A model generated the notes under the pieces. It made no database searches. It was given only the letters and a program-made list of their open reading frames with translations, and had not been told where the DNA came from. From Candidatus Multivoradales bacterium (GTDB taxonomy: Bacteria > Acidobacteriota > Thermoanaerobaculia > Multivoradales > JAHEKO01): a DNA stretch of 64,000 nucleotides. The DNA is taken from positions 1,216,001 to 1,280,000 of the forward strand of contig CBDCVR010000014.1 of assembly GCA_965223155.1 (NCBI GenBank), read 5' to 3'. Positions 1 to 64,000 of the stretch are shown here, piece by piece. The position numbers and the translations under genes are program-made. Each line of letters opens with the position of its first letter. Position 1 is the first letter of the stretch.

Positions 1-525
1 GGACCGATCGAAGCCGAGCTCTTCTTCTATGGCGGCAGGATCCAAGATCGAGACGGCGTGCGGCTTCGAACCAACCCAGACTTCGTCGGCTGTACGCTCG
101 CCGGCAAGACCTATCAAGACACTCCTCGCCCGCTCGCACGGGCTCTCGGCTATTGCCAGCCGAGTCGCGTCTTCTCGGTCAAGTGGTTTGTCCTGGCTAA
201 GGACCCTAAGAAGACGGGGCTCGCGCGCCGCGTTTATAACGATCTCGTCGAACTGGACTGGCCCATCGCACGAGGCAACGCCCTGCTGACGGCAGAACTG
301 GATCAACTGGCCGGCATCGAAGACCTCAGGACAGTCGCGGCCCAGACCGGAGGGGTGTTCCAAACGACGCTATGTGCGTTCGACGCCTATGACGAGTGGT
401 GTGAGATCCAGGTCGTCACCACCGCCGACGGGCACTCGCTGGAACTGTCGACGCCCCTCTACGACGAGATCGCTGAGATCAACAAGACCCTGGGAGTCGA
501 GTTCGAGTTGGAGGGCTATCAGTGA
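1..525 (+). CDS. Hypothetical protein, 5'-partial
   Basis: Frame is open from base 1 (GPIEAELFFYGG...) to TGA at 523-525 with coding-like composition. No family recognised. Confidence 0.6.
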   Translation, partial: GPIEAELFFYGGRIQDRDGVRLRTNPDFVGCTLAGKTYQDTPRPLARALGYCQPSRVFSVKWFVLAKDPKKTGLARRVYNDLVELDWPIARGNALLTAELDQLAGIEDLRTVAAQTGGVFQTTLCAFDAYDEWCEIQVVTTADGHSLELSTPLYDEIAEINKTLGVEFELEGYQ

Positions 526-585
526 CGCTGCGGCCGTTCCTTCGGCGCCGAGCGGACCTTGCCAGACACCAACCGGACGGCTCGG

Positions 586-2829
586 CTAGTTGTAGGTGAC
601 GGTGACCGCCGTGTCGGGGTCCGTGTAGTCGAAGAGCACCGCTTCCTCGCCGATGTCGCGGAGTCTCTTGTCGATAAGCGTCAGCACCTTCTCGCGCCGC
701 TTGAAGAGGGCGGCGATCTCGAACTCCCCGAGGTAAGGGCCGAGCCGCTTGGTCACGAGGTCGCGGTCCAGGTTCCGGATCCGATTCAGCAGCCGGCGTG
801 AGACCCGCCGGATGCGGTCGGGGCCGGGAAGGCTCCGGGAACGGCTGAAGGCGCGGGTGTGATCGATCAGCCAGAACCCGCCCGACTCGTCAAAGAGCAT
901 GTTGCCCTGATTGCGGTCGATGTTGTTGATCAGGTTGTCGAAGACCCACATGTCCGAGATCCTGCGCCGAGCCAGGAGTGTTACCGGCTCGTTGTCGCCG
1001 CCGGCCTCGCGGCGCTCGGTCTCGCTCACGGTCTTCTCGATCCATAGTTGGACCGAGCCCTTCTTGCCGTCCAGGTGGCGAAGAGCCGCGGGGGGTATGT
1101 AGTCCAGTCCCAGAAGGCGGCTCAGCTCGTAGGCGGCCACGTTGTTCTCGTAGGCGTCCCGAAAATACATGATGACCTCGCCGTTGGCGAGCCGCTTGCG
1201 CTCTTCGACGACGTTGACGTCGTGAAAGACGGCGTGGGCGCGAACGCCGTCGCGCTCGAGGGTCAGCTTCTTGGGTTTGGTGACCCCGGTGCCGATATCG
1301 CGGGCTGCGACGATCTCGGCCTCGCGCAAGAACTCCAGGACCTCGGCGTCGCTGCAAAACGGTAGGCGCCCCTCGTCCGGAGCCGCCCAGCTTCGCGGAC
1401 AGTCCGCGGACGGGGTCTCCGGAGTCGCAACCGAATGAGCGGCCACCGAGCCGGTCCGGGTGGCTTCCGCGGCCGGCGGCACCCCGGCCTCGACGGCAGA
1501 CTCGCCGTCCCCTCTGGGTTCCCCCGCCGGTTCGGCAACCGGCGCCGTGGCCGGCCCCGGCGGGGCCGCGTCCGAGATCGCCTCCGTACCCTCGCGGAAG
1601 ACCACTCGGCCATCCAGGTAGACGGCTGAAACCCGGTCGCCGACGATCTCCAAGGCCGCCGGTCTGCCTTGTCCCTCGGCGGCGTAGGCCATGGCGGTAT
1701 CGATCAAGTAGACCCGTCCGTCGAATCGCTCCCGGATCTTGCCCGGCTGCGGGGTGTGTCCGACGACGACACGTTCGCCGCCAAAGGTCTCGAAAATCGT
1801 GGTCAGCGGGCCCTCGGCACTGTCGTCGTCAGGCCACCGGGCGTAGCCCCGGAACCAGAGGGGCCCCCGGCCGTCGAACAGCATCCATCGGTTGGCGTTG
1901 GGCAGGCGCTCCCGGATGGCAGAGAGCTTCTCCAGGCTGCGCTTGACACGGGGATCCGAGCGCCTCGGCGCCAACTCGGCAAGACGCGCATCGAGAGCGC
2001 AGTAGGTATCCGCCAGGGTTGAAAACGGCAGCACCACCCCCTCTCGCATCAGCGTCTCGCGGTCGGCGTCGTACTGCAGAAGCTCGTCCCGCGCGGCCGC
2101 GTTGATCTCCTCCAACGACTCGAGCTCCATGTCCACGAGCTCATGGCTCAGGCCTCCGTGCAGGAAGATCGTCCCGCCCACGCGCGCAACGACCGGCCGC
2201 TCGCGCAACCACTGTCCGTAGCTGCCCCCCGGTCCGATCGCCTCCTGGTACTCCACGAAACCCAGGGGATGGGCGGCCATCCAGTCGTCCTTGGTGGCCG
2301 AGGCGGCCGCGGCGCAGGCCGGAAAGCTGCGCTTCCAGCCGGTCCAGCGCCGGTAGGCCTTCTTGCGCACGCTCTCGGACTCATCGGTCACGAAGGCCGA
2401 CGAGATCGTGGCCCAGGTTTCGAGTGGCGTGGAGTGCTCGTCGAAGAGCCCGATCAGATTGTTGGCCTCGTGATTCCCCAGGGTGGCGACGACCTGCCCG
2501 CCGGCGGCTTCGGCCTCCGTCTGAAGCCGCCGCACGACGTCCAGGGTCTCGCGGACGCGGCCGCCGCGATCCATGAGGTCCCCGGTTTGCACCAGGACGC
2601 TCTCGCCGCCGCTCCAGTGCCCGTCCTCGTCCACCATCTCCGCCGCCCGCAGGATGTCCAGAAAGCCATCCGGGGTGCCGTGGACGTCGCCGACGGCCAC
2701 GATGCGCCGCGACTCGGCGCCCGTCGGCGCGGCGACGAGAACCGCCACGGCAAGGAGCGCCGCGAGCCTGGCCGCTCGCCGGGCAAGCGTCCGCACGCGG
2801 TCTCCAACGAGGATCGTTCCGTACCTCAT
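586..2829 (-). CDS. Secreted calcineurin-like metallophosphoesterase (Shewanella-like phosphatase type) fused to a C-terminal PI3/PI4-kinase-like (HipA/Fam20/CotH-like) domain
   Basis: ATG at 2829 overlaps the upstream TGA. Signal peptide RRAARLAALLAVAVLVAAPTGA. Phosphatase motifs GDVHG, GDLMDRG, GNHE, HGG, GHT. Pro/Ala linker. Kinase-like motifs AAYELSRLLGL..PP, GSVQLW, DNLINNIDRNQGN, IDH. Confidence 0.8.
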   Translation of the reverse strand: MRYGTILVGDRVRTLARRAARLAALLAVAVLVAAPTGAESRRIVAVGDVHGTPDGFLDILRAAEMVDEDGHWSGGESVLVQTGDLMDRGGRVRETLDVVRRLQTEAEAAGGQVVATLGNHEANNLIGLFDEHSTPLETWATISSAFVTDESESVRKKAYRRWTGWKRSFPACAAAASATKDDWMAAHPLGFVEYQEAIGPGGSYGQWLRERPVVARVGGTIFLHGGLSHELVDMELESLEEINAAARDELLQYDADRETLMREGVVLPFSTLADTYCALDARLAELAPRRSDPRVKRSLEKLSAIRERLPNANRWMLFDGRGPLWFRGYARWPDDDSAEGPLTTIFETFGGERVVVGHTPQPGKIRERFDGRVYLIDTAMAYAAEGQGRPAALEIVGDRVSAVYLDGRVVFREGTEAISDAAPPGPATAPVAEPAGEPRGDGESAVEAGVPPAAEATRTGSVAAHSVATPETPSADCPRSWAAPDEGRLPFCSDAEVLEFLREAEIVAARDIGTGVTKPKKLTLERDGVRAHAVFHDVNVVEERKRLANGEVIMYFRDAYENNVAAYELSRLLGLDYIPPAALRHLDGKKGSVQLWIEKTVSETERREAGGDNEPVTLLARRRISDMWVFDNLINNIDRNQGNMLFDESGGFWLIDHTRAFSRSRSLPGPDRIRRVSRRLLNRIRNLDRDLVTKRLGPYLGEFEIAALFKRREKVLTLIDKRLRDIGEEAVLFDYTDPDTAVTVTYN

Positions 2830-3260
2830 CACGCCTCTCCGGCCTCGCCGTCGACCGCCGGACGATCCAGCAGTCTGCGAAACAGGGCCTTGACGATCTC
2901 GATGTTGTTGGCCAGGAGATCGAAAAGATCCTCGGCGTCGATCGCCAGCACCGCCAGGGAATCTCCGGCCACGGCATCGCTCTCGCGCAACCTTCCGCTC
3001 AGGATCTCGCGCACGCCGAAAGCGTCGGGCTGGGCGATCCGGATCTCCCCGCCGGCGCCATCGCGCAGCCGGGCGCCACCCTCGACGACGCAGTACATGC
3101 GATCGGCCGGATCGTTGGCTTGGTAGATGGTCTGGCCGGCCTCGAAGGTCTCGAAGTGCACGATGCCCGAGATGCGCAGGATCTGCTCGGCCGAGCAGGT
3201 CGAGAAGAGTCCCACTCTTTGGAGGAAGACCACGGTTTCGATGCGTGTCGGTTCTCTCAC
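2829..3260 (-). CDS. Stand-alone cyclic-nucleotide-binding domain protein
   Basis: FLQRVGLFS...GQTIYQANDPADRMYCVVEG...FGVREILSGRLRESDAVA. GTGA overlap with the upstream gene. Confidence 0.85.
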   Translation of the reverse strand: MREPTRIETVVFLQRVGLFSTCSAEQILRISGIVHFETFEAGQTIYQANDPADRMYCVVEGGARLRDGAGGEIRIAQPDAFGVREILSGRLRESDAVAGDSLAVLAIDAEDLFDLLANNIEIVKALFRRLLDRPAVDGEAGEA

Positions 3261-6079
3261 CTGACCTCCCGGAAACTGGATTGCAATTGTCCCGCCACCC
3301 AGGTGGCGGTCTCACCGACGAAGGCGTCTTCGGCGCTCGTAAGCTCGCGCACCCGCTCCAGCATGGCGGTATCTCCGGAGCGTCCCACGGCAAAGAGCGC
3401 GGCGACCGCCAGAAACGTCCAGTCGGCATCCTGCTCGGCGGCCGGCTCGAGACACCGTTCGAGCACGTCGGGGCGCGTCGTTCTGGCCACTCCCAGAAGC
3501 TCGCGCCCGTGCACCAAGGCATCCGCCTCGGTAGGCTGATCCAGCACACCCATGACGGTCCGGCGCATGCCCGCGTCCAGACAGTTGTCCAGAAACTCGA
3601 GCGCGCTTCCCCTCTCGACCGCCCGCTTACTCGCCAGCCCGCGGCGCACGGCCGCTACGTGCTCCGGGGGCATCGACAAACTCAAGAGCCCAAAGACATT
3701 GTCAAGATGCTCGCATGCGCGCTCGTGCAGGAGCTGTCCGAGGAGCGCCGTCGGCTCGCCTCCTCCAGAGAGGGCCTCGACCTCCTCCAGGCGCCGGCAA
3801 TAGCGGCCAAGCTCCTCATGGATCTGGACCGAGACCTGGGTCGCGTGGCCGGGGCCGGTGACGTCCTCGCGGGCGGTGACCAGAGCCTCGACCGTCTTGC
3901 GGCGCAAGAAGGGATCCTGCTGGTGACCCAGATTCTCGAGCAGGCTCACCGGCCCGTCGCGGGTACCCAGAAGCGCGATGGTCTTGGGCAGCGCCCGGCG
4001 CACCCACATGTGCTCGTCGGTGTCGTTCAAGAAGTGAAGCAACGAGGGCAGCACCGGCTCACCAAAGGCCACTAAAGCCTCACGGACGGTGTGCTTCAAT
4101 CTCCGGTTGCGGAGCAGGCTGATCAAGGTCGGAATGTAGATCGGGGTCCAGCCGTCGCGCACGATCCGCCGGCGCACCGCACCGATGGCTTCGGCCACCA
4201 CCCGCCAATCCCGGTCGTAGAGGAGCCGCATGAGCTCGCTCTGAAAGGTTGGCTCGGCGAGCGCGCCCAGGCAGCGAGCCGCCTCGATACGGACCTTGGG
4301 CTCGGCATCGAGCAGCATGTCGGCGAGCGACCGCTTCGCCGCCTCCGGCACCTCGCCGTCCTCGCCGGCGAGACAGACGATCGCGGCCGCCCGGATGGCC
4401 GGGTCGGGATCGGCCAGGCGCGGACGCATGAGCTCGCCGACCGCCTCGTGGCGCAGGTGCGCCAGGACCCGGATCGCCGCCGCCTGGACCTCGACGTGCT
4501 CGTCGCTCAAACGCTTCTCGATCAGCGGCAAAGCGTCTGCGCGGCGGGCGCTCGCCAGAATCGACAGGGTCCGGCGGCGCACTTCGGGGTCGTCGTGGTA
4601 GAGCAGCAGCGGCGGCACCAGCCGGCCCTTGCCGTGGGACGCCAAGAGATCCAGGCTATGGAGCACCTGGCGAGGATCGGCGCTCCCCAGAGACTCGACC
4701 AGGATCTCCAGGGTGGCGGCGTCGGAGAAATCGATGGGCGTCGCTTCCTGTTCCCGGCGGCTGTCGAGCCGACCATGAAAGGCCCGCACGTATTCCCGGT
4801 AAAGACCGGGCAGAAGCAGCAGCCAGATCGAGAGAATGCCCAGGTTGAGCCACCCTGCCTGGACCGGGCTCGCCCAACCCAGGGCCACCGGCAGGAGAAG
4901 AAGGGCCGCCAGGCCCTTGCCGCCGCGCTGCAACAGGACGTCGATCACGGCCTTGGCCCGCACCCGCAGGTCCTCGGCCACCGGCACGAACAGCAGCTCC
5001 CGCGTCGACTGGTCCAGGGAGTAGCGCAAGCCGTTTTCCCCGACCTTCAGAGCCAGTCCGGCAAAGAGCAGCGCGGCCGGCCAGAAGCTTGCCGCCAGGA
5101 CCAGAGCGGCGGTGCCGGCGAGCAGCGACGTCGGCAGCACCCGGAGCGCGAAGCCGACCCCGAGCGAGCGATGGATGCGCGAGGTCCACAGGATCTGGAA
5201 CACCGCCGCCGCCACGCCCATCACGCTGTAGAAATTGCCGAAGAAGGCCGTCCGGTCGGCGAGCCCGGACGTGGCGCGCTCGACCACCCAGTTGAATTGC
5301 AGATCCACGACCTGGGCGGCGATCATCGACAGCATCAGGACCGCCGAGACGCGGCGCAGGAACCGTGAGTCCCAAACCTCGCGTAGGCCGGCGGCGACCC
5401 GCTCCTTGCCGGACGCCTTGCGCTCCCCGTCCTCAGTCTCGCCGCCGCCATCGGCCAGAAACGCCGACGCCGCCGCCAGGGCCAGAAGAGCGGCCGCGGC
5501 CAGCAGGGTGGCGCGGACTCCGGCGGCGGCCGAAACCAGGCGCGCCACCTGGCCGCCCGCGATCCCGCCCAGGATGGCGCCGGCTCCGAGAAAGCCGAAC
5601 AGGCGCTTGGCCTGGCGGGGGTCCAGGACCACTCCGGCCACCGACCAAACCAGGCTCAGGTTGAGACCGATCGCGACCGTGATCCAGAGATAGAAGGCGA
5701 AGGGCACCCAGGGCTCGGACAACCCGAAGAGCCACCAGAAGGCCACCAGACTGGCGGCCGAGCCGGTCGCCGTGAGGCCCAGGACCTGGGCCGGCCGGTA
5801 GCGGGCCAGCAGAGCCTCGTAGACCTTGAGCGCCGGGAACGAGACCACCGGCACCAGCAGGTACACCCAGGGTAGCCGCTCGGCGCCGAAGGCGTCCAGA
5901 AACGATGCCTGGCGCACCGTCTTGGCCACGTACTGAAAGGTGAGCGAAAAGAAAAAGCCCAGAAACAGCAGGATGGCGAGCCGGGTTTCTCCCGCCCGGA
6001 GATCGACGCCGAGCGCGCGGACAAACGGGCGCAAGGTGAATCCGGCCGGGCCGGTTTCTGGGTCTCGGCGCGACGCCAT
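3257..6079 (-). CDS. NTT/TLC (Npt1-like) ATP/ADP-translocase-family MFS transporter fused to HEAT repeats
   Basis: About 12 TM helices with KTVRQASFL, QAKRLFG..GAGAILGGIAG, LRYSLDQSTRELLFVPV and RAKAVID, followed by HEAT-like repeats (DDPEVRRR, DPDPAIRAAA). Confidence 0.85.
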   Translation of the reverse strand: MASRRDPETGPAGFTLRPFVRALGVDLRAGETRLAILLFLGFFFSLTFQYVAKTVRQASFLDAFGAERLPWVYLLVPVVSFPALKVYEALLARYRPAQVLGLTATGSAASLVAFWWLFGLSEPWVPFAFYLWITVAIGLNLSLVWSVAGVVLDPRQAKRLFGFLGAGAILGGIAGGQVARLVSAAAGVRATLLAAAALLALAAASAFLADGGGETEDGERKASGKERVAAGLREVWDSRFLRRVSAVLMLSMIAAQVVDLQFNWVVERATSGLADRTAFFGNFYSVMGVAAAVFQILWTSRIHRSLGVGFALRVLPTSLLAGTAALVLAASFWPAALLFAGLALKVGENGLRYSLDQSTRELLFVPVAEDLRVRAKAVIDVLLQRGGKGLAALLLLPVALGWASPVQAGWLNLGILSIWLLLLPGLYREYVRAFHGRLDSRREQEATPIDFSDAATLEILVESLGSADPRQVLHSLDLLASHGKGRLVPPLLLYHDDPEVRRRTLSILASARRADALPLIEKRLSDEHVEVQAAAIRVLAHLRHEAVGELMRPRLADPDPAIRAAAIVCLAGEDGEVPEAAKRSLADMLLDAEPKVRIEAARCLGALAEPTFQSELMRLLYDRDWRVVAEAIGAVRRRIVRDGWTPIYIPTLISLLRNRRLKHTVREALVAFGEPVLPSLLHFLNDTDEHMWVRRALPKTIALLGTRDGPVSLLENLGHQQDPFLRRKTVEALVTAREDVTGPGHATQVSVQIHEELGRYCRRLEEVEALSGGGEPTALLGQLLHERACEHLDNVFGLLSLSMPPEHVAAVRRGLASKRAVERGSALEFLDNCLDAGMRRTVMGVLDQPTEADALVHGRELLGVARTTRPDVLERCLEPAAEQDADWTFLAVAALFAVGRSGDTAMLERVRELTSAEDAFVGETATWVAGQLQSSFREVR

Positions 6080-6147
6080 GATTTGGCACTCCGACCACGG
6101 TCGGGGACTTCGGCATTATAGGCGCTGCTCTGCGGCGTATCCGCTGG

Positions 6148-6789
6148 ATGCATCCGGCCGGAGTTGCCGCAGGCGCCCCGCCGCCGTACAGTCACGTCGT
6201 GCGCCGGCCGGAGCCATCGAAGCAATCGGAGCCAGCTGAGCCAGCTGAGCCAGCGGAGCCAGCTGAGCCAGCGGAGGCATCGGAGCAGGGCACCGTCTCG
6301 GATTGGGACATCGTGCCGCTGACCCGTCCCGACTTCGAGCAGATCTTGAACGAGTTTTCTTCGTTCTGGGACACCGAGGCCACCCGCCCGCGGCATCATC
6401 CGATGTTCCTCGAGGAATTCGGCGACTCGGCCTGGGTGATTCGCGACCCCGACCAGCCGGCGCCCACGGTCGCCGCCTATCTTCTCGGTTTTCTCGCCCA
6501 GACCGCTCCCTACGCCTACGTCCACATGGTGGCGGTGCGGCGCGGCTACCGGCGCCGCGGCCTGGCCGAGAGCCTGTACCGGCATTTCATCGAGTTCGCT
6601 CGCCGCAGCGGCTGCAGCCAGCTCAAGGCGACCGCGGATCCCGGCAACCATCGTTCGATCGGATTCCATAGGGCCCTGGGTATGGCCACCATCGGCGGCA
6701 CCGCCGACTCCGCCGGCACCGTCGGGGTGGTCGCGGACTACGGTGGCCCCGGCATCGATCGGGTGGTCTTCACCCTGGAGATCGCCTGA
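6148..6789 (+). CDS. GNAT family N-acetyltransferase with low-complexity N-terminus (start uncertain)
   Basis: YVHMVAVRRGYRRRGLAESLY (motif A), N..SIGFHRALG, DYGGPGIDRVVF. Confidence 0.85.
   Translation: MHPAGVAAGAPPPYSHVVRRPEPSKQSEPAEPAEPAEPAEPAEASEQGTVSDWDIVPLTRPDFEQILNEFSSFWDTEATRPRHHPMFLEEFGDSAWVIRDPDQPAPTVAAYLLGFLAQTAPYAYVHMVAVRRGYRRRGLAESLYRHFIEFARRSGCSQLKATADPGNHRSIGFHRALGMATIGGTADSAGTVGVVADYGGPGIDRVVFTLEIA
6211..6291 (+). repeat. 9-bp tandem repeat (GAGCCAGCK), about 9 copies, encoding (EPA)n
   Basis: Five near-perfect units at 6229-6273 plus degenerate flanking units. Confidence 0.85.
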
Positions 6790-6818
6790 GCGGCCTCTCG
6801 GAGCACCGGGCGCGGGAG

Positions 6819-7487
6819 GTGGAGATTCCGCTCGCCGGCGGCGCCCGGGTCTCGGGTCTGCTCATCCGGCCGGACGACGCCCGAGCGCTCTACGTCTTGG
6901 GCCACGGCGCCGGTGCGGGCATGACCCACCCGGTCCTCGAGACCCTGGCAGCCCGATTCGCCGCCGCCGGCATCGCGACCTTGCGCTATCAGTTTCCCTA
7001 CATGGATGCGGGACGCCGAGCGCCCGACCGCCGGCCGGTGCTACTCGACGCGGTCGAGGCCGCGGCGGCCCGAGCCGCGCGGCTCGCACCCGAGCTGCCC
7101 CTGGTCGCCGGCGGCAAGTCGATGGGCGGCAGGATGGCCTCGATGGCGGCGGCCGAGAACCGGCTTGCCGCCGTCTCGGCTCTTGTCTTCGTCGGTTTTC
7201 CGCTCCATCCGGCCGGACGGCCCGGCACCGAGCGCGCAACCCACCTCGAGCGGGTCGGAAGGCCCATGCTCTTTCTGCAAGGAACCCGGGACCGGCTCGC
7301 CGACCTCACTCTGCTCGAGCCCATTGTGCGCGGCTTCGGCCCGCCCTCGCGGACCCACGTCGTCGAGGACGCCGATCACTCCTTTGCCATGACCAAGCGC
7401 AGCGGGCGCACCAGGGACGAGGTCCTGGACGAGCTCGCGGTCATCACCGCGGCCTGGATCGGCGAGGTCGTGGCCGGCGCCGCCTAG
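6819..7487 (+). CDS. Alpha/beta hydrolase (KANL3/Tex30-like)
   Basis: HGAGAGM, GKSMGG nucleophile elbow, QGTRD, ADHSF. Confidence 0.9.
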   Translation: MEIPLAGGARVSGLLIRPDDARALYVLGHGAGAGMTHPVLETLAARFAAAGIATLRYQFPYMDAGRRAPDRRPVLLDAVEAAAARAARLAPELPLVAGGKSMGGRMASMAAAENRLAAVSALVFVGFPLHPAGRPGTERATHLERVGRPMLFLQGTRDRLADLTLLEPIVRGFGPPSRTHVVEDADHSFAMTKRSGRTRDEVLDELAVITAAWIGEVVAGAA

Positions 7488-7506
7488 CGACGGTAGCGAC
7501 CAGCTC

Positions 7507-7560
7507 GGATCGACTTCGAAGCGGCTCGAATCGGCTTCGAGTTGACTTCGAATTGACTTC
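7507..7560 (+). repeat. Five imperfect ~11-bp direct repeats (consensus GAATYGRCTTC)
   Basis: GGATCGACTTC GAAGCGGCTC GAATCGGCTTC GAGTTGACTTC GAATTGACTTC, upstream of the NAD regulator gene. Confidence 0.65.
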
Positions 7561-7591
7561 AATCCCGGGGGGATCAGTCTATGCTAGGTCG

Positions 7592-8581
7592 ATGAGCAGC
7601 AGCGTCTCGGTGGGCCTCAATGCCGTAGTCATCGCGGTCACGGATGAAGAGCCCCGAGTGTTGGTCCTAAGACCGGCCGACGGTGCCCGGCCCTCCCCCC
7701 TGCCCTTCGGCCCGCTCGAGCCAGATGCCCATCGCACCCTCGAGCTGGGACTTCGAGCGTGGGTCCGGGAGCGCACCGGCCTGGACCTCGGCTACGTCGA
7801 ACAGCTCTACACCTTTGGAGACCGCAACCGGCAGCGGCAGGAAAGTCACTCCGAACGCGTGCTCTCGATCGCCTACCTGGCGCTGGTCAACGAGCCCGCG
7901 GGCGGCGCGGAAGGGGTCTCGTGGCGACCGGTGTACAGCTATCTACCGTGGGAGGACTGGCGCGAAGGACGGCCCGCCGTCCTCGACCGGCGCATCATTC
8001 CGGCGCTGCGCGGCTGGGCCGATCGCGGCGGACACAGCGCCGACCGGCGGGCGAAGCGCGAGCGCCTCGAGATCACCTTCGGACGGGCCGGCGCTCCATG
8101 GAATGGCGATCGCGTGCTCGAGCGCTACGAGCTCCTCTACGAAGCCGGCCTGGTTGCCGAGGCGGCGCGGCAGGAAGGCGGCGGCGAGGGTGCCGGTTCC
8201 GGAGAGTCCGGGGAGGACGCAGAACTCGGGGAGCCGGGGTTCGGCCGCGAGATGCCGTTCGACCACCGCCGCATTCTGGCCACCGCGCTCGGACGCCTGC
8301 GCGGCAAGATCCGGTACCGGCCGGTGATCTTCGAGCTCATGCCGCCGACCTTTACCCTCTTCCAGCTCCAGCGCACGGTCGAAGCTCTGGCGGGCGTACG
8401 CCTGCACAAGCAGAACTTCCGGCGGCTCGTGGACAAGGGCGGCCTGGTCGAAGGCACCGGCCGCATCGAGCGCAACACCGGCGGCCGGCCCGCTGAGCTC
8501 TTCCGGTTTCGCCACGAGGTGCTGCGGGAGCGTCCGGCTCCGGGCGTCGGCCTGCCCGGGCACCGCGGTCCGGGGGCTTGA
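7592..8581 (+). CDS. nadQ: NAD biosynthesis repressor, NadQ (COG4111)/NrtR-like Nudix-wHTH
   Basis: GLNAVVIAV, HRTLELGLRAWV, GYVEQLYTFGD, DHRRILATALGRLRGK, HKQNFRR, GGRPAELFRF. Lies directly upstream of nadABC. Confidence 0.85.
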   Translation: MSSSVSVGLNAVVIAVTDEEPRVLVLRPADGARPSPLPFGPLEPDAHRTLELGLRAWVRERTGLDLGYVEQLYTFGDRNRQRQESHSERVLSIAYLALVNEPAGGAEGVSWRPVYSYLPWEDWREGRPAVLDRRIIPALRGWADRGGHSADRRAKRERLEITFGRAGAPWNGDRVLERYELLYEAGLVAEAARQEGGGEGAGSGESGEDAELGEPGFGREMPFDHRRILATALGRLRGKIRYRPVIFELMPPTFTLFQLQRTVEALAGVRLHKQNFRRLVDKGGLVEGTGRIERNTGGRPAELFRFRHEVLRERPAPGVGLPGHRGPGA

Positions 8582-8599
8582 CGGCCGCCCCAGACCTTC

Positions 8600-8620
8600 T
8601 TATACTCAAATTCAGCATTG
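8600..8620. promoter_or_regulatory. NadQ-type operator 1
   Basis: TTATACTCAAATTCAGCATTG resembles the ttATRCTCannntGAGYATaa palindrome recalled for NadQ. Confidence 0.75.
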
Positions 8621-8653
8621 ATCCGGCCTCGGCCGGCTTCTCTTGACTCCCAA

Positions 8654-8674
8654 TAATACTCAATCCGAGAATAA
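8654..8674. promoter_or_regulatory. NadQ-type operator 2, overlapping the probable nadA promoter and RBS
   Basis: TAATACTCAATCCGAGAATAA. TTGACT (-35-like) at 8643-8648 and GAGAAT at 8667-8672. Confidence 0.7.
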
Positions 8675-8683
8675 GAGGTCCCC

Positions 8684-9727
8684 ATGTCCACCCCCCAACT
8701 CGCCCCGCAGGACCCCAACCCGCAGCTCGCGTACACCCCGGAGGTGGCCGCCGCCACGGCCGCGGTCCGGGAGCGTCTCGAGGGAGTGCTGCCGGCCATG
8801 GAATGGCCGGTGCACGCGCCGCTCATCGCCGCCATCAACCGGCTCAAGGTCGAGCGCAACGCCGTCGTCCTCGCCCACAACTACCAAACGCCGGAGATCT
8901 TCCACGGTGTCGCCGACCTCTCCGGCGACTCGCTGGCGCTCGCGCGCCAGGCGGCCACGACCGACGCCGACGTGATCGTCCTCTGCGGCGTCCACTTCAT
9001 GGCCGAGACCGCCAAGATCCTCAACCCGGACAAAACCGTTCTCATCCCCGACTTGGAGGCCGGCTGCTCGCTCGCCGATTCGATCACCGCCAGCGACATT
9101 CGCCTCCTCCGCCAGCGCTATCCCGGCATCCCGGTCGTGACCTACGTCAACACCTCCGCCGAGGTCAAAGCGGAGTCGGACATCTGCTGCACTTCGGCCA
9201 ACGCCGTCGAGGTGGTCGAATCGCTCGGTTCGGAGCGCGTCATCTTCTTGCCCGACGAGTACCTCGGTCGCTGGGTCGCCAGCCAGACCGACGTCGAGAT
9301 CATCCTCTGGCACGGCCACTGCGAGGTCCACGAGCGCTTCACCGGCGACCAGCTCCGCGCCTACCGCGGCAATCTCGAAGGAGTCCAGATCCTGGCCCAT
9401 CCCGAATGCCCGCCGGACGTCCTCGCCGAGGCCGACTACGTAGGCTCGACCTCGGGCATGATCCAACACGTCGGCGCCACCCGACCGGCCCGCGTCGTCA
9501 TGATCACCGAGTGCTCGATGAGCGACAACGTCGCGGTGCACTACCCGGACGTCGAGTTCGTGCGCCCGTGCGCGCTCTGCCCGCACATGAAGCGGATCAC
9601 CTTGCCCAAGATCCTGAGCGCGCTCGAGACCCTGCGGCACGAGGTCCAGGTCGATCCGGCCGTCGCCGACGGCGCCCGCCGCGCGGTCGAGCGCATGCTC
9701 GCCGTGGGCCGCGGACCCGCGCGATGA
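8684..9727 (+). CDS. nadA: Quinolinate synthase A
   Basis: [59 protein letters not shown]. Confidence 0.97.
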
Positions 9728-11361
9728 CTCGCGCCGCCCGAGACCGGCCGCGACAATCGCCCGACGCGGTCGAGGTGGTCGATCTGGTGGTCGTGGGCGC
9801 CGGCGTCGCCGGGCTCTCGGCCGCCCTCGCCAGTCCCGATCTCGAAGTCCGGCTCATCACCCGCGGCGAGCTGGGCCGCTCGGGAGCGAGTCCACTCGCC
9901 AAGGGAGGCATCGCCGCGGCGGTTGGAGCCGGCGACAGCCCCCTCGACCACGCCGCTGACACCGAAGCCGCCGCCGCCGGCCTGGCCGACCCGGAGATCG
10001 TGCGCCTTCTGACCCGGGAAGGTCCGACCGAGATCGCACGGCTCTTGACCCTGGGCGCGCGCTTCGACCGCGATCCGGAGGGCCGTCTAGCGCTGGGCCG
10101 CGAAGCGGCCCACGGCCGCCACCGAATCCTCCACGCCGGCGGCGACGCGACCGGCGCCGAGGTAGTCCGCGCTCTGGTGGCCGCCGCACGCGCCCGAACC
10201 GGACTCGAAGTCGAAGAACGCACCGAGGTTCTCGACCTGGTGATCGAGCACGGCCGGGTCGCCGGGGTCGCCACGCGCTCCGAGGACGGGCGCATCAAGC
10301 TTCTGCTGAGCCACGCCACCGTCCTTGCCACCGGCGGCCTAGGCGCCGCCCACGCACGCACCACGAATCCCCCGGAATCGATCGGCGAGGGCCTGGCGAT
10401 GGCGGCGCGCGCCGGCGCGCGCCTGGCCGATCTCGAGTTCGTCCAGTTCCACCCCACCGCCCTCGACGTCGGAGCCGATCCCATGCCGCTTCTGACCGAG
10501 GCCCTGCGCGGCGCCGGGGCGACGCTGGTGGACGACGCCGGCCGGCGCTTCCTCAAAGAGGTTCATCCGTCGGCCGAGCTGGCCCCGCGGGACGTCGTCA
10601 CCCGGGGAATCTGGCGGTTGCACCAGGACGGCGGCCGCGCCTATCTCGACGCCACGTCCCTCGGAACCGAGCTCTTCGAGCGCTACCCGGCGGCCGCAGC
10701 GGCCTGCCGCGCCCACGGCCTGGATCTCGGCGCGGCTCCCGTCCCGGTCTCGCCGGCGGCTCACTACCACATGGGCGGCATCGCGGTGGACTCCCGCGGC
10801 CGCTCGTCTCTGGCCGGACTCTGGGCCTGCGGCGAGGTGGCACGTACCGGGGCTCACGGCGCCAACCGGCTGGCCAGCAACTCGCTCCTGGAAGGACTGG
10901 TCTTCGGCGCGCGAGTGGGTGCGGACATCGCCCGGCGGGTCGCGGACTTGGGCCCGAGGCCGGTGCGCGTCGAAACGGTCGAAGACGCCGCCAACCAGAT
11001 CCCGGCCGAGCGGGCCGTTGAGCTTCGGGCCGCAATCCGCCGCACGCTCTGGAACGACGTTGGCGTCGTGCGCGACCGCGACGGCCTGGAGCGCGCCGCC
11101 AGGCTCTTCAAGGAGCTCGAGCGCTCCGATTCCGGACGGCACCGCTCGATCCGCAATCTGGTCACCGTTGCCCAGCTGGTCACGGCCGCCGCCCTGGCCC
11201 GCGAGGAGAGCCGCGGCGGCCACTTCCGAACCGATTTCCCCAACCCCGATCCGCGCCATCGAGTCAGTCTCTCCCTGCGTCTGGATCCGGCCTCCGGCGC
11301 CCTCGCGATCGAGCGAATTCCCATCCGTTCGACTCCGACCCATAGGAAGACCGCATCATGA
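9724..11361 (+). CDS. nadB: L-aspartate oxidase
   Basis: ATGA overlap with nad[52 protein letters not shown]. Confidence 0.95.
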
Positions 11362-12215
11362 CCGCCGACCTCTCGCTCGATCCCGTCCACTACCGGGAGC
11401 TGGTACGCCGCGAGCTGGCCGCCGACTTGGGCCAGGCCGGCGATCGAACCACCGACTCGATCGTGCCGGCCGATATCGTGGCCTCGGCAACCGTCGTCGC
11501 CCGGAGCCCCGGCCGGCTCTGCGGCCTCGAGGTTGCCCTCGAGGCCTTTCGCTTGCTCGACCCCGAGACGGCCTGCGAGCGCCTCCACGCCGACGGAGAC
11601 GACGTCGAGGCCGGCGCGGCGCTGGCTCGCGTTTCGGGCAGGGCGCGGAGCCTGCTCACGGCCGAGCGCACCGCCCTCAACTTCTTGGGACATCTGGCGG
11701 GCATCGCCACCTCCACCCGCGAGCTGGTGGGCCGCATCGAGGGCACCAAGGCCCGGGTGGCCGACACCCGCAAGACCACGCCGGGCCTGCGCGCGCTCGA
11801 GAAGCACGCGGTCCGGGCCGGCGGTGGCGTCAACCACCGCTTCGGCCTCTACGACGCCGTCCTCATCAAGGACAACCATCGGGAGATCGCCGGCGGCGTC
11901 GGCGCCGCCATCCGCGCCGCCCGCTCGACCCTGGGCCACATGGTCAAGCTGGAAGTCGAGGTGGATACGCTAGACCAGCTCGCCGAGGCGCTCGCCGAAG
12001 GGGTCGATGCCGTGCTGCTCGACAACTTCTCGCCCGCCGATCTGCGGCGGGCGGTGGCGGCGATCGACGGACGAGCCTTGGCAGAAGCCTCCGGCGGCAT
12101 CGGGCCCGAGACCATCCGCGCCGTAGCCGAGACCGGCGTCGACCTCATCTCGGTCGGCTGGATCACCCATAGCGCGCCCGCTCTGGACGTGGCTCTCGAC
12201 TTCGAGAGCCGCTAG
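11358..12215 (+). CDS. nadC: Nicotinate-nucleotide pyrophosphorylase (carboxylating)
   Basis: ERTALNFL, DTRKTTPGLR, NHRFGL, IKDNH, EVEVD, LLDNF, EASGGI. Confidence 0.97.
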   Translation: MTADLSLDPVHYRELVRRELAADLGQAGDRTTDSIVPADIVASATVVARSPGRLCGLEVALEAFRLLDPETACERLHADGDDVEAGAALARVSGRARSLLTAERTALNFLGHLAGIATSTRELVGRIEGTKARVADTRKTTPGLRALEKHAVRAGGGVNHRFGLYDAVLIKDNHREIAGGVGAAIRAARSTLGHMVKLEVEVDTLDQLAEALAEGVDAVLLDNFSPADLRRAVAAIDGRALAEASGGIGPETIRAVAETGVDLISVGWITHSAPALDVALDFESR

Positions 12216-14377
12216 TTCCGCCAGGCCACGGTCAGCGCCAGCGAGCGCTCGGTGGCCAGCGGCACGCGCCGGTCGGCGGAGTTGAAATAGGACTCGTCCA
12301 GGAGGTTCGAGCCCCGAAGGCTGACGGTCAGGCCTTCGGCGGCGGCATAGGCCACCGAGCCGGTGACCACGTTGGCCGCCGGAATCGCCTTCTCACCGCT
12401 GCCCGGATCCGACTTGGCGAACCGCCGCTCGAAGCGTGTTCGCCAGCTCCACCTGCCGCGCGTCTGGCTCCAGCCTAGATGCACCCGGTCGGAGGGCACG
12501 TCGGCAAGGGCCGCGCCGCCTTCGGCCTTTCCCGAGATCCGATGGCCACCGAAACTCAGGGAGGCGGCGCTCGAGACACGCCAGGCGCCGTCGAGCTCGA
12601 CTCCCTCGATCCGTCCCGAGCGCAGGTTGACAAAGGTGAGCTCGCCGGACGCCACCTCGACGCGCTCGATGTAGTCGTCGATCTCGTTCCGGAAAGCCGC
12701 CGCGCTCAGGTAGAGCTCGCGTCCGAACCAGCGCAGGCCAAGGTCGGTGTTCAGGGAACGCTCCGGATCGAGTCCCGGGTTGCCGGCCACGAATCCGCGC
12801 CCCGTGGTGCCCTCGAAATACCGTTCCGAGAGCGACGGGAAGCGGAGACCCGTACCCGCGTTGGCGGCCAGCTCGAAGCCGCTGCCGAGAGGAACGACCA
12901 GGCCCGCGAAGGCGCTCGCCGCCGTATCGGAGGTGTCGGCGGCGCCGGCATTGCCTTGACGCTGGTGAGCGAGGCGGCCGCCGGTCACCAGCTCGACCCG
13001 CCCGCTCGAGCCCAGATCGCGCTCGAAGGCGGCGTAGAGACCCAGCTCCTTTTCGTTGGCGCCCGACAGGGTCTCCTGCTCCAGCAGCAACCGTCCGGAC
13101 GGGTCCCGACCGGTCTCGCGCGCGGTCACCCCGGTGCGAGCGTAGAGATCGCCGCCCCAGCGCGCCTCCCACGGCCCCAGCTCGCTTCGTTTCTGGACGT
13201 TGATACCCCAGTCCAGAGCTTCGTTCGAGATCCGGCTGACGCTGGTCCCGGCCTCGCCGGCGTCCTCGACCCGCGTCTCCAGCGTGTTGGGATGCGCCCA
13301 GGCTTCGAGCTTCCAGCCGCCTACGCCCCGGGCGGCAAAGCGCACCAGGCCATGCTCCTCCGAAGGGTAGACCGTGACCCGTGCGGGAGCATCGGTGCTG
13401 GCCTTGCCGATGTCTTTCCCCACCGAGGCGAGCGCCAGCAGCTCGAAGACGACGCCTTCCCGGCGCCAGCTTCGAGCAAACGAAGCCGACGATTGCTCGA
13501 ACCCCGACACTAACCGCTCGCCGCTCGGCGTTTCGGCATCCGAGGCTCGGCGCACCGCCAGCCCGACGCTCCAGGCGGCCTCGGAGGCGGCGTCGGCTCC
13601 CCGGCCCGGCGCCCCCCAGCCGAGGGTCGTAAAGGCCTCGCTGCCGGCGGTCGCGAAACCGCTCTCGACCGACAGCTCCTCGAAGCGGCGGGGAACGAGC
13701 TGCACGACGCCGCCCAGGGCGCCGGAGCCCCAGAAAGTGGAGGAGGGCCCCCGAACCACCTCGACCGAGTCGAGAAGCAGCGGGTCGAGGAAGGACGCCG
13801 ACACTCCCGCCCGGCGCTCGCTGGTGATCCGCATGCCCTCGACCAGGGTCAGCACCCGCTGGCGCGAAACGCCGCGCACCGAATAGGTCTGAAACAGGCC
13901 GCCCTGGCCGTTCTGGGAAACCGCCGGGGCCTGGCTCACCAGATCTCCGACCACGCTCGGCAGCGTCGCGATCTCTCCCGGCTCGATCACCGAGGTCGCA
14001 ACGCTGATCGGCGCGAAGCGCTCGCCGCCTCGCGAGGCCGACACCGCGACGGTCTCGAAGACCTCCTGCTTGGGCCGGAGCTCAATGGCGAGCGGCACGC
14101 CGTCGCCGGCAGCGACCTCCCGCTCGACCTCCAGGAAGCGAGGGTGCGTCGCCACCAGCGAGAGCGGCGGATCGAGCTCCAGCAGGAATCGTCCGGCGCC
14201 GTCGGTGTGGGTCGCTACCTCCGTGCCGTCCGCGTCCGGCGCCGCGATCCGCACGTGCTCGATCGGCTCCCCGGACACGGTCGCGACCCGGCCGCGCACC
14301 TCGGCCCGGGCAGACGCCGGCAAGAGCGCCGCCACGGCGATGCCGCAGAGCAGCCAAACCTGATTCCTGGATTCCAT
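12212..14377 (-). CDS. TonB-dependent receptor
   Basis: Signal peptide from ATG 14377, plug motif VEVVRGPSS..WGSGALGGVV, RFPSLSERY, L.PERS, NLLDESY. Confidence 0.9.
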   Translation of the reverse strand: MESRNQVWLLCGIAVAALLPASARAEVRGRVATVSGEPIEHVRIAAPDADGTEVATHTDGAGRFLLELDPPLSLVATHPRFLEVEREVAAGDGVPLAIELRPKQEVFETVAVSASRGGERFAPISVATSVIEPGEIATLPSVVGDLVSQAPAVSQNGQGGLFQTYSVRGVSRQRVLTLVEGMRITSERRAGVSASFLDPLLLDSVEVVRGPSSTFWGSGALGGVVQLVPRRFEELSVESGFATAGSEAFTTLGWGAPGRGADAASEAAWSVGLAVRRASDAETPSGERLVSGFEQSSASFARSWRREGVVFELLALASVGKDIGKASTDAPARVTVYPSEEHGLVRFAARGVGGWKLEAWAHPNTLETRVEDAGEAGTSVSRISNEALDWGINVQKRSELGPWEARWGGDLYARTGVTARETGRDPSGRLLLEQETLSGANEKELGLYAAFERDLGSSGRVELVTGGRLAHQRQGNAGAADTSDTAASAFAGLVVPLGSGFELAANAGTGLRFPSLSERYFEGTTGRGFVAGNPGLDPERSLNTDLGLRWFGRELYLSAAAFRNEIDDYIERVEVASGELTFVNLRSGRIEGVELDGAWRVSSAASLSFGGHRISGKAEGGAALADVPSDRVHLGWSQTRGRWSWRTRFERRFAKSDPGSGEKAIPAANVVTGSVAYAAAEGLTVSLRGSNLLDESYFNSADRRVPLATERSLALTVAWRN

Positions 14378-14475
14378 CTCGAGTCGCTCCCTGCTGCCAA
14401 CAGCGGATCCGGACGCCGATGCTTCGGGCAGGCGCAGTACAATCTCACACCCCGGCGCCTCCTCCAATTCGGTCC

Positions 14476-15420
14476 ATGCAGCCATCGATCCAACTCCTCG
14501 ACCTCGGCAAACGGTACGGGGATTTCCGTGCCGTGGATGGCCTGTCTCTGGACGTCCCGAGCGGCCGGATCTTCGGCCTGCTGGGTCCCAACGGCGCCGG
14601 CAAGACCACCACGATCCGGATGCTTATGGACATCATCGCCCCGGATACGGGGAGCGTGAGGTTCTTCGGCCGCGAGCGCACGCGCGCGGACCTGACGCGC
14701 GTCGGCTACCTGCCCGAAGAGCGCGGCCTATACCGCAAGATGACCGTCACCGACCAGCTCGTTTTTCTGGGCGAGCTCCACGGCATGAGCCGCAAGGCCT
14801 GCCTGCCCGAGGTCGCGCGCTGGCTCGACCGGGTCGAGCTCGCCCACACCGCCAAGCAGAAGGTCGAGGAGCTTTCCAAGGGCATGCAGCAGAAGATCCA
14901 GCTCGTCGGCACCCTGCTCCACGATCCCGAGATCGTGGTTCTGGACGAACCCTTCTCAGGGCTCGACCCCATCAACCAAGGCCTCTTCAAAGACGTGCTG
15001 GCCGAGTACCGAAGCCGCGACAAGACCATCCTGTTCTCGACCCACGTCATGGAGCAGGCCGAGAAGCTGTGCGATGCGATCGCCCTCATCTCGCGCGGCA
15101 AGGTAGTCCTGGCTGGAGCGCTCGATGAGATCAAGCATCATTACGGGGGCCTCTCCTACCGAGTCGCGGCCCGCGGCGACCTGGGTGCCGTCTCCGAGAT
15201 CGAAGGTCTCGAGTCCCACCAACTCCACGACGGCTTCGCGCGGCTCATCCTCCATCCCGAGGCCGATCCGGCGGCGGTGCTCAGGGCCCTGACCGAAAGG
15301 CTCGACGTCACCGAGTTCCGCTCTGAAGCCCCCGAGCTCGGGGAGATCTTCATCGCCGCCGTCGGCGCCGCCGAGGCCGCCGTGGCAGAAGAGCCAGAAA
15401 ACCGGGAGAGCGCGGCATGA
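14476..15420 (+). CDS. ABC-2 type transporter ATP-binding protein
   Basis: GPNGAGKTT, GYLPEERGLY, LSKGMQQK, LDEPFSGLDP. Confidence 0.95.
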   Translation: MQPSIQLLDLGKRYGDFRAVDGLSLDVPSGRIFGLLGPNGAGKTTTIRMLMDIIAPDTGSVRFFGRERTRADLTRVGYLPEERGLYRKMTVTDQLVFLGELHGMSRKACLPEVARWLDRVELAHTAKQKVEELSKGMQQKIQLVGTLLHDPEIVVLDEPFSGLDPINQGLFKDVLAEYRSRDKTILFSTHVMEQAEKLCDAIALISRGKVVLAGALDEIKHHYGGLSYRVAARGDLGAVSEIEGLESHQLHDGFARLILHPEADPAAVLRALTERLDVTEFRSEAPELGEIFIAAVGAAEAAVAEEPENRESAA

Positions 15421-16691
15421 ACGGCACCGCGATCATCGCCAAACGCGAGTACCGGGCCCGGATCCGGAGCAAGGGCTTCTGGATCTCGACCGTGGCCTTG
15501 CCGGTGATGATGGCGGCCTGGCTGGTCCTGCCCAGCCTGGTGCTTTCCAAGGCGCGCGGAGCCCAGCGTTTGGCGGTGGTGGACCTGACCGGCGAAGTCG
15601 GGCCGGACCTCGAAGCCGAGCTCGGCGGGCTCTCCCGCGAGGCCGAGGAACAGATCGCCTTCGACGTGCGCCACGAGGCGCCGTCCGGCGATCCCGCGGA
15701 GCTTCGGTCTCGGCTGGACGGCCAGATCCTGGCCGGCGAGATCGACGCTTGGCTCTGGATCGACCAGCAGGCGATCGACGACGGCATAGCCGAATACCAC
15801 GCCCAGAGCGTCTCGAATCTCATCACGCAGCGCCTTCTCGAGCGCGCCCTGTCTCGCACCGCCCGGCGCGTCCGCATTCGCCAGGCCGGCATGGACCCGG
15901 ACACGGTCGAGGCCCTGAGCCGGTCCATGGATCTCGACACCGTGCGGGTGAGCTCCGAGGGCGCCAAGAAGGAGCGCGGCTTAGGCGGCTTCGCCCTGGC
16001 CATCGGTCTTTTCATGACGCTCTACATGACGACGCTGATCTACGGCCAGCAGGTAATGCTCGGCGTCCTGGACGAGAAGAGCTCACGGGTGGTCGAGGTC
16101 GTCGTCTCCTCGGTCAGGCCGATCGAGCTGCTGGCGGGCAAGCTTCTCGGTGTCGGCCTGATCGGCCTTACTCAGCTTGGAATCTGGCTGGCCACGGCGA
16201 TCGCGCTTACCGCGCCCGGGCTCGTAGCCGCGGCCTCGGTTCTGAACGGAGGCGCGGGCCTGCCCAGGATCACGCTGCCGATCGCGATCCACTTCGTGCT
16301 GCTCTTTCTCCTGGGCTACTTTCTCTACGCCTCGTTCTACGCCATGGTCGGCTCGGCCTTCAACAATCCCCAGGAGGCCCAGCAGCTCGCGAGCCTCGCC
16401 GTCGTCTTCATCGTACTGCCCTGGATCTTCTTCATGCCCATCTTGAACGACCCCGACTCGACCCTCGCGGTCGTAACCTCGCTCATCCCGCCCTTTACGC
16501 CGTCGCTCATGATGCTGCGGATCGCCACCAAGATGCCGCCCACCTGGCAGATCCTGCTGGGCTACGTGCTTACGGCGGCGGCCTGCGTCGTTTCGCTTTG
16601 GATCTCGGCGCGCGTCTACCGTATCGGGATCCTCATGTACGGCAAGAAGCCCACGTTCCGCGAGATCTGGCGCTGGATGCGCTACGCCTAG
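15417..16691 (+). CDS. ABC-2 type permease (NatB/YhaP-like)
   Basis: ATGA overlap, IAKREY, EKSSRVVE, AGKLLGV, RVYRIGILMYGKKP. Confidence 0.92.
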   Translation: MNGTAIIAKREYRARIRSKGFWISTVALPVMMAAWLVLPSLVLSKARGAQRLAVVDLTGEVGPDLEAELGGLSREAEEQIAFDVRHEAPSGDPAELRSRLDGQILAGEIDAWLWIDQQAIDDGIAEYHAQSVSNLITQRLLERALSRTARRVRIRQAGMDPDTVEALSRSMDLDTVRVSSEGAKKERGLGGFALAIGLFMTLYMTTLIYGQQVMLGVLDEKSSRVVEVVVSSVRPIELLAGKLLGVGLIGLTQLGIWLATAIALTAPGLVAAASVLNGGAGLPRITLPIAIHFVLLFLLGYFLYASFYAMVGSAFNNPQEAQQLASLAVVFIVLPWIFFMPILNDPDSTLAVVTSLIPPFTPSLMMLRIATKMPPTWQILLGYVLTAAACVVSLWISARVYRIGILMYGKKPTFREIWRWMRYA

Positions 16692-16798
16692 CCGACGTTT
16701 CTCGCCGGGGCCGCCACCGCTTGCCACCGGGTTCGCCCGGATTACCGGGGTAGAATCCCGCCAGTTCTCGAAACCGGTCTTCGGAAGGAGCCGCCAGC

Positions 16799-18385
16799 GT
16801 GCAATTCGTCAGCTTCCTGGGTCTTCTCGCACTTCTCCTCCTGGCCTGGGCGCTCTCCGAGCATCGCAGCCGGGTCAACTACCGCACCGTCGCGTGGGGC
16901 CTGGGGATCCAGTTTCTCTTCGCCGTCATCATCCTGCGCGAGGACATCTGGAGCTTCGTCGGCATGGCGGTACTGGCTGCGCTGATCGCCACCTACGCGC
17001 TGAGCCGCGACGGCAACGCCGGCTGGCCGCGGGTAGCGGCCAAGATCCTGGCCCTCGGCGCCGCCGCGGCGCTAGCCACCTGGCTCGCGCCCCAGGCCCT
17101 GGGCTGGTTGCTGCTGGCGATCGTCGCCGCGCTCGTTGCCAACAGCCGCTTCGGCTTCGCCCGCCATCTGCAGCCGGCGCTGACCGGACTCCTGGTCGCG
17201 ACCGGGGTCGGTTATCTGGCCGTCCGGGGCTTGCACGGGCAACTCATCTTCACGCGCTTCGGCGCCCAAGTTTCCGAGTTTCTGAACCTGTCCGACTACG
17301 GCGCCCGCTTTCTCTTCGGCAAGCTCACCGACGTCGAGAACTTCGGGTTCCTGTTCGCCTTCAAGGTCCTGCCGCCGATCATCTTCTTTGGCGGCATCAT
17401 GTCGGTCCTCTACTACCTGGGCGTCATCCAGAAGGTCATCGAATCGATCGCCCACTTCATGCGCTGGACCCTGGGCACCAGCGGCGCCGAGACCCTGTCC
17501 TGTTCGGCCAACATCTTCGTCGGCCAGACCGAGGCCCCGCTCCTGATCCGCCCCTTCCTGCCCAACATGACGAATTCGGAGCTCCTGACCATCATGGTCG
17601 GCGGCTTCGCAACGATCGCCGGTGGCGTCCTGGCCGGGTACATCGCCTTCGGCGTGCCGGCCGCGCACCTGGTCGCCGCCAGCGTCATGTCGGCGCCCGC
17701 GGCCCTGGTCATCGGCAAGATCATCTATCCCGAGACCGAGCACTCCGAAACCGCAGGTGACGCCAAGCTGCCGGACATCGACGCCGGCGACAACGTCATC
17801 GAGGCCGCCACCAACGGCATCGCCGACGGGCTCAAGCTCGCGGTCAACGTGGCGGCGATGCTCCTCGGCTTCATCGCCCTGATCGCGGTGCTCGACGTCA
17901 TCCTGAACTGGGCCGATTCTCTGATCGATGGCAAGCTGTTGGGCGGCGCCATCGTGACCTACTCGAGCGGCGGCCTGTCGCCGGTGACTCAGGAGTTTGC
18001 CGGCTACTTTCCGGGCTCGCTCCAGACGCTCTTCGGCAACCTCCTGAAGCCGCTGGCCTTCCTCATGGGCGTGCCCTGGTCCGACGCGGCCCAGGTGGGC
18101 AACCTGCTCGGCATCAAGCTCTCGCTCAACGAGTTCGTGGCCTACGGCCAGCTCGGCAACTACATCCGCGAGGGCGTGCTCTCCGAGCGCGGCCGGATCA
18201 TCGCCACCTACGCCCTGTGCGGCTTCGCCAACTTCTCGTCCATCGGCATCCAGATCGGCGGCCTGTCGGCCATCGCGCCCGACCGCCGAAGCGATCTCGC
18301 CAAGGTCGGGCTCAAGGCGATGCTCGGCGGCGCCATCGCCTCCTGGACGACGGCGACCATCGCCGGCATGCTGTTCACCGGCTGA
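16799..18385 (+). CDS. Concentrative nucleoside transporter (CNT, NupC family) with extra N-terminal TM insert
   Basis: ANIFVGQTEAPL, GFATIAGGVL, ASVMSAP, NEFVAY, CGFANFSSIGIQIGG. Confidence 0.93.
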   Translation: MQFVSFLGLLALLLLAWALSEHRSRVNYRTVAWGLGIQFLFAVIILREDIWSFVGMAVLAALIATYALSRDGNAGWPRVAAKILALGAAAALATWLAPQALGWLLLAIVAALVANSRFGFARHLQPALTGLLVATGVGYLAVRGLHGQLIFTRFGAQVSEFLNLSDYGARFLFGKLTDVENFGFLFAFKVLPPIIFFGGIMSVLYYLGVIQKVIESIAHFMRWTLGTSGAETLSCSANIFVGQTEAPLLIRPFLPNMTNSELLTIMVGGFATIAGGVLAGYIAFGVPAAHLVAASVMSAPAALVIGKIIYPETEHSETAGDAKLPDIDAGDNVIEAATNGIADGLKLAVNVAAMLLGFIALIAVLDVILNWADSLIDGKLLGGAIVTYSSGGLSPVTQEFAGYFPGSLQTLFGNLLKPLAFLMGVPWSDAAQVGNLLGIKLSLNEFVAYGQLGNYIREGVLSERGRIIATYALCGFANFSSIGIQIGGLSAIAPDRRSDLAKVGLKAMLGGAIASWTTATIAGMLFTG

Positions 18386-18399
18386 GCGAAGGCTCAGCC
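18380..18399 (+). terminator. Hairpin at the end of the CNT gene
   Basis: GGCTGAGC-GAAG-GCTCAGCC perfect 8-bp stem, without a U-tract. Confidence 0.5.
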
Positions 18400-18434
18400 T
18401 AGGTCCGACCGCGGACGGCGGTTGGAGACGGCCT

Positions 18435-18569
18435 CAAGGCCAACGCTTTCTCTAGGATGTCGCACTCCTAGCGTACCCGCGACAACTCTCCCTGCAGACG
18501 ACGAATCTCCTGCTCTTCGGTCGTCGGCGCACGACCCTCTTGACCTCCGGTGAGCTTCTTGCGCCAGCG
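18435..18569 (-). pseudogene. IS3-family OrfA remnant
   Basis: Manual translation RWRKKL...EEQEIRRLQGELSRVR*ECDILEKALAL resembles the IS3 OrfA leucine-zipper end and has an internal stop. Confidence 0.65.
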
Positions 18570-18600
18570 CCGGTCTTCTGGTCGCCATGGTGTGAGGGCC

Positions 18601-18735
18601 GTCTAACCCCTCGCTGCACCGGACACCGTCCCGCGTGCTCCCGAGCCGCGTGTAGACTCGAGGCAGTGGTAGGGTCCGGAAACGTAGTTCTCGTTAGCAT
18701 CGGAGGCGGTGTCGGTGAGCTCAAATCCGTTAGAT
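18601..18735 (+). mobile_element. Integron attC site 1
   Basis: R'' GTCTAAC, L'' GCTGCACC, L' GGTGAGC, R' GTTAGAT. 135-bp imperfect palindrome (GGACACCG/CGGTGTC arms). Confidence 0.85.
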
Positions 18736-18750
18736 GCCGGAGTTGAGGCG

Positions 18751-18990
18751 TTGAGCCCTACGATTTTCCGTGAAGGCCCCTTCAGGTTCTTCTTTTTTTC
18801 GCGGGAGGAGTCGCGGTTGCATGTCCATATCGCCTCATCAGATGGCGAGGCCAAGTTCTGGCTAGAACCAGAGGTCGAATTGGCAAAGAATTTCCGCCTG
18901 AGCGAAAAGGACATCCGTCGAGTCCGACAGCTTATACTTGAGCGTGAGAGCGAGATTCGAGATGCTTGGAACAGTCACTTCGGCAGCTGA
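18751..18990 (+). CDS. DUF4160 family protein (predicted toxin), cassette gene
   Basis: TTG start. MSPTIFREGPFRFFFFSREE..HVH...GEAKFWLEP...W..HF. Confidence 0.85.
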   Translation: MSPTIFREGPFRFFFFSREESRLHVHIASSDGEAKFWLEPEVELAKNFRLSEKDIRRVRQLILERESEIRDAWNSHFGS

Positions 18991-19219
18991 GGTCACCAAT
19001 ATTTCACGCCATGGGTTTTGGCTACTGCTAGACGACCGTGAGCTGTTTCTGGCCTTCGAGGAGTTTCCTTGGTTCAAAGGCGCACCGGTCGAAGCGATTC
19101 TCGAGGTTGAGAGGCCTCAACCGCATCATCTGTTCTGGCCAGCCCTCGACGTCGATCTCGCCGTCGACTCAATCGAACATCCGGAGCGCTATCCGCTAAA
19201 AGCGAAGCTCGGCATCTAG
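18962..19219 (+). CDS. DUF2442 family protein (predicted antitoxin), cassette gene
   Basis: EVTNIS.HGFWLL, FEEFPWF..A, LFWPALDVDL, HPERYPL. Stop codon lies inside the attC2 R'' box. Confidence 0.85.
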   Translation: MLGTVTSAAEVTNISRHGFWLLLDDRELFLAFEEFPWFKGAPVEAILEVERPQPHHLFWPALDVDLAVDSIEHPERYPLKAKLGI

Positions 19220-19349
19220 CCAATCGCTGCACCGAACACCGCCCCTCACTTCGCTACACCGGGTGTAGGCTTCAGGTCAGTCGTTAGCTTCAACGAGTAG
19301 TTCTCGTTAGCGCAGGAGGCGGTGTCGGTGAGCTCAAGATCCATTAGCT
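19214..19349 (+). mobile_element. Integron attC site 2 (core boxes mutated)
   Basis: ATCTAGC...GCTGCACC...GGTGAGC...ATTAGCT. Shares GTAGTTCTCGTTAGC and GGAGGCGGTGTCGGTGAGCTCAA with attC1. Confidence 0.75.
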
Positions 19350-19352
19350 GGC

Positions 19353-19503
19353 GAGTTATCGTCAAATGTTGCGTACGGCTGACTCAGGCGGCGATCCGGT
19401 TCTTGGCTTCTCCGTCAACGAACTGGACTCCTCGGACAACGTTGGCCATTCGCCTGTAGCCCTGTAGACGGCGCCATCTTGTCTCGGCGCTCAGGCAGCA
19501 CGA
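19353..19503 (-). pseudogene. IS256-family right end with transposase C-terminal fragment
   Basis: SAETRWRRLQGYRRMANVVRGVQFVDG...AA* followed by an IR-like end (GAGTTATCGTCAAATGTTGCGTA on +). Confidence 0.65.
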
Positions 19504-19606
19504 AAAGCGGTGACAGATGAGATGAGTCGGTCGGTCTCCAGCTGGGACACTGTGCCAGTTGGAGATAACCAAGAATCGGCATCAGAGCCGAGAAAGGAGA
19601 CCGACC

Positions 19607-20620
19607 ATGGAGTATCTTGGCATCGATGTTCACTCGAAGTACAGCGAGGTGTGTGGCGTATCAGAAGACGGTGAGGTGACGGTTCGCCGGCGGGTTCCGA
19701 CGACCGAGACGGGCCTGCGAAGGTTCTTCGCCAATCGGGAACGCTCGCAGGTGACGCTCGAGAGCGGTCCGGTCACACCCTGGGTCTATCGACTGCTGTC
19801 TGAGCTCGGCCATGAGGTGATGGTGGTCAATCCACGCCGGGTACGTCTGATCGCGGAATCGACCCTGAAGACGGACGGAATCGACGCCGAGATCCTGGCT
19901 CGTTTGAGCCGGTTGGATCTGGGTTTGCTTCGACCAGTCTACCAGCGCACAGGTGAGGCCCAAGAGCTTCGGACGCGTCTTCGGGTCCGAACGAGTCTGG
20001 TGAAGACCAGGACCTCGCTGATCAACTCCGTACGCGGAACGCTGCGGGCACAGGGCTACCGAGTGCCCTCATGTCCGGCGAAGAGCTTCGTGGCTCGGTA
20101 CGCGTCGATGTCGGTCGAAGCCGGCCTGTTGGGAGCGCTCGAACCTCTGGTAACGACAATCGGCGAGCTGACCGATCGGATCCACCATCTCGAAGACGAC
20201 CTCATCTCCGAGTCGAGATCAAACGAGCTGGTCCGTCGGCTGCAGACGGTTCCTGGTGTGGGGCCTCTGGTGAGCCTTGCGTTCGTCGGCTGGATGGATC
20301 GTCCGGATCGGTTCGAGAAAAGCCGCGACGTCGGAGCGTGTCTGGGCTTGAGACCGTCGCTTCGCAGCTCAGGAGGGCATGAGGTCAGGGGCCGGATCAC
20401 TCGCGAGGGCGACTCGGAGATGCGCAGACTCTTGGTGCAGGCAGCTCATGCGGCGTTGAACTGTCGCAAAGAGTCGTCACTCAAGAGATGGGCTGAGGGC
20501 CTGGTCGAGAGGCTGGGTAAGGGCAAGGCCGTGGTCGCGCTAGCTAGGAAGATCGCGGTGTTGCTCCACAGGCTGTGGGTGACAGGTGAGAGCTTCCGAG
20601 CCTTTCCCAAGGCAGCGTAG
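19607..20620 (+). CDS. IS110-family transposase/recombinase
   Basis: GIDVH, LESG, KTDGIDA (DEDD RuvC), TVPGVG, GLRP..RSSGG, ALARK. RBS AAGGAG upstream. Confidence 0.95.
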   Translation: MEYLGIDVHSKYSEVCGVSEDGEVTVRRRVPTTETGLRRFFANRERSQVTLESGPVTPWVYRLLSELGHEVMVVNPRRVRLIAESTLKTDGIDAEILARLSRLDLGLLRPVYQRTGEAQELRTRLRVRTSLVKTRTSLINSVRGTLRAQGYRVPSCPAKSFVARYASMSVEAGLLGALEPLVTTIGELTDRIHHLEDDLISESRSNELVRRLQTVPGVGPLVSLAFVGWMDRPDRFEKSRDVGACLGLRPSLRSSGGHEVRGRITREGDSEMRRLLVQAAHAALNCRKESSLKRWAEGLVERLGKGKAVVALARKIAVLLHRLWVTGESFRAFPKAA

Positions 20621-20649
20621 AAGAGATAACTAGACGACCAACAAGCAAG

Positions 20650-20815
20650 GACGGATTGAGAGGTTCGATGACTCCGAAAGTATCCTTGGTGGCCCCGACA
20701 CCGTGTGACAGATGGGAGCATCGATTCCTAAACGGACGCAAAACTCACCATGCACCGGTTCAAAGAAGAACCCTACAGAGTGCGAATAGAAGCTCGTCCC
20801 AAGCCTCGATCCAAA
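20650..20815 (+). ncRNA. Predicted bridge/seekRNA
   Basis: Two stem/internal-loop/hairpin units. Loop 1 has AAGTATCCTT (reverse complement of the right flank) and GTGACAGA (left flank plus core). Boundaries approximate. Confidence 0.75.
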
Positions 20816-20911
20816 CCTAAGGAAAACTACAAAAAGAAGAAACGAAACTCTTGACGCCAACCGACCGACTCATAGAAGGATACTTATTCCGCTAGATCGA
20901 AGCCCTGAGAA

Positions 20912-21031
20912 TTGCGGCGCCACTCACGTACCGGCAGGCCGCTGGGATCGGAGCAGTTCGTCAAGGACCTCGAGCAAACGACCAAGAGGCGTCTTAGACC
21001 CCGGAAGGTCGGTAGGAAGCCAAGGGCCTAA
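20912..21031 (+). pseudogene. C-terminal fragment of a RAYT-like Y1 (HUH) transposase
   Basis: LRRHSRTGRPLGSEQFVKDLEQTTKRRLRPRKVGRKPRA*, followed by CTGTCACCGATTT (21040-21052). Confidence 0.65.
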
Positions 21032-21197
21032 TGGGTAACCTGTCACCGATTTACGCCAATTGCCAAGAGAAGGAGCAATTGAGCGTAGAAGAGAGTCGCA
21101 AACAGGACCGATAGCCTCCGCATCGCTCCAATGCCGTGAACTAGATACTCGTTCCAGAGGTACCGTGGAATACGGAGCTCGATCGGGGCGCAGAAAA

Positions 21198-21494
21198 CTA
21201 GGCGCCTGCCTGAAGACCTAGCGCCTGCCGTGCCTTGCTCACCGCGGCCTCTATCTCGTCCTCGCCCTTGTAGTGCGGAACTTCCTTCCGTTCCTCCGGA
21301 TACGGCGAGTACCAAACGACCTCACTAAACAGAGCCTCGATCACGGCCAGCTCCTCGGGAGAGAAGTCCGTCTGTTTGAGCCGAAAGTTGTAAAACGACT
21401 CGACAGCGGCACAGAATTCCCAGTAGGTGATCTCGTCTCCCAGGTCCTTCTCCAGCAACCGAAAAAGCTCGGCCCGTCCGTCGCTAGCGATCAC
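21198..21494 (-). CDS. Small acidic protein, colicin-D/CdiI-like immunity protein (putative)
   Basis: 98 aa, ...LF.EVVWYSP..EER....YKGEDEIEAAVSKA pattern, atypical codon usage. Confidence 0.55.
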   Translation of the reverse strand: MIASDGRAELFRLLEKDLGDEITYWEFCAAVESFYNFRLKQTDFSPEELAVIEALFSEVVWYSPYPEERKEVPHYKGEDEIEAAVSKARQALGLQAGA

Positions 21495-21755
21495 GCTGAA
21501 GCGCCGGTCGTAGGCGTAGAGACACCCATGGATCTAGGATCCCTAGCAAGTTCTTCCGAAGCGAGCTCCCCTACCAGTGGCAGGATCGAAGATACCCTGC
21601 CCGCTAGAGCGGCTTGCAACGTTCGCGACAAACCGGCCCTTCATCCCTAGCTCCTCACTGGAATTTCGTCTGAAATTCGAACATTTCACCCGTCCGGGCA
21701 TTGGTAGGCGTGGACTTCAAGGTCTTGGGCGTCGGCTGCCTTGGACTTGGTGCTG

Positions 21756-23537
21756 CTAGCTGTACAGAGCCTCGATCTCGGGCTCGAACTTGGCGAAGAC
21801 GACTCGGCGCTTGAGTTTCATCGTCGGAGTCAGCTCGCCGCCCTCGATGGTGAACTGACCCGGCAGGATCTTGACCTTTTTAATGGTCTCGACCTTGGCC
21901 AGCGAGCGGTTGACCACGGCGACCTGGTCTTCCAGCCAGGCCGCGAACCGCTCGCAGCCGGCGGCCTCTTCCGGCGTCCGGGCGGGACTGCCGGCCTGCT
22001 CGGCATCGGCAGCCAGGCGCTCGGGATCCAACGTCACGAGCGCGGTCAGGTAGTTTCGCCCATCGCCGATGACCGCCGCCGCGGCGACTATCGGAATCCC
22101 CTTGAGCTTGGCTTCGAGCTCCGCCGGGCTGATGTTCTTGCCGCCGGAGGTGATGATCAGCTCCTTCTTGCGGTCGGTGATCTTCAAGAAACCGTCGTCG
22201 TCGAAGTGACCGATGTCTCCTGAACGAACCCAGCCGTCCGCGGTCAGGGTCTCGGCCGTGGCCTCGGGATTCTTAAGGTAGCCCAGAAAGACGTGGGGGC
22301 CGCGCATCAAGACTTCGCCGTCCCCGGCGATACGAATCTCGGTACCCGGCAGCGGGAAGCCGGCTTTGCCGGTGCGGTAGCGATCGGGGCGGGAGATGGT
22401 CCCCGGACCAGTGACCTCGCTCATGCCGTAGATCTCTAGGATCGGAATACCCAGGGACAGGAAGAACTCGAGCGTGTCCAGGGTGATCGGCGCCGCCGAG
22501 GTGGCGCAAACCCGGGCACGATCGAGGCCCAGCTTGCGCCGCACCTTGGAGAAGACCAGCCGGTCCGCCAGGCTGTAGAAGGCGGGCAGCGGCCGGCCCT
22601 GTTGCTGGGCGTAGCCGCCTTCCAGGCCCTTGCGGCGCGCCCAGGCCGCGATCTTCTTCTTCAGCCCGGTCGACTCGGCGCCCGCTGCCGCCACCGCCGC
22701 CTGGATCTTCTCCCAAACCCGCGGTACGCCCAGGAAGACCTGCGGGCGCACCTCGGGCAGGTTCACGCCCAGCTTCTCGATGCTCTCTGCAAACCAGCAG
22801 CAGGCGCCGACGTGCATGGGACCGTGGAGCGAAACCATCTGCTCGGCGATATGGCTCATCGGCAGGTAGCTCAGGAAGTTGTCCGAAGGCACGACCTCCA
22901 GCTGCTCGACCACGGCGGCCGCCGTCCACAGGATGTTGCTGTGCGACAGCATCACCGCCTTGGGCGGCCCGGTGGTTCCCGAGGTATAGATCAGGGTGGC
23001 CAGGTCGTTCGGCTGTTGCGCCGCGATGCGCTCGTCGAGAGCCGCTTCGGAGACCCCCTCGCCCCGATTCAAAAGCTCGGACCACGACAGCACGAAGTCG
23101 CCATCGCCCTCGCCTTCCATCACGATCACCGCCGCCAGCCGCGGCAGCCGGCCGCGAATCTCCAGGAACTTGGCGAGCTGGTCTTGGTTCTCGACCACCG
23201 CCACGCGGGCGCCGGCGTGATCGGCGATGTAATGGCACTGCTCCGCCGAGCAAGTCGTGTAGATGCCGGCGGGTACGCCGCCGGCCAGGATCGCGCCGAT
23301 ATCGGCGACGAACCACTCGCGGCGGTTGAAGCCGAGGATGGTGACGGTGTCACCGGGCTCGAGACCCAGCGCGAGGAAGCCCCGGGCGGCCCGGCGGGTC
23401 TCGGTCCGGTACGCCTCCCAGCTGGTCTCACGCCAGACGCCGTCGCGTTTGGTCCGCATCGCCGGCGCCTCTCCGCGCTCGGAAGCGATCCATTCGAAGT
23501 AGCTCGAAACGGTGGTTGGACGGTCGCTCTCAGTCAT
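21756..23537 (-). CDS. Long-chain fatty-acid-CoA ligase
   Basis: YTSGTTGPPKAV, SYLPMSHIAE, VPRVWEK, YGMSE, SGDIG, DRKKELIITSGGKN, ELTPTMKLKR. Confidence 0.93.
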   Translation of the reverse strand: MTESDRPTTVSSYFEWIASERGEAPAMRTKRDGVWRETSWEAYRTETRRAARGFLALGLEPGDTVTILGFNRREWFVADIGAILAGGVPAGIYTTCSAEQCHYIADHAGARVAVVENQDQLAKFLEIRGRLPRLAAVIVMEGEGDGDFVLSWSELLNRGEGVSEAALDERIAAQQPNDLATLIYTSGTTGPPKAVMLSHSNILWTAAAVVEQLEVVPSDNFLSYLPMSHIAEQMVSLHGPMHVGACCWFAESIEKLGVNLPEVRPQVFLGVPRVWEKIQAAVAAAGAESTGLKKKIAAWARRKGLEGGYAQQQGRPLPAFYSLADRLVFSKVRRKLGLDRARVCATSAAPITLDTLEFFLSLGIPILEIYGMSEVTGPGTISRPDRYRTGKAGFPLPGTEIRIAGDGEVLMRGPHVFLGYLKNPEATAETLTADGWVRSGDIGHFDDDGFLKITDRKKELIITSGGKNISPAELEAKLKGIPIVAAAAVIGDGRNYLTALVTLDPERLAADAEQAGSPARTPEEAAGCERFAAWLEDQVAVVNRSLAKVETIKKVKILPGQFTIEGGELTPTMKLKRRVVFAKFEPEIEALYS

Positions 23538-23943
23538 CGCGTTCCTCCTGGCCTGTGGCCTTCCGCGCTCGCAGTTCGAAGCCACGCAGGATGACGAACG
23601 CCACCAGGGCGATGAGAAAGACCACCAGGAGCATCCAGGCAAGGCTCCCCAGGGTCTCGATCACCGTCCGGTAGACCTCGAGGGTCCAGCGCTCGGAAGT
23701 CAGCGCCACCGGCTTGGCGTCACCGTAGCCGGTCACGAAGGTCTGTAGCTGGTGGATCTTGACGCCGCCGGAGACACCGACCACGTAGATCGCGAACTTG
23801 ACGTAGCGATGCCACGCGGAGCCCAGATCCTCGGCAACGATCCGATCCAGGATCTTGCGGATCGGCCGGTCGAAGATGCGGGCGACTACGGCACAGCAGA
23901 TGAGCGAAACCAGCAGGGTTACGGTCAGCAGCGTTATGAACAT
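23530..23943 (-). CDS. Conserved hypothetical membrane protein
   Basis: RBS AAGGAGG before ATG 23943, about 3 TM segments, overlaps the ligase start. Confidence 0.8.
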   Translation of the reverse strand: MFITLLTVTLLVSLICCAVVARIFDRPIRKILDRIVAEDLGSAWHRYVKFAIYVVGVSGGVKIHQLQTFVTGYGDAKPVALTSERWTLEVYRTVIETLGSLAWMLLVVFLIALVAFVILRGFELRARKATGQEERDD

Positions 23944-24217
23944 CCTCGTGACCTCCTTTCGCCTGCCGCTGACGGTCCGGCACACGCGCACCGGGGCCCC
24001 GTCGCAGCCGATCGAACTGGAAGGCACCGATTCTACGATGACTCAGACTGGCACGCTGCCCGTCCGGCCCGACCTCGACTTGGCCGAGCGCCCGTGCGAC
24101 CGCCAACCTCTCCGGCGACTCGCTCGCGCTCACTCGCCAGCCGGCTACGATTGACGCCGACGTGGCCGTTTTTCTGCGGCGTCCACCTTGATGGCCGGGT
24201 GGTAGGCTCCGCACATC

Positions 24218-25822
24218 GTGAGCCCAGGGTCGGAAGTGCACGGACCGGGAGCCGCGAGAGGCCGGCCGCTCGACGGGATCTCGAGCTCCGGAGGAGGCAA
24301 CGCGGGCCGCCGGAAAGCCCGGCTCCGCCGCTATCAGCAAGCCTGTCGTAGAGCCCCTCGGGGAGCCCTGGTGCTACTGGCGAGCGCGCTTCTGGCCTGT
24401 GGCACTGTCGCCCCCCCTGGCCCGTCCGACCCGGTCCGACCTGCCGAAGGCGGTAGCGAGTCTTCGTCGACACTGCTCATCACCGGCGGCACGGTGGTGA
24501 CCGTCGATCCCCGCGATCGGATCATCCCCGACGGCGCGGTCGCGGTCGCTAAGGGACGGATCGTGGCCGTCGGCACCACGGCGGCGCTCGAGGCCCGCTA
24601 TCCGGCGGCCCCGCGGCTCGACGCCCGGGGAGCGTTCGTCATCCCGGGACTCGTCAACACCCACACCCACGTCCCCATGGTGCTCTTTCGCGGCCTCGCC
24701 GACGACCTCGAGCTCATGGACTGGCTCGAGAACCACATCTTCCCGGCCGAGGCCCGTCACGTCGATGAGGAGTTCGTGCGCTGGGGAACGCGCCTGGCGT
24801 GCGCCGAGATGTTGCGCGCCGGCACGACCACCTTCGTCGAGATGTACTACTTCGACGACGTCATCGCCGAAGAAGCCGAGCGCTGCGGCATGCGGGCGGT
24901 GGTCGGCGAGACCCTGATCGACTTTCCGGCACCCGACAACAAGACCTGGGACGAAGCCGTCGCCTATACCCGCAGGTTCGTGAAGCGCTGGCGCGGCCAC
25001 GAGCGGATCGTGCCGGCGGTTGCCCCCCACTCGCCGTACCTGGTCTCGGCCGAGCACTTGCGCCAGACCCAGGCCCTCGCGGTCGAGCTCGACGCGCCGC
25101 TTCTCATGCACGTGGCCGAGGATCGCTCAGAGGTCGCCACCATGGTCGAGCGCACGGGCATGACCTCGATCGCCTATCTCGACTCGCTCGGACTCGCTAC
25201 CGACCGGCTGCTGGCCGCTCACGTGGTGTGGCCGACGCCCGAGGAGATCGCGCTTCTTGCCGAACGCGGCATCGGAGTTGCCCACTGTCCCCAGTCCAAC
25301 ATGAAAGTCGCAGCCGGTATCGCACCGGTCCCGGCGCTTCTCGACGCCGGCGTCGCCGTCGGCCTGGGCACGGACGGCGCCGCCTCGAACAACGACCTCA
25401 ACCTGTGGGAAGAGATGGACACGGCCGCCAAGATCCACAAGGTCACGGCCCGGGACCCCACGGTCGTGTCCGCCCGGGAGGCTTTCCGCATGGCCACGAT
25501 CGGCGGCGCCGCGGCCATCGACCTGGACGCTGAGATCGGCTCGATCGAGGTCGGCAAGTGGGCCGACTTGGTCGTGGTCGGCGCAGACGGTATTCATCAG
25601 GAGCCGCAGCAGCCGGAGCAGGCGGAGCAGGCGGAGCAGGCGGAGCAGAACACCTACTCGACGCTGGTGTATTCGACCAAGGCGTCAGACGTACGCACGG
25701 TTCTCGTCGCCGGCCAGATCTTGGTCGACGGCGGCGAAGTTCGCAGCGTCGACCTGCCCACGGTCGCCGCCCGGGCGCGCGCGTACCGCGAAGCGATCCG
25801 GGCCGGACGGAGCAATCCCTAA
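24218..25822 (+). CDS. Amidohydrolase, MTA/SAH-deaminase-like, with a lipobox (start uncertain)
   Basis: PGLVNTHTH, APHSPY, HVAE, HCPQSNMK, GTDGAASNNDL, GSIEVGK.AD. LLASALLAC near the N-terminus. Confidence 0.88.
   Translation: MSPGSEVHGPGAARGRPLDGISSSGGGNAGRRKARLRRYQQACRRAPRGALVLLASALLACGTVAPPGPSDPVRPAEGGSESSSTLLITGGTVVTVDPRDRIIPDGAVAVAKGRIVAVGTTAALEARYPAAPRLDARGAFVIPGLVNTHTHVPMVLFRGLADDLELMDWLENHIFPAEARHVDEEFVRWGTRLACAEMLRAGTTTFVEMYYFDDVIAEEAERCGMRAVVGETLIDFPAPDNKTWDEAVAYTRRFVKRWRGHERIVPAVAPHSPYLVSAEHLRQTQALAVELDAPLLMHVAEDRSEVATMVERTGMTSIAYLDSLGLATDRLLAAHVVWPTPEEIALLAERGIGVAHCPQSNMKVAAGIAPVPALLDAGVAVGLGTDGAASNNDLNLWEEMDTAAKIHKVTARDPTVVSAREAFRMATIGGAAAIDLDAEIGSIEVGKWADLVVVGADGIHQEPQQPEQAEQAEQAEQNTYSTLVYSTKASDVRTVLVAGQILVDGGEVRSVDLPTVAARARAYREAIRAGRSNP
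25616..25648 (+). repeat. 9-bp tandem repeat GAGCAGGCG x3.7 (EQA)n inside the amidohydrolase
   Basis: Directly visible and in frame. Confidence 0.8.
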
Positions 25823-25903
25823 CAGCCCCGGCGTCCTGTGCGCCAAGGGTAGACGTGGTGGCACTCCAGGCGGCCGCTTCGGGGCCGGGTAGACTCGGCC
25901 CCC

Positions 25904-26632
25904 ATGTCCATCCGACTCCTCCTTCTTCAGACCCGGGAGCCGGACGATCCCGTGCTCGAGGAAGAGCGCCGTTCGTTCGCCGAGAAGACCGCGCTTGAGT
26001 TGGACCGCATCGCCGCCCACGACCTCTTGAGCGGTCCTCCCGGATGGGATCGAATCCGGCGCTTCGACGGCCTCCTTATCGGCGGCAGTGGCGACTACTA
26101 CGTGTCGAAAGCGCACTTGCCGAACTTCGAGCAGCTCCTCGGATTCTTCGGCGAGGTCGTCACCCTGGGGTTCCCGACTTTCGCGTCCTGCTTCGGATTC
26201 CAGCTCATGACCGCGGCTCTCGGCGGCCGGATCGTGCACGACACGGCGTCGATGGAGGTCGGCACCTACGAGCTCCGGCTTACCGAGGCAGGACAGTCGG
26301 ACCCGCTTCTCGGCACCCTGCCCGAGAGCTTCATGGGCCAGCTCGGCCGCAAGGACCGGGCCGAGACCCTACCCGAAGGCTTCGAGAACCTGGTCACCAG
26401 CGATCGCTGTCCGAACCAGTGTTTCCGGGTTCCGGACCAGCCCATCTGGGCGACCCAGTTTCACCCCGAGCTGGATGGCCACACCAACCGGGGCCGCTAT
26501 CTACGCTATCTCGAGGGCTACGCCGAGCACCTGACGCCGGCCGAGCAGAAAGCCGCCCTCGAACGCTACCGGGACAGCCCCGAGACCGAGAAGCTGATGG
26601 CCCGCTGGGTGGATCTGGTCTTCCGCAGCTGA
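25904..26632 (+). CDS. Class I glutamine amidotransferase-like protein
   Basis: GGSG, SCFGFQ, QFHPE triad. Confidence 0.9.
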   Translation: MSIRLLLLQTREPDDPVLEEERRSFAEKTALELDRIAAHDLLSGPPGWDRIRRFDGLLIGGSGDYYVSKAHLPNFEQLLGFFGEVVTLGFPTFASCFGFQLMTAALGGRIVHDTASMEVGTYELRLTEAGQSDPLLGTLPESFMGQLGRKDRAETLPEGFENLVTSDRCPNQCFRVPDQPIWATQFHPELDGHTNRGRYLRYLEGYAEHLTPAEQKAALERYRDSPETEKLMARWVDLVFRS

Positions 26633-26666
26633 GTGGGCTGAGCCAGCTAAACCGAGCTGAAGCAGG

Positions 26667-27431
26667 CTAGCCGTCGCCGTCGGTGGGTGCCGCGCGTATC
26701 TGCTCCAACATCTGCTGAACGCGCTCGTTGTCCGGGTCGAGGGCCAGCATCCGCTCCAAGGTGGCGATCGCCCCGTCCCGGTCCCCTGCCTGCTGTTGCG
26801 CCTGAGCCAGCGTGCCCAGGGTCCAGGCGGATTCCGGGAAGAGCTCCAGGTTGCGCTGGAGAAGGACGATGGCCGCACCTGGATCCTCGCGCCCGACCGC
26901 TTCGGCCGTCCGTACCAGCGTCCCCTCGCCAAAGTCGTAGGTGTGGCTGCCGTAGTGCTTCTCTCGCAGCTCGCCGTAGCGGCTCAGAGCGGCCTCAGCG
27001 CCGCCTGAGGCGACCTCTCGGGCCAGGAGGTCTTCGAGCTGCTCCGGCAGCAGGGCGCCGCGATGACAAGTCACACAGCGCACCACGACCGGCTCGGCAC
27101 CGTCGGTGACGGTTTCGGCGACCTGCTCGTTGATCGAGCGAACCATCCGCATCATCGCGCGGGCGGCAAGCTTCGCGGCCTTGTCGTCCGAAGCGAAATC
27201 AAACGTGGACAGGGGCTGGCCCTTCTCGCCGACGTGGCAGTGCTGGCAACGGACTCCTAGCCCACGGGAGAAGCCGCGCATTGCTCCGAGGAGTTGGCGG
27301 GTGTCGATGTCCTCAGGGAAAACCTGGAGGTTCTTGGGTTCGGGCGGCCACTGGGCGACGAGCGGACCGGCCGCAAGCAGCACCAACGCAAGCGTCGGCA
27401 GCATCTTTTCCAAAGGACGGGTTCGGTTCAT
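26667..27431 (-). CDS. Secreted dihaem c-type cytochrome with C-terminal TPR
   Basis: Signal peptide, PKNLQV, LGVRCQHCH, CVTCHRG, TPR-like tail. Confidence 0.88.
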   Translation of the reverse strand: MNRTRPLEKMLPTLALVLLAAGPLVAQWPPEPKNLQVFPEDIDTRQLLGAMRGFSRGLGVRCQHCHVGEKGQPLSTFDFASDDKAAKLAARAMMRMVRSINEQVAETVTDGAEPVVVRCVTCHRGALLPEQLEDLLAREVASGGAEAALSRYGELREKHYGSHTYDFGEGTLVRTAEAVGREDPGAAIVLLQRNLELFPESAWTLGTLAQAQQQAGDRDGAIATLERMLALDPDNERVQQMLEQIRAAPTDGDG

Positions 27432-27740
27432 GAATCTCTCCTTCCCTTGACGGTGGTTGCGAATAGGTACGGATCCTACCCGGTTCGGTTTCGACCTCGT
27501 CTTGAACCAGCTCGCGTCCGGTCGGTCAAAGAGAAGCGCCCTTCGGCCCAGAAGCGTGCAGGCCTTGCGGTTCACGAACAGAAGTTGCTCGACCGGCGCC
27601 ACCTAGCCCGATCCCGAGCAACGCTTTTCCGACCCCTCCCAGGCCGGCGACGTCTCCGCTCCCAGTGACGACACAGGTCCGGGGATGCCGACGATGCTCG
27701 GATCTTACGGCTGACGTTACAAGAAACCCCGGGAGGCACC

Positions 27741-28406
27741 ATGACTCGATCCAGAAGGGCAACTGGCGGAGCCAGCGCATCGGCGGTTTGGCTGATTCTC
27801 CTCATCCTGCTTCTCATCATCCTCCTGCTGATCCTGCGCAACTGTGAGTCTCCACCCGGGGAGGATCCCCAAGAACCCGTGGATAACAAGGTCGTGTTCG
27901 TCACCAGCCAGACCTTCTCTGGCAATTTGGGGAACTTCGCCGGCGCCGATGCCAAGTGCCAGGCCGCGGCCGAAGCGGCCGGACTCTCGGGCTCCTTCAA
28001 GGCCTGGATCAGCGGGCGGCCGGACTGGACCGGCAACGGCGGCGGCACCCAGAACGTGGCCCAGCGCATGACTCATTCGTCCTCACCGTACGTGCTGACC
28101 ACCGGTACCAAAGTCGCCGACGACTGGGCCGACCTGACCGACGGCTCGCTCGACCACGGCATCGACCGGGACGAGAACGGCGCGACTGCGTCGGGCTCGG
28201 TCTGGACCAACACCAAGACCGACGGCGACGCCTTCGACCACCGGCGCGACTGCGGCCCCGGCGGCTCGCAGAGCGACGTCTGGGGTTCGGCAGATCAGTT
28301 CGAATCGGGCCACTTCGGAACCGCCGGCGACAGCGGCGCCACCTGGACCACCAACACCAACACCGGCTGCAACAACTCCTTCCGCCTCTACTGCTTCGAG
28401 CAGTAG
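27741..28406 (+). CDS. Membrane-anchored DUF1554/endostatin-like domain protein
   Basis: VFVTS..FSGNLG..AGADAKCQ, FKAWIS, VWTNT, C....RLYCFEQ. Confidence 0.8.
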   Translation: MTRSRRATGGASASAVWLILLILLLIILLLILRNCESPPGEDPQEPVDNKVVFVTSQTFSGNLGNFAGADAKCQAAAEAAGLSGSFKAWISGRPDWTGNGGGTQNVAQRMTHSSSPYVLTTGTKVADDWADLTDGSLDHGIDRDENGATASGSVWTNTKTDGDAFDHRRDCGPGGSQSDVWGSADQFESGHFGTAGDSGATWTTNTNTGCNNSFRLYCFEQ

Positions 28407-28451
28407 CGCGATCCGCGAGCTCGCGACGGGCGCCTCCCCGCGTCCGCCGCT

Positions 28452-30260
28452 CTACTTGCGTCGGTTGGCGGCCAGGATCTTCTTGCGCAGCCGGAAGGTT
28501 TCGGGCGTCACTTCGATCACCTCGTCTTCGGCCAGAAACTCGATCGCCTGCTCGAGCGACAGCGCCCGGGGCGGCACCAACCGCACCAGAACATCGGCCG
28601 AAGCCGCGCGCATGTTGGTGAGTTTCTTCTCCTTGGTGATGTTGACGTCCAGGTCGCCCGGCCGCGAATGCTCGCCCACGATCATGCCCTCGTAGACCTC
28701 GGTGCCCGGCCCCACGAAGAACACGCCTCGGGGCTGGAGATGATCGACGGCAAAGGCCGTGACCTTGCCGGCCCGGTCGGCTACCAGTGTGCCAGTTGCG
28801 CGCTGGCTGATCTCCCCTTCCCAGGGTCCATAGCGTTCAAAGACATGGTTCATGATGCCGGCGCCCCGGGTATCGGTCAAGAAATCGGTGCGAAAGCCGA
28901 TGAGGCCGCGAGTGGGCACCTCGAACTCCAGCCGCACCCGGCCGCTGTCGTGGTTGACCATGCCCATCATGCGGCCGCGCCGATTGCCCAGGCGTCGGGT
29001 CACGACCCCGACGTGCTCCTCGGGGCAGTCGATGGTGAGCTTTTCGATGGGCTCCACCAGCACCCCCGACGCGTCCCGATGGGTGAGCACCTGCGGCCGG
29101 CCGACCGAAAACTCGTAGCCCTCGCGCCGCATCATCTCGATCAGGATGGCGAGCTGGAGCTCGCCTCGGCCGGCGACCTCGTAGCCGTTGCCACCGGGCG
29201 CGTTCTGGACCCGGATCGAGACGTTGGTCAGAGTCTCGCGCTCGAGCCGCTCCTTGAGCTTGCGCGAGGTGAGGTGCCGGCCGGAACGGCCGGACAGCGG
29301 CGAATCGTTGACTGAGAACACCATGGCCATGGTGGGCTCGTCCACGGTCACGGCGGGCAGGGGCTCCGGGCGCTCGAGGTCGGCCAGGGTCTCGCCGATC
29401 GAGACCGTTTCGAGGCCGGCCACCGCCACGATGTCGCCGGGCCCAGCCGAGGCGATCTCGACCCGTCCCAAGCCGTCGTAGCCGTAGAGGCGGGTCACCT
29501 TCACGGTCTCGGCGCCACCGTCGAGCCGGCACCGGGCGACCGTATCCCCCGGCGCCAGCCGACCCTGGACGATCCGGCCGATCGCCAGCCGGCCCACGTA
29601 CTCGTCGTGGTCCAGCGTCGTCACCAGGAGCTGCAACGGCCGGTCGGGATCGAACTCCGGCGCCGGCACGGTTCGGAGGATCTCTTCGAAGAGCGGGCGC
29701 AGCGTCTCGTCCGGGCCTTCGGCTTCCGTCCGGCAGACGCCGTCCTTGGCATTGGCGTAGAGCACCGGAAAGTCGAGCTGGTCGTCGGCCGCGTCGAGAT
29801 CGATAAAGAGATCGTAGACTTCGTCCAGAACCTCGGCCGGGCGGGCATCGCCGCGGTCGATCTTGTTGATGACCAGGATGGGCGCGAGGCCGGCCTCGAG
29901 GGCTTTCCGCAACACGAACCGCGTCTGAGGCAGCGGACCTTCGGCGGCATCGACCAGCAACAGCACGCCATCGACCAGCTTCAGGGTGCGCTCGACCTCG
30001 CCGCCAAAGTCCGCGTGACCCGGGGTGTCGACGATGTTGATGTGCACGTCGCCGAACCGGACGGCCGTGTTCTTGGCCATGATCGTGATGCCCTTCTCGC
30101 GCTCCAGATCGATCGAATCCATGACCCGATCGTGGATCTCCTGGTGCTCCTGGAAAATGCCGCTCTGCCAGAGCATGGCATCCACCAGGGTCGTCTTCCC
30201 ATGATCGACGTGGGCAATGATGGCGAGATTGCGCAGATCGTCGCGCCGCGAAGTAGCCAT
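28452..30260 (-). CDS. typA: Translational GTPase TypA/BipA
   Basis: [50 protein letters not shown]. Confidence 0.97.
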
Positions 30261-30292
30261 GATCGTTCCTTGGGGTGCTTCGATTTCTGGGG

Positions 30293-31654
30293 CTACTCGA
30301 TGTAACCCAGGGACCTCAGCTCCTCGAGTACTTCGTCGTCCAACTCGGCCTCGCCAGCGGTGGCCCGCTCCAGCGTCGCGAGCACCCGGTCCAGGGAACC
30401 CGCCATCCGCCGCGCGCGATCCGGGTCCTGGGAACCGAGATCCCGAGTCTCGGCAAAGTCCCGCTCCAGGTCGTAGAGAGCGGACTTGCTTCGTCCGGGA
30501 GACCAGATGAGCTTGAACGGCCAGCGGATGAGGGCCTGTTTCTCGGCTCCGTAGAGCGTGCGCTCGGCGATCAGCAGGCGCTCGGAAGCCGCCGCTTGGC
30601 GGTTCAGAAGCGACCGGCCGGAGAATCCCTGCGGGACCTCGAGACCCGCCGCGTCGAGCAGGGTCGGTCCCAGGTCAAGTAGTGTCACCGGCTCGCGAGA
30701 CCGTCCCGCCGAGATGCCGGGTCCGGACAGAATGAGCGGCACTTGCAAGAGCTCGTTGTACACCGTGTGCCCGTGCTCGAAGCCGCCGTGCTCGCCGAAC
30801 TCTTCGCCGTGGTCCGAGGTCAAGAAAACCACCGGCTCGTCTCCCGCTTCGCCCAGGCCTTCCAGCAGGCGGCCCAGCTCCCGGTCGGTGAAGGCGATCT
30901 CTTCATCGTAGGCCGCTGCGAAGGCGTCGAGGTCGATCGGCTCGCCGGCTCGGAGCGCGGCGCGTACCTCCTTGAGCTCTCCCGAGCGAAGGGTTCGCTT
31001 GCCGAGGAAGCTGCCCCGAAACCCCTCGGGCGCGGCGTACGGCCAGTGGGGATCGAAGATGTGGACCAGCAGAAAGTAGGGGCCCTCCCGGTCCGCGATC
31101 CACTGAAGCGCCAGGTCCACCACCTCGTCGGCGCGGCGCGACTTCTTGCCCCTGCCCGGCGCGTAGTCGTAGCTGTCGAATCCCCGGTCGAGCTCGAAGC
31201 GAGGATGCAGGAAGGAATTGTTGATGAGAGCCCCGGTGGCATAGCCCTCGGCCGAGAAGATCTCAGCCAGAGTGACGATGCCGTCGCCCAGGCGCTGGAA
31301 CCTTTGGTTGTGCGGCGTGCCCTCGGGCAGCTCGTCCTTTCGATCGACGCCGGCGCCGTGCTCGGTCGGCAACCGGCCGGTCAGCATCGAGGCGATCGAG
31401 GGAAGCGTCCAGGGCGAGGGCGCGAAGGCGTGCTCGAAGACCGCGGCCGAGGCGGCCCAGCGATCGATCGCGGGGCTCGTCGGCCGCTCGTAGCCGTAGG
31501 CTCCGAGATGGTCGGCCCGGAGCGTGTCGACCACGACCAGGACCACGCTGGACGGACCGGCCGGCGCGCAGCCGGCCGCGACTCCCACGCCCAGAGCGGC
31601 GAGTGCCAGAAGCGCCGCTCCCAAGAGGCCGCGGATTCGGGTAGAAGCCGGCAC
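30293..31654 (-). CDS. Sulfatase-like lipoprotein (alkaline phosphatase superfamily)
   Basis: Lipobox [34 protein letters not shown]-terminal LRSLGY. Confidence 0.88.
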
Positions 31655-31659
31655 GGGTA

Positions 31660-33117
31660 CTAGTTCAAGTATCCGAGCGAGCGCAGCATCTCGACCCGCT
31701 CCTCGTCCGGCGTCGACTCGTCGATCGATTGCCGCAGCGCCCGCCGATTGACCAGGCGCTCGTAGGTCGGAACGGTCCGCACCGGAAATCGCTCGAGAAA
31801 GTCGGGAGCCAGGATCTCCTCCAACACCCGGCCGGGGAGGTCCTCGGGCACCGGCAAGCCCATGAGGGCCAGGGTGGTCGGCACCAGGTCGTAGATCGAT
31901 GCCTCGACCCCGTCGGCGGCGACGACCGGCCCTCCGGAGGCGATGAAAATGCCTTCCAAGTGGTGCACACCAGGCTGCCCCACGGTCACGACACCACCCC
32001 CGTCGTCGAGAAAATCGTCATTGAACTTCGCTCCCAGGCTGCCGGCCAGTCTGGCGGTCTCGGGCAGCTTGCCACTCGCCTGGAAGCCGTGGTCCGAAAC
32101 GACGAAGACGACCGTGTCGTCGTCCAGGATCTCGAGCAGCCGGCCCAGATAGCCGTCGTTGTGCCGGTACATGTTGGGGACGACCGAGCCCAGCCGGTCC
32201 GCCAGCTTTCGATCCACGCCTTCGAAAGCGTCGGCATCGTAGAGATGCCAGTAGGTGTGGGAGATGGCGTCGTTGGCGATCAGGAAGATCGCCGCCAGAT
32301 CGGGCTGACCGCGGCCAACCAGCTCGAGGGCAATCTCCTCGAAGGTGCGCTGATTCGAGAAGGCGAACTTCAAGACGCCCGGACCGTGTCCGCGGACCGG
32401 CTTTTCCGCCGCCAGGAGCTCGGCTTCCTCGGCCGGGGTATACGCCGCCAGGCGCCGGATCTCCTCGAGCGGCGGCTCGGCCGGGTTCACGACCAGGTGA
32501 CGGAGCTCGCCCGCCAGCTCGGGCGGAAAGGTGGCCGCTCGATCCTTGTGGCCGTCGGACCACTCGCTCCAGCGGCTCCGGGTCAGCCGGTCCGAGACCA
32601 CCCAGCCGCGCACCGGCTCGGCCGGCCAGGTAGACCACCAGCCGGCGATCCCGACACTGCGCCCCGCGGCGGAGAGCACGTCCCAGACGTTGAGCTTGCG
32701 GCGCATCGTGGAGTTGACCAGAACCCGCTCGGAGGACTCGCCGTCCGCCCCGGGCACGGTCACGACGAAGTCCCCGATGCCGTGCTCTTCCCGATCGTGG
32801 CCGGTGGCGATGGTGGTCCAGAGAGCCGGAGACTTCATGGGTTTCTCCGAGCGGAGCGGACCTCTTGCCCCGGATTCGATCAGGCGGGCGAAGTTGGGTA
32901 GGCGGCCCGCCTCGAGCAGCGGATCGAGCACGGTGAAGGTGCCGCCGTCGATGCCGAGCCAGACCACCTTGAGACCGGTTTCGCGAGCGTCGATCTTGGC
33001 CGCCGCCGCGCGCTCTCGAGACTCGGACTCGGAGTCTTGGCCGCACCCCGCAACCACGAGGGCGCAACCGGCGATCAAGCCCAGGGCCAGCCCTCGCCTC
33101 GGGTCAATTCCCGGCAT
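31660..33117 (-). CDS. Alkaline-phosphatase-superfamily phosphodiesterase-like lipoprotein
   Basis: Lipobox VAGC, GIDG, SPALWTTIATG, D.ISH, SDHGF, C-terminal LRSLGY. Confidence 0.85.
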   Translation of the reverse strand: MPGIDPRRGLALGLIAGCALVVAGCGQDSESESRERAAAAKIDARETGLKVVWLGIDGGTFTVLDPLLEAGRLPNFARLIESGARGPLRSEKPMKSPALWTTIATGHDREEHGIGDFVVTVPGADGESSERVLVNSTMRRKLNVWDVLSAAGRSVGIAGWWSTWPAEPVRGWVVSDRLTRSRWSEWSDGHKDRAATFPPELAGELRHLVVNPAEPPLEEIRRLAAYTPAEEAELLAAEKPVRGHGPGVLKFAFSNQRTFEEIALELVGRGQPDLAAIFLIANDAISHTYWHLYDADAFEGVDRKLADRLGSVVPNMYRHNDGYLGRLLEILDDDTVVFVVSDHGFQASGKLPETARLAGSLGAKFNDDFLDDGGGVVTVGQPGVHHLEGIFIASGGPVVAADGVEASIYDLVPTTLALMGLPVPEDLPGRVLEEILAPDFLERFPVRTVPTYERLVNRRALRQSIDESTPDEERVEMLRSLGYLN

Positions 33118-35191
33118 CGGGTGCCTCCTCGGTTCCACCGTCGAGCACACCGAGCTCCTCGGACGCGTCACCATCCATTGGCACGACGTCGAGAGCGATC
33201 GGGGTCTCGGGATCGAAGACGGCGATGCCCTCGCGATCCAGCGTTCGCTTGACGCCGGCCACCACATAGTGACTGCGTCCAATCGCGTCCTGGGGGCTCT
33301 CCAAGGGATGCAACAGGAACTCGGCCAGGCGTACGAACCGCTCGTGGTCCGCCCGGCTTTGCGGCACGCGAGCCACCGCCACGATCATGTCGTCGTCCGC
33401 AATCTTGATCAGAAACGACGCGACACCGGGTTGCTTCAACGACTCCAGAACGTCCGAGTAGTCGAAAAAGCCCACGCCGCGAACCCGCAGTCCCGTCCGG
33501 TCGATCGCCGCGATCCGAATCGGCGCCTCGTCTTGGGCGTCGATCAAGGTGAGGTTCCGGTCATCGCGCACCACGACCTCGCCGGCTCCCGCCGGCTCGA
33601 TCCGAATCTCGCCGATGGGCCAGACCGATCCGGTGCGCGAGTACACGACCTGCGGCCGGGTCGGATGGACCAGGTCCTCGAAATCCACGTGGTGCTCGGC
33701 AAACATGCGTCGGACCGGTTCCTTCGAGAAGTAGATCGGCCACTCTTCGAGAAACTGGTATTGCTGCTCGAAGATCACGCCCGCGGAGCGAAACAGGAGC
33801 CCGCGGTCGCGGCCCAGGTGCCGGCCAATCTCATGATACTTGCCGAGCTGCCGAGCTTTGTAGCCCGGTCCCCGGTAAGCGGCCACCACGGCATCGTTGC
33901 CGGCCATCTCGATCAGCATCTCTCGATCGTACGGATTGCTGGCAACGGCGACCTCGCCGCAGGTCGAAACCGCACCGACGCCGATAACGGCCGTCCAGAG
34001 CGCCAGCGCCAGCCTCCGCGGCCAGCCCGACCGCACCCGCTCGACGCCCAGAACCGCCAGCAGCACGGTGAGTGCCCAGATGGGCGGCAGGTACGATTTC
34101 CAGTCCCCGATGTGGTAGACGGCGAGAAGTGCCACCGACACCCCCGCCGCCAGGAGCAGGAAGGCGCGCGCGGACCGCTTGCGGCCGATCCAACCGGCGC
34201 CGGCGAGCGCCAGCACCACGGTCGCCCAGGAGAGCTGGCGCCCGGCCTCGAGCGGCAGCGCGCCCAGCCGGGCAACGAGCTCGCCCGGCCCCTTGCGCAT
34301 GAGGTTCTTCTCGGTGAACCGGGTCCCGGAGACCGTGTCCACGAGGTCGGTGATCTCGGCTCCCCGGTCGATGCCTTCGACGAAGGCGGCGTCCGAATGC
34401 GATCGGTAGAGAACGAAGCCGTAGAGCGCGGCGGTCACCACGGCGCCGAGGACGGCCGCCGTCACCACCGGCCGCGAGACCAGCGTCCGCCAGCCACCGC
34501 GCCAGACCGCCCACGCTACCGCCGGAACCAGGGTGACGATGGTGGTGTGATGGGCAAAGGCCAGCGCCAGGACCAGCAACAGGGCACCCAGCACGACCGG
34601 CTCGCGCCCCTCCAGCCAACGGTTGGCGAGCCAGCAGACGGCCACCACGAGCAGGAGGTGGAGCGCGTAGACCTCGGCCTCGGTGGCGTAGATCCAGACC
34701 ACCGGGCTCAAAAGCAGGGCCCAGGTGGCCGCGACCGCCGCCCACCGGCTCGTACCCAAGTCAAACGCCAACAAGTACAGCAACCAGCCCGCGGCCAACG
34801 CCAAGACCGCCGAGAGTAGATTGACCTTGGTCGCGAGATCGAGCGGCAGCGGCAGACGGGTGAACAGGAAGTTGAGCAGCACGTAGAGCGGATAGCCCGG
34901 TTGGTGCGGCACGCCCAGGATCTCTCCGATGTACTGGAACTTGGCCGAGTCACCGGTGTTGATGCGGCCGCCGACGCCCGGGTAGAGGGTCAGCAGATAG
35001 AGAACGGCCGGCAGGCCGAGCGCGGCCGCCATCGCCGCCCGCGCGCGCCACTCCGCGCTACGCCCTGACGACTCAGGACGGGGCGGCCGGACGGAGATCG
35101 GGCGTTCCGAATCGGGTTCCGGGTTCACGGCTGGCTTGAGGGTTCGGCTGGGATCCGGGGGGGGTGCGCGCTCCGGAAGATCGCGCGGCAT
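33104..35191 (-). CDS. DUF2723 (TMEM260-like) GT-C membrane glycosyltransferase
   Basis: YLLTLYP...GDSAKF...LGVPHQPGYPLY, ATEAEVYAL, HHT. Polytopic; start uncertain. Confidence 0.82.
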   Translation of the reverse strand: MPRDLPERAPPPDPSRTLKPAVNPEPDSERPISVRPPRPESSGRSAEWRARAAMAAALGLPAVLYLLTLYPGVGGRINTGDSAKFQYIGEILGVPHQPGYPLYVLLNFLFTRLPLPLDLATKVNLLSAVLALAAGWLLYLLAFDLGTSRWAAVAATWALLLSPVVWIYATEAEVYALHLLLVVAVCWLANRWLEGREPVVLGALLLVLALAFAHHTTIVTLVPAVAWAVWRGGWRTLVSRPVVTAAVLGAVVTAALYGFVLYRSHSDAAFVEGIDRGAEITDLVDTVSGTRFTEKNLMRKGPGELVARLGALPLEAGRQLSWATVVLALAGAGWIGRKRSARAFLLLAAGVSVALLAVYHIGDWKSYLPPIWALTVLLAVLGVERVRSGWPRRLALALWTAVIGVGAVSTCGEVAVASNPYDREMLIEMAGNDAVVAAYRGPGYKARQLGKYHEIGRHLGRDRGLLFRSAGVIFEQQYQFLEEWPIYFSKEPVRRMFAEHHVDFEDLVHPTRPQVVYSRTGSVWPIGEIRIEPAGAGEVVVRDDRNLTLIDAQDEAPIRIAAIDRTGLRVRGVGFFDYSDVLESLKQPGVASFLIKIADDDMIVAVARVPQSRADHERFVRLAEFLLHPLESPQDAIGRSHYVVAGVKRTLDREGIAVFDPETPIALDVVPMDGDASEELGVLDGGTEEAPDAGN

Positions 35192-35337
35192 CGAAGACGG
35201 AGAGTCTATACGACGCCCGGCGCAACCACGCCCGAAGAGCCCGCCTCGAAGCGGCCCGCGCCGAACGCCTTCCGGTCTCAGCGAGCCCCCGCTTCGGGTC
35301 TCTCGAGACCGCCCCACATGGTAGGGTTTTCCCCGCC

Positions 35338-36783
35338 ATGGACAGTCTGGCCGAAGCCGGAACGGCCCTTTCGAACCGGGCCGCGAACAGTCAGGAAGAC
35401 GCCTACCGGGCCTTCCTCGAGGCCTATCCCGAATTCGCGGCGACGGCCGAGTTGGACCGGTTGCGCGAGCAAGAATTCCCGCGCCTCGACCGCCAGGGCC
35501 ACGTCTATCTGGACTACACCGGCGGCGGTCTCTACGCCGACTGCCAAGTGCGGGATCATTCCGAGTTCCTGCTGAGCCATGTGCTGGGCAACCCGCACTC
35601 CACCAACCCGACCTCGCTCGCCACCACCGACCGGGTCGAGCGCTGCCGGCGCCGAGTGCTCGAGTTCTTCCGGGCCTCGCCGGAGGAGTACGGGGTCATC
35701 TTCACCGCCAACGCCAGCCACGCTCTCAAGCTGGTCGGCGAGTCCTATCCCTTCGAGCCCGGCGACCGGTTCCTCTTGACCTTCGACAACCACAACTCGG
35801 TCAACGGCATCCGCGAGTTCGATCGGGTCCATGGTGCCGAGACCACCTACGTGCCCCTGGCTCCCCCGCGGCTGCGGATCGACGACGCCGAGCTCGAACA
35901 CTATCTGGCAAAGGGCCGGCCGGGACGGCACGACCTCTTTGCCTTCCCGGCCCAGTCCAATTTCTCCGGCGTCCAGCATCCTCTCGACTGGATCCAGCGC
36001 GCCCACGAGCACGGCTGGGACGTACTCCTGGACGCTGCGGCCTTCGTGCCGACCAACCGGCTGGACCTGAGCATCGTCAAGCCCGACTACGTGGCGCTGT
36101 CGTTCTACAAGATGTTCGGCTACCCCACCGGCGTGGGCGCCCTCATCGCCCGCTGGCCCGCCCTCGAGAAGCTGCACCGTCCGTGGTTCGCCGGCGGCAC
36201 GATCGAGGTGGCTTCGGTCCAGGCAGACACCCACGTTCTCGCGGTCGGCGCCGCCGCGTTCGAGGATGGAACCCTCGACTATTCGAATATCCCCGCGGTC
36301 GAGATCGGCCTCGACTTCCTGGACTCGATCGGGGTCGAGACCATTCACGAGCGGGTGCGCTGCCTGACCGGGTGGCTCCTCGAGCAACTGATCGGCCTCA
36401 AGCACTCGAACGGCGCGCCTCTGATCCTGGTCTACGGCCCGCTCAGCACCGAGGGCCGGGGTGGCGCGATCGCGGTCAACTTCACCGACGCCGCCGGACG
36501 CCTCATCGACCACCAGGAAGTCGAGGAACGCGCCAACCGGCGCAACATTTCGCTCCGGACGGGCTGCTTCTGCAACCCGGGGGCCGGCGAGATCGCGCTC
36601 GGCCTGGGCCGTTCCGAGCTCGTCACCTGCTTCAGCAACACCGAAGAGAGACTCACCCTCGAGACCTTCAAGGGCTGTATCGACGGCAAGGGCACGGGAG
36701 CGGTTCGGGTCTCGGTGGGCCTCGCCACCAACTTCGCCGACGTCTACACCCTGGTCGACTTCGCCAAGAGCCTGCTCGACTGA
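35338..36783 (+). CDS. PLP class-V aminotransferase, Moco-sulfurase/NifS-like
   Basis: YLDYTG, GNPHS, DNHNSV.GIRE, SFYKMFGYPTG, LRTGCFCNPG. Confidence 0.88.
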   Translation: MDSLAEAGTALSNRAANSQEDAYRAFLEAYPEFAATAELDRLREQEFPRLDRQGHVYLDYTGGGLYADCQVRDHSEFLLSHVLGNPHSTNPTSLATTDRVERCRRRVLEFFRASPEEYGVIFTANASHALKLVGESYPFEPGDRFLLTFDNHNSVNGIREFDRVHGAETTYVPLAPPRLRIDDAELEHYLAKGRPGRHDLFAFPAQSNFSGVQHPLDWIQRAHEHGWDVLLDAAAFVPTNRLDLSIVKPDYVALSFYKMFGYPTGVGALIARWPALEKLHRPWFAGGTIEVASVQADTHVLAVGAAAFEDGTLDYSNIPAVEIGLDFLDSIGVETIHERVRCLTGWLLEQLIGLKHSNGAPLILVYGPLSTEGRGGAIAVNFTDAAGRLIDHQEVEERANRRNISLRTGCFCNPGAGEIALGLGRSELVTCFSNTEERLTLETFKGCIDGKGTGAVRVSVGLATNFADVYTLVDFAKSLLD

Positions 36784-36813
36784 GGCCGAGCCGGACTCCG
36801 GCCGCGGCCCGCC

Positions 36814-38142
36814 CTAGCGAGCGCGCACGTCGTAGACGTGAAGGGCGTCCTGCTCGCGCAAGTACAAGTGGCCGTTGGCGATCACCGGATGAGCCCAACT
36901 CTCGCGCTCGACATCCGGAATCATGAAGCTACCGTGCTCCCGGTACCCTTCCGCGCTCGCTTCGACGAGGATCATGCGGCCGTCCTGGTAGCGGAAGTAG
37001 ATCCGGCCGTCGGCATAGGTCACCGCCGCCGAGTTGCGGCCCTCGTTGCGCTCGGGTCCCCACGCCACCTCGCCGCTCTCGAGCGCGACCGCGATCGGAA
37101 AGCCCCGGTTGTGCCCGGTGCCGGTGTAGACGTAGCCACGGTCCAGAATCAGGCCGCCGTGGTGATTCTGGAAGGTGTCGGGCTCCAAGAAATACACTTC
37201 CTCGGCGACCAGCGGACGGCTCCCGTCCTCGCCTTCCTCCGCCCGCTGGATCCGGACCAGCGCGGCGCCGGTACCGTAGCCGCTCGAAGCAAAGACGTAG
37301 TCACCGGTGACCAGCGGTGTGGCGATATTGGCGATGTCGTTCGCCACCGGGTTGTAGCCCCACAGGAAGCGGCCGGTCTCGGCCTCGACCCCGATCACTC
37401 CGCGGCCGAGAAACTGAACGTACTGCCTGACGCCGGCGGCATGGGAGACGACCACCGACGAGTACCCGGCGCCGTCGGTCCCGGCCGAACCGAGCCGCGG
37501 AATCCGCGCCTTCCAGATCTCCTCGCCGGTGTTCTTGTCGAGAGCCACCAGAGCAGCGTCCGTGCCCCCCGGAGTGACGATCACCCGATCGCCATCGACC
37601 AGGGGCGACTCGACGTACTTCCAGTCCGTCGTGCCCATGGCTTGCATCAAGTGGCTGCCGAAGTCCCCGGGCAGGCTGCGCCGCCAGACTTCCCGACCGG
37701 TCTCGGCTTCGAGACAGACGATTGCGCCCTCGGTGCTCATGACGTACAGGCGCTCGCCGTCCACGGTCGGCGTGGAGCGCGGACCCAGGTATCTGTCGTC
37801 CCAGCTCGGTCCGACACGGGTCTTCCAGAGATGGCTGCCGTCGGATTCGGCAAGGGCGACGACGTACTGCCCGTCCCCATGATCCCCCAAGGTGTAGATC
37901 CGGCCGCCGGCAACGGCCAGGCTCGAGTAGCCACTGCCGAGGCCGGTCGCCGTCCAGGATCGCGGCGGCCCGTCCTCGGGCCAGGATTGAAGAAGCCCGG
38001 TCTCGGCCGAGCGTCCGTCGCGGTTGGGGCCGCGCCATTGCGGCCAGTCCTCGGCGACCGCCGGCAGAGCCATTGAGCTCACCAGAGCGGCTGTCATGAA
38101 AATGCTGCGTCCCGTCATCGTTCTAGTCTCCAGAATTCCCAT
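36814..38142 (-). CDS. PQQ-like beta-propeller repeat secreted protein
   Basis: DWPQWRGPNRDG, RSTPTVDG, ALDKNTGEEIWK, WAHPVIANG.LYLR. Confidence 0.88.
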   Translation of the reverse strand: MGILETRTMTGRSIFMTAALVSSMALPAVAEDWPQWRGPNRDGRSAETGLLQSWPEDGPPRSWTATGLGSGYSSLAVAGGRIYTLGDHGDGQYVVALAESDGSHLWKTRVGPSWDDRYLGPRSTPTVDGERLYVMSTEGAIVCLEAETGREVWRRSLPGDFGSHLMQAMGTTDWKYVESPLVDGDRVIVTPGGTDAALVALDKNTGEEIWKARIPRLGSAGTDGAGYSSVVVSHAAGVRQYVQFLGRGVIGVEAETGRFLWGYNPVANDIANIATPLVTGDYVFASSGYGTGAALVRIQRAEEGEDGSRPLVAEEVYFLEPDTFQNHHGGLILDRGYVYTGTGHNRGFPIAVALESGEVAWGPERNEGRNSAAVTYADGRIYFRYQDGRMILVEASAEGYREHGSFMIPDVERESWAHPVIANGHLYLREQDALHVYDVRAR

Positions 38143-38217
38143 CCATCGTCAACTACGAGGGTCGTTGTGCCGGGTTGCATGGTACGCGAAACCACGACCG
38201 GTAAGATCGGCCCCGCC

Positions 38218-38862
38218 ATGGCTTCGGAAACCGTCTTCACCTGCCGCGTTTGCAGTGCCGATTTCGAGGTGCCGCAGGCGGCGCTCGACAAGTACCCCGG
38301 GTGGACGCCGAGCTACTGCCGGCGGCACTCGCCGCGCAAGAAGACCGCAAAGCCTCGCTCGCGGCGGCGCCGCTCGACCCGGGAAGAGCTTCTGACGCCG
38401 GCCGAGGTCCTCGCCAAGTACGACGGCGGTCCCACCAGCGGTGTTTTCACCGATGGCAGCGCGATTCCCAATCCCGGACCGGGCGGCTGGGGGTTCGTGT
38501 GGGTCGAAGACGGCAAGATCCTGGCCGAGGAGAGCGGCTACGCCGTCGAGACCACCAACAACCGCATGGAGCTGACCGCCCTGATGGAGGCCTACCGGAT
38601 CCTGCCCGAGAACGCCGAGACCACCGTCTATTCGGACAGCCGGCTGTGCGTCGATACCCTCACGAAGTGGGCTGCCGGCTGGGAGCGCAACGGCTGGAAA
38701 CGCAAGGGCTCGCCGCTCAAGAACCTGGATCTGGTGCGCGAGCTCTTCGCCCTCTATCGAGCCCACCCTGGCTGCCGGCTGGAGTGGATCGCCGCCCACT
38801 CGGGCGATCGCTGGAACGAGTACGCCGACGCCTTGGCCGCCGGCTGGCTCGTCAAGCGGTAG
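38218..38862 (+). CDS. rnhA: Ribonuclease HI with N-terminal zinc-ribbon-like domain
   Basis: FTDGS..NPGPGGWG, TTNNRMEL, DS, W..NGWK, KNLDL, AHSG..NE.AD. N-terminal CRVC...CRRH. Confidence 0.92.
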   Translation: MASETVFTCRVCSADFEVPQAALDKYPGWTPSYCRRHSPRKKTAKPRSRRRRSTREELLTPAEVLAKYDGGPTSGVFTDGSAIPNPGPGGWGFVWVEDGKILAEESGYAVETTNNRMELTALMEAYRILPENAETTVYSDSRLCVDTLTKWAAGWERNGWKRKGSPLKNLDLVRELFALYRAHPGCRLEWIAAHSGDRWNEYADALAAGWLVKR

Positions 38863-40087
38863 GGGCTCCGAAGCTCTCGAGGACTTCGAGAGCCAGGTCG
38901 ACGTCGGCCACGGTGTGGGCCGCCGAGATCTGAAACCGGATCTCTTCGTCGCCCTTGGGTACCACCGGGTAGTTGAGGCCGGTGGCCAGAACGCCATGCT
39001 CGAAGAGATGCTCTACCAGCGCCGCCGTTCTGGGGGTGTCGCGGACCACCAGTGGCACCACCGGATGCTCGCCGGGAATGGTCTCGAAGCCCAGATCGAC
39101 CAAGCCCTGCTCGAAGCGGGCGGTCATGGAGCGTAGGTGTTCCAGAAGCCGGTGGCCCTCCTCTGAGTCCACCAGCCGCAAGGCCGCCCGGGCCGCCGCC
39201 GCCTCGCCCACCGTGATCGGGTTCGAGTAGATGTACATGGGCGCGGTTTCGCGCAGGTAGCGCACCAGCGCGGCACTGCCCACGACGTAGCCGCCGTTGA
39301 CTCCGAAGGCCTTGCCCAGCGTGCCGACCAGGATGTCGGAGGCCGGAGCGCCCGTGTGCTCCTCCGTGCCCCGGCCGGTGGCGCCAAACGCGCCCACGCC
39401 GTGGGAGTCGTCGGTCATGACCGCCACGTTTTGCGGAAACTCGGCATCGAACTTCCGCGCAAGATCCATCATCTCGGCCAGCGGCGCCCAATCGCCGCGC
39501 ATGCTGAAGATGCCGTCGGTCACCACGACCACCCGGTCGGCTTCGCCCACGCACTCGGCGAGCTTGGCCTCGAGATCGGCCATGTCCGAGTGTTTGTAGA
39601 TTCTCTTGACCTTGGGACGCGCCAGGCGCATGGCGTTGATGATGCAGTTGTGGTTGAGCTCGTCCGAGACGATGGCCGTCGCGGGACTGGTCAGGGGCGC
39701 CAGAACACCGACCACCGTGGCGTAGGCTGAGCTGAAGATCATGCCCGCCTCCCGGCCGTGAAAGGCGGCCAGTTCGCGCTCGAGCTCGAGATGCGGCCGG
39801 TAGGTGCCGCTGATGAAACGCACCGCCCCGGGGCCGGCCCCGAACGCCGCAGTCGCTTCTTCTTCGGCGGTCTTGAGCTCGGCGCGATCGGCGAGGCCCA
39901 GATAGCCATTCGAGTTCATGCGCAGGAACTCGCGGTCGCCCTCGCCCGCCAGCAGCACGCGCGGACCGCGTTCCTCGGCGGCCGGCAGCACCGCAACGAT
40001 CTCGGTCTCGGCCCCCTTGGCGCGGCCGTCCGCTTCGAGCTCGGCGACCGCCGCGCTCAGCGCCCGGTCCAATCGATCCTTCGGCAT
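38852..40087 (-). CDS. kbl: Glycine C-acetyltransferase (2-amino-3-ketobutyrate CoA ligase)
   Basis: NGYLGL, VRFISGT, SDELNH, TDGIFSM, DDSH, GTLGKA. Adjacent to the threonine dehydrogenase. Confidence 0.85.
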   Translation of the reverse strand: MPKDRLDRALSAAVAELEADGRAKGAETEIVAVLPAAEERGPRVLLAGEGDREFLRMNSNGYLGLADRAELKTAEEEATAAFGAGPGAVRFISGTYRPHLELERELAAFHGREAGMIFSSAYATVVGVLAPLTSPATAIVSDELNHNCIINAMRLARPKVKRIYKHSDMADLEAKLAECVGEADRVVVVTDGIFSMRGDWAPLAEMMDLARKFDAEFPQNVAVMTDDSHGVGAFGATGRGTEEHTGAPASDILVGTLGKAFGVNGGYVVGSAALVRYLRETAPMYIYSNPITVGEAAAARAALRLVDSEEGHRLLEHLRSMTARFEQGLVDLGFETIPGEHPVVPLVVRDTPRTAALVEHLFEHGVLATGLNYPVVPKGDEEIRFQISAAHTVADVDLALEVLESFGAPTA

Positions 40088-40155
40088 GGCTGGGATTCTC
40101 CCGTCGTTTCCTGTCTCGCGCGGATCCTGGACCGATTCCGGCCCGACGCGCGGCC

Positions 40156-41121
40156 TCAGTCCCCCGACTCGCCGGCACCCTCCAGGCGCCGGCCGAGCTG
40201 GTCGAGCATGTCTCGGGTCATGGTCTCGAGATCGTACTCCGGCAGCCAGTCCCACTCGGCCCGGGCCGCCGAATCATCGATCGAGTCCGGCCATGAGTCG
40301 GCGATCGCCTGGCGCACCGGATCGATCTCGTACTCGATCCGGAACCCGGGAAGGTGCTTGCGAATCTCGGCCGCCAGCTCGGCCGGGGTGAAGCTCATGG
40401 CGGTGATGTTGAAAGAGTTCCTATGCGCGAGCCGGCCGGCATCCGCCTCCATGACCTCCATCGCCGCCCGGATCGCATCCGGCATGTACGTCATGTCGAG
40501 CCGGGTGTCGGCCCCGAGAAAACAGGTGTAGTGCGCGTAGCGAATGGCCTGGTAGAAGATGTCCACGGCGTAATCGGTGGTGCCGCCTCCGGGCTTTGCG
40601 ACGTAGGAAATGAGACCCGGAAAGCGCACGCCGCGCGTATCGACGCCGAAGCGCGAGTGGTAGTAGTCGCACAGAAGCTCGCCCGCGACCTTGGTCACGC
40701 CATACATCGTCGTCGGCCGCTGAACGGTGACCTGCGGCGTGCCGACCGCCGGGGTCCCCGGACCGAAGGCGCCGATCGAGCTCGGAAAGAAAACCGCCAG
40801 GCCACTCTGCCGGGCCACTTCGAGCACCCGGTAGAGGCCGCCCATGTTGATGTCCCAAGCCACCTGGGGCTTTTCCTCGGCCACCGCCGAAAGCAGCGCC
40901 GCCAGGTGATAGACGGTGTCGATGTCGTGCCGGCGCACCGCCTCGCGCACCTGGCTCAAGCTGGTGCAGTCCACGAACTCGAACGGGCCCTCGAGACCCG
41001 TGTCGGCGGGCATCCGGATGTCCGAGGCCACCACGTTGTCGGCGCCGTAGCGCCGGCGCAGCGCCGCCACCAGCTCTGAGCCGATCTGCCCGAGGGCGCC
41101 CGTGACGAGAATTCGTTTCAT
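40156..41121 (-). CDS. tdh: L-threonine 3-dehydrogenase, SDR/epimerase type
   Basis: GALGQIGSEL, LAALLSA, PSSIGAFG, YGVTK, PGGGTTDYAV, QAIADSWP. Confidence 0.9.
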   Translation of the reverse strand: MKRILVTGALGQIGSELVAALRRRYGADNVVASDIRMPADTGLEGPFEFVDCTSLSQVREAVRRHDIDTVYHLAALLSAVAEEKPQVAWDINMGGLYRVLEVARQSGLAVFFPSSIGAFGPGTPAVGTPQVTVQRPTTMYGVTKVAGELLCDYYHSRFGVDTRGVRFPGLISYVAKPGGGTTDYAVDIFYQAIRYAHYTCFLGADTRLDMTYMPDAIRAAMEVMEADAGRLAHRNSFNITAMSFTPAELAAEIRKHLPGFRIEYEIDPVRQAIADSWPDSIDDSAARAEWDWLPEYDLETMTRDMLDQLGRRLEGAGESGD

Positions 41122-41209
41122 ACCGCGTTCCAGACGCCCGATCGTACCGGCTCGAATCCGCGAACGGTAGGCGGGACGAGTTGAATCCAGACGGGAACGC
41201 TACCAACCG

Positions 41210-43597
41210 CTAGTTGAGGTACCCCAGCGCCCGCAGCTCGTCGAGGGCCGCCTCATCCAGCTCGACTTCGGCGCGATCCGCGGCGAAACCCTTCGCCAGA
41301 CGAAGATTGGCGTTCTGGAGCCTGTGTGCCGCATCCAACATAGCCAGCGCTCTTGGATCGTCCGCACCCAGATCCCGGGTCTCACCTGGATCGACCGACA
41401 AATCGTAAAGCTCGACGCCGCGTCGGTTGGGAAGGATGAGCTTGAGCTCGTCACGAACGAGAGCGATCGCGCGCTCGAAGCCGTACCGGTCAAGCGCTCG
41501 CCCCTGGCTCAGGGTAAAGGCTGGGGGCGGACCCTGCCCGGCAAGAAACGGCAGGAGGGACCCGCCCTGCGCCTGGCGGAGTGGAGCCGAGCCCAGGAGA
41601 TCGAGAAGCGTCGGCCCGAGATCGATATGGCTCACGGGTTCCGAGACGCGGGCCCCTTCGGGCAGCACGGGAGCCCGCAGAATCAGCGGTACGTGGAGCA
41701 GCTCCTCGTAAAGCTGATTGTGCCGGAAGCGTCCATGTTCGCCGAACTCCTCACCGTGGTCGGCGGTGAGCGCAACTACCGCTCGCGGCACAAGCCGATC
41801 AACGGCCTCGAGCAGCCTCCCGACGTCCCGGTCGATTTCACGGATCTCGCCGTCGTAGAGGGCGCGAAGATCCGCCACGTCGGCTTCGGACTCCCGATCT
41901 ACCGAATTCCACTGAGCGTTCTTGAGTCGTTCATACTGACTGCGCCCTTCCACGTTGGCGGCCTCGATTTCGAGCTCGGCGCCGAAGAGCACGGACCCAG
42001 GTTCCTGAGTCCGAAACATCGCATCAAACGGCGGCCCGGGCATGTAGGGATCATGGACGTGGTAGGTGTGGACGAAGAGAAAGAACCGGCCGCCGGGACG
42101 GCTTTCCAGCCAGTGGATGGCCGCGTCGAACGACTCGCCCCGTGCGTTCTCGTAGCGGCCAAACCCCCGATCGAAGCCGAAGCGCTCCGAGACGTTGCCT
42201 CCGCCGTGGAAGGCCACGGTCTCGAAGCCCTGACGCTCCAGGCTCTGTGCAAGGGTTTCGATCTCCTGGGACGGCTGCTTGGAGGGCTCGTCGAATCGCG
42301 CGTTCTGGACGCCATGCACCGACGGATAGAGCGATGTAAAGAGAGCCATGTGGGAGTCGGCAGTCCGGTGGGACAGCGACCGGGCCGTCTCGAAAAGCAC
42401 CGCCCGTCGAGCAAACGCGTCGAGGTTCGGTGACGTCGGTAGCTCATACCCATAGGCGCCCAAGTGATCGGCACGGAGGGTATCGATCGAGATCAGAATC
42501 AAGCTGCAATCGTCGCAGCGAGCCAACGGCGGCGAAGCATCCGATCCGCAGCCGGTGGCGACAATCGCCGCTGCTAGGACCAACGCTCCACGCAACAGGC
42601 CGAGCATCCTGCGACCGATGTAGGAGCCGAGCGAGCCGCGACGGGTCCGGTTGGCGTAGAGACCCCGCATCAACCCCACCGGCGTGCTCGCGAGCCAGCC
42701 CAGCATGCGAAACGACGAACCCGCGACGGGTTCGGTCTGGTATCCGAGCTCCGCCATCCCCCGCCGGCATACGACCTGAGCTATCCCCTGCTCCGCCCGG
42801 GGCAGCTCCCGACGCCAGCGGTCGACCGAATCCCGAAAGATGCCGCCAGGCTTGTGAGAGAACGAACTGTTGCCGCCCTCAACATCCAGTTGGGCGGGCT
42901 CGAAGACCTCTCCGACAAAGTCCATCACCCGCCGTGCCGCCGTCTCCGGCTCACGCACCAGATCTTCGTACCGCACCGCGAGCGGACCGGACGAACCGGC
43001 CTTCCAGTCCTCTCGCCCGAGCCGGCCCACCGTGGCAGCCCAAAGAAGAGAGGTCACGACGGGATGGTAGATGGCGCGCAACCGCGCCTGGTTCTCCGCG
43101 GAGCCACCACGCTTCCACTTGCAGCGGTAGGAGGCCAGGTACCCGCGCGGATCACGTACCGTGACGACAAACCGAGCATCGGGAAAGAGCGCCGCAATCT
43201 GATCCAGCCGAAAGACGTCTTTGGGCATGTGACAGCACCATCGCCGCTTGCCCGCCGCATCCGCCTGCTCGCCGAGGAACGCGGCCAGAAGCTCCGCATA
43301 GCTCGAGCTCCGGTCCAGCCGCGACCGGCGCTCGGGCTCGGCAAAGATCCGATCGCACTTGTGCTGGGCCTCCGCGAATCCGGTTCGGCCGTAGAGTGTC
43401 AGCAGGCGCTCGACCGCCTTAGCTCGAGCGTCGGGCAGACGCAGATCGCCGAGCTCACGCCGCCGGCTGTAAACATCCTCGAAGAAATGGCACTCTCCGC
43501 CGTAGAAGATCCGCGAGTGTCCTCCCAAGATACGAGAGAGCAGGGTCGAGCCCGAACGCGCCAAGCCGACGACGAAGACGGCGCCCTCTCGGCTCAA
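41210..43597 (-). CDS. Sulfotransferase (N-terminal) / sulfatase-like (C-terminal) fusion
   Basis: TTG at 43597 overlaps the upstream stop. 5'-PSB GLARSGSTLL, 3'-PB VRDPR..LAS, RYEDLV. Internal hydrophobic segment with lipobox [29 protein letters not shown]. Confidence 0.85.
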   Translation of the reverse strand: MSREGAVFVVGLARSGSTLLSRILGGHSRIFYGGECHFFEDVYSRRRELGDLRLPDARAKAVERLLTLYGRTGFAEAQHKCDRIFAEPERRSRLDRSSSYAELLAAFLGEQADAAGKRRWCCHMPKDVFRLDQIAALFPDARFVVTVRDPRGYLASYRCKWKRGGSAENQARLRAIYHPVVTSLLWAATVGRLGREDWKAGSSGPLAVRYEDLVREPETAARRVMDFVGEVFEPAQLDVEGGNSSFSHKPGGIFRDSVDRWRRELPRAEQGIAQVVCRRGMAELGYQTEPVAGSSFRMLGWLASTPVGLMRGLYANRTRRGSLGSYIGRRMLGLLRGALVLAAAIVATGCGSDASPPLARCDDCSLILISIDTLRADHLGAYGYELPTSPNLDAFARRAVLFETARSLSHRTADSHMALFTSLYPSVHGVQNARFDEPSKQPSQEIETLAQSLERQGFETVAFHGGGNVSERFGFDRGFGRYENARGESFDAAIHWLESRPGGRFFLFVHTYHVHDPYMPGPPFDAMFRTQEPGSVLFGAELEIEAANVEGRSQYERLKNAQWNSVDRESEADVADLRALYDGEIREIDRDVGRLLEAVDRLVPRAVVALTADHGEEFGEHGRFRHNQLYEELLHVPLILRAPVLPEGARVSEPVSHIDLGPTLLDLLGSAPLRQAQGGSLLPFLAGQGPPPAFTLSQGRALDRYGFERAIALVRDELKLILPNRRGVELYDLSVDPGETRDLGADDPRALAMLDAAHRLQNANLRLAKGFAADRAEVELDEAALDELRALGYLN

Positions 43598-44838
43598 GCC
43601 CGGCCACCCTGGTGCCGCTTTTCGAGCGGAGAAACTGCGCCCTCGAAGACATGGTCGTACGCGGCGGCGAGCGCGGGCTTCGAATGCTCCCACAGCAGTC
43701 CCGACCGCACCCGGCGCCTCGAGCCCGCCGCCATTCGAGCTCGTCGCTCAGGATCCCCTAGCAGCTCTTCGATGGCATCGGCCATCCGTTCTTCCGAGTT
43801 GGGCTCTACGTAGACCGCGCCCTCATCCGCCGACACTCGATGTTCGGTCAGATCGAAGCAGACGATCGGACAGCCGAACACCATGTAGTCGAGAATCTTG
43901 TTCATCGTCGATCGGTCCGACCACTCCGTCTTTGGGTCGGGATCGATCCCCAGGTCGGCCGTGGCCAGGTGCCGGGCCACATCACGATCTGGCAAGAAAC
44001 CCGGAAACCAGCAGGATTCCGCGATTCCGAGCTCGCCGGCCAGCCTCTTGAGAGCGGGCTGCTCCGGCCCCTCTCCGATCAAGGTGAACTGAATATCCAG
44101 CCGTCCCCGATCGGCTACCAGAATCCGAATCGCCCGCATCAAGTAGTCGACGCCGTCTTGCTCGCACATCTTTCCGAGGTAGACGCACAGGTATGCCCGC
44201 CCTCGTCGCAGCTCCGGCTCAGGCTCGGCTTCGACGATGCGCTCCCGGTCCGGCCCTGAGCGAACCACAAAGACGTCTGCCGGGCGCCGGCGTCCCCGAC
44301 CGCACGCAATCTCCTTGTACGACTCGTTGGTCGCCAACACCGTGTTCGCGGTCGCGAACGTTCTTCGCTCGAGCCAGCTCAGCCCGCGCAGCAGCACTCC
44401 TCGATCCCGCCCGTACTTGGCTCGGTACATCTCCGGCGACAGATCGTGGTGATCGAAGACGAACCGGACTCCGAACGGTCGCCACAAGAGCGCTAACAGC
44501 CAATAGGTCTCAGGCGGATTGCAAGCGTGAATCACGCGAAAGCCACGGCCCGTCAGCCGCACCCAAACCGACAGTGCCAACGCCCAGAGCCAGCACCAGG
44601 CGAACTCAAACACGTACCCCGGTGCGCCTCGTGCCTCAAGCGGCATCGGATAGCGGCGTACGTGGACACCATCGAGATCCTCGAACCAACGTCGGTGGCG
44701 AGAGTCCTTGGGACAGATGACCGTCACAGGATGCCCGAAGTCACGGAGCGTCCTGGCGATCGACCAGCTCCTGCGGTCGTAAGGTACGGGCAGGTCCTGG
44801 ACGATGATCAGGACGGACCGCTCAGAGGCTCGGGACAT
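43594..44838 (-). CDS. GT4 glycosyltransferase
   Basis: HACNPP, FDHHDLSPE, QDGVD, STMNK..YM..G.PIV.FD. Confidence 0.9.
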   Translation of the reverse strand: MSRASERSVLIIVQDLPVPYDRRSWSIARTLRDFGHPVTVICPKDSRHRRWFEDLDGVHVRRYPMPLEARGAPGYVFEFAWCWLWALALSVWVRLTGRGFRVIHACNPPETYWLLALLWRPFGVRFVFDHHDLSPEMYRAKYGRDRGVLLRGLSWLERRTFATANTVLATNESYKEIACGRGRRRPADVFVVRSGPDRERIVEAEPEPELRRGRAYLCVYLGKMCEQDGVDYLMRAIRILVADRGRLDIQFTLIGEGPEQPALKRLAGELGIAESCWFPGFLPDRDVARHLATADLGIDPDPKTEWSDRSTMNKILDYMVFGCPIVCFDLTEHRVSADEGAVYVEPNSEERMADAIEELLGDPERRARMAAGSRRRVRSGLLWEHSKPALAAAYDHVFEGAVSPLEKRHQGGRA

Positions 44839-46192
44839 CGCTGGCCGTCTTTCGATACGCGGTCGGCAAACCGCCCTCGCGAGTCTTGCCGAAGGCCGAA
44901 CGGGCCAACTCCGCAGCCAGATCCACGACTCGAAACTTCCCGGCCGCCTGCGTGAGCCGAGCATCGGACGGGTCGGAACAAACCACGACCCGGCTACGGG
45001 CCAATACCTCCTCGACGCTCGTCCACAGACCGACTTGGTGGGACGGCAGACGGGACTGCGCCATCCAGTCTCGAATCTCTGCGAGTCGATCGCGTCGAAA
45101 GTTCTCGTCATACAGATGGACGGCGAAGCCCTGTTCAACGAGGGCTCGGGTCATCGCCAGAACCGGACTTTGACGGAACTCGTCCGTGCCCGGTTTGAAG
45201 GCAACGCTCAGAAACCCGATTGCGCCCGAGCCCTCGTCTCGAGCCGCCTCCGCGAGCAGAGCCACCGCCCGCTCGAGCTGCTCCGTGTTGGAAGCGGCCA
45301 CGTTCTCGAGCACCGGCAGCACAACGCCCCCGTACCGAGCCAGCGTCCGCAACGCCTCGAGATCCTTGGGCAAGCAGGAGCCGCCGTACGGCAGGCCCGG
45401 CTCCAGATAGGCCTTCGACGTATTGAGCCGCCGGTCCCGGGCCAACTCCTCCATGACCCGGCGGCCGTCGACATCCAGCTTCCGTGCCAATCGACCGATC
45501 TCATTGGCGAAAGCCACCTTCGTCGCGTGCCAGGCGTTGGTCGCGTACTTGAGGAGCTCGGCCTCGTCCGGCGCCAGGAGAACGATCGAGCCCGCCTGCA
45601 GCTCGTAGAGCCAGCGAAGCTCGTGGAGGAGCTTCTTTTCCTCGGCGCCCACAACGAGAACGGCCGGCTCGTCGAAATCCCGAACCGCCGAACCCACCCG
45701 TGAGAACTCGGGATGACAGCCGACCCACAGTCGATCCCTGGCATGTTCGTCGGCGATCTCACGCATTCGAGAGGCCAATCGGCGGGTCGTCCCCGGAGGA
45801 ACGGTGCTGCGAATCAAGACCGTATGAGAGCACGCTCCGGTGAGGGCGAGGGCAATCTCGTCGCAGACCGACTCGACTGCGGCCAGATCGAGCTCCCCAC
45901 CGGCTTGCCCCGGCGTTCCTACGCAAACGAGAGTGAGCCGGCTCGCCCGCACCGCCCGCTCGAGGGTCATGGTCAGCGTCATGCGACCCGAGGAGATCGC
46001 CTGCTCGAGCCTCGGCGCCAGAGATGGCTCGTTGATGGTCGATACACCCGCAGCGATTCGCTCGCGCTTCACCGCATCGGCCTCGACCCCCAACACGCGG
46101 CGGCCACGAGCCGCCAGGCAAGTAGCTGTCACCAGCCCGACGTGCCCTAAGCCAACAACGGTAATGGCTTCTTGTGAGGTAGTGCTACTCAC
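44822..46192 (-). CDS. GDP-mannose/UDP-glucose 6-dehydrogenase family
   Basis: GLGHVG, CVGTP, RSTVPPG, PEF, AE..KY..N, FANE, GGSCLPKD, FKPGTD..R.SP. Confidence 0.92.
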   Translation of the reverse strand: MSSTTSQEAITVVGLGHVGLVTATCLAARGRRVLGVEADAVKRERIAAGVSTINEPSLAPRLEQAISSGRMTLTMTLERAVRASRLTLVCVGTPGQAGGELDLAAVESVCDEIALALTGACSHTVLIRSTVPPGTTRRLASRMREIADEHARDRLWVGCHPEFSRVGSAVRDFDEPAVLVVGAEEKKLLHELRWLYELQAGSIVLLAPDEAELLKYATNAWHATKVAFANEIGRLARKLDVDGRRVMEELARDRRLNTSKAYLEPGLPYGGSCLPKDLEALRTLARYGGVVLPVLENVAASNTEQLERAVALLAEAARDEGSGAIGFLSVAFKPGTDEFRQSPVLAMTRALVEQGFAVHLYDENFRRDRLAEIRDWMAQSRLPSHQVGLWTSVEEVLARSRVVVCSDPSDARLTQAAGKFRVVDLAAELARSAFGKTREGGLPTAYRKTASDVPSL

Positions 46193-48180
46193 GGAGCTCG
46201 ATGCTGGCTCAGAGGGGGGACCGGCAGGGCCGGAACGACCGAAGATCGCAGCACAATATCACTGGCAATGCACCGTCTTCCCACCAGGGTCGTGGTGTGC
46301 TCGAGCACGCCAAAGCCCGGGGAAACCCAGCCGCGGCAGGGATCGGTCGTGGCGCGGTACTCCCGTACCTCCAAAGATGGATCGAGCTCCAAGACACAGG
46401 ATACGGCTCCCGACTCGAGCCTGTAGGCGGACCGGGCCAGCCTCCGCAATCGGCAGCCCGAGCCCAGGTGAAAAAAGAGCTCGACCTCGTGCCGATGCGT
46501 GGTGTCGAGATGGTCCTCGATCACGAGACACAGCGGATCGTCCTGAAGCTCGACCCGTCGCCGCCAGATGACGGGTGAAGCCAGTCCCTCGTAGGCAAGC
46601 CTTCCCTCGACGAAGAAGGCATCACTCCCGCTTCCCGAGCCGCCTGAGCGCGCGCTCACCTTCGGCGCCGCACGCCATAGAAATCGTCCCGTCATTCGGG
46701 CCTGATCGATCCCGTCGATCCGGAGCGTATTGTGCGCGGCCGCGCTACGAAAGTAGTCGCGCCATTCCGGTTCGCAGAAATAGCCGTAGGTTCCGGTATC
46801 GACGAGAAATCTCTCGCCCCCAAAGCCCAGGGTCACACTCAGCTGATCCGCATGAGCGTGCGCCCAGGTCGGGCCGAGGCCGAAGGAGCCGGCCCTGACC
46901 GTGGTCAGGAGCTCCGTATTCGATCCTCGGTTGGCCGCAAACACGTAGAGGCCGCCATCGGGAAACGCCGTCAGCCCATCGCGCGCGGACCCGGTCGGCG
47001 CAATCGGCAGGGAAGCGGCCGTCCCCCAGGTCAGGAGTGTTCGCCGTGGTGACGGAGCGCGTCCTGCCTTCCGATCCGTTTCCACCGGCGGATGAAGCGC
47101 TGCCAGGCGCGCCGACGGGCCGTCGGCGAGCTTCAAGACGCCACTGCCGTCGCCATCGCCATAGTGCGCCATCGCGCCCGCTCGATCCGAGATCGCCACC
47201 AGCACGTCCAGCGCTCTGGCAAGTCGCCTCCAGTAGCCGTCCGGAAACGGGTCCTCGGCGGCCTCGCCCAGCGAGGCCGCTAGCACTCCCAACTCGAGGA
47301 CGAAGAGCTGGTATTCACTGGCTTGCTCCCGAAGAACGCCGTCGGGATGAATCTGCTCCAGGACAGCTCGCGATAGAGCAACCTTGGCCCGTTCGGACCA
47401 AGCACGGCTCTCGGGCCAGCAGGGCCAGCGGCGGGCCGCCAGGTAGAGCCCCGTCATCTCACCGATCAGATGGTTGTTGGCCGACGAACCGTGCGAATGT
47501 TGCCGGGCCACGACGAGCTGGTGCTGGTAGAGGGAAACGGCCAGTGACTCTCGAACGAAGTCAGTCCACCACGGAAAGTCCTCCAGAATCGCATCGACCA
47601 TGACCCAGGTGACGAGGCGAAGCGCCAACTCCAACGGGCTCTTCCAGTTGACGCCTTGCAGAAACGGATTCTGAGCTTGCCAGTCTCGACAGTGCCTGAT
47701 CAGCGCCCGGGCAAAGCGCTCATCACCGGTCCAGCGCGCGGCGAGTGCGAGCGGAACAAGATGTTGCATCCGGCTGAGCTCCCAGACGTAGCGGACGTCT
47801 CCGACCCGCTGCGGATTGCGGTGATCCAGAAAACCACAGAAGACTCGCGGGCTGCCCCGGCCCGTCCGCGGATCCCGCCGCCAGGCTTCCTCGCCATCAA
47901 GGGCAATTCCGTCGAGCTCGAAGACCGTGCCTCGATCCGCCGCCCAAACGCGAGCGACTTCAACGATTGCCTTCCTCTCGCTTTCCGCAATGAGCTCGAG
48001 AGCTCTAGCCAGGTCGATCCCAGGAGCCCGCTGCAACTCCTCCTGCTGAACAGCTCCTCCAGCGTGGCGCCGAATCGAGGCTCGACGAAGCCGGAGCCAG
48101 GCGAGGTCGCCGACACAGACCAAACGGCGGCCGATCTCCGGCGCACTCATCGCCCGCAGTCTTCGGAGCAGCCAACTCAT
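46189..48180 (-). CDS. Heparinase II/III family protein
   Basis: ATGA overlap, WELSR.QH, SANNHL..E, EQ...YQ, HAHADQLS, DTGTY.Y, AHNT..IDG. Confidence 0.9.
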   Translation of the reverse strand: MSWLLRRLRAMSAPEIGRRLVCVGDLAWLRLRRASIRRHAGGAVQQEELQRAPGIDLARALELIAESERKAIVEVARVWAADRGTVFELDGIALDGEEAWRRDPRTGRGSPRVFCGFLDHRNPQRVGDVRYVWELSRMQHLVPLALAARWTGDERFARALIRHCRDWQAQNPFLQGVNWKSPLELALRLVTWVMVDAILEDFPWWTDFVRESLAVSLYQHQLVVARQHSHGSSANNHLIGEMTGLYLAARRWPCWPESRAWSERAKVALSRAVLEQIHPDGVLREQASEYQLFVLELGVLAASLGEAAEDPFPDGYWRRLARALDVLVAISDRAGAMAHYGDGDGSGVLKLADGPSARLAALHPPVETDRKAGRAPSPRRTLLTWGTAASLPIAPTGSARDGLTAFPDGGLYVFAANRGSNTELLTTVRAGSFGLGPTWAHAHADQLSVTLGFGGERFLVDTGTYGYFCEPEWRDYFRSAAAHNTLRIDGIDQARMTGRFLWRAAPKVSARSGGSGSGSDAFFVEGRLAYEGLASPVIWRRRVELQDDPLCLVIEDHLDTTHRHEVELFFHLGSGCRLRRLARSAYRLESGAVSCVLELDPSLEVREYRATTDPCRGWVSPGFGVLEHTTTLVGRRCIASDIVLRSSVVPALPVPPLSQHRAP

Positions 48181-49385
48181 CGCACAGGCACCTGCTCCGA
48201 TCGTCCGAGCAGGTCTTCGACGGCACCAACAAAGGCCGCGGCCGTGCTCTCGATCCGAAGATGGCGAATCGAGGGCCAAGCGTCACGGCGCAGCCGCTGT
48301 CTGCGGCCCGGGTCCTTCAGGAGCTCGTCGATCGCGCCCGCATACTCGGCCGGAGAGGCGCCGCGCCGGCAGACCAGAGCGTTGGACTCGTCGAGGTAGC
48401 CAAACTCCGGGTTCTGGTCTCCGTGATCGACGACCGCCGGCGTCAACCCGTAACAGAGCGCTTGCAGGGCCCCAAAGCCCACAGGACCCGGAAAGACGAA
48501 CAGGTCACTCAGGACCATCCAGCTCGCCAGCTCGTCATCGTCAATCTCGCCCTGGTAGGTCACCCGCTCTTCGCCCAGGACGGCGCGCGCTTGGTCGACG
48601 TAGCCTCGGTCACCCGCGCCCACTACGACAAGATGCGCGTTCGAGCCTCGCACGACGAGCTCGGAGACAGCTTCGACCAAGTAGTCCCAGCGGCGCGTCC
48701 GGGTCAAGCGTCCGGCAAAGAGCAAGACACTTTGCCCGGCTAGGCCGCGCTTCGTTCTGAGGCGCTCTCGCTGCTCTGACCAATCCTGATGTCGGCGTCG
48801 ATGCTCGGCCAAATCGATGGTGTTGGCGACCGTGTAGACCCGATCCTCTGGGTAGCCGCGAGCAATCAAACTCGCTCGGACACCTTCGGAGTAGGCGAGG
48901 TACCCATCCGCCCGGATCGACAGGGCTGACTTGATGCGTTCTCGAGCTCGCTCCTGGCTCCATCGAGGAAGCCGGTTTGGATCGCGCCCCTTGCCCCAAA
49001 CCGCGATGCGCGGCCCCCCCAGAGCGCGCCGCACATGGGTCAACAAGCTAGCCAGATGCCCGAGATGGTCACCCACGATGACAAGATCGTAGGCTCCCAG
49101 GTGGCAGCCATAGTCCTGGAGCACCGGGCTTCCACCGCTCCTACCAAATACCCTTGTTGTGGTCTTCCGGACGGAGAAGCCGGCGGATGCCTCCGCCCAA
49201 TCCCGGTAGAGCAGACGGCGGCGTTGCCCGGGATCGTGAACCACCTCAAAGCGCCACCAACTCGGACGTTGATCCTCCACCTCCTGATACAACGGCACTC
49301 GGTAGTGAGGAATGACCGGGTCCTTCGCGACTAGAACCCGGCAGGGCAACGCAGCGGACGCGGAGATGGGCCGAGGTATGGACAA
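48177..49385 (-). CDS. GT4 glycosyltransferase (start uncertain)
   Basis: IPHYRVP, NTID, LFAGRL, FVFPG.VG, H..NPE. Confidence 0.82.
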   Translation of the reverse strand: MSIPRPISASAALPCRVLVAKDPVIPHYRVPLYQEVEDQRPSWWRFEVVHDPGQRRRLLYRDWAEASAGFSVRKTTTRVFGRSGGSPVLQDYGCHLGAYDLVIVGDHLGHLASLLTHVRRALGGPRIAVWGKGRDPNRLPRWSQERARERIKSALSIRADGYLAYSEGVRASLIARGYPEDRVYTVANTIDLAEHRRRHQDWSEQRERLRTKRGLAGQSVLLFAGRLTRTRRWDYLVEAVSELVVRGSNAHLVVVGAGDRGYVDQARAVLGEERVTYQGEIDDDELASWMVLSDLFVFPGPVGFGALQALCYGLTPAVVDHGDQNPEFGYLDESNALVCRRGASPAEYAGAIDELLKDPGRRQRLRRDAWPSIRHLRIESTAAAFVGAVEDLLGRSEQVPVR

Positions 49386-49423
49386 CGCTCGATATGATCC
49401 TTGATCGACCCGCGGGAGTAAAG

Positions 49424-50914
49424 GTGACGGAATCTCCGATTCGGACAGCGGCTTGCGCTGCCTCTTGGCTCGTCCTTGGTGTCTATTCGGTGGCGCTGTT
49501 CTGGAATCTGGGCGACGGTCATCTGTCTCACTGGGACGCGAGCCTAACCGCCGAGCGGTCACGAGAGATGCTTCTGACCGGCGACTTCTGGACGGTCCAT
49601 CTCAACTTCGAACCGAACTTCCGCAAGCCTCCGTTGCACTATATCCAAACCGCCGTAACACTTCAGGTACTCCCGGACCCGGAACTCGCCGTCCGGTTCT
49701 GGTCAGCCGCTTACGCCGTCGGTTGTTTCGTTCTCGTGGCCGTCTTGGCGCGCGGGCTTATCCGCTCGAATCCGTGGGCCGTGCCTGTCACTTGGGCCTT
49801 CCTGAGCTTCGCATTCTTCTTCTTTCACAATTCGCGGCTGGCGCTTCTCGACTCGGGTGCCACGTTCTTCCTCCTCCTCACCGTCCTGGGCGTCCATCGA
49901 CTGCGGAGCTATCGGTCGGGCTGGTGGCCGCTGGCGCTCGGCATCGTGCTCGGCTCTCTGCACAAGGCGCCGCTCGGAATCGTGTACCTGGTGGGAGCGA
50001 TGCTCGTCGACGCCCCGCTTCGGAAGCGGCTGAGCCGAAGGGGCTCTAGGCACAGGCTTGGTGCGATTCTCGTGGCTTCGGCCCTCTGGCCTGCGAGCCA
50101 GTGCGCTCTCTTTGGCAGACGTTTCGTGGCACAAGGGCTCCCTGGAGAGTGGAGTTCAGCCCCGGGGATCAAGCCGTTGGACACATTGCTCTCCGCCGGA
50201 ACTGAGGCCTACGAGCCCCTGATCCGAGGCTGGGGGGTCATCGGAATCGCCGGGCTTGCCGCCCTGGCTGCCTGCATTCTGGCAGCTCCCCTCCGGCGCC
50301 ATCTGAGCCGCGAGCCGACCGCTCGGGCCCTGGCCGTTTTCATCGCCGGGTATCTCGCACTGCTACCGTTCCTCGACCAACAGTCGCAGCGCTACATGCT
50401 GCCGGTCGCCCCCTGCCTCGCCATCATCCTCGTCTTGACCCTGGACCGCGTCGTCGGTAGCCGACCGCGGAGATTTCTGGCCGTGGCGGGCCTTCTCGTC
50501 GCGCTCTCCACACCCGAACTTCTCCGATTTGCAGGCAATCAGCACCTGGATCGATCGGCTCAAGTAGCGCTCGCCAAGCGACTTTCGCAAGACCTCAATC
50601 CATCGGACGCCGTCTTCCACATCGTTGCTCCGGACGACGCCTCGTTTCGTCCCCACCTTCTTCTTTTCTACGGCGACCTCGAGCGGCGAGTCTATTCGCC
50701 CTGGTGGGAGGCCGGTGGCTGGCCGCCGGCAACGCGTTTTCGCGGCAAGACTGTTCGCGGCATTACCCACCGGAACCACGTGCACCGGCTGGAGACCTGC
50801 TTTCGAAGTGTGCGCAGGTTGCGCCACGAGGGCGAGTACCAACTCTTCGCGGCGGACGCCTATCTGGGTTGTGCGCCTGCGCAAGCCAGCTCGGCACATC
50901 GGACGGCGATGTGA
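49424..50914 (+). CDS. ArnT/PMT-like GT-C membrane glycosyltransferase
   Basis: WD......SREML.TG, KPPLHY, ELAVRF, SR.ALLD, RY.LP. Polytopic. Confidence 0.82.
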   Translation: MTESPIRTAACAASWLVLGVYSVALFWNLGDGHLSHWDASLTAERSREMLLTGDFWTVHLNFEPNFRKPPLHYIQTAVTLQVLPDPELAVRFWSAAYAVGCFVLVAVLARGLIRSNPWAVPVTWAFLSFAFFFFHNSRLALLDSGATFFLLLTVLGVHRLRSYRSGWWPLALGIVLGSLHKAPLGIVYLVGAMLVDAPLRKRLSRRGSRHRLGAILVASALWPASQCALFGRRFVAQGLPGEWSSAPGIKPLDTLLSAGTEAYEPLIRGWGVIGIAGLAALAACILAAPLRRHLSREPTARALAVFIAGYLALLPFLDQQSQRYMLPVAPCLAIILVLTLDRVVGSRPRRFLAVAGLLVALSTPELLRFAGNQHLDRSAQVALAKRLSQDLNPSDAVFHIVAPDDASFRPHLLLFYGDLERRVYSPWWEAGGWPPATRFRGKTVRGITHRNHVHRLETCFRSVRRLRHEGEYQLFAADAYLGCAPAQASSAHRTAM

Positions 50915-52278
50915 CCCGGTCAGCGAGCCAAGCTGGACGTGCGAGGAGGCCGGGAGGCTTGTCTCGGTCTTGGGGTCCTCTCGAAACGGTATTCACGGTG
51001 TTCTTGCTTTTCTGGGCGACGACTCCGGTCTTCAGCCTTCTGCGTTTCCCGGTTCGGCAGCGCTGGCCAAACCCCGTCCAAGGGGATCTCGCCACGCAGC
51101 TGGTTTGGGCGGCGTGCTTTGCCACAATTCTGGGATTGCTCTGCCTGCGCTGGCAGGTCTCGCTGCGCGCGGCTCTTGTCGATCCCTGGATCCTCGGACT
51201 CATCGCTCTGGCCTTAGCCTCGACCCTCTGGTCGATAGAGCCGACGATCACCCTGCGCCGGGCGGTCGCGCTCGCCTTGACGACCGCGGCTGGCGTCTAT
51301 CTGGGATCGCGGTACTCCTCGTCGAGGATGGTTCGCCTTCTGTGCTGGTCTCTCGGACTCGCCGCCCTCTTGAGCTTCCTGTTCGGCTGGCTGCTGCCTC
51401 AATGGGGAGTCAACGATTTCCGCGAGCCCGGCACGTTACGGGGAATCTACCGAACCAAGAATCTCCTGGGCCGCTACATGCTGCTGGGTGCAATGGTGTT
51501 CCAGTTCGCGGTCGCCGGAATCGGTCGCTCGCGTTTCAGAGCGCTGTTCGGGTTCGCGCTATGTACCACGCTGCTCATGCTCTCTTGGAATCTGGCCGCG
51601 ATCGCCGGCCTTGTCGTTCTGCTGCCTGCCCTTTTCTGGATACAGCGCCGCCGGCCTCACGTACGGGTACTCGCCTCCGTCACCCTTGGCTTGATCGCGA
51701 TTCTCGCCTTGATGGGCACGTCCGAGTCTCTGTTCGGGCTTCTCGGCAAGCCCTTCCCTTCCTCTCGAGCCCTCCTGTGGCCCCAGGTGCAAACTGCAAT
51801 CGAGGAGCGGCCCCTCTTGGGATATGGCTTGGATGCCTACTGGCTGACGGAGGTCGATGCTCTGCCGGCCGGCGCACGCGATGCGCGCACAGTCCGGAAT
51901 TGGCGTCCCAGCTCGGCTCACAACGGACTCCTCGAGCTCCTCTTGGATCTCGGCATCGTAGGTCTGGTCCTCGTAGCACCGAGCCTCTGGGAGACGACGC
52001 GCCGAGCCATAGCGCGAATGCGTCGTGGCGGCTGGCAATCTCTATGGCCACTGGCTCTGCTTCTCTATCTCTTCGCTCTCAACTTGACTGAATCGGCCCT
52101 GGTGAACCGCAACAGCTTGTTCTGGATGCTGTACGTGGCGACCACCGTGCAGCTCGGCCTAGAGGAGCGTACCGGCCCCTCAACCCGCGGCCAAGTCGTA
52201 GACCGAGGCCACGCAGCGGGCGGACCTCCGCCGGGACCAGAGGTCGAAGGCGGAGGGCCTCGGCCGAGATCGCTCTAG
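50911..52278 (+). CDS. O-antigen ligase/polymerase (Wzy/WaaL, ExoQ-like)
   Basis: GTG start overlapping the upstream stop. S.LWSI.P..TLRR, GIY..KN.LG, RPLLGYG, AHNG..E..L.LG. Confidence 0.85.
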   Translation: MTRSASQAGRARRPGGLSRSWGPLETVFTVFLLFWATTPVFSLLRFPVRQRWPNPVQGDLATQLVWAACFATILGLLCLRWQVSLRAALVDPWILGLIALALASTLWSIEPTITLRRAVALALTTAAGVYLGSRYSSSRMVRLLCWSLGLAALLSFLFGWLLPQWGVNDFREPGTLRGIYRTKNLLGRYMLLGAMVFQFAVAGIGRSRFRALFGFALCTTLLMLSWNLAAIAGLVVLLPALFWIQRRRPHVRVLASVTLGLIAILALMGTSESLFGLLGKPFPSSRALLWPQVQTAIEERPLLGYGLDAYWLTEVDALPAGARDARTVRNWRPSSAHNGLLELLLDLGIVGLVLVAPSLWETTRRAIARMRRGGWQSLWPLALLLYLFALNLTESALVNRNSLFWMLYVATTVQLGLEERTGPSTRGQVVDRGHAAGGPPPGPEVEGGGPRPRSL

Positions 52279-53208
52279 GCGCAGCCAACCATAAATCGCT
52301 TCGATGGCTTCGGCATCGAGGCGGTCGGAAACGGCGAGCACCCAGCGCTCTCCTAGAGACTCTTGAAGATCTCGCGAGCGGGCATTGTCGGCCATAACAA
52401 TCGGCAAGCCCTGCTCCAGGGCGGTGACCGGCGCATACGAGTTAAAAGGCATGAGCGAGATGAGACCGTCGACCTGACCCAGCAGCTCGGTCAACTCAGC
52501 CTCGGAAACATGCCGAGGAACCACGGTCAGCCCCGGCTCCCGCGCCGAAATTTCGAGCAAGCCTTCGACCAGCGGCGCCGAGACGGGACGTCCTGCTAGG
52601 ACCAGGCGGCGCAACGAGCGCGGTCTTTGAGCTTGAGCGTCGGCAAAGGCTTCGGCCAACTCCAGGAGCCGCTTGTCGCGCGCCAGAGCACCGAGCATCA
52701 AGAGTGAAGCCGCTCCCTCGGAGGCGGGCCGAGCCCACAACCGCGATCCATCGATTCCGGATCGGCAGGTCGTCGTGGGCACTCCCCGGAGTTTCGGGAA
52801 CGCGGCCTCGGCCTCCGCCTCTTGGCCGGGGGCCAGGAGGATCACCCTCCGCACGCACCCGGAGATCGCGCCAAAGATGAAGCGATCCAAGAGCCGAAGC
52901 ATCGGCGAAGTCGTGCGCGGCTCCAAGTTGTGCACAGTCCAGACCAGCCGGTGCCCCCGGGCTGTCAAAAGAAGGCAGAGAAGAACTCCGTGGATCGCCT
53001 TCAGAACGCGGCGCGGAAGTCCTCGATTCGAGCGCACGAAATGTTCCGGCCAGTGAATGTGGACGATCCGTCGTCGTCCCAGGACGGAGCGAAGATTGAG
53101 GCCCCGAACCTCGACCCCCTCCTTCCTCAATGCGCGCGAGAGCTTGGCAATGTGCGGGCTCTGGCTGTTTCTTGGATCCGGGTGCCACAGCACGACTCGG
53201 CGGCGCAT
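52180..53208 (-). CDS. Glycosyltransferase (GT-B, GT4-like)
   Basis: HIHWPE, VWTVHNLEP, LG....K. Confidence 0.75.
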   Translation of the reverse strand: MRRRVVLWHPDPRNSQSPHIAKLSRALRKEGVEVRGLNLRSVLGRRRIVHIHWPEHFVRSNRGLPRRVLKAIHGVLLCLLLTARGHRLVWTVHNLEPRTTSPMLRLLDRFIFGAISGCVRRVILLAPGQEAEAEAAFPKLRGVPTTTCRSGIDGSRLWARPASEGAASLLMLGALARDKRLLELAEAFADAQAQRPRSLRRLVLAGRPVSAPLVEGLLEISAREPGLTVVPRHVSEAELTELLGQVDGLISLMPFNSYAPVTALEQGLPIVMADNARSRDLQESLGERWVLAVSDRLDAEAIEAIYGWLRLERSRPRPSAFDLWSRRRSARCVASVYDLAAG

Positions 53209-53253
53209 CGCAAGAGTATCCCCCAGAGTCCGAGCTGTATGCTTCGCCCGCGA

Positions 53254-54978
53254 ATGGGCCCGAAACCGTCGACCGACGCCGTCCCACCAGTTGGTGCCGA
53301 CCGGAACCTTCGTCTGCGGCCCTCCATAGGAGGGTTGCTGGGCGTGCTTATTCTGGTCACCAGCTACGGTCCGACGGTCACCGAGCACATGGCCCACGCT
53401 CGCGATCCCGCCTACCTGAACGATGACGCTCGCGCCGTACTGACTCCATACTTCAGCTGGACTCCACAAGGTTTTGCGGCCGGATATCCGGAGGCCTATC
53501 ACCTCGCGGGCACACCCCTAGGTGTCCGCTCCGCCTATTCGGTTCTAGCGAGATTCTTCGACCCGGCCATAACCAGCAGTCGCCTTCCCTATCTTCTCTG
53601 GGTCGGAACAGCCGCCGCCGTCGCGGCTGCCGCGCATCGACTAGGCGGAGCAGCGGCGGCTGTTGGCTCTCTGGCGCTGTTCCTGGGAAGCGCCTACCCG
53701 ATGGCTCGACTGGTCGGCGCTCTGCCACGAGCCTATGCGCTTCCCATTGTCGGGCTAGGAGCCTGGGCATTGATCACCAATCGCAAGCGCGCGCTCGCGG
53801 TGAGCGTCGTCCTGGGTGCGGCGTTCTATCCAGCGAGCGGGATCCTGACCGGGACCGCCTTGGCCATGGTGCTCGTCGTCACAGCACTCCAGCACCGATC
53901 GTCCAGACGCTACGCCGGTGTGCTGCTGGCGATCACTACCACCTGCGCGGCCACTCTGGTCGTCCCGCTGGCCCTGCGCTTCGCTCCGTTCGGCCCGAGC
54001 GTCAAACGAGCTGCCTTCTCAGAGCTGCCGGAGGCATCCCCACAGGGTCGGCTGCAAATCGCCGAGGACCGAGTCGAGACCGACCTGCGTTCGGCGGTAC
54101 GACGATCCGGCCGGGTCGCGCTTGTCGGCGCGCGCCCTTGGCTGCCGACGCTGCGGTCTGCTCTTTTCAGCCCACCACAGCGCAAGCCCATCGCGGCCTT
54201 GTTCGTGGCGATCCTCCTCCTAGGCTTCTTGTACCTTCTTCGGGCTGGTCCCCCCGCCAGACGTCTGTCGGTGCTCTTGCTCGCCGCAGCAGGCTTGTAC
54301 TTGTTGGCTCAGATCGCTTTTCCGTACCTCTACTTGCCCGGACGCTACACAGCCTACGCCGTCCCGGTCCTCGCCTGGATCCTGGCTCCCGCGAGCCTGG
54401 TGGCCTTACGTCGTCGTTTCGCCGCCGGCCGCCGGTGGCTCGACTGGGTCGCAATCGGAGCACTGCTGCTGGCACTCGGCGGACGTGGGGATCCCAAGGC
54501 CGGTTACACCTCGGTGATCGACATTTCGAACCCGGTCTTTGCCGCAGTCTCCGCCCTCGACTCGCAAAGCCTTGTAGCCGCCTGGCCGCGCGGACTGGCG
54601 GACAACCTACCCTACTGGACTCGGCGGCCGGTACTTGCCAACTATGAGAGTCACCTGCCGTACCACCGGGCCTACGTGCTGGAGATGCGAAGGCGAGTGC
54701 AAGCGATCATCGCCGCCTACTGGGCAAGATCGAACGAGCCGCTCCACGGGCTCCGTAGAGATTTCGGCGTCACTCACTTCCTGGTCGACAAACGTCTACT
54801 CTCCGGCGACGCCCCAAGCTACTTTGCCCCGTTCGACCAAGACATCGACCGTGCCCATTCAGCGACGGCGGAGGAAACGCCGGCTGTACTTCGCCTCGCG
54901 CCGTCGGCCACAGTCTACGAAGACGAACGGTACCTGTTGGTGGATCTGGTCCGCCTGGCCAAGGCTCCCAGCCCCTAA
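53254..54978 (+). CDS. Polytopic membrane protein, GT-C-like
   Basis: N-terminal NDD acidic loop, 10 or more TM segments, YLP.RY, soluble C-terminus ending GVTHFLV. Confidence 0.65.
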   Translation: MGPKPSTDAVPPVGADRNLRLRPSIGGLLGVLILVTSYGPTVTEHMAHARDPAYLNDDARAVLTPYFSWTPQGFAAGYPEAYHLAGTPLGVRSAYSVLARFFDPAITSSRLPYLLWVGTAAAVAAAAHRLGGAAAAVGSLALFLGSAYPMARLVGALPRAYALPIVGLGAWALITNRKRALAVSVVLGAAFYPASGILTGTALAMVLVVTALQHRSSRRYAGVLLAITTTCAATLVVPLALRFAPFGPSVKRAAFSELPEASPQGRLQIAEDRVETDLRSAVRRSGRVALVGARPWLPTLRSALFSPPQRKPIAALFVAILLLGFLYLLRAGPPARRLSVLLLAAAGLYLLAQIAFPYLYLPGRYTAYAVPVLAWILAPASLVALRRRFAAGRRWLDWVAIGALLLALGGRGDPKAGYTSVIDISNPVFAAVSALDSQSLVAAWPRGLADNLPYWTRRPVLANYESHLPYHRAYVLEMRRRVQAIIAAYWARSNEPLHGLRRDFGVTHFLVDKRLLSGDAPSYFAPFDQDIDRAHSATAEETPAVLRLAPSATVYEDERYLLVDLVRLAKAPSP

Positions 54979-55031
54979 CAGGCCGCCGACGCGCGACTCG
55001 GAAAAGCAGTCTTTCTCCGGTCTGCTTCCGA

Positions 55032-58000
55032 TCAAATCTCGCGCGGAGCGGCGACCCCTGCGGCAGGACTGCCCGCAGCTCCGGCACCTTCGCCGTCTCC
55101 GGCCGAGGCCATCCGCCGCGCCGCCCGCTTCAAGGTGCCGCTGACGATGGCGCGGGCGTCGTCAAAAAAGGTGTAGAAGACCGGGATGACGAGAAGGGTC
55201 AGGAGGGTCGCGGTGGTCAGGCCGCCGATCAGGGTCAGACCGAAGCTCCGGTAGCTCAAGCCGATGCTCGAGGAGCCCTGGACGGTCAGCGGCACCAAGC
55301 CGCCGATCGTTGTCAGCGCGGTCATCATGATCGGCCGGAAGCGGCGGCTGGCGGCCAGGAGCAGCGCTTCGCGCCGCTCGTAGCCCTGATGCCGCAGGCG
55401 GGTCACGTAGTCGACCAGGACGATGCCGTTGTTGACGACCACGCCAACGAGCAGGATTAGTCCGACGGCTCCCAAGAAGTCGATGTTGAGCCCGGAGAGA
55501 AAATGGCTCCAGTACACCCCCAGGCTCGCGAGCGGAATCGTCAGGATGATCGAAAGCGGCAGAATGAAGCTCTCGAACAGGAAGCCCATCAGCAGGTAGA
55601 TGAAGATGACCGAAACGATGGCCGCGAAGATCATCCCCTGGAGATCCTCGCTCAGTCCCTCGTTGCCGCCCTGGGAGCCGAAGGTCACGCCCTCGGGCAG
55701 GTCGATCGCCGCGGTCAGAGCCATCAGGGTCGCCCGGGTGTCGTCTTCCTTGCCGTCTTCGAGCTCCATGGTGATCTCGCGCGAGGTGCGCTTGTTCTTG
55801 CGGAAGATGCGCTGCGCCGAGGCCAGATAGCGCGGTTCGGCGAGCGTCGAGAGTGGCACCGTGGCGCCGTCGTTGGTCGGCACCGAGAAATCAGCGAGTT
55901 CGTCGAGCGAGTCTCGGTCCTCTTCCCGGAAGCGCACGGTCACCGGGATCTCCTTGCCGCCGGCATGAAACCGCGGCAGCCCCTGGCCGCGCAAGGCGTA
56001 GCCGACCACCGCCGAGACCACCATGGGATTGATGTCCTGGGCTTGGAGGCGCTCCCGGTCCAGGACCAGCGCCATTTCGCTCGGGGTCTCGTCACCTACC
56101 TTCTTGGTGCCGATGACTCCCGGAACCCGGGTAAACAGGGCCTCCAAGTTCTCGGCCACGGTCTCGAGAATTTCGGAGTCCTCGCCTTCGATCATGACGG
56201 TGTGGAGGCTCTTGTTCTGGAACTGATCGCCGCGGCCGTCCTCGGCGGTCCGCACCTTGACTCCGGCCTTCTCGGGCAGGGCGTCGAGCACGGCCTTGGT
56301 GGCCTCGCGCAGGGATACGTCGTTGGTGCGCGGGCTCTTGAACCAACCCTGGAGCTCGCCGTAGGTCGAGCGATGGAAAACGAACCAGCCGTCCAGATCG
56401 AGCTCCTCGGCATGGTCTTCGACGACCTTCTCCGCCGCCAGGAAGTACTCCTCGGCCTCTTCGAGGGTGGTGTTCTGGGCCAGGCTGACCGAGAGCTCGA
56501 AGCCGCCGCGGGCTTCTTCCTGCACTTCCACGAACTTGACCTTCTGGAAGATGACGCCGCTGACCAGGAAGATCGCCGCCAGCAGCAGGACGAGATCCAG
56601 ACGCCGGTTCAGAAACACTCCCAGGAGACCCGTGTAGCCCTTGGCTAGGAGCCCGAAGGTGGCATCGTAGGCGCGCTTCAGCCAGTCGAAGACGACATGG
56701 GGCTGATCGTCGTCCCGCCCGTCCTCGGGCAGGGTCAGATAGACCGAGAGCGGAATAAAGATCAAAGCCACCAGAAGCGAGCCCAGAAGCGCCACCGAGA
56801 TCGGAATCGAAAGCCGCAGCAGGAAGAACTGCCCCATCCCCTCGACCAGCGACACCGGCAGGAAAACGATGATCGTGGTCAGGGTGGCCATGACGATCGC
56901 CAGCGCGATCTCGCCCGCGCCCTCGATACAGGCGCGCCGCCGGGACAGCCCCTCGCGGTGGAGACGAAAGATGTTCTCGCCCACGACCACCGAATTGTCG
57001 ACCAGGAGTCCGACCGAGATCATCAGCGCCAGCAGCGTCAGGATGTTGAGCGACTCGCCCGCGAAGTACATGGCGGTGAGGGCGATGACGATCGAGACCG
57101 GGATCGACAGGGTCACGATCAGGGTCATGCGGAACCGGCGCAGGAAGAAAAAGAGCACCAAGAGCGCGATGATGCCGCCGATCCGGCCGCTCGCCAGAAG
57201 CGTGCCCAGGGACTCCATGATGACCTCGCCCTGATCGAAAAGGGTGGCCACGTCCACGACCTGGAGCCTGGGGTTGGCGCGCATCTCCTCGACCGCGGCG
57301 TCCACCCGCCGGGCCACCTCGAGCGAGTTGGCGTCGCCCTCCTTCATCACCGACACCGCCACCGCCGGCCGGCTCATGGCCCGGACCCGGTACTTCTTGT
57401 CCGGCAGGTCGTAGCTGACGGTGGCGATGTCTTTGAGCCTGGTGTTGGGTCCGACCAGCCGGTTCTCGAGCTCTTCGACGTGGTCGTAGCGAGCCACCGA
57501 GCGCAGGAGTAGCTTCTTGCCGCCGTGGCGGACGTCGCCGCTCGACAGGGTGAAGTTGTCGCCCGAGAGCTGCTGGGCCAGATCGTAGATGTTGAGTCCG
57601 GAGGCGGCGGTGCGCTCGCGGTCGAGCTCGATCAGGATCTCCTTCTCTTCGAGACCGTGGGTCTCGACCGAAGCCACGCCCTCGAGCCGCTCGAGACGCA
57701 GGACCACCTCGTCCTGGACCAAGTTGTAGACGTCGACCACGGCCGGATCGATCGCCAAGCCCACGAAGTAGATCGGAATGCCGGAAGCGTCATCCTTGAA
57801 GAGGAAGACCTGCTGAACGTCGTCGGGCATCTCGATCCGCGCCCGCTCCACGCGGTCGCGCGCCTCGCGATAGGCGACATCCATGTCGGTGCCCTGCTTG
57901 AAGCGCAACGAGCACATGGCAAAGCCCGTGCGCGCGTACGAGTCGAGCTGGTCGATTCCGGCGATGGTCGAAAGCTCGGCCTCGAGAGGCAGGACGATCT

Positions 58001-58253
58001 TGTCCAGGACCTCCTGCGAGGGCGCGTCCCGCCACGGCACCTGGACGCTCAGGTGGGGCCCCTCGAAACCGGAGGGAAAGAGCTCGAGCGGAATGCTCAA
58101 GGTGGCGACCGCGCCCAACACGACCAGGGTCATGAGGATCATGAGCACGGTGATCCGCCGGTCGAGCGAAAAGCGCGGCAAGCGCGAATCGGTACCGCCC
58201 ACGGGCTCGCCGGGCGTGGCGGGTTCTTGGCTCGGGGTTCGAGTCTCGTTCAT
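55032..58253 (-). CDS. RND efflux transporter subunit 2
   Basis: GLLVDNSVVV.ENI, TLTT..VFLP, GVVVNNGIVLVD, RFRPIMMT. Confidence 0.93.
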   Translation of the reverse strand: MNETRTPSQEPATPGEPVGGTDSRLPRFSLDRRITVLMILMTLVVLGAVATLSIPLELFPSGFEGPHLSVQVPWRDAPSQEVLDKIVLPLEAELSTIAGIDQLDSYARTGFAMCSLRFKQGTDMDVAYREARDRVERARIEMPDDVQQVFLFKDDASGIPIYFVGLAIDPAVVDVYNLVQDEVVLRLERLEGVASVETHGLEEKEILIELDRERTAASGLNIYDLAQQLSGDNFTLSSGDVRHGGKKLLLRSVARYDHVEELENRLVGPNTRLKDIATVSYDLPDKKYRVRAMSRPAVAVSVMKEGDANSLEVARRVDAAVEEMRANPRLQVVDVATLFDQGEVIMESLGTLLASGRIGGIIALLVLFFFLRRFRMTLIVTLSIPVSIVIALTAMYFAGESLNILTLLALMISVGLLVDNSVVVGENIFRLHREGLSRRRACIEGAGEIALAIVMATLTTIIVFLPVSLVEGMGQFFLLRLSIPISVALLGSLLVALIFIPLSVYLTLPEDGRDDDQPHVVFDWLKRAYDATFGLLAKGYTGLLGVFLNRRLDLVLLLAAIFLVSGVIFQKVKFVEVQEEARGGFELSVSLAQNTTLEEAEEYFLAAEKVVEDHAEELDLDGWFVFHRSTYGELQGWFKSPRTNDVSLREATKAVLDALPEKAGVKVRTAEDGRGDQFQNKSLHTVMIEGEDSEILETVAENLEALFTRVPGVIGTKKVGDETPSEMALVLDRERLQAQDINPMVVSAVVGYALRGQGLPRFHAGGKEIPVTVRFREEDRDSLDELADFSVPTNDGATVPLSTLAEPRYLASAQRIFRKNKRTSREITMELEDGKEDDTRATLMALTAAIDLPEGVTFGSQGGNEGLSEDLQGMIFAAIVSVIFIYLLMGFLFESFILPLSIILTIPLASLGVYWSHFLSGLNIDFLGAVGLILLVGVVVNNGIVLVDYVTRLRHQGYERREALLLAASRRFRPIMMTALTTIGGLVPLTVQGSSSIGLSYRSFGLTLIGGLTTATLLTLLVIPVFYTFFDDARAIVSGTLKRAARRMASAGDGEGAGAAGSPAAGVAAPREI

Positions 58254-58293
58254 CGTGGAGTCGCTTTCTTGGATATCCCTCGGATCTTGACGC

Positions 58294-61847
<3,554 letters not shown>

Positions 61848-61851
<4 letters not shown>

Positions 61852-63059
61852 TCGCCCGCCTCGTCCTCGACCGGCGCGGCGGCGGACTCGGCGCCGTTCC
61901 CGACGATCCGGACCACCGAACCGTCCTTCAAGCCGGCCTGGCCGGCGATCACGATGCGGTCGCCGTCCTCGAGGAGGCCCGCGGGCTCGATGTTGTCCCG
62001 ATCTTCGAGGCGAGCCTCGACCAGCAAGCGCTCGACCTCGCCGTCGCCGGTCAACCGGAAGACGAAGATCTGGTCGGCGTCGTAGATCAGGGCCTTCTTC
62101 GGCACCAGCACCGCGCTGTCGTTGACCGCAGTCACCAGCTCGACCGAAACGTACATGCCAGGCAGAAGCTCCGAGCCGCGCGGAATAGCGATTGTAGCCT
62201 TGACCGTGCCGCTACGCGGGTCGACGCGCGGCGCGATCCGCTCGACCGTGCCGTAGCGCTCGGCGCCCCGGGCTCCCTCGGCGTAGATGCGGGCCTCGAG
62301 GCCCGTGCGGATCCGCCACAGGTCCTTTTCGGGCACGTAGACGCGAGCCACGATCGAGTCGAAGTCCACCAGGTCGAAGAGCGGCTGGCCGGCGGTCACT
62401 TGATTGCCGACGCTGACATGGCGCTGGGTCACGGTACCGGCGATCGGCGCGCGCACCTCGGTGTAGCCCAACTCGCGGCGGGCGTCCTGAAGAGCCAGCT
62501 CGAGCTGCTCCAGCTCGTAGGTGGCTTCGTTGTACGTCTGCTCGCTGATCAGCTGCTGCTCGAAGAGGTTGGTCTGGCGCTGGTACTCCCGCCGGGCCTT
62601 CGCCAGCTGGCCCTCGGTCCGGGCTAGCGCCGTCCGCAGCTCGTCGTTCTGCAACCGGAGCAGCACCCGTCCCTTGCCGACTTCGTCGCCTTCTTCGACC
62701 AGGAGCTGGCGTACCGGAAGCTGCCGGGTCGCCTGGGAAACCACCTGGACCTCGCCCTCGGCTTCCAGATTGGTCGAGAACCGCAGCAGGGTCTCGATCG
62801 GTCCCCGCTCCAGAATCGTGATCTCGACCGGAACGGCCTCGTCTGCATCGTCCTCGTCGTTCTCGGAGTCCGGCTTCTTGTCGCCGTCTTCGGAGGCCTT
62901 GCCGGATTCCTCCGCAGCCTCGCCATCCGACTCCCCGGCCGACTCCCCGTCCGGCCGCGAGCAGCCCACCGGGCCGCCGGCCAGAAGCGCCGCGAGGGTC
63001 GCCAATACGACCAGTAGGTAGAAATGTTTCGAGACTCCGACTCCAAGCGTAACTCGCAT
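61848..63059 (-). CDS. RND periplasmic adaptor (membrane fusion protein)
   Basis: VEEGD.V..G, VRAPIAG.V, P.VD..SGT, LPGMYV. ATGA overlap with the RND gene. Confidence 0.92.
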
Positions 63060-63146
63060 CCGTATCTCCCCGAGGTACCGTTCCCGTCTAACCTACTACG
63101 TCCGCGCCCTGGGCTGGTTTCCCGGACCTCGCGATACGCTTGCGCC

Positions 63147-64000
63147 ATGTCCGCGGCGTCCCAGAGCGCGTGGCGGCGAGCTCTCGACCTCGCCGACGCC
63201 ACGCCGCCCACGCGCAACCGGTACGCCGATTTCCTGCGCGCCGCGTCGATCTCGGTCGTGGTGCTGGGCCATTGGCTGATGGCGGCGCCGCACCGCCGCG
63301 CCGACGGCGTGGCCTTGGAGCACATGCTGGATGTCTCCTCCTGGACTCACTGGCTGACCTGGCTCCTCCAGGTCATGCCGATCTTTTTCATCGTCGGCGG
63401 GTTTTCGAACTCGATCTCCTGGGAGAAGGCTCGCGAGCGGGGACTCGGCTACGCCGAATGGCTGGACTCGCGCCTCCGGCGCCTGGTGATGCCGGTCCTG
63501 CCCCTGCTTCTCGTCTGGGGGATCCTGGGCTCGGCCGCAATTCTGGCCAAGATCCGGCCCGAGACTTTGCGCGCCGGCTCCCAGATCGCGCTGGTCCCGA
63601 CTTGGTTTCTGTGCGTCTATCTGGTCTCGATTCTGACCGTGCCCTGGACGCACGCCGCCTGGCGCCGGTTCGGCATGGGCTCGTTCGCGGCGCTGGCGGT
63701 GCTGGCGGCGGTGGTCGATCTGGCCGCCTTCGCCGGGGGCATGAAGGCGCTACGCTGGCTCAACTATCTCTTCGTCTGGTCGGCGGTACACCAGCTGGGC
63801 TACGCCTGGCGGAGCCGGCGCCTGGAAGGCTGGCGGCGGGTGGCCCTGGCCGGATTCGGTCTCGCCGCGCTCTTCGCTCTCGTGCTGCGCGGCCCCTACC
63901 CGGTCAGCATGGTAGGCGTGCCGGGCGAGGAGGTCTCGAACAGCCTGCCGCCGACGGTCGCGCTCCTCGCTCTTGGCATGTTCCAGGGAGGTCTCCTCCT
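63147..64000 (+). CDS. Acyltransferase-3 family membrane protein, 3'-partial
   Basis: MSAASQ...RNRYADFLRA.SI.VVVLGHW, TWLLQVMPIFF.VGG, WFL.VY. Open to the window end. Confidence 0.85.
   Translation, partial: MSAASQSAWRRALDLADATPPTRNRYADFLRAASISVVVLGHWLMAAPHRRADGVALEHMLDVSSWTHWLTWLLQVMPIFFIVGGFSNSISWEKARERGLGYAEWLDSRLRRLVMPVLPLLLVWGILGSAAILAKIRPETLRAGSQIALVPTWFLCVYLVSILTVPWTHAAWRRFGMGSFAALAVLAAVVDLAAFAGGMKALRWLNYLFVWSAVHQLGYAWRSRRLEGWRRVALAGFGLAALFALVLRGPYPVSMVGVPGEEVSNSLPPTVALLALGMFQGGLL

Follow-up and report, generated by a model that had tools for sequence, protein, structure and literature searches.

The bridge RNAs, or seekRNAs, of the IS110 family have been described (Siddiquee 2024; Durrant 2024) and predicted at scale since 2024, and in the IS1111 group they are reported to be encoded downstream of tnp, as a short form of 70-100 nt and a long one of 145-170 nt (PMC11187229), with a bridge RNA predicted in 93% of IS1111 elements (PMC11208160). 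The element that we describe here, from a window of 64,000 nucleotides (the whole stretch of DNA that was analysed), is a clear new example of this known RNA-guided kind and not a new type of system. In its layout it resembles ISEc11, ISPa11 and ISKpn4 as reported by Siddiquee 2024 (PMC11187229), with which it shares a transposase of ~340 aa, subterminal repeats and a long non-coding region downstream of tnp; likewise, their RNA has a top-strand-complementary segment 5' of the bottom-strand one, the two overlapping in the target, and the size of the RNA region in the window fits the short and long seekRNA forms of the ISEc11 type. The window element belongs to another phylum and has another target.

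The second useful comparison is with IS621 (PMC11208160, PMC11208158, PDB 8wt6), whose published RNA likewise has a pair of internal loops; in either loop a left guide addresses the bottom strand, a right guide addresses the top strand, and a 2-nt core is shared. Pairing by the right donor guide of IS621 is imperfect, as it is for the putative one of the window element. The window element departs from IS621 in having its RNA region downstream and not upstream of the gene, its guides in the opposite order in each loop, AG and not CT as core, and long subterminal repeats, and the two proteins are distant (E = 6e-10, in a partial alignment). Finally, ISPpu9 and ISPpu10 of Pseudomonas putida are described as inserting at an AG within oppositely paired REP sequences (Pares-Guillen 2025, PMC12288879), and ISPa11 is likewise reported to target a REP (PMC11187229), much as the window element targets a REP-like repeat.

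The insertion sequence proper occupies positions 19517-20876 of the forward strand (1360 bp, ATGAGATGAG ... CTCATAGA; the features below are on this strand unless we say otherwise), and we are confident that it is an intact and recently active member of the IS1111 group with a predicted two-loop bridge RNA downstream of its gene. The genome holds 14 full copies at ~100% identity and one that is interrupted; 13 of the full copies are identical in length, and L014 is longer by one base in its end-to-end span. All 15 copies lie in the same site and the same orientation, between GGTGACAG and GATAC (GATGC in L013), so insertion is both site- and orientation-specific, and the shared core AG alone is duplicated. 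At the window locus the left target half, GGTGAC (19509-19514), which is the same in all 15 copies and in 17 empty sites, is followed by the left copy of the core AG (19515-19516), and beyond the element come the right copy of AG (20877-20878) and the right target half, GATAC plus TT (20879-20885), of which the two bases after GATAC differ among copies. The core itself is directly observed, because two loci are found both empty and occupied, in DNA that is otherwise 98.9-99.8% identical, and the difference in each is the element plus one AG. Together with the 17 empty GGTGACAGGATAC sites in the genome, as against none reading GTGACAGAAGGATAC, these two pairs give a target of GGTGAC-AG-GATAC and a predicted circle junction of CATAGA-AG-ATGAG.

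An earlier note on this DNA, whose strings all proved to lie where it had placed them, had read these boundaries wrongly. Its uninterrupted target, GTGACAGAAGGATACTT, has no such site in the genome, as against the 17 for GGTGACAGGATAC, and GGTGAC-AG-GATAC(TT) is 3 nt shorter than the target that it gave; its core AG(A) contracts to AG, its predicted circle junction CATAGATGAG gives way to CATAGA-AG-ATGAG, where AG alone is the repeated core, and its span of 19515-20885 is replaced by 19517-20876 plus one AG. The note had also held that copies in unrelated targets would count against its reading, and a survey of the copies found all 15 in the same site.

Could the copies be fossils, spread by duplication of repeat-bearing regions and not by recent transposition? 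Several do sit within regions that occur more than once in the genome (C2, C7 and C11 against C13-C15), and the flanks of L005 and L011, and of L007 and L010, are near-identical. Against this, at least 10 clearly different flanks occur among the copies, the full copies are ~100% identical and all 15 RNA genes obtain identical scores with our RNA model, the 337-aa frame is open in 5/5 full copies checked, and the two loci that exist both with and without the element would be hard to place in such a history, as would the depth of the IS interior in the DNA contigs, which is ~9 times that of its flank. We therefore regard a fossil origin as very improbable and keep to recent activity. The same DNA contigs, which drop rare forms, contained no circle junction and no empty-site joint at the window locus.

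The target motif sits in a repeat that often occurs in inverted pairs, in the manner of REP and REPIN sequences, and that is spread through this bacterial family. A degenerate second copy (GGTGACAGGTTAC, with 1 mismatch) lies in inverted orientation at 21035-21047 on the minus strand (G000:C14:1237047). The idea that the target forms a strong hairpin was rejected: at least 7/9 flanking bases are complementary in only 8/32 target sites, as against 7.3% in cross-paired controls, and for this reason we call the target an imperfect palindrome. A REP-associated tyrosine transposase as the maker of the repeat was rejected as well: the sole Y1 transposase in the genome is a 163-aa gene of the IS200 type without such a repeat alongside. 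The 40-aa open reading frame at 20909-21028, between the two repeat copies, was considered as a transposase C-terminus and is unsupported, having no Pfam match and no paralogue.

The transposase gene (19607-20620, 337 aa, with AAAGGAG ahead of its ATG) is the single gene of the element and is predicted to encode a DEDD/serine recombinase. It matches PF01548 (8.5e-25; the DEDD, RuvC-like, N-terminal domain) and PF02371 (4.5e-21; the IS116/IS110/IS902 C-terminal domain), and scores 241 bits against a cut-off of 140 with NF033542, 'IS110 family RNA-guided transposase'. The residues of interest are D7, E52, D90, D93 and S255-G256, the last pair inside GLRPSLRSSG (247-256); E52, D90 and D93 align with acidic residues of both IS621 (8wt6) and ISCro4 (9t56), D7, in GIDV, aligns with ISCro4, and the roles implied, a D-E-D-D set and the serine of a GL-P----S(T)G motif, are taken from PMC11208158. 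Among named records, an Acidobacteria MAG comes closest. A single-protein search of the genome contigs gave 2 related loci, one of them useful, and the relatives used below were gathered by genome search across the phylum.

The ends are equally typical of the group. Subterminal inverted repeats of 14 bp lie 5 nt inside the left end (ATGAGTCGGTCGGT, 19522-19535) and 3 nt inside the right end (ACCGACCGACTCAT, 20860-20873) and are 100% complementary to each other, in keeping with the 7-17 bp repeats and short terminal extensions of IS1111 elements. The non-coding ends measure 90 nt on the left and 256 nt on the right, the longer being downstream of tnp, as in the IS1111 group. Close to the right end, TTGACG (20851-20856) resembles a -35 hexamer pointing outward and may act as one; TTGAC stands in the same place in 20/23 of the relatives' right ends. 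When we looked for a promoter specific to the circle junction none was clear, the sole match, TTGACG-N16-TAGAAG, being the same in circular and integrated forms; a circle-specific -10 (GAAGAT, at 18-nt spacing) was our own reading alone, with 3/6 positions matching, and we have set it aside.

The region downstream of the gene has the hallmarks of a bridge RNA, which we place at 20649-20811, an extent given by the match to our RNA model R1 and not by RNA ends. Its minimum-free-energy fold contains two stem-loops. The first, predicted to bind the target (20665-20724), comprises a basal stem, an internal loop and an apical hairpin (20687-20703), and its stem, TCGATG (20665-20670) and CTCC (20672-20675) against GGAG (20715-20718) and CATCGA (20719-20724), is the one that the earlier note had proposed; the second, predicted to bind the donor (20734-20799), has an outer stem of GGACG (20734-20738) and CGUCC (20795-20799), also anticipated there, and an inner hairpin (20751-20784). 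The folding energy is not unusual compared with shuffled sequences (z = -1.19 and -0.74), which speaks for an alternative without any guide RNA, in which the protein alone recognises the site and the identities between loop and flank are captured or copied pieces of target. Because the energy was not significant, we used co-variation instead. In alignment A2, 94.4% of cells pair, a share that falls to 73.3% on shuffling and to 30-45% on sliding, and both sides change in 24/31 pairs, with compensatory changes at 9/10 pairs of helix 1, in the target stem-loop, and others in helices 3-5, of the donor stem-loop; A2 was fitted to the model, so that these counts lean toward its structure. An unfitted analysis of 18 sequences with MAFFT and RNAalifold recovers the two best-aligned helices, 1 and 4, de novo. 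The three close sequences alone offer 2 compensatory pairs, a number matched by 45/500 shuffles. The conserved structure of the two stem-loops is directly visible among the relatives; folding and covariance were the checks that the earlier note had proposed.

The outer helices predicted by free-energy minimisation (model columns 8-15 with 79-81 and 157-161) are broken in L016 and L020 and were dropped from the model. A search with the model gave 17 matches in the genome, all within IS copies; ISPpu9, in contrast, is described as having solo RNA copies as well as the extra small RNAs Asr9 and Ssr9 (PMC12288879). The model gives one match in the window, and an 11-mer of the RNA near position 2079 is a chance occurrence. 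A scan of 19300-21100 against Rfam 15 (E ≤ 10) returned three chance-level miRNA and snoRNA matches and no bridge-RNA family.

The loop of the first stem-loop carries both target guides. On its 5' side the right target guide, AAGUAUCCUU (20678-20687), complements GATACTT, the core AG and the last base of the element, A; at the DNA level this is AAGTATCCTT, the exact reverse complement of the right flank AAGGATACTT (20876-20885). On its 3' side the left target guide, GUGACAGAUG (20705-20714), has the same sense as GTGAC, the core AG and the first bases of the element, ATG. The earlier note had matched GTGACAGA (20705-20712) to 19510-19517, an identity that in fact extends to 10 nt, GTGACAGATG. 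Both 10-mers are found only at the element junctions and in the proposed RNA loop: AAGGATACTT, counted in both orientations, occurs in just these two places in 64 kb, where 0.03 are expected and 0/100 shuffles reach two, and GTGACAGATG occurs at the 20705 loop and the left junction, with 0.16 expected and two reached in 2/100 shuffles. The top-strand match thus sits 5' of the bottom-strand match, which is the order reported for IS1111 (PMC11187229).

Against recognition by the protein alone, the two segments correspond to the two target halves on opposite strands, share the core between them and flank one conserved internal loop, and the same loop positions change with the flanks in distant relatives, where both the right-guide position and the variable part of the left guide track their own flanks. 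A relative's own right guide matches its own flank over at least 8 nt in 7/19 loci, compared with 2.9% of 380 non-cognate pairs, and its own left guide does so in 9/20, compared with 4.0% of 400 non-cognate pairs. Single-arm matches are poor in several relatives, at 5-6 nt for the right guide in 11/19 and for the left guide in 5/20. In L020, whose protein is 85% identical, the guide differs at 2 positions, one of which is matched in its flank.

A further case is a sister IS in the same genome, 81% identical, whose ends and stems are unchanged and whose loop (AAAAGGGUU/GUGCCAG, with flanks ACCCTTTT/GGTGCCAG) addresses a second repeat family, GGTKCC-AS-CCYTTTC. This natural retargeting parallels that described for ISEc11 and ISXne4 (PMC11187229). 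Considering also that IS110 and IS1111 elements are reported to be RNA-guided by experiment (PMC11187229, PMC11208160), we find recognition by protein alone barely credible. The main reading of the earlier note, an IS1111-group element with a predicted RNA-encoding region downstream of its frame and a first loop carrying both target halves, is borne out by the protein family, the subterminal repeats, the 15/15 copies in one site, the compensatory changes in the RNA and the co-variation of guide and target.

The second loop is where a doubt might be raised. Its 3' side carries the left donor guide, AUAGAAG (20786-20792), which has the same sense as the right end ATAGA plus the core AG and matches at 7/7 nt. 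The earlier note had matched an ATAGA segment to its predicted circle junction, and the segment is actually ATAGAAG, identical to 20872-20878, right end plus core; the locus L002 (4.4 kb) contains this 7-mer twice, where 0.20 are expected. On the 5' side lies the putative right donor guide, CUCACC (20744-20749), whose CUCA, the CTCA at 20744-20747 of the note, is complementary to TGAG in the left end. Of the four guides it is the weakest, with 4 contiguous nt here and a mismatch beside the core, and the expected 4-mer is absent in 8/19 relatives. One could thus argue that the second stem-loop does not bind the donor at all, that the protein reads the ends via the subterminal inverted repeats and that the hairpin serves folding, processing or termination, the more so as in ISEc11 the short 82-nt seekRNA is reported to have supported transposition alone, the role of the long form being left open (PMC11187229). 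The helices of this stem-loop, however, bear compensatory changes, and both sides of its loop vary with the ends: on the 3' side relatives show the variants ATAGA, ATGGA, AAAGA and AGACA, each in agreement with the right end of its own element, and on the 5' side we see CTCA with TGAG, CCCA with TGGG, ACCA with TGGT and AGTA with TACT, the reverse complement of left-end bases 2-5 being present in the right-donor segment in 11/19 loci, compared with 48/278 (17%) of non-cognate pairings. On balance we think it improbable that the second stem-loop does not bind the donor, and we favour a donor-binding role for it.

If the mechanism published for the family holds here, the 256-nt region downstream of the gene would encode a bridge RNA of ~160 nt with two stem-loops, which would be made and bound by the recombinase. 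The two guides in the internal loop of the first would overlap on the AG core, the presumed point of strand exchange, and the second stem-loop would act likewise on the joined ends of an excised circle, its 3' side reading ATAGA-AG and its 5' side pairing less exactly with TGAG. The recombinase-RNA complex would then insert the circle into GGTGAC-AG-GATAC, in one orientation, by the chemistry known from the family, and such a recombinase would be programmable.

There are hints of one refinement to this scheme. Pairing by the two arms of the target loop covers 10 + 10 nt at the integrated junctions, as against 7 + 9 nt at the empty target, and the whole family conserves the AGAU that follows the left guide; together these observations hint at a possible second, bottom-strand 'handshake'. 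U20687, which stands on the 3' side of the right target guide, pairs with A20876, the last base of the donor, and not with C19514 of the target, as in the handshake guide published for IS621; as to the bottom-strand counterpart, we found none described for IS1111 in the parts consulted of the IS110/IS1111 guide-RNA papers cited here.

The sister IS may also bear on the handling of cores. Its two loop arms disagree on the core, the left guide giving AG and the right guide AC, and in its copy L017 the left junction has AG whereas the right junction has AC, the corresponding empty sites being AC. It is tempting to propose that unequal donor and target cores were recombined and left unlike copies, and to join to this the second handshake, a combined proposal that we offer tentatively and would ourselves judge rather unlikely.

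What, then, does this element mean for the family? Knowledge of the mechanism is unchanged by it; what it adds is an IS1111-type bridge recombinase with a clean annotation, from a phylum that has been little studied, at a time when bridge RNAs of this type are less well characterised than that of IS621. For the genome annotation, it accounts for the 15 identical repeats and for several of the small alternative contigs, and the family alignment separates guide from scaffold positions in the RNA. A single genome lets one read all four guide segments and the AG core together with the natural target, 17 free sites and a retargeted sister, and for this reason the element would lend itself well to tests of bridge RNAs of the IS1111 type. 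And if L017 is not the product of a later mutation, then recombinases of the IS1111 type can recombine a donor and a target whose cores differ, leaving two core copies that are not alike; if true, this would be a record of which heteroduplex strand is retained.

By every criterion that can be tested on sequence, the window element, with its predicted bridge/seekRNA, belongs to the IS1111 group. Its transposase gene (19607-20620, with AAAGGAG ahead of the ATG) encodes 337 aa carrying the PF01548 and PF02371 domains, and the product matches the NF033542 model 'IS110 family RNA-guided transposase' at 241 bits (cut-off 140) and can be aligned by sequence to the solved ISCro4 and IS621 recombinases, with D7, E52, D90, D93 and S255-G256 of GLRPSLRSSG all in place. 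The inverted repeat is a perfect 14 bp, inset 5 nt and 3 nt from the ends, and the non-coding ends measure 90 nt on the left and 256 nt on the right. Domains, residues, inverted repeat and non-coding ends match the hallmarks set out in the published descriptions of the group (PMC11187229, PMC11208160), in agreement with the group assignment of the earlier note.

In the host genome, which comes to 4.0 Mb in 15 contigs, the element is present as 14 full copies at about 100% identity and a further one that an unrelated IS has split, and a sister IS, 81% identical, is present twice (L016, C13:297852-299225; L017, C15:372319-373687). The flanks of other copies had been proposed as a check, and all 15 main-element copies sit in one site and one orientation, with GGTGACAG on the left and GATAC on the right (GATGC in one), beyond which the flanks diverge. 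Two empty sites correspond to loci that are occupied on small alternative contigs (C14:574431 on C11 and C14:366085 on C7), these contigs being 98.9-99.8% identical to the chromosome apart from the element, and the comparison of empty with occupied shows that insertion gains the element plus one AG. It follows that the target is GGTGAC-AG-GATAC with the core AG, that the element itself is 1360 bp long (19517-20876), and that the ends of the circle are predicted to join as CATAGA-AG-ATGAG. The core first read as AG(A) thus keeps its AG and loses the extra A, the target proposed with AGA-AG is contradicted by 17 uninterrupted GGTGACAGGATAC sites against no uninterrupted GTGACAGAAGGATAC in the whole genome, and the proposed circle junction CATAGATGAG gives way to that predicted from the empty and occupied pairs. 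ISPpu9 too inserts at AG, inside REP sequences (PMC12288879).

The repeated target motif, GGTGACAGG[A/C]TAC, belongs to the host lineage and not to the IS. Of 18 other genomes from the host's family, 11 have it, and many of the copies form inverted pairs spaced by 34-91 bp; a reversed control pattern returned 0-1 matches. One genome of the same genus has three copies of the repeat and no transposase match at E≤1e-40. The palindrome formed by the repeat flanks is imperfect, and no tyrosine transposase linked to the repeat was found. Some genomes, the relatives G409 and G413 among them, also carry short direct arrays spaced by 36-61 bp alongside the inverted pairs (for example G413:C9:1706080-1706349 and 2358484-2358568), and the maximum is 68 copies in one genome. 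The occupied repeat in the window has a degenerate partner in inverted orientation at 21035-21047, and between the two is a 40-aa open frame (20909-21028, plus strand; …GSEQFVKDLEQTTKRRLRPRKVGRKPRA) with no Pfam match and no paralogue in the host genome; a suspected likeness to transposase C-termini is borne out by no tool.

Every string named in the earlier note stands where it was placed, and both of its stems, TCGATG/CTCC (20665-20675) with GGAG/CATCGA (20715-20724) and GGACG/CGTCC (20734-20738 with 20795-20799), are recovered in the minimum-free-energy fold of 20650-20810. Covariance with homologues, the other half of the check it suggested, was assessed with a model, R1, comprising four well-supported helices and the outer stem of the second stem-loop, and seeded with 20649-20811, the sister copy L016 and L020, a relative with 85% amino-acid identity from a named Acidobacteria MAG. 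Across 33 sources R1 made a single match in each of 29, four of these being sequences used for training or a duplicate of such a sequence. Outside the training set there are 29 sources, of which 21 matched at E≤0.01 and 25 at E≤1, while L021, L044, L047 and L048 gave no match; three matches were partial. All matches sit directly downstream of the transposase gene on the same strand, the relatives' gene coordinates coming from a transposase search (proteins 34-56% identical to the query), and the 17 matches in the host genome all fall within IS copies, the main element's 15 scoring identically. In the R1 alignment, which has 26 distinct rows and is fitted to the model, 94.4% of cells pair, compared with 73.3% after shuffling (the observed value being reached in 0 of 500 shuffles) and 30-45% with slid partners, and 24 of 31 pairs have changed on both sides; row L028 is from G152, a genome marked as unpublished, and no statement rests on it alone. 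An unfitted prediction by MAFFT and RNAalifold from 18 of the full-length matches recovered the first stem-loop's basal stem and the second's inner stem, with compensatory changes in 9 of 14 predicted pairs, and the three close sequences alone gave two compensatory pairs, which is weak by itself.

As had been claimed, AAGTATCCTT (20678-20687) on the 5' side of the first loop is exactly reverse-complementary to AAGGATACTT (20876-20885) at the right junction, a 10-mer confined to those two places in the 64-kb window (0.03 expected). The match of the 3' side to the left flank plus core runs further than originally described, the only two places in the window with GTGACAGATG being 19510-19519 and 20705-20714 (0.16 expected). 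This is the order reported for IS1111 seekRNAs, with the top-strand match 5' and the bottom-strand match 3' (PMC11187229). In the sister IS the ends and stems are unchanged and the first loop is different. The 5' side of that loop, AAAAGGGUU, is reverse-complementary to the L017 right flank, and the 3' side, GUGCCAG, reads as the L016 left flank; the empty sites of this IS form a second repeat family, GGTTCC-AC-CCYTTTCG, likewise in inverted pairs. The L020 guide differs from that of the window at two positions, its flank matching one and leaving the other unmatched. Agreement between these loop positions and the element's own flanks extends to distant relatives, over 9-11 nt for the right guide (L027, L035, L042, L034, L032) and 9-12 nt for the left (L038, L025, L043, L046, L036, L023). 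Among non-redundant loci, matches of at least 8 nt join the right guide to its own downstream flank in 7 of 19 (non-cognate, 2.9% of 380) and the left guide to its own flank in 9 of 20 (non-cognate, 4.0% of 400), a count that leaves out duplicates (L017, L051, L050), partials (L029, L030, L041) and two loci with extracted loop segments below 8 nt (L039, L033); loci falling short have one arm with 5-7 nt only. Among the relatives, guides change along with targets.

The sister copies themselves sit in sites reading GGTKCC-AS-CCYTTTC, and their guides disagree on the core, the left pointing to AG and the right to AC; in L017 the left junction carries AG and the right one AC, the dinucleotide that is also present in the empty sites.

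Directly 3' of the right target guide comes U20687, whose partner, we infer, is A20876, the final base of the element, and not C19514 of the target; this mirrors the handshake guides of IS621 (PMC11208158). The left target guide is prolonged by AUG, the three bases with which the element opens, and AGAU is conserved across the family, so that each arm has a 10-nt match in the integrated junctions, against 7 and 9 nt in the empty target. The consulted portions of the literature on handshake guides and IS1111 held no description of such pairing for IS1111.

The 3' side of the second loop, ATAGAAG (20786-20792), is identical to the element's right end plus core, and across relatives it is a conserved A-T-R-G-A-A-G that equals their own right end plus core, rarer variants (AAAGA in L046, AGACA in L040, an AA core in L035) fitting their own ends too. 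On the 5' side of this loop, 11 of 19 loci have the complement of bases 2-5 of the left end (non-cognate, 48 of 278), as in CTCA/TGAG, CCCA/TGGG, ACCA/TGGT and AGTA/TACT. The window element has CUCA only, followed by a mismatch adjoining the core. Of the four guides, this putative right donor guide carries the most doubt; that of IS621 likewise pairs discontinuously (PMC11208160).

There are also signs of recent movement, namely identical copies, open frames in all five full copies checked, insertion polymorphism between near-identical contigs, and a depth of the IS in DNA contigs about nine-fold over that of the flank. In 20 of 23 relatives a TTGAC hexamer precedes the right end by 16-18 nt. 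A junction promoter may have its -35 here, the matching -10 being ambiguous; promoters of this kind are reported in the IS110/IS1111 family (PMC12288879).

Other mobile elements share this genome. Contigs C2, C7 and C11 are alternative versions (94-99.8% identical) of regions of C13-C15 that differ in IS occupancy, which could be strain heterogeneity or segmental duplication. The IS that splits one main-element copy (C7:11411-12782, in L015/L018; 1372 bp) encodes a 435-aa Mutator/IS256-type transposase (PF00872), is flanked by the 8-bp duplication CGTCACTC, and has five near-identical copies, that on C7 included, and an 87%-identical partial one. A remnant of this type (19387-19506, minus strand; last 40 aa, 75% identical) adjoins the left flank of the window copy, downstream of two overlapping small ORFs, a DUF4160/DUF2442 pair (PF13711, PF10387; 18709-19219, plus strand). 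About 60 bp downstream of L016 is L019, an inverted 43-nt IS left-end fragment (C13:299287-299329, minus strand), and the 11 kb at C13:297-308 kb, with the sister IS, an IS256-type copy, two main-element copies and several free repeat pairs, looks like a local mobile-element hot spot.

For the specialist the element holds no surprise, and it lends itself well to use as a worked example of the known IS1111 bridge/seekRNA kind.
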